The notes under the pieces were generated by a model, which worked only from the letters and a program-made list of their open reading frames with translations, was not told the DNA's origin and did no database searches. From Pseudomonadota bacterium (GTDB lineage: Bacteria > Myxococcota_A > Polyangia > Haliangiales > Haliangiaceae): a stretch of 19,743 bases of DNA. Made by a program: the position numbers and the translations under genes. How positions within the stretch are numbered: position 1 is the first letter of the stretch; each line of letters starts with the position of its first letter. This document shows, piece by piece, positions 1-19,743 of the stretch. Location of the stretch: the NCBI GenBank assembly GCA_022360315.1, contig JAKSDA010000576.1, forward strand, positions 1-19,743. The letters run 5' to 3'.

Positions 1-159
1 CCGAGCCAGAGCGACGAGGCGCGCCGCCAGTGGGTGCGCGAGGAGTGGAGAATACTGGCTGTATTTGACCGACGAGCAAGCCCGCTGGCGGTGATGGATC
101 GCCGCTCTGGCGACGCGGAGAGTTTTTGGACCGGCTCTAAGCCGCGGAGTCGCTCGGCT

Positions 160-270
160 CGGCCATGACAGCCGGGGGGGCCTGGCCCCCGAGCCGGCCC
201 CCCCCGCCCCCCCCCGGCCCGGCCCGAAGTACCAGGCCCCCCGGCCCGGCTCGGTCAGTCTGAAGCTCGA
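160..270. repeat. Low-complexity intergenic tract of G and C homopolymer runs (G7, C8, C9, C6) with a short GC hairpin
   Basis: The sequence is ccgggggggcctggcccccgagccggccccccccgcccccccccggcccggcccgaagtaccaggccccccggcccggc. It lies downstream of the carbonic anhydrase gene. Confidence 0.6.
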
Positions 271-501
271 ATGTTGGCCCATACATCCACTATCGCTGTG
301 GATGGTTCCGCCCCGGGGACAAAACCTCTTGGCTCACATGATTCACGAGCTCACCGGATGCGGTTGTATCTGCTGCGATAAGGCCAAGCACCTGGTGAAA
401 TGGCCCTGTACAGCCTGCGCCCTCGCGTCGTCACCTGAGTCGAGTTTTATGAAAATCAGCTATTTGCGTGTGGTTTGCAGGTGCGAGCCGCACATCGCAA
501 A

Positions 502-1473
502 TTACCGGCTCAGGCTCACCACCCGACCATTGCGCGGCTGCAGCGGCCGGTTGTTGTTGCCATCGTTGCCGGCGTGTTTCAGCTGGCTCAGAGCGTTGCG
601 CAGGATATCTATCTGCTCGGTGGACAGTGTGAGTGGCTCGGAGTACACGAACCAGCGTACGCCTTCGCTGCACGGGGGAGTGGTCAGGGAGCCGTGATAG
701 CGAAAAGTCGTGCGGTCGCTGGGCAGCAGGCCGGAGGCGTCGATCTCCAGCTCGTCGAAGCGGTAGCTCACGCCCTCCTGCCGGGGCAAGATCTGCGCGA
801 GCGTGCGGTCACCGCCCAGCGAAGCCAGCTCGGCGTTCTCGTCGCCAGCTGTGACCAGGATCCCGACGACCGCGAGATCACCCCGCCGGTTGCGATGAAC
901 CAGGTGTAGCTCGAGGACCTGATGCTCGCCGACAAAGGTGTGCTCGCTCGGGGTGTGCCAGTGAAACTGCAACAGCTCGTAGCGCGTACCGGCGATTTTC
1001 AGCCAGCTGCCGGGCTCGTAGTTGAACTGCGCGGTGTGACCGTTATTGACCACGTCGACTGGTGTGGGTCGGTAGTGCAGCCTGAGTTTATCGAGGGTGG
1101 CCATGTCGGCCTGTCCAGGGTTCAGGTCGATCGGCGTCTGCGCCGCACCCTCGCCGCACAGGAACCACTCGGGCGACAGCTCCGCCCATAAGTCCGGGCC
1201 GACACCGTCTTCATAGCCGAATACCGGCCCCGGCTCGGCCGGCTCGAGGATGATCTCACCCACGGTCTCGGTGCCAGGTTCGCTGCGGTCGTCATCACCA
1301 TCGTCACCATCGTCATCATCGTCGTCACCGTCATGGTTGTCATTATGGTAGGTAGCGGCCGCGGCTGTGGCGGCGATGTCGTCGCCGCGGCTCGACTCGC
1401 GGTCGTCCAATCTGGCACAACCCGAGGTGGTGAGGAGGAGCAGGGCAAGGACAAGGTTCAGCTTGGAGTTCAT
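502..1473 (-). CDS. Alpha-class carbonic anhydrase, predicted lipoprotein, with an acidic poly-Asp/Gly linker after the lipobox
   Basis: The translation carries hallmark alpha-CA motifs: QTPIDL, LQFHWHTPSEHT, LAVVGILV and FRYHGSLTTPPCSEGVRWFV. The N-terminus MNSKLNLVLALLLLTTSGC is a signal peptide with a lipobox. The run DGDDDDDDGDDGDDD lies between the lipobox and the catalytic domain. Confidence 0.9.
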   Translation of the reverse strand: MNSKLNLVLALLLLTTSGCARLDDRESSRGDDIAATAAAATYHNDNHDGDDDDDDGDDGDDDRSEPGTETVGEIILEPAEPGPVFGYEDGVGPDLWAELSPEWFLCGEGAAQTPIDLNPGQADMATLDKLRLHYRPTPVDVVNNGHTAQFNYEPGSWLKIAGTRYELLQFHWHTPSEHTFVGEHQVLELHLVHRNRRGDLAVVGILVTAGDENAELASLGGDRTLAQILPRQEGVSYRFDELEIDASGLLPSDRTTFRYHGSLTTPPCSEGVRWFVYSEPLTLSTEQIDILRNALSQLKHAGNDGNNNRPLQPRNGRVVSLSR

Positions 1474-1635
1474 TCTAGGTGCCTTTCATTTTGCGCAGGC
1501 CGTCGCCAAACAGCCCTTCGTGCGCCGTCGCAATGAAAACTAGCAATCCCCGATGAGCACTCGATGAACCGAAAATGAGAGTTACCCGATATGTATATGA
1601 GGATTTGATGAGAGCGCCGGAAATCCAGTTTCGGA

Positions 1636-1672
1636 ACCCGGCGGTGTAGCTGAGTACTGCGGGGAGCAGTGC
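1636..1672 (-). terminator. Imperfect 14-bp inverted repeat at the stop codon of the response-regulator gene; candidate transcript-end hairpin with no U-tract
   Basis: gtagctgagtactg-cggggagc-cagtgctcagctac has 13 of 14 bp complementary. It sits at the 3' end of the HK-RR operon on the minus strand. No T-run follows, so function as an intrinsic terminator is uncertain. Confidence 0.3.
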
Positions 1673-2359
1673 TCAGCTACCTGCTACTTCGATTTTGTAG
1701 CCGAAGCCGCGCACTGTATGAATCAGCCGGGTTTCGCGACCCTGGTCTATCTTTTTGCGCAGCTGGCGTATATAGACCTCGACCACATTGGTGAGCGGGT
1801 CGGTCTGATAGCCCCACACGGCCTCGAGAATGCGCGTGCGGCTGACCACGCGGCCGCTCGAGCTCATCAGAAACTCGAGCAGGGCAAACTCCCGCGGAGT
1901 GAGCTTGATGACCTCGCCGTCGCAGGTCACCTGGCGGATCTCGCGGTCGAGGGTGAGAGGCCCGATCTCAAATCGAGTCAAAGTCGGCCGGTAGTGCGGC
2001 GAGCGTCGCATCAGCGCCTCGATGCGGGCCAGCAGCTCCTCGAACGCGAACGGCTTGGTGAGATAGTCGTCGGCACCCAGGCGCAGGCCTTCGACCCGGT
2101 CCTCGACCGCGTCGCGTGCGGTGAGCATGAGGATAGGCGTGTCGATACCGCGTCCGCGCAGCCGCCGGCAGACCTCGCGTCCGTCCGTTGTCGGCAGCAT
2201 CAGATCGAGCAATATGACGCCGTAGCCGTCGTCGGAGCCGGCCTGGATGCCCTCTTCGCCATCGCTCACCACATCCACCCCGTAGCCCTCAGCTTCGAGG
2301 CCGCGCTTGACGAACGCAATGATGCGTTTGTCGTCCTCGATCAACAGGACGCGTTTCAT
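1673..2359 (-). CDS. OmpR/PhoB-family two-component response regulator (receiver plus winged-helix DNA-binding domain)
   Basis: MKRVLLIEDD...ILLDLMLP matches a receiver domain with the phospho-acceptor Asp. LTPREFALLEFLM...VSRTRILEAVWG...VRGFGYK matches the trans_reg_C winged helix. It overlaps the upstream kinase gene by 4 nt. Confidence 0.92.
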   Translation of the reverse strand: MKRVLLIEDDKRIIAFVKRGLEAEGYGVDVVSDGEEGIQAGSDDGYGVILLDLMLPTTDGREVCRRLRGRGIDTPILMLTARDAVEDRVEGLRLGADDYLTKPFAFEELLARIEALMRRSPHYRPTLTRFEIGPLTLDREIRQVTCDGEVIKLTPREFALLEFLMSSSGRVVSRTRILEAVWGYQTDPLTNVVEVYIRQLRKKIDQGRETRLIHTVRGFGYKIEVAGS

Positions 2360-3951
2360 GTGGTCACGTCCTCATCTGGCAGGTTGGGCAGGCGCAGGCA
2401 CACCCGCGTGCCCTGGCCCGGGCGGCTGTCGATGGTCAGCGTGCCGCCGTGGCGCTCGGCCAGCAGCTGGGCCACGGGCAGGCCCAGGCCGCTGCCCTCG
2501 GGCGCTCGTTTCTGCGCTGCGCGGCCGCGAAAAAAGTGGTCGAAGATGTGGGGCATCTCGTCGGCCGGAATTCCGTCTCCGTCATCGCGCACGCAGAGCT
2601 CGAGCTCATCGCTGTCGTCGGCGTGCAGGGAGAGCTCGATACGGCCGCCGTTGGGGGTGTAGCGACAGGCGTTGTCCAACAGGATCATGACCATCTGGCG
2701 TAGCCGCTGGCTGTCGCCCAGGACCATCGCGCCTTCGCTGGACACGTTCAGAACCAGGTCCTGGTGGCGCTGGGCAGCCAGCGCGGTCACGTCGGTGTGC
2801 AACCTGCGCAACAGCGGCGCTAGCTCGACCGGCTCGCGCTCGATCGGCAGGTCGGACGCCTCGCCGCGGGCCAACAGCAGCAGATCGTCGACCAGCTGTG
2901 CGGTGTGCTCGGCCTGATGGATGATGCGGTTGAGCGACTCGCGATACTCGTCCGCGTTGCTGTGGCGCGCGCGCAGCGTCACCTCCGCCTCGCCCCGGAT
3001 CACGGTGATCGGGGTGCGCAACTCGTGACCGAGCTCGGCCAGGAGCTGGCGGCGCCGTCTGTTCTCCGCCCCCAGCTGCGCGTTGGCCCGCTCGAGCGCA
3101 CGGGTGCGCGCGGCGACCTGGCTCTCCAGGCTGTGCTTGGTCTGAGTGACCTCGACCAGCTCGCGCTGGCTGCTCTCCATGCGTTCGGCCATACTGTTGA
3201 CCGCGTTGCCGAGCTGCGACAGCTCGGTCGGTTCGGAAATCTGCACCGGATGCGAGAAGTCCGAGCGCACGACCCGTGCGGTCGCCGCAAGCAGCTTATC
3301 GACCGGCGAGCCGATGCTCTCCGTCGCCCGCCAGGACAGGATCGTCGAGATGATGAACGTGCACAGCGCGATGACCATGGAACCGGCGAATACGAAGGTG
3401 TGCCAGAAGGCTTCACTTTCCAGGTTTATCGCGATGGCCCGACGTTCGCCGCTCACCGCTTCGTTGAACAGCTCGTGCAAGCGCCGCTTGGCATCCGAGC
3501 CGAGGACATCGGCGACCTGGGCCAGCGTGACCGGACGAGTCGCTTCCGCGTCGCCGCGGACCAGCGCGTCGAGCTGCGCATCGACGGCGGTGAACGCCTG
3601 CTCGATCGCATCGAGTTTGGCCCGTCGCTCGGTCATGTCAGCGGCCCCATCGCTGTCGAGTATGACCAGCTCACTGGCGCGAACAAAGGCGTTCTGGACC
3701 GCCGCGCGCGCGATATCGGGCGCGGTCGCCGCCCGGTCGTCGCCCAGCTGGCGCACGCGCGCGATCAAGTAGCGGTTGCGGGCCAGCGCCAGCTCGATGT
3801 ACGCCTCGAGGGTGTCGTGCTGCAGGTGGTCGCGATCCACGTGCGCCATTGCACGCCACGTGCCCATGGCCAACAGACCACCCACGAATGCCAGCACCGC
3901 GAGCGGTATGGACAGGGCGATGATCAGTTTGCTGCGCAGCGAGGTAGGCAA
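2356..3951 (-). CDS. Membrane sensor histidine kinase (two TM segments, periplasmic helical sensor, HAMP, HisKA, HATPase_c)
   Basis: There are N-terminal and mid-protein hydrophobic segments. The H-box is LGHELRTPITVIRGEAEV. The ATPase motifs are DDGDGIP...GSGLGLPVAQLLAERHGG. The 4-nt ATGA overlap with the response regulator indicates an operon. Confidence 0.9.
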   Translation of the reverse strand: MPTSLRSKLIIALSIPLAVLAFVGGLLAMGTWRAMAHVDRDHLQHDTLEAYIELALARNRYLIARVRQLGDDRAATAPDIARAAVQNAFVRASELVILDSDGAADMTERRAKLDAIEQAFTAVDAQLDALVRGDAEATRPVTLAQVADVLGSDAKRRLHELFNEAVSGERRAIAINLESEAFWHTFVFAGSMVIALCTFIISTILSWRATESIGSPVDKLLAATARVVRSDFSHPVQISEPTELSQLGNAVNSMAERMESSQRELVEVTQTKHSLESQVAARTRALERANAQLGAENRRRRQLLAELGHELRTPITVIRGEAEVTLRARHSNADEYRESLNRIIHQAEHTAQLVDDLLLLARGEASDLPIEREPVELAPLLRRLHTDVTALAAQRHQDLVLNVSSEGAMVLGDSQRLRQMVMILLDNACRYTPNGGRIELSLHADDSDELELCVRDDGDGIPADEMPHIFDHFFRGRAAQKRAPEGSGLGLPVAQLLAERHGGTLTIDSRPGQGTRVCLRLPNLPDEDVTT

Positions 3952-4330
3952 CGCCTCTTCGTAACACGGCAGTTCGTGCCGGGCAAGACAAGCAAATGCG
4001 GCCGTGGTCGCCGACGAGGCCGGCTAAAACACCTCGGCACGGCGACGAGAACGCACCTGTGCGAAGGCATTCACCCAGTGAATTACCCGTGGCGCCAGCC
4101 GATGCGGCCGCAGCAGGTGGTCTCGTGCAGAGCACGGAGTCCAGCACGATTTGGCTCCATGAGTGATCAAATGCGAAAATACCGTGGTATCGGGTCGAAT
4201 GCTTTCGAGGTGGCGGGATCAACACAGCCAGTCTGGCCAGGAATGTGGCTGACTCGAAATCCACGTAGCCGGCCATTGGCTCTTCGATGGTTCTATCATG
4301 AAACTGAATTTAGTTTGGATAGTTCCATGT

Positions 4331-4353
4331 TGCAACCAACAAGAGTGCAACCA
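4331..4353. promoter_or_regulatory. Direct repeat TGCAACCA-N7-TGCAACCA inside a locally AT-rich intergenic island; candidate transcription-factor binding site
   Basis: The 8-mer occurs at 4331-4338 and again at 4346-4353. It sits in an AT-rich stretch (about 4290-4450) that contrasts with the ~66% GC surroundings. The stretch is the divergent upstream region of the histidine-kinase operon and of a possible + strand gene. Confidence 0.25.
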
Positions 4354-4432
4354 TCGGATCAAGGCATACCGCATTCGTCAAAATATTGAGTTTGAATCAT
4401 GTAACTTTTTGCCAAACAATAGTAGTTTTACA

Positions 4433-4858
4433 GTGAAATACGAATACCAGCTCACCGAAAAAGGCTTCGATGCTGCCGGGGTTCTCATTGCGATGATGCT
4501 CTTCGGCGATGCCAGGTCCTTCAGAAAAGCGCGCGAGCCGATCCGGATCTACAGTCGAGCGACCGACCGACGAGTGCAGCCGGTTCTCGTCGACGCCGAG
4601 ACCGGTGAGCCGATCGATCCCCGAGACCTCTACGCTGGTCCCGGGCCTTCCTTTCCCCGGTCCGAATCCGCTACTATTATGAGCAAGCTGTCCGGCGGAC
4701 TCCCGGCGGGCGCCCCATGTGCCCGAAATCGGCTGATCGCCGCTCTCGGCCGGGGCGCACGCAGATTCGGGGAAACGATTTTTCCCGAATGCTTCCAGGG
4801 CGCCGGTCGTGGGGGCCAGATCGTACTCGGCAGCTGCAACCTCACGACAGAGCTATGA
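4433..4858 (+). CDS. Hypothetical protein; coding frame supported only by third-position GC bias, start uncertain (GTG 4433 or ATG 4493)
   Basis: Third-position GC is high in this frame from about 4450 to the TGA at 4856-4858. I recognise no motif. The first ~45 codons of the listed ORF (4298-4432) are AT-rich and unlikely to be coding. Confidence 0.3.
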   Translation: MKYEYQLTEKGFDAAGVLIAMMLFGDARSFRKAREPIRIYSRATDRRVQPVLVDAETGEPIDPRDLYAGPGPSFPRSESATIMSKLSGGLPAGAPCARNRLIAALGRGARRFGETIFPECFQGAGRGGQIVLGSCNLTTEL

Positions 4859-4955
4859 TGGATCGATCATCCGGGCCAGCGCGATCACTGCTGGCTTACC
4901 GAACAGGTCACGCGAGCCAGTATGATGGACACAACGCTCCCCTCGGCTTGCCGTG

Positions 4956-5171
4956 TCACAGATTGTTGGCGAGCAAGCCGATGGCGGCAGCCAGGAGCAA
5001 CACCGTGATGATGCGGCCCCACCACTTGTACTTATCCGACTCTTCTTTGCCCGTGACTGAATCAGCAATCCCCTTGAAACCACTACGCATTCCTGTCATC
5101 AGGCCACCTTTGCGACGACCTGAAGAGCCCTTGCGTCGGCGCCGTTTGCTCTTCCGCTTGCCCTTGGCCAT
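4956..5171 (-). CDS. Small, highly basic protein with a C-terminal transmembrane helix (tail-anchored type); hypothetical
   Basis: The N-terminus MAKGKRKSKRRRRKGSSGRRKGG is strongly basic. The C-terminal segment WWGRIITVLLLAAAIGLLANNL is hydrophobic. Third-position GC is reasonable. The start could instead be at 5198. Confidence 0.35.
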   Translation of the reverse strand: MAKGKRKSKRRRRKGSSGRRKGGLMTGMRSGFKGIADSVTGKEESDKYKWWGRIITVLLLAAAIGLLANNL

Positions 5172-5312
5172 AGACCGAGTATAGCTCGCCCGGTCCATGT
5201 CTCGGTTCGAGTTGGTTAGCAATTTTCACATGGGGCTTGTTTTTTGGCGATGATTCCCGTAACTATGTCTGTCTTTGCTTTCAACCACCCCCAACCACAG
5301 GAGTAAGATGGA

Positions 5313-5813
5313 TTGGACACGTTCGGGCAGCATTTACTGGTGGAGTATCACGGCTGTGATACCGAGATTCTCAATGATTCGACGCGTATCGAGACGATCA
5401 TGTGCAAGGCAGCCGAGGCTGCGCAGGCGACTGTAGTCGCCTCGACGTTTCATCGCTTTTCGCCCTACGGCATCAGCGGTGTGGTGGTCGTCGAAGAATC
5501 TCACTTATCGATACACACCTGGCCTGAATGTGGATATGTGGCCGTCGATTTCTTTACCTGTGGCGAGTGCACACCCGAACGGGCTCACGATTTTATTCGC
5601 GACAAGCTCTCGGCCCAGCGTTCCGAAGTAATGGTTGTGCACCGGGGCACGTTTCCACCGGGGCCGTCGATGCAGATCATGCGTCATTATCACGAAGGTG
5701 ACGATGATACGCCCCGGCCGCGGGAAGGCTCGGCGCATTCCTTGCCGGGGCAAGGCGGACAAGGCGGGGCCGGAGTCTCCCGCATCGATGAATCTCCATC
5801 AAGGGAGGGCTGA
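5313..5813 (+). CDS. speH: S-adenosylmethionine decarboxylase proenzyme, class 1b (SpeH type), with an unusual ~50-aa low-complexity C-terminal extension
   Basis: It starts on TTG, preceded by GGAG. The conserved proenzyme self-cleavage motif VVVVEESHLSIHTWPE is present, as are FHRFSPYGISG and FFTCGE. The C-terminal tail is Gly/Pro/Asp-rich. Confidence 0.88.
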   Translation: MDTFGQHLLVEYHGCDTEILNDSTRIETIMCKAAEAAQATVVASTFHRFSPYGISGVVVVEESHLSIHTWPECGYVAVDFFTCGECTPERAHDFIRDKLSAQRSEVMVVHRGTFPPGPSMQIMRHYHEGDDDTPRPREGSAHSLPGQGGQGGAGVSRIDESPSREG

Positions 5814-5815
5814 CC

Positions 5816-6655
5816 GTGGCGTTATGGTACGAGGAGAAATTCGATGACAAAGCCCGTTACTCGCTGCGAGTCGAGCGCACAGTGTTCGACGAGTGCAGCG
5901 AGTTTCAGCACATTCAGATCGTGGACACGGCGGCATATGGCCGGGCTCTCGTCATCGACGATATTTTCATGACCAGTGACAGGGACGAGTTCTTCTACCA
6001 CGAGATGCTGGTTCATCCAGCACTGGTCACTGCGCCGTCGGTCGAACGAGTGCTCATCATCGGAGGCGGCGATGGCGGTACAGCGCGCGAAGTGCTGCGT
6101 CATAGCGAGGTCAAAGAAGTCATCATGGTGGAGATCGACGGCACGGTGGTCGATGCCTGCAAGAAGCATATGCCGGGTCTCGGTGCCTGGACCGACCCAC
6201 GTCTGCAGGTTCGCATTGATGATGGCATCAGCTTTGTCAAGAATGCCGAAGTCGCACCGTTTGACGTGGTCTTCTTGGACGGGACCGATCCGGTCGGCCC
6301 GGGCAAAGGGCTCTTCAACAGCGATTTCTACCGCGGGGTAAAACGCGTTCTCAAACCGGCCGGTTTGTTTGCCCTGCAGAGCGAGTCGCCGTTTTACATG
6401 GGCGACGTGTTTCTCGATATCCAGCGCAGGTTGGGCGAGATATTCTCCGCTGTGACGCCGTACTTTGGTCCCGTACCGATCTATGCCTCGGGTAGCTGGT
6501 CGTGGACTTGCGCCGGCGACGCGATCGATCTCGCCGCAATGGATGCAGTCCGGCTGGAGGTGGTCGAGCGCGACTGCAAGTACTACAACCGCGACATTCA
6601 TCGAGCTGCTCTGGCGCTGCCAAACTATCTGCGTCAGGTGCTCGGCCGTCGCTGA
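5816..6655 (+). CDS. speE: Spermidine synthase (aminopropyltransferase)
   Basis: The GTG start is 3 nt after the speH stop. VLIIGGGDGGTAREVLRH...VIMVEIDGTVVD is the class-I methyltransferase-like dcSAM site. DVVFLDGTDPVGP and FYRGVKRVLKPAGLFALQSESP are typical SpeE motifs. Confidence 0.92.
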   Translation: MALWYEEKFDDKARYSLRVERTVFDECSEFQHIQIVDTAAYGRALVIDDIFMTSDRDEFFYHEMLVHPALVTAPSVERVLIIGGGDGGTAREVLRHSEVKEVIMVEIDGTVVDACKKHMPGLGAWTDPRLQVRIDDGISFVKNAEVAPFDVVFLDGTDPVGPGKGLFNSDFYRGVKRVLKPAGLFALQSESPFYMGDVFLDIQRRLGEIFSAVTPYFGPVPIYASGSWSWTCAGDAIDLAAMDAVRLEVVERDCKYYNRDIHRAALALPNYLRQVLGRR

Positions 6656-6669
6656 TCGCGGCCTGCCAG

Positions 6670-6694
6670 GCCCGGGCCAGTCCCGGGCTATTTC
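6670..6694. terminator. GC-rich hairpin (GCCCGGG-ccagt-CCCGGGC) between convergent speE and the binding-protein gene, followed by TATTT; candidate bidirectional intrinsic terminator
   Basis: A perfect 7-bp inverted repeat with a 5-nt loop is immediately followed by tattt on the + strand. Confidence 0.45.
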
Positions 6695-7644
6695 CCCAGG
6701 GCAGCGAGCTCGGCGATCACGCGCCGCAGTCGTGGCAGCGCCTCCATGCTGCGCGCGCCGTACCAAAAGAGATCTTTGCCCGACACCAAGCGCACAGCGC
6801 CACGCCTGGCGGCGGGAGTGTTGTGGGTGCAGTAGTGGTCGACGTCGGTCTGGTCAAAAGAGTACGGCTCGTCGGGCAAGAGCACGGCCTCGGGGGCGCG
6901 CGCGATCAGCTCGTCGGTGGAAATGCGCGGATAGCGGGTGTCCCGGTCGCCGATCTGATCGGCTGAAAATGCCGGCCTGTGGCCGAGATCGGCGGCCAGA
7001 GGATAGCGCCGCTCGCGGTTGCCGAAAATGTTGCGCGCTCCGGCCATTGCCAGCATGTCACTGCCAAACGTGTCGCCGCTCATGGTCATGAGCGGATCCT
7101 TCCAGATGGGCACGAATACCCGCAGGCGGCCATCACCTGGCGCGGCTCGAACTTCGGTTGCATCGGCTAGCCCTGCCGCTCTCTGTGCTTTGCCGAGCAT
7201 GTGGTGGCCGCGTCGGATCAGATCGCGGATATCGGGCTTTTCGGCCACTCCCACGATGCGAGCCAGTCGGGCGACATGGGCCAGGCCGTCGGCCACGCGG
7301 CGGGGAAACGATACGTAGACCTGATGGCCGTTTTGAGCCAGCGCCTCAAGCGGCGGGCGGGCGTTTTCTTCCCGATTGCACAGCACCAGATCTGGCTGGA
7401 GTCTTGCCACTGCAGTTACGTCGATGTCCTTGGTGCCACCACAGAGTGGAATATCCTCGACCTGCCCGACCGGCTCGACACAGTATCGGGTCCGCCCGAC
7501 CACACGGTCACCCGCACCGAGAGCAAACAGAGTCTCGGTGTCGCTCGGCACCAGGGAGACGATGCGCTGCGGGGGGCGAATGAATATCACGTCGCGATTG
7601 AGAGCGTCTCGCAGTCGAAATGCCACGGCCCGAGAGTATACCAA
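6688..7644 (-). CDS. Periplasmic-binding-protein fold, BtuF/FhuD-like (cobalamin or iron-siderophore ABC-type binding-protein family), no recognisable signal peptide, TTG start
   Basis: RIVSLVPSDTETLFALGAGDRVVGRTRYC...LQPDLVLC resembles the N-lobe of BtuF-family binding proteins. The C-terminal part is helical-backbone-like. No permease or ATPase genes are adjacent. Confidence 0.7.
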   Translation of the reverse strand: MVYSRAVAFRLRDALNRDVIFIRPPQRIVSLVPSDTETLFALGAGDRVVGRTRYCVEPVGQVEDIPLCGGTKDIDVTAVARLQPDLVLCNREENARPPLEALAQNGHQVYVSFPRRVADGLAHVARLARIVGVAEKPDIRDLIRRGHHMLGKAQRAAGLADATEVRAAPGDGRLRVFVPIWKDPLMTMSGDTFGSDMLAMAGARNIFGNRERRYPLAADLGHRPAFSADQIGDRDTRYPRISTDELIARAPEAVLLPDEPYSFDQTDVDHYCTHNTPAARRGAVRLVSGKDLFWYGARSMEALPRLRRVIAELAALGK

Positions 7645-8018
7645 TCCGGTTGCCAGTGGTTCGCTCCCGCCCGGCCCAGCACGACGTCACATCATCTCGC
7701 GCAGCTGGCCGCACGCGACGTTTCCCGCGCCCACCCGCGGCGAGACACGAAAGACCGGCAGCACAAGGTCAGCGAGGCCAAGAGTACCATTGATCGCACC
7801 TCGGCAACGAGAGCTCCAAAATACATATTTGCTGCCACTTCAATTGTACCGAGGTCGAGGTGCGGACGGCCGAGCCGGGTCTTTGCCCAAAACAAACCCA
7901 ACCTTGCGCTGTATTGGCGCGCATTTGTTGCAGACCGGGGATGGCTGAGCGCAAAGAATACGCGAAATCGCCAGCTGGGCTCGGTACGGATTGGCCGGGA
8001 TCATGCAGCGTGTGGCCG

Positions 8019-8769
8019 CATGAGAGCGATTCCGCTGTGCACGGTGCTTTTTGTTGTGGGTGCCTGTTCCGCTCCTCCGCCGAAAGATCCGGGGCATGCC
8101 CGTCCTTTGAGCGTGAATGAACACATCGAGGAGGCCCAGCGTCACGAGCGCGAGGCCCGAGCTCACAACGATTTATACGTGCCCGGAGCCGAAACCCCAG
8201 ACGGCGCTCCGATCGAGTGTCTCGATCGTCCTCTGGCCGGCATTCCCTATAGCGGGATCGAACCGATCCGGGTGATGCGGCCATGCTGGAACACCCACGC
8301 CAATCCCACTGAACATCACCGTGCCCACGCTGCAGAGCATCTGCGCGCGGCGTCGGATCACCGCGCCCAGGCGGCCACGCTGATCCGGGCCGAGCGCCAG
8401 GCCTGTGCTGGGCTCGGAGAAGAAGAGATCAGTCACAGCCCATTCTTTCATCGGGATGATATCGCCAGGGTCGAGCCATATCGGGTTTCCGGCGACATCC
8501 GCGGCGCCCAGGTCACGTTCAAACCAGTGCGTGGCTTGACTGCAGACTGGCTGCGCCAGTCGATGCGATGTCACATGGCGAGGGCAGCGGTCATGGGCTA
8601 CTCGACTACGTTCATGGGCTACTGCCCACTCATGCTGGAAGGCGTGAGCGCTGAGGTGAGTCGGGCAGCCGATGGATTTGTCGTCACCATCCGGGCCCGA
8701 AAGGATGAAATCGCCGCGGCAATCCTGGGTCGGGCCCGCGATCTGGTTGCTGGCCAGCCCGAGTCATAG
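8019..8769 (+). CDS. Hypothetical lipoprotein, His/Cys-rich
   Basis: MRAIPLCTVLFVVGACS is a signal peptide with a lipobox. The 522-aa listed ORF extends upstream over the neighbouring minus-strand gene, so only the C-terminal 250 aa are credible. There are His clusters (HANPTEHHRAHAAEH) and several Cys. Confidence 0.55.
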
Positions 8770-8794
8770 TCGCGCGGACGACCGTGCGGCATAG

Positions 8795-10180
8795 TCACAG
8801 ACCGCGCAATCGCTTGATCGAGCGTGCAAACTGCGCGGCTGTCTCCTGACGCCCAAGGTGGGCACCGTTGTTGACTCGCTGCTGTCCAGCGACAAAGACG
8901 TCGCGTACGGCACCGTGAGCGGTGCCGAAGATCCACGCGTCGAGCACTGTGTCGGGCCCGTGACCGACCAGCCGGGGATGATCTGCGTCGAGTGCGACGA
9001 GATCGGCGCGCCGGCCCGGCACCAGTGCGCCGATCGGTTGATCGAGCGCATCGGCGCCCGATCTGGCTGCGCGATCGAACAAAAAACGCCCGACGTGATG
9101 CTCGTCGTTGCCGGTGAGCAGATTGCGCTGCTCTTTGACGAGTCGCTGTCCATACTCCAGAGTGCGAAGCTCATCGATCGCACTGACCGTGACGTGGCTG
9201 TCGCTACCGATGGCCAGCTTGCCCCCCCTGGCCACGAAATCCACCGCCGGAAACACGCCGTCACCGAGATTGGCCTCGGTCGTTGGGCACAGGCCGACCA
9301 CGACCCCGCTGGACGCCAGTAGAGCCACCTCGCCCGGGTCGACATGGGTCGAGTGGACCAGGCACCACCGTTCGTCGAGTTCGTCGCCGAACTGGCCAAC
9401 CAGCCAGCGCACCGGTCGGTCGCCGAGAACTGGCACCGCTTGATCGACCTCGTTTTTTTGCTCGGCGATGTGGATATGAATCGGTGCGCGAGAATCGCGC
9501 GCGCGAATTTCGCTCACCACCTCGCGCAGAGCGTCACCGACTACTGCGCGCAGGCTGTGCGCAGCGAAACCGAGGCGCACGAGCCGGCTCGGCTGTTCCG
9601 GCACTGCCAGCGTTTCGAGGGTGGCGACAAACTCGCCGACCGTGCCGTGAATAAACCGCCGCTGTTCGGCCATGGGCTCGCTGTCAAAGCCTCCTTTCAT
9701 GTACAGTACAGGCAAGAGGGTGAGCCCGATGCCAGCCTTTCGCGCCGCTGCGACGATTCGGTGGCTGGTCTCGGCTCGGTCCGGGTAGGGCGAGCCGTCG
9801 CGATCGTGGTGCAGGTAATGGAACTCTCCCACCGCGGTCATACCGGCTTCCAGCATCTCGACGTAGAGCTGGGCGGCGATGGCCGAAATGTCCTCGGGCT
9901 CGATGGCAAGGGCGAGTCGATACATCTCGACCCGCCAGGTCCAGAACGAGTCGGCGCGGGCAGGATCGGCGCGCTCGGTCAGGCCGACCAGTGCGCGCTG
10001 AAACGCATGGGAATGCACATTGGCCATGCCGGGGATCACCCAGCCATCGAGCCGTACGGTAACCTGGCCGGACGCGCCCCGCTCGACCCGGGTGATCATA
10101 CCGTCGCCATCGACGTGAAGCGTGCCCGGCGACAGCCAGCCGCCGGGCTGATGGAGATGCTCGCACACAATGGTCTGCAT
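8795..10180 (-). CDS. hutF: Formimidoylglutamate deiminase (amidohydrolase superfamily)
   Basis: PGMANVHSHAFQRALVGLTE...SFWTWRVEMY...EMLEAGMTAVGEFHYLHHD closely follows the HutF N-terminal metal-binding region. The HIHIAEQ and GSDSH motifs are typical of the amidohydrolase family. Confidence 0.8.
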   Translation of the reverse strand: MQTIVCEHLHQPGGWLSPGTLHVDGDGMITRVERGASGQVTVRLDGWVIPGMANVHSHAFQRALVGLTERADPARADSFWTWRVEMYRLALAIEPEDISAIAAQLYVEMLEAGMTAVGEFHYLHHDRDGSPYPDRAETSHRIVAAARKAGIGLTLLPVLYMKGGFDSEPMAEQRRFIHGTVGEFVATLETLAVPEQPSRLVRLGFAAHSLRAVVGDALREVVSEIRARDSRAPIHIHIAEQKNEVDQAVPVLGDRPVRWLVGQFGDELDERWCLVHSTHVDPGEVALLASSGVVVGLCPTTEANLGDGVFPAVDFVARGGKLAIGSDSHVTVSAIDELRTLEYGQRLVKEQRNLLTGNDEHHVGRFLFDRAARSGADALDQPIGALVPGRRADLVALDADHPRLVGHGPDTVLDAWIFGTAHGAVRDVFVAGQQRVNNGAHLGRQETAAQFARSIKRLRGL

Positions 10181-10343
10181 CGGCCCAGGATAATGCGCGC
10201 AACCTGTGGGTCAATGGCCGGTTGCCGATCGCGTCGCCCGCCATTCGATCGGCCGCTCATATGTGGGCGCGGCGCGTGGAGAAGAGAGGACCACTGGGTG
10301 TAGCATTGCCGCTCCCGGTCACAACACACGAGGAGTGCAGCGC

Positions 10344-13223
10344 ATGGCCGAACGCGGAAGCCGCAAGATCCCCGTCACGGATCGCCAATTTTTGTGGGTT
10401 CAAGACGACGACAAAGGCGAGGTGATCCTTCACGTCGGACCCACCATGGTGTCGCCGACCGCCGCTGATCGAGTGGTGATCGACGACGGCAACGGCGGGT
10501 TTCGAGAGGATCCCAGCGGGCAACCGCAGCGCATGGTCGAGCTGTCCGATGCGCAATACGCGGTGCTCTACAATCCACTGATCGAAAGCGAGGAGGAGGG
10601 CCCCAACGGCAAGTTCCGGCCCGGTCGCAACGAGTCGCGCGAACTGCGCAACGGGACCCGCAACATGATTCCAGGGCCGTGCAGCTTTTATCTGCGGCCG
10701 GGCCAGCGGGTCGAGATCCGCGACGCCCACGAACTGGCTTCCAATCAGTACCTCGTGGTCAAGGTCTACGGCGAGGTCGACGAGAACGCACCGTATTATG
10801 TAATTACTGCCAAATCGGCCACGATCACGACTGCCACGGCGGAGGAAGTGGCGGGCGGATCGGGCGGAAGCGAGATGAGCGAGGCCGAGATCGGCGATGT
10901 AAGCCTCACCCGGGGCCAGCTCATCGTGATTCGGGGGTTGGACACTCAGTTCTATATTCCGCCCACTGGAGTGGACGTGGTACCCGATCTGTCGGTCGAC
11001 AATCAGGGCAAGGTGCTGAACGCGGCTGCTGCGCGCCGGATCCTGTCGTCGATGCCAGCACCGGCCGCGGCCCTTCCGGTGCCACCGCCTCCGCCCACGG
11101 AGATATCGCCACAGGCCGTGGCCCCGCCGGGCCCGGCCGGTGCCTTGCCGCTCGAGCTGGCAGAGGCCGCCGAGGGCGCGGACAAAGAAGTGGACGAGGC
11201 GCGGCGCAAGCGCAGGCGAGAAAAGCCGATGCGCCAGGCCCGCTACGCCAAGGTCGAACAAGCGGCACGCGTCCGCCACCAGGCTCAGCGCCCTCCTCTT
11301 CAGCCCGAGCCAACCCCGTCCGGGGCCGGGCAGCCGCGCCTGTCCAGCGACGAGATCCAGCAGCTTCTGGCCAGTGATGTACACCGCCGCGCGCTCGAGC
11401 GCGAGGTCAGAAAAATGCGGTTGATCCGCCAGGCTGTGGTGCTCAGCGAAAAGGAGTTTTGCGTGATCATCGATGCCGACGGCAAGCGGCAGATCAAGCG
11501 CGGTCCGGCGCGGGTGTTTCCCGGGCCGTACGACTCGTTCATGACCAAGGGGTCGCGCGACCGCATTTACGATGCCTACGAGCTCTTGCCCCAGCGCGCC
11601 CTGTGGCTGCGTTTCATCGCACCGATCGCCCGCGACAAACTGGCCGCGCTCTTGCCGCGCGGGGTTCATCTGGACACGGAGGTGTATCAGCCGGGCGATG
11701 AATTCATTTTGACCGGGGTCAATTCGTTTTTCTTTCCGTTTAACGAGGTCGAGATTCTCCACCCACTCAACGGCCAGCCCCACGTCGGCAATGATCACTC
11801 CGAGATCTTCATCGAGGCTATCGGTATCGATCAGAAGAGCGGCATTTACGTGCGCGACCTGGCCACCGGGGAGGTTCGCACGGTGCGCGGCAAGCAGTCA
11901 TATCTGGTCGACCCCCGCAAAGAAGTCCATATTACCCGCACCATTTCGTCCGACGACTGGAATTTGTGGATCGCGCTCGGCGAGCCACACAAACTCACCG
12001 ACGAACCGGTGACCACGCCGTGGGCCATCTCGATCACGGTACCGCACAACAATGCAGTGCTGGCCACGTCGGCCGATGGCCAGCGAGTGATCGAGGGGCC
12101 GTGCGTCGAGCTGCTCGAGTACGAGGAGACGCTGGTGCCAATGGCTCTGTCCACCGGCCGGCCCAAGAGCGCGAGGCATCCATTGCGCACGTGCTTTTTG
12201 CGCACAGTGGGCAACCGGGTGTCCGACATGGTCACCCTGGAAACCGCCGATTTCGTCAAAGTAGATGCCGAGGTGAGTTACCAGGTCAACTTCGACCTGC
12301 AGTTCAAAGACCGCTGGTTCAATCACGAGAACTACGTCGGCGTGCTCTGCGATCACCTTCGTTCGCTGGTGCGAAGTCGAGCCCGCCAGATGGCTCTCAA
12401 CGAAATTTGGCCCAATATCTCGAGCGTCATTCGAGACGCGGTCCTCGGTGAAAAAACCGCGGAGGGCCGCCAGGGCCGACTATTTGACGAAAACGGCATG
12501 CGGGTCACCGAGGTCGAGGTACTCTCGTCCGAGATATTGGACAAAGAGATCGCCGTTTTGCTCGAAAGTGTGCAGCGCGAGTCAGTTGCCCTGGTCATCG
12601 GCGACCGCCAGATATCCGAGCAGTTGCGCTCGGAGAAGCTGCGCCACGACATCGAACGCGAGCGCCAGGAAATGAAACGCGAGGCCACGGAACGCAAGGC
12701 CTCGCTCGACGAGCTTTTGCGCAAGCTGACCCAGGAGGCCGGGCTGGCCGAGTTGCGCGGCAGGGAAGCGACCGAGCGCGAAGCTGCCGAGCTGGCCGCC
12801 GGCCGCGAGCAGATCATCCTGGACAGCACCTTGGCCCGGGAAAAGTCGCAAAACGACGCCCACATCGCCCGGCAACGCGATGCCACCACGGCCAAGGTCG
12901 ATATGAACCGTCTCGCCCACGAAGAGGAGCAGGCTTACCGGCAAGCTCTGACAAACATCGAGATGCAGCGCATCGAGGTGCAGAGCAAGGCCACTGTGGC
13001 CGAGCGGCAGGCGATTCAGCCCGCCCTGGTCGAGGCGCTCACTGCGCTGGGCGACAAGATCATGCTCGGTGAAGTGGCCAGGAACATGAACCTGGTCAGC
13101 CTGTTCAAGGGCAAAGACATCGCCCACATCTTCGCCGACGTGCTCGGCGGCACCAAGCTGGGTCGCACCATCGCGGCCCAGTTACCGAAAAAGCCCGACA
13201 ATGACGGGGGTGACGGTGTCTGA
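10344..13223 (+). CDS. Major vault protein (MVP) homologue: N-terminal MVP repeats, band-7/SPFH-like shoulder, cap-helix coiled coil, cap-ring tail; contains a Pro-rich/basic insertion
   Basis: ATG 10344 is preceded by GAGGAG. Several segments align by eye to human MVP: GIYVRDLATGEVRTVRG (MVP GIYVQDVKTGKVRAV-G), ISITVPHNNAVL (VSYRVPHNAAVQ), LSTGRPKSARHPLR (LSAGRPKRPHARR) and TLETADFVKVD (TIETADHARLQ). A ~200-aa E/R/K/Q-rich heptad region follows, and the C-terminus is ...LFKGKDIAHIFADVLGGTKLG. The N-terminus carries multiple ~50-aa beta-rich repeats (KIPVTDRQFLWVQDDDKGEVILHVGPTMV...). Confidence 0.88.
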   Translation: MAERGSRKIPVTDRQFLWVQDDDKGEVILHVGPTMVSPTAADRVVIDDGNGGFREDPSGQPQRMVELSDAQYAVLYNPLIESEEEGPNGKFRPGRNESRELRNGTRNMIPGPCSFYLRPGQRVEIRDAHELASNQYLVVKVYGEVDENAPYYVITAKSATITTATAEEVAGGSGGSEMSEAEIGDVSLTRGQLIVIRGLDTQFYIPPTGVDVVPDLSVDNQGKVLNAAAARRILSSMPAPAAALPVPPPPPTEISPQAVAPPGPAGALPLELAEAAEGADKEVDEARRKRRREKPMRQARYAKVEQAARVRHQAQRPPLQPEPTPSGAGQPRLSSDEIQQLLASDVHRRALEREVRKMRLIRQAVVLSEKEFCVIIDADGKRQIKRGPARVFPGPYDSFMTKGSRDRIYDAYELLPQRALWLRFIAPIARDKLAALLPRGVHLDTEVYQPGDEFILTGVNSFFFPFNEVEILHPLNGQPHVGNDHSEIFIEAIGIDQKSGIYVRDLATGEVRTVRGKQSYLVDPRKEVHITRTISSDDWNLWIALGEPHKLTDEPVTTPWAISITVPHNNAVLATSADGQRVIEGPCVELLEYEETLVPMALSTGRPKSARHPLRTCFLRTVGNRVSDMVTLETADFVKVDAEVSYQVNFDLQFKDRWFNHENYVGVLCDHLRSLVRSRARQMALNEIWPNISSVIRDAVLGEKTAEGRQGRLFDENGMRVTEVEVLSSEILDKEIAVLLESVQRESVALVIGDRQISEQLRSEKLRHDIERERQEMKREATERKASLDELLRKLTQEAGLAELRGREATEREAAELAAGREQIILDSTLAREKSQNDAHIARQRDATTAKVDMNRLAHEEEQAYRQALTNIEMQRIEVQSKATVAERQAIQPALVEALTALGDKIMLGEVARNMNLVSLFKGKDIAHIFADVLGGTKLGRTIAAQLPKKPDNDGGDGV

Positions 13224-13282
13224 GCCGAAACCTGCCGCTGCGTGCACAGATCGAATGGCCTAGCCGGAGGACGAAAGAGCCC

Positions 13283-13849
13283 ATGAAGTCACTTGCAAAA
13301 CAGACAGCGCTGATCATCATCGACGTTCAAAAAGGCTTCAACGATCCGGTGTGGGGTCGCCGCAACAATCCACACGCCGAGCAAAATATCGCCGCGTTAC
13401 TCACTGCCTGGCGCGAGACAGGGCGTCCGATCTTTCACGTCCAGCACCTCTCACGCGATCCCACCTCGCCGCTTCGGCCCGATCAAAGCGGCTGCGAGAT
13501 CAAGGATCTGGTCCGCCCTGCAGCCGGAGAGCCGGTGATTCAAAAAGAGGTGAACAGTGGATTTATCGGTACCGATCTGGAAGACCAACTCAGACAAGAA
13601 ACGATCGAAACTGTGGTTGTTACCGGCCTGACCACAAACCACTGTGTGTCGACAACCGTGCGCATGGCGGCGAACCTGGGTTTCGACACCCACGTTGTCT
13701 CCGATGCCACAGCCGCATTTGATCGCGACGGACCCGATGGCAGGCAGTATCCGGCCGAGCAGATTCACGACATCTCTCTGGCCAATTTGCACGGCGAATT
13801 CGCCACCGTCCTGGCGACCGAGGATGTGCTTGGCCTGCTCGACGACTGA
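13283..13849 (+). CDS. Isochorismatase-family cysteine hydrolase
   Basis: ALIIIDVQKGF...VVVTGLTTNHCVSTTVRMAANLGFDTHVVSDA gives the catalytic Asp, Lys and Cys triad context of the isochorismatase/CSHase family. It lies 60 nt downstream of the MVP gene on the same strand. Confidence 0.85.
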   Translation: MKSLAKQTALIIIDVQKGFNDPVWGRRNNPHAEQNIAALLTAWRETGRPIFHVQHLSRDPTSPLRPDQSGCEIKDLVRPAAGEPVIQKEVNSGFIGTDLEDQLRQETIETVVVTGLTTNHCVSTTVRMAANLGFDTHVVSDATAAFDRDGPDGRQYPAEQIHDISLANLHGEFATVLATEDVLGLLDD

Positions 13850-14138
13850 CGACGGCAGCCTGCTCGCCTGGCCAATCTCGCGCGCTGCCGGTACAGCTGT
13901 GAGATTGCTCCACGGCGAGTCCGCGCCCCCGTCGTCGGCGTGGATGTATCCCTGGACAGCACCCGGTGACCTGCACGATGAGCTTATCGCGTCTTCGATG
14001 AGCCTGTCGACGAGGCGATGCGAGCCCAGTGCGACCACTTGTCAATAGAGCGCCAGCGGGGAGTCGTGGTGCTCGGCGACATCCATGCACGCCATGGTAG
14101 CCGATCGCCACCCTTCGGGTGAGCTCTGACGACCGTAC

Positions 14139-15239
14139 TCAGGGCTGCTGAACAAAGCCGCGCACTTCGGGACCCCAGCTCGCCGGGTCGTTGGCCCAGC
14201 GCGGCGCGGTCCCGGGGGCGACCAGGACCGTGGAACCGAACACGGCAATCGACGGAAGATTGCTGGGTCCGGTGTCCGGGCGCAATTTGGTCACCGCGCC
14301 TGCCGGCAGCTCGATGACCTCGATGTTGTATTCGCTACTGTGGACGGGGCGGTCAAAGACGCGCAGCGCCACGAGGGCCCGCCGGCCCGGAACGCCGATG
14401 AGCTTCACCCCATCGTAGCCCTGGAATTTGACCATGGAGGCGCCGCCACCCGAGCGCGCGTCCACGAGCATCAGGCCACTGGGAGCATAAGCCGCGACGA
14501 TCGCCCCGTCACCAGTGACTCCGACGGCGAGCCGGTCAAGGAATCCGTGACCCGGTGTCCACGGGGTGCGCCAGCGCTCCTTCAGGGTGTTGCCATCGAT
14601 GGCGATGACGTGGCCCTTGGCCTCCTCCGGAGCGCTGCCCGGGGTCTCGCCCGAGAGAAAGAGCACGTCGTCGGTGGGACTGGCCGCAGCGGCGAAGCGA
14701 AAGATCTCCCGGTTGGACAGGGTACGGCTGGCCAGGACGCTTGGCGGGACTTTCGGGGCCAGGCTGACCAGCTCCAGGGTGAGGGACTTGCCCTCCTCGT
14801 GCAGCACCACGACCCGGTCGCGACTGGCCCCCAGCCGGTAGCCCCGCCAGCGGGCGTAATCGCCGCCGGCCGGTCCCAGGGGGATGGCCAGATCCGGGCG
14901 AGCGGTCGAGCGCAGCACCGGGTGGGTCAGGTCCTCAGCGGTCACGTAAGCCACCTCGCCGCTGTTGTCCGGGCCGGCGACCACGTTGCCGCGGGCGCGG
15001 GCCACCACCTCGCCGGTGGACCGCTCGATCACCTTGATCACTGGCGACATCCGGGGCTCGCCGACAAAGATCAACTCGGCCGCCAAAAAGCGCCCGTCGG
15101 GCGATGCCCACAGGCCGGCGGCCCCGCGGGCGGGCCCGTAGTCTGTCACCGCCAGGTCGAGTTTGGACATGGATGATTTGCCACTGCACGAGTGCGACCC
15201 ATAGGCCGCGACCAGTGCCATGGAGATGACGATAGGCAT
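14139..15239 (-). CDS. Secreted (possibly lipo-)protein, beta-rich, hypothetical; downstream partner of the DUF4157 giant gene
   Basis: The preferred start at 15239 gives MPIVISMALVAAYGSHSCSG, a signal peptide. The longer ORF starting at 15296 would overlap the upstream gene. The sequence has repeated beta-strand-like segments and I recognise no motif. It lies 46 nt downstream of the DUF4157 gene. Confidence 0.5.
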   Translation of the reverse strand: MPIVISMALVAAYGSHSCSGKSSMSKLDLAVTDYGPARGAAGLWASPDGRFLAAELIFVGEPRMSPVIKVIERSTGEVVARARGNVVAGPDNSGEVAYVTAEDLTHPVLRSTARPDLAIPLGPAGGDYARWRGYRLGASRDRVVVLHEEGKSLTLELVSLAPKVPPSVLASRTLSNREIFRFAAAASPTDDVLFLSGETPGSAPEEAKGHVIAIDGNTLKERWRTPWTPGHGFLDRLAVGVTGDGAIVAAYAPSGLMLVDARSGGGASMVKFQGYDGVKLIGVPGRRALVALRVFDRPVHSSEYNIEVIELPAGAVTKLRPDTGPSNLPSIAVFGSTVLVAPGTAPRWANDPASWGPEVRGFVQQP

Positions 15240-15285
15240 GAACGCGCCGCCAGATGATGCTCTGGCGGGGTTTGGAGCAGTGCTA

Positions 15286-18200
15286 CTACAGTCCATGTAT
15301 CTTCTTCAACGCGTCATAGCGGTCCTGGTGTAAACCGTCGAGATCCCAGTCGAGATTACCGACCTTTTTGATGATGGCCTTCACCTCGGATTTGTCGGCG
15401 CTCTCCAGGATGGACACGATGAGCTCCTGGGCATTGTCGCCGGTGCGCCCGCTGGCCATGCGCTCCACCCAGTGGATCTTGGTCGATTGGCTCATGACTC
15501 GAAAGTAGCCCTTGTCCTTGAGTACTCCGGTCATCTGCGCGCTCTCGGCGCCGTCGATCTTGGACCAAAATTGGCCATAACCGATGTTGTCGACAATGGA
15601 CTTGACATCGCCGTCGGCGCTCGATTCGACGATGCGGATAATGGCCGCTTCGTCGTCGTTGCCGCAGGATCCGTCCATGAGCGTCGTGATCCACTCTGTC
15701 TTGGTGGCCAGGTCCGCAGTCAGGTGCCGCTCCGCGTCCACGGCTGCGCGCACCCCGTCATCATCCATGCGCACCGCATCGAAGCGCTCCTGGTGCGAGC
15801 CGGTGAGATCCCAGTCGAGGCTGGTGCTGCCGACTTTGTCGACGATGGCCTTGGCCTCGGCCGGGCTGGAGCTCTCCAGGATGGCCATGATGAGCTCTTG
15901 GGCGTTGGTGTTGGTGCGCGCGCTGGACATGCGCTGTACCCAGTCGATCTTGGTCTCCAGACTCATGGAGCGAAAGTAGCCCTTGTCCTTGAGCACCCCG
16001 GTCATCTGCGCGCTCTCGGCGCCGTCGATCTTGGACCAGAATTTATCGTAGCCGATGCCGTCGACGATAGTCTTGACATCGCCGGGCAGGCTCGACTGGA
16101 TGATGCGGATGATGGCCGCCTCGTCGTCGTCGCCGCAGGATCCGGCCATGAGCGTGGTGATCCACGCCTGCTTTTGCTCCGAATTCAGGTCGATGTGCTC
16201 GCTCAGGGCGACCGCGGCGCGCACTCCGTTGTCGTCCATGTGGGCAGACGTCTCGGGGCTCTTGCTCAGGACCTTGCTGCACAGGGTGTTCCACTCGGCG
16301 CCGTCGATGCCCGAGTCGAGGTAGTCGATGCCCTTGGCGACGTCGCCATTGCCCAGTTGTTTGACGATGGTGACCATGTTGGGGACCGTGGCCGTGTCGA
16401 GCATCTCGATGATCGCCCGCTCCTCGTCGTCGGCGCACGAGCCAGACACGAGAAACTGGATGGCCTTGTGCCTCTGCTCGGTGGTCAGGGTGGCCAGGGC
16501 TCCCTCGGCCCGGGCCTTCCTGTAGTATTCCATGGCGTTGTCGTCGGCGTTGATATTCTCCGCTCGTTGTGGTTCAGCGTCCGGGTCTTGGTTACCAGCG
16601 TGGACGGGCTCGCGGGTGTCGGGGACGTAGTTGATGACTGCTTCAAACGTGGTAATGACTTTGCTCTGGTCGCCCTTGAGGAGGGCAAGCACACCTTTCT
16701 TTAGCGCCTCGTCCTTGTACTCCTCATCCATCTGTATCTCTTTGCCGAGCTCGTCCGCCTTGTTGTTGGCGAATACGCGCAGAGCTTCTCTCATCGTGCC
16801 GTCTCGGAGCAGCTCATCGACGGTCTCCCGTTGCCACTTGGGAGTCTCGGCCTGGCCCGGTGCGCTATCTGGCAGCGCCTTGGGCCACAATTGCTCGGCG
16901 CGAAATAGGCCGTCTGACAGGTTGAGAGCCGCCACCACAGCGTCGGGATCCTGGCCGGCCTTGCCCATGGCATGGGCGTCGTGAATGTCTTTGAGGCTCA
17001 CCTTGACCGCCGCCGCCGCCAGCTTGCCCGTCTCTATTCCACGGGTCTTGGGGGCGTCATTTTTGTCGAGTACCTCGCCGTCACCAAATAGCTTGACGAT
17101 CTGGTCGCCCACCTGCACGTCGACCCCGGTTTGGTTGTCCATGTCGTGGACCGCGCCGGAGATGACGTTGCCAAACGTCAAATTGGGTATGCCCTTATCT
17201 TGGAGCGTCTTCGCGATTGTCGTGCGCCCCTCGCGCCACATATAGTTAACTGTGACCAAGTCACCGCGCCAGTTATTCTCGTCGATATACCTGGCGATCC
17301 GCTCGGCCATCCACCAGTGCAAGTTGGTCCAGAACATGGGCACCCGCTCGTTCCACCAGTGTTCGATGGACACCCGCTCGGTGCGCACGTGTCCACCCGA
17401 ATAGGCGTCGGTGAGGAAGTGACTGGCAAAGGCCTCGTGGAGCAGAGCTCTGTCTCTGCGGTCACCCGACTTGCCGGCCTCGGCGGCGGCCTTGATGGCA
17501 TCGATGTGGTTTTTCCGGTAGCTGCCCGCGTTGTTGACCGGCTCTCCTGCCTTGTCCCGCTTGTTGGCCCGTTGCTCGTGGGTCAGCGCATCGTCGCCGC
17601 GCTCGGAGTTGGTGAAGTGGGTCGGGTTGAACGAGGCCATCTCGTAATAGCGCTTCTTGACGGTCCTGCGCAGGTCGGCGCCAAACGACTCCTCCTCGTC
17701 CTCGTGGCCCTGCACCTCGACCCGCAGTACATAGAGGATTTCGTCTCGGGTGCCGGGACAGTTCTTGCCGTCGCCCGGCTTGCCGGCGAGCTCCTCGATC
17801 TGGGCGACGCTCTTGAAGTAGTCGCCGGCCGTGGCGGTGATGTCGCCAAAGCTGACCTCAAAGCCCGGGCTCAGCTCGATCTTGGCGTTTCCCGACCCCG
17901 CATCGCCCATCTTCTTGTGCTCGTTGGACTCGAACCGCTGGATGACGGCCTTCTTTTGCGTGGCCGAGCCGCCTGACTGCAGCCCTGATGTGGGGGCGCC
18001 CGCGGCCGACTGGGCGCCCGCCCCCTTGCCCTGGGCCGCCCTGGCACCCATCTGGTCCGCCTCTCGCTCCAGAGAGGCGTCGTCGTTGACCGCCACTCCA
18101 TCGACCTGGGTGGTCACCGCGACCCTGCCCTGGCTCTGCTGTACCACGTGAGCCAATTCGTGGCCGAGAAGCTCCTGTCCCGCCGGGCTGTGGGGCTGAT

Positions 18201-18726
18201 ACTGTCCGGGGGCAAAGTGCACATCCGCGCCCTGAGTGTACGCTTGGGCGCCGATGGCCGGGGCGTGTGGCCCCTGGTGAACGCGTACTGCGGAAAAGTC
18301 GGCGGCAAACGCGGCCTCCATCTTGGCTTGGACGTCGGCCGGCAGTTTACTACCCGTTCCACCTGTTGAGGCAGGTGAATCCGGTCGCTCTGCGGGCTCT
18401 ACGGTTTTTCTCTTAGCCTGAATGGGCCCGTAGTACGGAGGTGCCGAGGTGCCGATTTCGTCATAACTAGCTCGTAATAAAGGGCTTTGGTAAAGGCCGG
18501 GACGCAACGCCACGTCGGTCCAATCTTCAATCAAGCCCGTCCCATGATGCGTCGGTGATTGCGCCCCCGATGATTGCTTGCGTTGCACCGGTGCAAAAAG
18601 ACGAGCCTCTGGAAGAGGCAGCTTGCTCGTCAATGTCCTCTTCCCCTGGGCAACTGAATGTCGCGAGGCTCCTACGCCTATGTCGTGTGTCGTGCGCGCA
18701 TGCTTGTCGTGACGGTGACGTGTCAT
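15286..18726 (-). CDS. Large multidomain protein: N-terminal DUF4157 (eCIS/polymorphic-toxin-associated zincin-like HExxH domain), central domain of unknown function, C-terminal tandem ~150-aa repeats
   Basis: [49 protein letters not shown]...[15 protein letters not shown] followed by [13 protein letters not shown] is the DUF4157 signature. There is no signal peptide. Two C-terminal repeats each contain WITTLM(A/D)GSCG(D/N)DDEAAIIRI...VK(T/S)IVD.IGY...[24 protein letters not shown]. Confidence 0.85.
15289..16230. repeat. Intragenic tandem direct repeat, two copies of ~461-471 bp with >85% identity (runs of ~60 identical bp), plus a shorter degenerate third copy upstream (~16230-16560)
   Basis: The same DNA blocks recur at roughly 15341/15805, 15511/15972 and 15662/16133. 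They encode the two near-identical C-terminal protein repeats of the DUF4157 protein. Boundaries are approximate. Confidence 0.8.
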
Positions 18727-18765
18727 GAACGACCCCCCAGCGGTTGTGGCTATCCGGACTGCGAG

Positions 18766-18792
18766 AATGGATTAATGAGAATGGATTAATTG
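18766..18792. repeat. Short direct repeat GAATGGATTAAT x2 (3-nt spacer) in the lower-GC upstream region of the DUF4157 gene
   Basis: gaatggattaatgagaatggattaattgag lies directly upstream of the start of the 15286..18726 gene, inside a region of about 50% GC. Confidence 0.5.
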
Positions 18793-19522
18793 AGTGTGTT
18801 CACCTGATTACTCGTCATCTGCTCGATTCCGACCTCGGTTACGTTGATGGTTACTGTCGCCCGTATAGGAGTTCCGTCAGACAAAAACATGGAGAATTCT
18901 TAGTCCATTGACTCAATGACACCACGAAAGGGCCGAATCCTACACTACGGCAACATCACGAACGGTGGCCGCTTAGCTCCCCAAGATGTGCTCCTCTCTC
19001 AATCCTTGGCGACGCGACATCTGAGTTATTACAGGGTTTCATCGTACCGTTTCCCTTCCTGACCGTCCACCACTTTGCGTGCCATTCTGAGGAGGATTAG
19101 GGATCGCAAGCGAACATTGACGCGAATTACTGCTCAGAATTTCGCCGGATTTTGTGGTCTATTCGCTGGCAAATGCTGGTAAACCTGCGTCCAAGTCACG
19201 ACGCCTCCGGACCATCGTAGCTTCTGTCGAAAAGAATGTAGTCGATACAGGACATAAATCTACTTTGAGTGCCACCAGAGTATCAAAGCGAGACTTGCCG
19301 TATGCAGGTTATGGATGGCCCGAAGAATGGCGCATCAGTCACAATCTCGACCGATGCAGGGCACTGCGGTCGACGGATACCAGACCATTCACGAACTTGG
19401 CAAAACGGGGATGGGCGCAATCTAACTTGCGCAACACACGATTACCGATCGCAAGGCTGCCGTCAAAACGATCGGGCCGAAGTGTCCCAGCCACGAGGAT
19501 AAGAACCGCAAAGGAGTCGAGG

Positions 19523-19743
19523 ATGAGTAGCAAGAAGCGTCGTCGCCAATTCACCGCCCAGCACAAGGCAGCCATTATGAGACGAATGATGTTTGAACAG
19601 GCCGCCGTCTCGGACTTGGCCGACGAATACAAGATACAGCCAAGCCAGCTGTATCATTGGCACAAGCAAGTTCAGGACAACCTGGAAGCGGCGTTCGCGG
19701 GCGATAGGGGCAAGCGGGCGACGCAACACCAGCAAGCCCAGGA
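19523..19743 (+). mobile_element. IS3-family insertion sequence, 5' part of transposase orfA (helix-turn-helix), truncated by the window end
   Basis: AAGGAG precedes ATG 19523. The translation is MSSKKRRRQFTAQHKAAIMRRMMFEQAAVSDLADEYKIQPSQLYHWHKQVQDNLEAAFAGDRGKR. The basic N-terminus, the HTH and the ...LY.W.KQ...EAAFAG motif are characteristic of IS3/IS911-type OrfA. The left inverted repeat is probably within about 19400-19500 but I could not define it. Confidence 0.75.

Follow-up and report, generated by a model that had tools for sequence, protein, structure and literature searches.

An essentially full-length homologue of the major vault protein encoded in a bacterial genome

The window, by which we mean the whole 19,743-nucleotide stretch of DNA that was analysed, carries on its forward strand a real gene that belongs to the major vault protein (MVP) family (Table 1). 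The open frame around this gene spans 10206-13223 (+), homologues of the encoded protein begin at the same residue (alignment A1), and independent gene calls on ENA metagenome contigs of identical sequence likewise start from the ATG at 10344 and give 959 aa. Its neighbours are ordinary bacterial genes, including hutF and a gene for an isochorismatase-family hydrolase, and bacterial genes lie on both flanks in four independent contigs. The initial annotation had described a gene with native codon usage and its own Shine-Dalgarno sequence that did not stem from eukaryotic contamination, and this description holds, with a GC3 of 0.79 (adjoining genes 0.64-0.87), a GAGGAG 8 nt before the start codon and the bacterial flanking genes.

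Table 1. Features of the MVP-family gene and of the protein predicted from it
Feature	Position	Strand	Residues	Basis and remarks
Shine-Dalgarno-like GAGGAG	10330..10335	+		8 nt 5' of the ATG at 10344; direct sequence reading
MVP-family CDS	10344..13223	+	959 aa plus stop	ORF list and translation
N-terminal module, ~four predicted MVP-type beta repeats	10365..11018	+	8-225	
Clade-specific Pro/Ala/Arg-rich insertion, predicted disordered	11019..11345	+	226-334, ~110 aa	pLDDT <50
Motif VEQAARVR inside insertion	11253..11276	+		Family pattern [VI][DE]Q[SA]ARxR
Predicted helix before second repeat block	11346..11423	+	335-360	AlphaFold2 H335-343, H345-360
Four predicted MVP repeats, collinear with rat R6-R9	11424..12209	+	361-622	phmmer, family profile, pLDDT >90
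SPFH/band-7-like shoulder	12210..12542	+	623-733	MVP_shoulder, pLDDT >90
Predicted cap helix, one continuous	12543..13010	+	734-889, ~155 aa	AlphaFold2 (H734-902 in shallow run)
Predicted helical cap-ring region	13011..13181	+	890-946	H893-922, H926-933, H938-946

MVP is best known from eukaryotes, and the protein encoded here is a true, essentially full-length homologue of it, as the initial annotation had proposed. With phmmer the window protein matches rat and human MVP at 1e-24, query residues 365-906 pairing with rat 274-817, at an identity to the human and rat proteins of only ~26%. A profile of the broad prokaryotic family (alignment A3) matches rat MVP collinearly at 1.4e-62, in the order R1-R2 (weak), R6-R8, R9, shoulder and cap helix; family profile positions 225-374 pair with rat 275-421, the cap helix is matched with that of rat, and the cap-ring region pairs with rat ~800-827, where the cap ring starts. 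The motifs IYVRDLATGEVRTVRG (residues 501-516), VPHNNAV (566-572) and STGRPKSARHP (603-613), quoted earlier as shared with human MVP, are all present and align to rat MVP, and IETAD, quoted with them, is the rat sequence where the window protein reads LETAD (632-636). Among the Pfam models through which it had been suggested that the homology be judged, only MVP_shoulder (PF11978) passes its threshold, matching residues 624-733 significantly (E 2.1e-23; 83 bits, cut-off 25) over model positions 3-118 of 118, whereas PF01505 (Vault) has no match in the window protein. The thresholds of the repeat models PF01505, PF17795 and PF17796 are not reached; Vault_3 (residues 563-619, 27.6 bits) and Vault_4 (residues 492-524, 20.5 bits) fall just under their cut-offs of 28.8 and 22.9, respectively. 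Band_7 (PF01145) does not match the window protein at E<=1, no NCBIfam model matches it, and its N-terminal 369 aa alone have no Pfam match. Homology of the N-terminus is marginal in plain sequence searches (phmmer 0.5, clade profile 0.016, Vault_2 0.01); of 28 N-terminal homologues just 3 match Vault_2, at E 0.01 at best, and profile-profile and structural evidence is needed there. The N-terminal repeats, recognisable by profile or structure only, show a relationship to R6/R7-like repeats of the same protein (hhalign 1.1e-5).

An AlphaFold2 model built with the diverse alignment A3 has a mean pLDDT of 78.5, with 85-96 in the folded parts, and supersedes an earlier run on a shallow alignment (57-80% identity) that gave a pLDDT of 61 and an unreliable N-terminus. 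The best Foldseek matches are 12 vault MVP entries (3e-36 to 6e-29, ~1000 aligned columns), with 2e-14 against MVP R1-R7; SPFH proteins come next, at 1e-6 at best, and the shoulder finds the SPFH domains of stomatin, prohibitin and HflK/C. The repeat domains are predicted to have the MVP repeat fold and are collinear with R1-R9 of solved MVP. Secondary structure and alignment give an approximate count of eight repeats, rather than nine uninterrupted ones in a continuous wall. The whole eukaryotic domain order had been ascribed to this protein at the outset: repeats, an SPFH-type shoulder, a cap helix and a cap-ring region are all found in the prediction, whereas the repeat wall is split by an insertion, which the initial annotation had left unmentioned, and the cap helix, put at ~200 aa, comes to ~155-170 aa (734-889 or 734-902). 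Beyond the cap-ring region the chain ends, at residue 959, in a tail that is short, acidic and disordered. The window protein looks soluble, with a maximum 19-residue Kyte-Doolittle hydropathy of 1.13, no transmembrane or strongly hydrophobic segment, and no signal peptide evident in MAERGSRKIPVT.

Identities of 57-80% among 120 homologues indicate strong purifying selection across genera. The most conserved segment is the first repeat (residues 8-60; mean identity 0.92, 36 of 53 columns invariant). In the cap-ring region mean identity is 0.76, with A898, G903, D904, K905 and N914-L917 invariant, and R356, R359 and L360 of the predicted helix before the second repeat block are likewise invariant (both in alignment A1). 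The insertion has a mean column identity of 0.30 and a length of 79-129 aa among homologues, or 80-148 aa in a second count, and is missing from ~95 of 118 more distant family representatives, in which the flanking repeats abut. Within it, Q306, R309 and R311 of the motif are invariant in alignment A1, and the pattern [VI][DE]Q[SA]ARxR recurs in 109 close homologues out of 120, as well as in two more distant ones. Solved vaults show nothing that corresponds to the ~110-aa disordered stretch in mid-wall. In one relative (P0123), a PspA/IM30 membrane-remodelling domain occupies precisely the site of the insertion.

Bacterial homologues of MVP had been called very rare in the initial annotation, which proved mistaken. 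Hundreds of homologues of 900-980 aa share 57-80% identity with the window protein, and for more than 100 proteins, from Polyangium, Minicystis, Byssovorax and Myxococcota MAGs, such identity extends over 98-100% of the length; 74 GTDB species genomes, mostly Myxococcota/Polyangia, contain close homologues, and of the 1241 clusters (50% identity) that match the family profile, 588 do so at E<=1e-30. Members of the wider family are mostly 820-930 aa long and lack the insertion. The window protein has the conserved N-terminal repeat module, the motif-bearing disordered insertion of 80-150 aa and the length of ~910-980 aa that mark the Polyangia-type clade; judged by its sequence, it is a new member of a known family and belongs to this clade of Myxococcota. 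The novelty implied earlier falls away as well: JGI and NCBI already label some of these homologues "major vault protein", and myxobacterial MVP homologues were predicted in silico in two earlier reports (Daly et al., 2013, PMC3762200; Sokolskyi, 2019, bioRxiv 10.1101/872010). In the literature that could be searched, bacterial vault particles are not reported from any experiment.

The genomic setting of the MVP-family gene is that of a stand-alone unit without a conserved operon partner. In tblastn searches of 13 window neighbours against 74 related loci, none adjoined any MVP homologue. The widest of the flanking-ORF clusters reaches 16 of 74 loci (kinase paralogues, non-adjacent), a MutS_V-like cluster is found at 10 of 74, closely related loci such as those of Polyangium genomes, and the Pfam-annotated contexts of three further homologues each differ. 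Because the flanking genes vary between homologue loci, we rejected a function based on an operon; nor does any conserved neighbouring gene hint at cargo, in the 74 loci or the three further contexts. The downstream isochorismatase-family gene was considered as a nicotinamidase tied to vault NAD+ biology and set aside, its adjacency not being conserved; its NCBIfam matches are weak and sub-threshold, to several cysteine hydrolases. A role in anti-phage defence was dropped after PADLOC matched neither the MVP homologue nor any of four neighbours, and a mobile-element origin after no plasmid match was found and the relatives in huge phages proved distant only. Rfam and tRNA searches of the whole window gave no match, vault RNA included, and no TROVE, NACHT, WD40 or PARP proteins are encoded in it; association with TEP1, PARP4/vPARP or vault RNA was not found in the window or at the 74 related loci.

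Rat and human vaults are barrels of two symmetric halves with 39-fold symmetry. Vault function has been unresolved since 1986, and the evolutionary origin of the particle is debated, with bacterial, Asgard and eukaryotic sources proposed. We consider it probable that the window protein is a soluble, cytoplasmic, self-assembling member of a prokaryotic MVP family, for which a closed vault-like particle is plausible. By analogy with vault MVP and with every structurally solved SPFH protein (all SPFH structures that the fold searches found are ring or cage assemblies), the protein would self-assemble side by side; a closed dome would arise through contacts between shoulders and a parallel barrel of cap helices, the repeats would hang from this dome as a thin wall, and the highly conserved first repeat would form the rim, where the halves of eukaryotic vaults dock. 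It is from this putative side-by-side assembly, dome, wall and rim that a closed particle gains its plausibility; cage formation, its symmetry and the docking of two halves are things that we only infer. The insertion lies between repeats four and five and would be presented in many copies around the wall, its [VI][DE]Q[SA]ARxR peptide being a candidate site at which a partner or cargo docks. Against such a particle, the insertion could block a continuous wall or leave the N-terminal module as a flexibly tethered appendage; the sub-threshold Pfam repeat models, the mostly replaced NAD+/ADP-ribose pocket, and the lack of vault partners in the window and of a conserved neighbour hinting at cargo count against it as well.

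Cultured myxobacteria that encode a homologue with this full architecture are a simpler system, from which one could learn if the MVP fold by itself specifies a closed particle and how such a particle functions in the absence of TEP1, PARP4 and vault RNA. More tentatively, and with considerable doubt, we suggest that Polyangia-type homologues might form true bacterial vault-like nanocompartments whose insertions would present dozens of copies of the conserved peptide and so recruit a specific cargo or partner. If true, these would be the first prokaryotic vaults in culturable hosts (Polyangium, Minicystis rosea), and they would have a built-in targeting handle absent from eukaryotic vaults. 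The window itself adds little here: the family is already recorded, the organism is uncultured and metagenomic, and the gene context is uninformative. What is new is modest, namely how large the family is, a clade-specific insertion with a conserved peptide, a keyhole-loop core kept from bacteria to human, and the lack of a conserved partner gene.

The alternative that survives best, though we think it unlikely, is a membrane-apposed SPFH-type dome, that is, a single cup whose rim or insertion touches the inner membrane or another surface and which would organise a microdomain or enclose a membrane protein, like HflK/C, flotillin, prohibitin and stomatin. The non-vault SPFH assemblies from the fold searches all sit on membranes, a subpopulation of Dictyostelium vaults is membrane-associated in situ (PMC13100048), and the PspA/IM30 domain of P0123 falls at the insertion site. 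Such a dome is hard to reconcile with the absence of a transmembrane or strongly hydrophobic segment and of an evident signal peptide, with a wall of ~eight repeats, the feature separating vaults from membrane SPFH cages, that is fully kept, and with the lack of a conserved membrane-protein neighbour. The same difference emerges from comparison with HflK/C, flotillin, prohibitin, stomatin and QmcA, which share the SPFH fold with the window protein: membrane SPFH cages have an N-terminal membrane anchor and no MVP repeat wall, whereas the window protein has no hydrophobic anchor.

It is distinctly improbable, in our judgement, that the protein forms no cage and acts instead as a scaffold or sequesters ligands, for example by binding nucleotides at the shoulder loop as a monomer or small oligomer, a role that Sokolskyi (2019, bioRxiv 10.1101/872010) proposed for bacterial MVP-like proteins. 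The keyhole loop of human MVP binds NAD+, ADP and ADP-ribose (PMC12280208; bioRxiv 10.64898/2026.05.01.722283), and its S-x-G-[KR]-P-K core (residues 603-608 here, just upstream of the shoulder domain) is kept from the wider bacterial family to human MVP, with the nearby basic residues R615, R620 and R625 conserved in the family. In human MVP, however, the NAD+/ADP-ribose pocket (R504, K506, R507, P508, H509, R511, L517, D521, F522, W545) sits between two adjacent protomers (PMC12280208), and ligand binding therefore presupposes assembly. Moreover, this pocket is mostly not conserved in the clade of the window protein, where most of its residues are replaced. R504, K506 and H509 are kept in the window protein as R606, K608 and H612, K608 (the K506 equivalent) being the only one invariant in the clade among eleven mapped pocket residues (R437, P565 and K573 are unmapped), and the clade consensus at the loop reads GTPKSD. 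Unless the protein oligomerises laterally, it is also difficult to account for a conserved single helix of 155 aa and a cap-ring segment.

Daly et al. (2013, PMC3762200) considered transfer in the eukaryote-to-bacterium direction for bacterial homologues. That the gene came recently from a eukaryote, or that eukaryotic DNA contaminates the assembly, is effectively refuted: the protein is only ~26% identical to human and rat MVP, the gene lies within a large bacterial radiation with native GC3, Shine-Dalgarno sequence and bacterial flanks on four independent contigs, and BLAST with a human MVP probe found nothing eukaryote-like among the 150 top representatives or the 270 collected proteins. 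Least of all is this a generic band-7/SPFH protein whose N-terminal region is unrelated, as the sub-threshold or absent Pfam repeat models and the unmatched N-terminal 369 aa might have suggested. The A3 profile and the Foldseek matches to MVP refute this reading, and the conditions that the initial annotation had set for its own refutation turned out in its favour, with a significant MVP_shoulder match and MVP repeat domains in the predicted structure.

The window protein can be compared with several known systems. With eukaryotic MVP (rat and human; PDB 4V60, 7PKZ, 9BW5) the window protein shares a collinear architecture; the eukaryotic protein has nine repeats, whereas here ~eight are split into two blocks by the insertion, and the eukaryotic vault has TEP1, PARP4 and vault RNA, none of which is encoded near the window gene. 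The bacterial homologues named in the earlier reports (Corallococcus H8MNI3, Plesiocystis A6FXM1/A6FXE2, Enhygromyxa A0A0C2D5V5 and Saprospira H6L4P8; PMC3762200; 10.1101/872010) come from gliding predators, including Myxococcales, and belong to the same prokaryotic MVP-like family, their MVP-like fold being predicted in silico only. The insertion and [VI][DE]Q[SA]ARxR are traits of the window clade that, on comparison by description, the consulted passages of those reports do not mention for their homologues. Asgard archaeal MVP homologues, proposed as closed cups and modelled as decamers (Nat Microbiol 2026, PMC12962969), have repeats, shoulder and cap helix, as does the window protein; they have five repeats, whereas the bacterial protein has ~eight plus the insertion. 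The window gene is chromosomal, without phage or plasmid context, unlike the MVP-like genes of gut phages (bioRxiv 10.1101/2023.11.10.566534), and the tblastn matches in the uncultured huge-phage genomes LR756500, LR756501 and LR756503 are distant, at 28-31% identity over ~80% of the query.

The 959-residue product of the gene is a genuine, native and essentially full-length bacterial homologue of major vault protein (MVP), and its place in the MVP family is close to certain. Searched by phmmer against all PDB sequences, it matches MVP chains only (~1e-24), with residues 365-906 paired to rat MVP 274-817, a stretch that spans repeat R6 to the cap helix. The profile derived from 46 diverse prokaryotic family members (A3) matches rat MVP collinearly at 1.4e-62, with profile positions 17-123 paired weakly to rat 14-104 (R1-R2), 225-374 to rat 275-421 (54 bits) and 454-798 to rat 452-827 (136 bits). 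The Pfam check proposed in the initial annotation gave a divided result: MVP_shoulder matches at 83 bits (cut-off 25), but PF01505 has no match in the protein and Vault_3 and Vault_4 fall slightly under their cut-offs; NCBIfam holds no model for it. Three of the four motifs originally quoted as shared with human MVP, IYVRDLATGEVRTVRG (501-516), VPHNNAV (566-572) and STGRPKSARHP (603-613), occur in the protein and line up with rat MVP, but the fourth, IETAD, is the rat sequence and reads LETAD in the window.

Residues 1-360 are barely recognisable as MVP from sequence alone: the N-terminal third on its own has no Pfam match, reaches MVP at E 0.5 by phmmer and at E 0.016 with the profile of its clade (the Polyangia-type prokaryotic MVP-like proteins), and Vault_2 is matched in only 3 of 28 N-terminal homologues. 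In profile-profile comparison, residues 9-127 and 96-213 prove related to the R6/R7-like repeats of the same protein (E about 1e-5), and AlphaFold2 with a diverse alignment gives a mean pLDDT of 78.5 (85-93 for the N-terminal module, >90 for residues 360-740). This rejects the alternative raised in the initial annotation, a band-7 protein of generic type that lacks MVP repeats.

Segments of the MVP-like protein (assigned from the A3-profile/rat alignment and the AlphaFold2 model), window neighbours and huge-phage relatives
Feature	Position	Strand	Remarks
About four MVP-type repeats	residues 8-225
Disordered Pro/Ala/Arg-rich segment	residues 226-334		pLDDT <50
VEQAARVR	residues 304-311		window form of [VI][DE]Q[SA]ARxR
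Helix	residues 335-360
Four repeats equivalent to rat R6-R9	residues 361-622
Shoulder	residues 623-733
Single cap helix	residues 734-889
Helical cap-ring segment	residues 890-946
Acidic tail	residues 947-959
Alpha-type (eukaryotic-type) carbonic anhydrase	502-1473	-	neighbour
Two-component pair			neighbour
speD + speE	5313-6655	+	adjacent S-adenosylmethionine decarboxylase / spermidine synthase
Periplasmic binding protein			neighbour
Formimidoylglutamate deiminase	8795-10180	-	hutF equivalog, 575 bits; upstream, divergent from MVP gene
Isochorismatase-family hydrolase	60 nt downstream of MVP gene	+	same strand as MVP gene
Hypothetical, 385 aa	14139-15296	-	366 aa as called elsewhere; directly downstream of the 1146-aa protein, 11-nt overlap
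eCIS_core/DUF4157 protein, 1146 aa	15286-18726	-	domain at residues 128-200, 4e-28
Huge-phage MVP-like ORFs	LR756500.1 (20955-23339); LR756501.1; LR756503.1 (17320-19566)		records unannotated

The gene lies in an open plus-strand frame (10206-13223 in the window ORF list). As claimed, it has its own Shine-Dalgarno sequence, GAGGAG at 10330-10335, 8 nt 5' of the ATG at 10344; aligned homologues share this start methionine, and independent gene callers predict the same 959-residue product on four identical metagenome contigs. Codon usage is native (GC3 0.79, neighbours 0.64-0.87) and the genes around it are of ordinary bacterial kinds, which excludes eukaryotic DNA contamination, in agreement with the initial annotation. 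No histidine-utilisation genes other than hutF are visible in the window, which also lacks Rfam families and tRNAs, and PADLOC returned no matches for the MVP gene and four neighbours. Across 74 related loci none of the window neighbours recurs beside MVP homologues and clustering of flanking ORFs gave no widely conserved neighbour; the Pfam-annotated contexts of three further homologues each differ, and no plasmid homologues were found. The gene is a stand-alone unit, and its genomic context therefore does not hint at a cargo or a role. The eCIS_core/DUF4157 domain is the sole recognisable part of the 1146-residue protein, and neither this protein nor the 385-residue hypothetical has a PADLOC or NCBIfam match; they possibly resemble a toxin/effector-type pair. 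GC is 0.56-0.59 over about 4000-6500, below the rest of the window, and ~0.53 (~0.63 elsewhere) over 18500-19743, which has no long ORF; this stretch, at the edge of the window, may be intergenic or foreign DNA.

The disordered segment is a clade-specific insertion; of the 118 more distant representatives of the family, about 95 lack it, their flanking repeats abutting directly. It is hypervariable (mean column identity 0.30 in the clade alignment) and measures 80-148 aa in close homologues and 231-407 aa in a few relatives, with P0125 and P0126 (relatives from our HMM search) having unannotated stretches 231 and 407 aa long at the inter-repeat site. The peptide [VI][DE]Q[SA]ARxR is nevertheless kept within it in 109 of 120 close homologues. 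Another relative, P0123 (1129 aa, Logan assembly), carries a PspA/IM30 (ESCRT-III-like) domain (residues 280-446) at the insertion site. The first repeat is the clade's most conserved part of the protein (0.92 mean identity, 36 of 53 columns invariant). The insertion and its peptide are the sole features that we did not find described in the accessible portions of the literature.

In human MVP, NAD+, ADP and ADP-ribose are bound behind a "keyhole loop", at a site between neighbouring shoulders (PMC12280208; bioRxiv 10.64898/2026.05.01.722283). Mapped through the rat MVP phmmer alignment, the equivalents of R504, K506 and H509 are retained in the window protein as R606, K608 and H612; this is atypical for the clade, whose consensus is GTPKSD with only K608 invariant, and the STGRPKSARHP match is to that extent peculiar to the window sequence. 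At the positions of L517, D521, F522 and W545 the clade has conserved R, N, R and V, and R620, N624, R/K625 and V648 are family-conserved substitutes in the alignments of close homologues (A1) and diverse members (A3). The loop core S-x-G-[KR]-P-K (window 12150-12167, residues 603-608) is kept from the wider prokaryotic family to human MVP (S501-A-G-R504-P-K506), with S603 and K608 invariant in the 46 diverse sequences. The NAD+/ADP-ribose pocket is mostly replaced in the clade, and therefore the human pocket as such is not retained but a basic loop is. This loop might bind a phosphate-bearing ligand.

The analysis establishes the fold, domain order and solubility of the protein and strong purifying selection on it. 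Particle assembly is conjecture, drawn up by analogy with vault structures and with the solved SPFH (band-7-like) assemblies, all of them rings or cages. Protomers would pack laterally, with contacts between shoulders and with the cap helices joined in a parallel barrel, to make a dome; the repeat wall would hang from it. The rim would consist of the highly conserved first repeat, and there two halves could dock, as happens in vaults. At mid-wall, many copies of the insertion would expose the conserved peptide as a candidate docking site. On these analogies a large ring or dome oligomer is probable, and its closure into a two-half particle at best evenly balanced. The main rival, a single cup that lies against a membrane or another surface, has SPFH precedent, membrane-associated Dictyostelium vaults (PMC13100048) and the PspA domain of P0123 in its favor, but the window protein is without any anchor, no stretch being hydrophobic enough (maximum 19-residue hydropathy 1.13). 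The original observation is confirmed with minor corrections, and its interpretation is partly supported. We found no experimental study of bacterial MVP assembly in the searchable literature. The gene copy in the window belongs to an uncultured organism, and its context is uninformative.

The suggestion that bacterial homologues are very rare fails for this lineage. A search of 5.8 billion proteins gave 361 matches among scored candidates; the best 120 of these are all 57-100% identical, most are full-length (910-980 aa), and many come from Polyangium, Polyangiaceae, Byssovorax and Myxococcota MAGs, with several close homologues already titled "major vault protein" by JGI or NCBI. Scanning one genome from each GTDB species by pattern brought up 74 loci with a homologue (including Polyangium fumosum DSM 14668, P. 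jinanense and Minicystis rosea DSM 24000). In an HMM search that covered 1.84 billion cluster representatives exhaustively, 1241 clusters match at E<=1e-3, and 588 do so at E<=1e-30. The N-terminal module is common to 133 of the 150 best representatives, and none of these 150 is a eukaryotic-like MVP (<=28% identity to a human MVP sequence used as a probe only). The window protein belongs to a sizeable, previously reported family known in silico: Daly et al. (2013, PMC3762200) list homologues from Corallococcus and Plesiocystis whose folding and docking are predicted to resemble those of MVP, an Enhygromyxa protein is among those analysed by Sokolskyi (2019, bioRxiv 10.1101/872010), and phage (bioRxiv 10.1101/2023.11.10.566534) and Asgard (PMC12962969) homologues have since been reported. 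Two MVP-like loci occur in some Myxococcota genomes (L009 and L051 in MAG BF4_93; L018 and L071 in MAG La1_concoct.199), as in Plesiocystis pacifica according to Daly et al. (2013). Homologues of 55-60% identity at loci L021, L030, L032, L033, L056, L066 and L013 come from MAGs labelled Planctomycetota or Thermoanaerobaculia, not Myxococcota, which could reflect mis-binning or lateral spread. By tblastn, three uncultured huge-phage genomes (462-735 kb) also contain MVP-like ORFs with 28-31% identity over ~80% of the query, and the 2023 phage report may thereby extend to megaphages.

Follow-up and report, generated by a model that had tools for sequence, protein, structure and literature searches.

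A seven-repeat bacterial homologue of MVP

The window (the whole stretch of 19,743 nucleotides that was analysed) encodes on its forward strand a bacterial homologue of MVP, in which one long insertion, described further below, separates two sets of repeats. The gene and the remaining parts of its product are:

10344..13223, + strand: CDS of the bacterial MVP homologue, 959 aa plus stop (ORF list, translation, Pfam and PDB matches)
10362..10991, + strand: three N-terminal MVP repeats, aa 7-216, corresponding to rat R1-R3 and ending in FYIPPTGVDVVPD
11427..12212, + strand: four more MVP repeats, aa 362-623, corresponding to rat R6-R9 (hhalign; dN/dS 0.05)
12213..12542, + strand: shoulder (SPFH-like) domain, aa 624-733 (Pfam PF11978)
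12543..13220, + strand: cap-helix and C-terminal region, aa 734-959, aligning with the rat cap helix

The ATG at 10344 was retained as the real start because homologues begin at MxERTSRKIPV, and an upstream GTG at 10206 was set aside. The protein sequence quoted in the initial annotation matches exactly the translation of nucleotides 10206-13223 (+).

The same annotation had recognized the host protein as an MVP homologue, and independent searches agree: MVP_shoulder was matched in Pfam (E 2e-23), rat and human MVP were retrieved by sequence (E 1e-24), and Foldseek gave an E-value of 1e-32 over the whole length. Indeed, hhalign aligned aa 7-940 of the window protein with rat MVP at a probability of 99.8%, and phmmer aligned residues 365-906 with rat MVP 274-817. 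The R1-R3 equivalents, placed by hhalign (probability 99.8%), are at the same position in an independent MAFFT alignment; they are predicted to be mainly beta by AF2 with a deep alignment (pLDDT 85-92) and evolve slowly (dN/dS 0.06). The murine R1-R7 crystal structures 3GF5 and 3GNF were also matched by Foldseek (E 4e-11, TM 0.5). In the four repeats after the insertion, weak Pfam matches narrowly missed their cutoffs (Vault_3 with 27.6 bits where 28.8 are required, Vault_4 with 20.5 where 22.9 are required). The shoulder is the clearest domain (E 2.1e-23, 83 bits against a cutoff of 25, AF2 pLDDT >90), and its Foldseek matches also include flotillin, prohibitin and HflK/C. The cap-helix region is predicted as an unbroken helix over aa 734-888, and its alignment with the rat protein extends to residue 817.

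The order of beta-repeats, SPFH-like shoulder and cap helix is thus the same as in eukaryotic MVP (rat, human, rabbit; PDB 4V60, 7PKZ, 9BW5, 9Z4W). The repeat count differs, however: eukaryotic MVP has nine repeats, whereas the window protein has seven, three before the insertion and four after it. Where equivalents of R4-R5 would be expected, it has the 145-aa insertion, made up of a helical base and a disordered loop. Eukaryotic MVP assembles into a closed 78-mer (2 x 39) cage that has vPARP, TEP1 and vault RNA as associates; the window protein is not known to occur in such a context. What purpose vaults serve has been an open question ever since they were discovered. Homologues in bacteria, noted since 2013, are to our knowledge still uncharacterised; the literature searched contained no experimental report on bacterial MVP particles.

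A genuine insertion after the third repeat

A segment of ~120 aa between repeat domains had been pointed out at nucleotides 11030-11400 (aa 230-352). The segment is real, and its limits could be refined: the whole insertion covers aa 217-361 (nucleotides 10992-11426, +) and is 145 aa long. Its position between repeats was established with anchor HMMs built on the two flanks, aa 186-216 (RGQLIVIRGLDTQFYIPPTGVDVVPD) and aa 362-400 (RQAVVLSEKEFCVIID...). These anchors are separated by 145 aa in the window protein, as compared to 4-10 aa (mode 5) in ~100 of ~125 full-length distant homologues, two huge-phage proteins included. In a second alignment they lie 5 aa apart in 103 of 108 rows of the plain family, which is devoid of the insertion.

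In rat and human MVP, two additional repeats (R4-R5) follow the third repeat at this site. Both hhalign and MAFFT align FYIPPTGVDVV with rat TYIPQKEVEVV (150-160), followed by EIIQ164, and resume with aa 363 onward against rat 273 onward. The segment is placed opposite rat R4-R5 by hhalign, with no signal, so that the initial statement that it lacks a eukaryotic counterpart holds at the level of detectable similarity.

We also considered how the segment might have arisen artificially or by local duplication. A frameshift or mistranslation of a GC-rich gene was rejected, the other five frames giving stop codons or no similarity; moreover, the segment is in frame in 116 homologues, and codon-level purifying selection on its central motif also speaks against a frameshift artefact. 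Only a 27-nt GC-rich pseudo-repeat was seen when tandem DNA duplication was considered as an origin, which was rejected as well. All together, aa 217-361 are a genuine insertion, ~145 aa long, located between two of the seven repeats of this bacterial MVP homologue.

Organization of the insertion

In the 117 sequences of the family that carries it, the insertion consists of two conserved helical base segments around a disordered loop of 52-120 aa, in which a Pro/Ala-rich stretch, an acidic block, a basic block, a conserved motif and a second Pro/Ala-rich stretch follow one another. None of the 117 members has lost the loop, the shortest being 52 aa. In the window protein the parts are:

10992..11051, + strand: N-terminal base, aa 217-236, SVDNQGKVLNAAAARRILSS; conserved, helix at 227-235 (AF2)
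11052..11150, + strand: first Pro/Ala-rich spacer, aa 237-269, MPAPAAALPVPPPPPTEISPQAVAPPGPAGALP; variable in length and sequence
11151..11201, + strand: acidic block, aa 270-286, LELAEAAEGADKEVDEA; 35% D/E and 0-35 aa long in the family
11202..11249, + strand: basic cluster, aa 287-302, RRKRRREKPMRQARYA; R/K pair at 299-300 in ~70% of the family (per-column counts)
11250..11291, + strand: conserved linear motif, aa 303-316, KVEQAARVRHQAQR; pattern [VI][DE]Q[SA]ARxR[QHG][RQA][VK]
11292..11345, + strand: second Pro/Ala-rich spacer, aa 317-334, PPLQPEPTPSGAGQPRLS; variable, 11-46 aa in the family
11346..11426, + strand: C-terminal base, aa 335-361, SDEIQQLLASDVHRRALEREVRKMRLI; two conserved helices leading directly into the first strand of the next repeat

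The disorder suspected initially is reproduced by structure prediction. The core, aa 237-334 (nucleotides 11052-11345, +), has no secondary structure and a loop pLDDT of 29-47 in two AF2 runs, as compared to 75-81 in the flanking helices; the first run used close homologues only and gave a pLDDT of ~50 for the N-terminal half of the protein, and the second used a diverse alignment of 148 sequences. The proline-rich composition is equally clear: Pro and Ala make up 20% and 19% of aa 237-335, as compared to 4.4% and 8.6% of all other residues (binomial p = 1e-8 for Pro and 5e-11 for Pro+Ala). Both spacers are variable (pLDDT <50 in each). The first has column entropies of 2.5-3.7 bits and many gaps, with 23% P and 24% A in the family, and the second has 28% P and 26% A, a dN/dS of 0.30 and 14 indel columns.

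The bases behave quite differently from the spacers in that neither contains a single indel. At the N-terminal base, A230 is invariant, S217, D219, G222, A227 and L234 are at least 90% conserved, and dN/dS is 0.07; this segment is missing from plain-family homologues. At the C-terminal base (dN/dS 0.11), helices are predicted at 335-343 and 345-360 with a pLDDT of 75-81, R359, L360 and the adjoining R362 are invariant, and R348, A350, E352 and R356 are at least 90% conserved. Its helices are retained in relatives that have large inserts without the motif.

Charge is arranged in a consistent order. Over aa 255-288 the median net charge in the family is -5, and over aa 289-316 it is always positive, with a median of +5 and a range of +2 to +9. 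The Arg/Lys cluster noted at first sight is indeed present, 13 K/R falling within the 31 residues 286-316 (p = 5e-5), but the window protein, at +9 over aa 289-316, is the extreme of its family, and its RRKRRREK cluster is atypically strong.

A strongly constrained motif in a fast-evolving loop

Within this variable sequence, Q306, R309 and R311 are invariant among the 117 proteins and A308 is 92% conserved; 116 of the 117 contain the narrow motif pattern. At the level of genome loci the motif was found in 46 of 49, and QxxRxR in two more, that is in 48 of 49. Relatives at 53-59% identity keep it. When pooled, dN/dS amounts to 0.04 in the motif, as compared to 0.45 and 0.30 in the loop stretches that flank it and 0.05-0.07 in the repeats. 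Likewise, the motif shows no indel, whereas the loop flanks have 39 indel columns. This Arg-rich motif of 12-14 aa is as strongly constrained as the folded domains, and it forms a constrained island within fast-evolving, indel-rich, predicted disordered sequence, as short linear motifs do.

The motif is missing from locus L068 and from three representatives with large inserts, and is thus not indispensable to the fold. In relatives with inserts of 250-426 aa, it is absent, but both base helices remain, as do the tracts of acidic and of basic residues.

These figures bear on two simple views of the segment. It had been proposed that variability among close relatives would make it a neutral linker; length and sequence do vary (dN/dS 0.30-0.45), but the motif at its centre is invariant at three positions with a dN/dS of 0.04, so that only half of this expectation was observed. 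As for charge, 87 of 117 sequences have a loop whose net charge is neutral or negative, and over the family as a whole it is close to neutral. What is conserved is hence not a generic electrostatic affinity for nucleic acid, and taken together with the constraint on the motif, this speaks against a neutral linker as well as against a plain basic tail.

Taxonomic distribution and related proteins

The segment had been called bacterial-specific, which proved too broad. The common bacterial and phage form of the protein, present in many phyla including other Myxococcota, has no insertion: hosts are Bacteroidota, Spirochaetia, Riflebacteria, Melainabacteria, Desulfococcaceae and other Myxococcota, as well as the huge phages LR756500 and LR756501. 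Bacterial MVP-like proteins of this plain kind were described by Sokolskyi 2019 (bioRxiv 10.1101/872010). At ~810-900 aa, they have the seven-repeat, shoulder and cap-helix layout in common with the window protein, at 28-34% identity, but their junction is 5 aa long instead of 145 aa. Conversely, they have a variable R8 loop of 69-138 aa that is a fixed 18 aa in the window family; the disordered R8 loop of eukaryotic MVP, at 429-449 (PMC13347060), is reduced to the same 18 aa there. The insertion marks one Myxococcota (Polyangia-type) sub-family and not bacteria at large.

The same junction is occupied in other clades by a PspA/IM30-like coiled coil, by a helical module of ~110 aa, or by 1-3 extra repeats. 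That quite different modules are found there indicates that the junction projects into free space. By eye, the ~110-aa helical inserts of one clade resembled PDCD5; this assignment was not supported, their best profile match being FokI (E 0.037) and no Pfam family recurring.

A candidate docking motif tethered to the shell wall

On which side of the shell would the insertion lie? In human vaults, the PARP4 MINT domain contacts Q164, R169 and D214 on the lumenal face of MVP repeats 3-4 (PMC12280208). These three are inter-repeat junction residues (the numbering was checked), and S217, the first residue of the insertion, is aligned with rat Q164 by both hhalign and MAFFT. Because the human-vault equivalents of the site are lumenal MINT contacts, the arms most probably point into the lumen, if the human contact map can be transferred through an alignment of 26% identity and if all inter-repeat linkers are on the same face. 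The place on the wall would be the same, but in human vaults a folded cargo domain docks on a folded wall, whereas here the wall itself would bear a flexible peptide, so that the analogy is one of position only.

We propose, with a probability of about 0.5, that the insertion is a lineage-specific arm that carries a tethered docking motif off the shell wall, probably on the lumenal side. The stiff Pro/Ala spacers would act as tethers and keep the motif at a distance of some tens of angstroms from the wall; the motif would serve as a docking peptide for a specific partner, either a cargo protein, RNA or another polyanion; and the acidic block would balance or mask the neighbouring basic block. 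If assembly is MVP-like, each half-shell would have one ring of arms at a fixed latitude near its waist. The layout of an acidic block (median -5) followed by a basic block plus motif (median +5) is consistent with docking, and the about neutral or slightly negative loop of most family members argues against simple polyanion binding. Neither gene neighbourhood nor the AF2 monomer models, in which the motif docks nowhere, pointed to a partner. In the other related loci that were fetched, the seven neighbours of the gene in the window never recur beside an MVP gene, and any further gene family adjacent to it recurs in 13 of these loci at most. PADLOC returned no anti-phage defence match for the MVP gene or for three neighbouring genes.

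The motif might instead bind the neighbouring MVP subunit, by an added beta-strand or by salt bridges to a conserved acidic patch, and in this manner stabilise the shell or regulate its assembly or opening. If the motif is drawn as an extended peptide, its conserved residues alternate between the two faces (V304/Q306/A308 on one and D305/R309/R311 on the other), as would suit burial in a groove or along the edge of a sheet; self-interaction is also the economical reading when no partner gene is conserved, and R1-R3, unusually conserved in the sub-family (dN/dS 0.06), offer acidic runs such as WVQDDDK. However, plain-family and phage homologues apparently manage without such a strap, and the motif docked nowhere on the protein in the AF2 monomer, so that intramolecular docking was not seen. 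The DDD patch of R1 is also present in L068, P0122 and P0126, which have no motif; there is thus no co-variation, and the comparison is uninformative. We consider an inter-subunit strap unlikely. The loop could also be a linker tolerated at a permissive junction, at most an entropic bristle, and the conservation of its motif could have a trivial local cause, for instance capping of the base helices. That other clades have unrelated inserts at the junction, which is thus a hot spot for insertion, that most homologues have no insert, and that the loop accumulates indels, ranges from 52 to 120 aa and evolves at a dN/dS of 0.30-0.45 would all suit this explanation. It is distinctly improbable given three invariant residues and a dN/dS of 0.04 in mid-loop, 11-46 residues from the nearest base helix, an acidic-then-basic layout that is conserved, and a loop present in all 117 family members.

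There remains descent from a decayed domain, whether the R4-R5 repeats, a PDCD5-like (PF01984) helical domain or a transposed R8 loop. Each source has something to suggest it: in the alignment the insertion directly faces 108 aa (R4-R5) of eukaryotic MVP, the 69-138-aa R8 loop of the plain family is missing from the window family, and the best PDB match of the insertion profile is human PDCD5 (E 0.13). That match places VLDQSARARL at the motif and KVSEQGLIEIL at LSxDExQxLL; PDCD5/TFAR19 (PF01984) indeed has V-L-[DE]-Q-[SA]-A-R-A-R in common with the family motif and tolerates the same S/A and D/E substitutions, but there the pattern is part of a helical bundle and not of a disordered loop. None of the three withstood direct comparison. 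Between aa 217-360 and rat 165-272 hhalign found no signal, and AF2 predicts helices and coil without strands. PDCD5/PF01984 homology reached an hhalign probability of 8.8% with a single sequence (22 columns) and of 13.5% with 98 sequences (11 columns), covering only the motif, against a PDCD5 profile whose homology search returned vertebrate sequences only. In Pfam searches with 30 insert sequences, PF01984 was matched by one (E 0.26) and no family by more than two, and by our own rough estimate the PDB should contain about one exact match to DQSARxR by chance alone. For a transposed R8 loop of the plain family as the source, hhalign gave a probability of 0.1%. Decay of an older domain is thus largely refuted, and we regard it as very improbable.

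Comparison with other tethered and arginine-rich segments

The docking arm proposed here has precedents in part. Arg-rich arms and peptides are found in the C-terminal domain of the HBV core protein, in the N-terminal arms of nodaviruses and bromoviruses, and in the ARMs of lambda N and HIV Rev. The virus capsid arms are likewise short, disordered, Arg-rich segments on a shell protein; they are terminal, however, whereas the loop of the window protein is internal, tethered at both ends and preceded by an acidic block. Moreover, what is conserved here is not charge but a precise pattern, Q-x-A-R-x-R. The spacers recall the Ala/Pro-rich inter-domain linkers of 2-oxo-acid dehydrogenase E2, semi-rigid extended tethers that hold a folded lipoyl domain. 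Here too, Pro/Ala stretches of 20-30 residues (P+A ~47-54%) flank a functional element, but the element would be a linear motif of ~14 aa and not a folded domain.

A bolder extension, speculative and rather improbable, would make the junction after the third repeat an ancient cargo port: eukaryotes would have enlarged it to R3-R5, which dock the MINT domain of PARP4 on their lumenal face, whereas the present sub-family would have made the recruiting element part of the shell protein itself, as a ring of tethered Arg-rich arms that load a specific RNA or protein. If true, bacteria would possess self-sufficient ribonucleoprotein vaults, the content of which could be identified by a pull-down with one peptide. 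Were the loop a passive linker, it would be a lineage-specific decoration only. With the docking motif as proposed, a near-invariant peptide of 14 residues on flexible tethers offers a handle on what a bacterial vault-like shell binds, and on whether the loop is inside or outside; its position corresponds to the docking place of the main internal enzyme of human vaults. Finally, the junction is plastic across lineages, holding nothing, extra repeats, helical modules, a PspA-like coiled coil or disordered arms, which suggests an internal site tolerant of large insertions that may be useful for the engineering of vault nanoparticles.

The window protein is a bacterial MVP homologue

The coding region and its parts are as follows.
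10206-13223, forward strand: open frame of 1005 codons in the ORF list of the window
[quoted passage not shown]
10992-11426, forward strand: insertion, aa 217-361
11052-11345, forward strand: predicted disordered core of the insertion, aa 237-334

We placed the gene start at the ATG at 10344 because all homologues begin with MxERTSRKIPV. The longest ORF reaches 46 codons further upstream, from a GTG (10206-10343), and this extension is supported by none of the homologues; longest-ORF gene callers would mis-annotate the N-terminus.

The product is a bacterial MVP homologue, as the initial annotation had proposed. Pfam detected the MVP shoulder domain (E 2e-23), with Vault_3 and Vault_4 repeats close to threshold; phmmer against PDB chains matched rat, human and rabbit MVP at E ~1e-24 (aa 365-906 against rat 274-817), and hhalign aligned the family with rat MVP across aa 7-940 (probability 99.8%). 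The rat reference sequence was checked against PDB 7PKZ_A (860 of 861 residues agreed and the mismatch was corrected). A first AF2 model, built on close homologues only, was poor in its N-terminal half. A second, built on a diverse 148-sequence alignment, had a mean pLDDT of 75, with 85-92 in the N-terminal repeats; its Foldseek matches were full-length MVP structures (E 1e-32) and murine crystals of the MVP repeats R1-R7 (E 4e-11), with SPFH cages (flotillin, prohibitin, HflK/C) ranking after the MVP structures. Bacterial MVP homologues as a kind have been noted previously (Daly 2013, PMC3762200; Sokolskyi 2019, bioRxiv 10.1101/872010); the literature searched on them yielded no mention of the insertion.

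The Pro-rich segment is inserted between MVP repeats

Translation of the open frame includes verbatim the segment quoted in the initial annotation, which had been placed at 11030-11400 (aa 230-352). Pro and Ala account for 20% and 19% of aa 237-335, against 4.4% and 8.6% of the rest of the protein (binomial p = 1e-8 for Pro), and 13 of the 31 residues at aa 286-316 are Arg or Lys (p = 5e-5). The other five frames over nt 10992-11426 showed stop codons or no similarity to any MVP. No meaningful tandem repeat was found. Because of these composition, frame and repeat checks, the Pro-rich and basic segment is real and a translation artefact is excluded.

Anchor HMMs were made from the conserved flanks, aa 186-216 (ending in FYIPPTGVDVVPD) and aa 362-400 (starting with RQAVVLSEKEFCVIID), and their spacing was measured in 150 cluster representatives taken from the 1019 matches of an exhaustive search. 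The anchors are 145 residues apart in the window protein, versus 4-10 (mode 5) in about 100 of the about 125 full-length representatives; two huge uncultured phages are represented in this group by their MVP genes. A second, independent alignment compared 40 insert-bearing with 108 plain (insertion-free) proteins: the spacing was exactly 5 in 103 of the plain ones, and aa 219-358 formed the only large family-specific segment of the window protein.

Both hhalign and MAFFT L-INS-i aligned FYIPPTGVDVV with rat TYIPQKEVEVV (150-160), and placed the window protein from aa 363 against rat MVP from residue 273, where R6 starts. From these placements, the bacterial protein is laid out as three repeats, the insertion and four repeats. 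At the insertion junction, eukaryotic MVP contains R4-R5 (rat 165-272), two repeats that the bacterial protein lacks; the insertion has no detectable similarity to them, which upholds the earlier remark that it lacks a eukaryotic counterpart. Since the ends of rat R3, R4 and R5 resemble each other, the junction may be named R3/R4 or R5/R6 alike. As judged from alignment with bacterial and eukaryotic MVPs, the insertion site is an inter-repeat junction, in agreement with the original description of a segment inserted between repeat domains.

A constrained motif is embedded in a fast-evolving loop

Across 117 sequences, the insertion flanks are highly conserved whereas aa 237-334 are variable, with column entropies of 2.5-3.7 bits, many gaps and a loop length of 52-120 aa. 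The layout of the variable region is conserved across the family.

Layout of the insertion.
N-terminal base, aa 217-236: conserved; helix 227-235
Pro/Ala spacer 1, aa 237-269: family P 23%, A 24%
Acidic block, aa 270-286: family 35% D/E; median net charge -5 (aa 255-288)
Basic block and motif, aa 287-316: family median net charge +5 (aa 289-316)
Pro/Ala spacer 2, aa 317-334: family P 28%, A 26%; length 11-46 aa
C-terminal base, aa 335-361: conserved; helices 335-343 and 345-360, pLDDT 75-81 (AF2)

The C-terminal base helices continue directly into the opening strand of the repeat that follows. The core is predicted to be disordered, as first suspected: pLDDT is 29-47 and secondary structure is absent in both AF2 models. 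The motif, [VI][DE]Q[SA]ARxR[QHG][RQA][VK] (aa 303-316, 11250-11291), contains three residues that are invariant in the 117 sequences (Q306, R309 and R311), and A308 is 92% conserved. Its narrow pattern is found in 116 of the 117 proteins and in 46 of 49 genome loci, two more loci keeping QxxRxR (48/49), and the motif is still present in representatives of only 53-59% identity.

Codon-level analysis of six close gene pairs from the fetched loci, pooled.
Region; dN/dS; indel columns
R1-R3; 0.06; 1
N-terminal base; 0.07; 0
N-side loop; 0.45; 25
Motif; 0.04; 0
C-side loop; 0.30; 14
C-terminal base; 0.11; 0
R4-R7; 0.05; 0
Shoulder; 0.07; 0

From this contrast in dN/dS and indels, the loop is a fast-evolving tether bearing a single element constrained like a folded core. 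The alternative of a neutral linker, raised at the outset, does not hold, given the motif that the loop carries. Within the third repeat there is a further, smaller loop, variable and gap-rich (aa 171-185, 10854-10898, GGSGGSEMSEAEIGD), with a column conservation of ~0.2, 31% gaps and pLDDT <50 at aa 167-176.

The insertion marks a sub-family within the Myxococcota

All of the best 120 database proteins (57-100% identity, mostly 910-980 aa) contain the insertion. The sources named for them are Polyangium species, Polyangiaceae, Byssovorax, Minicystis rosea, Nannocystaceae and unclassified Myxococcota, together with a few MAGs labelled Planctomycetota or Thermoanaerobaculia; at genome level, the best match of the window reaches 68% identity. 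The plain form (~810-900 aa) is far more widespread, with 3251 matches: its hosts are Spirochaetia, Riflebacteria, Gemmatimonadaceae, Microscillaceae and other Bacteroidia, Melainabacteria, Desulfococcaceae and Ca. Venteria, and also Polyangiaceae, Nannocystis (both including MAGs) and other Myxococcales. The term 'bacterial-specific' used in the initial annotation is therefore too broad, and the insertion defines one sub-family within the Myxococcota.

The two phage homologues (827 aa, locus L003, 553-3036 of LR756500.1, genome 462 kb; 809 aa, locus L004, 559-2988 of LR756501.1, with an identical match in LR756503.1, genome 735 kb) are full-length, 28-31% identical to the window protein and without insertion. 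The Myxococcota MAG BF4_93 has two separate loci (L013 and L054), each with an essentially full-length insert-family match, which suggests paralogues within one genome. A 368-aa fragment (representative P0261) reads through Arg/Pro/Gly-rich nonsense at the junction (GRGRAAAPGPARAAAEPQPVPAHAGGGRAG) and then returns to family sequence; this appears to be an insert-family gene copy that is frameshifted or mis-assembled.

The same junction carries different content in other lineages of bacterial MVP homologues.

Content of the junction in other cluster representatives.
P0122, P0125, P0126: charged or low-complexity inserts of 250-426 aa; both base helices kept, motif absent
P0130, P0141, P0161: non-Pro inserts of 123-151 aa; first base helix in common
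P0132 to P0156, P0189: helical-looking module of ~100-120 aa
P0164, P0165, P0173: one to three extra repeat copies

One insert of the first group (326 aa) matches PspA/IM30 at E 2e-11. Across bacterial MVP homologues, the junction after the third repeat is a general insertion hot spot, and it must face open space because it accepts such varied inserts. A second site, aa 543-560 (11970-12026, between W542 and A561), is exactly 18 aa long in 40/40 insert-family rows; in the plain family it is occupied by a charged, variable loop of 69-138 aa, and in rat and human MVP the corresponding position is that of their disordered R8 loop (429-449). The insertion loop and the plain-family loop at this site show no sequence relation (hhalign probability 0.1%).

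Orientation and possible role of the insertion

A cryo-EM study of PARP4 in the human vault reports that its MINT domain is bound on the lumenal side, along repeats 3-4, and contacts MVP Q164, R169 and D214 (PMC12280208). The rat equivalents (EIIQ164, ATVIK169, LD214LV) are inter-repeat junction residues, and S217, the first inserted residue of the window protein, aligns with Q164 in both hhalign and MAFFT L-INS-i. If successive repeats are stacked in the same orientation, all linkers would be lumenal and the insertion would emerge on that face, which by analogy we consider probable.

The RRKRRREK cluster of the window protein is the family extreme (local net charge +9 versus a median of +5), and the window loop is net +4 in a family where 87 of 117 loops are net negative (median -1). 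Across the family, conservation lies in the separation of an acidic stretch from the basic one that follows it and in the exact Q-x-A-R-x-R pattern; bulk positive charge is not conserved. These features fit specific recognition, either of a protein surface or, in the manner of arginine-rich motifs, of one particular RNA, better than they fit non-specific polyanion packaging.

The best PDB match of the insertion profile was human PDCD5 (E 0.13), with VLDQSARARL (residues 45-55) over the motif. The same S/A and D/E substitutions are tolerated among PDCD5 orthologues, represented by vertebrate sequences only since the homologue search returned no others. Profile comparison gave a probability of only 9-14% over 11-22 columns, and by rough estimate about one chance occurrence of a six-residue pattern is to be expected in the PDB; we treat the resemblance as coincidence or convergence, not homology.

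We propose that the motif may be tethered on the Pro/Ala spacers and serve as a docking motif, probably lumenal, that would recruit a specific partner. We give this reading about an even chance: our confidence is high for its anatomy and low for its function. The loop could instead act as a strap between subunits, which we find unlikely. That it is merely a tolerated loop seems more doubtful still, as the embedded motif is constrained like the folded core, and a decayed domain would be a very improbable origin. The chief value of the insertion is that bacterial vault-like shells can be approached experimentally through it in a simple way.

Gene neighbourhood

The MVP gene stands alone in the window. 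Its neighbours there encode an amidohydrolase, an isochorismatase, an eCIS_core/DUF4157 protein, a spermidine synthase, a two-component pair and a carbonic anhydrase; none of them was found beside the MVP gene in the other related loci fetched, where no other gene family recurs in more than 13 loci. PADLOC gave no matches for the MVP gene or three of its neighbours. Three regions of the window are described here.
15286-18726, reverse strand: 1146-aa protein with eCIS_core (PF13699/DUF4157) near its N-terminus (E 4e-28), without PADLOC match
14139-15296, reverse strand: 385-aa ORF without Pfam or PADLOC match, stop-proximal to the eCIS_core gene with an 11-nt overlap
502-1473, reverse strand: eukaryotic-type (alpha) carbonic anhydrase domain (PF00194, E 3e-41)

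The carbonic anhydrase ORF adjoins the histidine kinase and response regulator pair (1673-3951, reverse strand).
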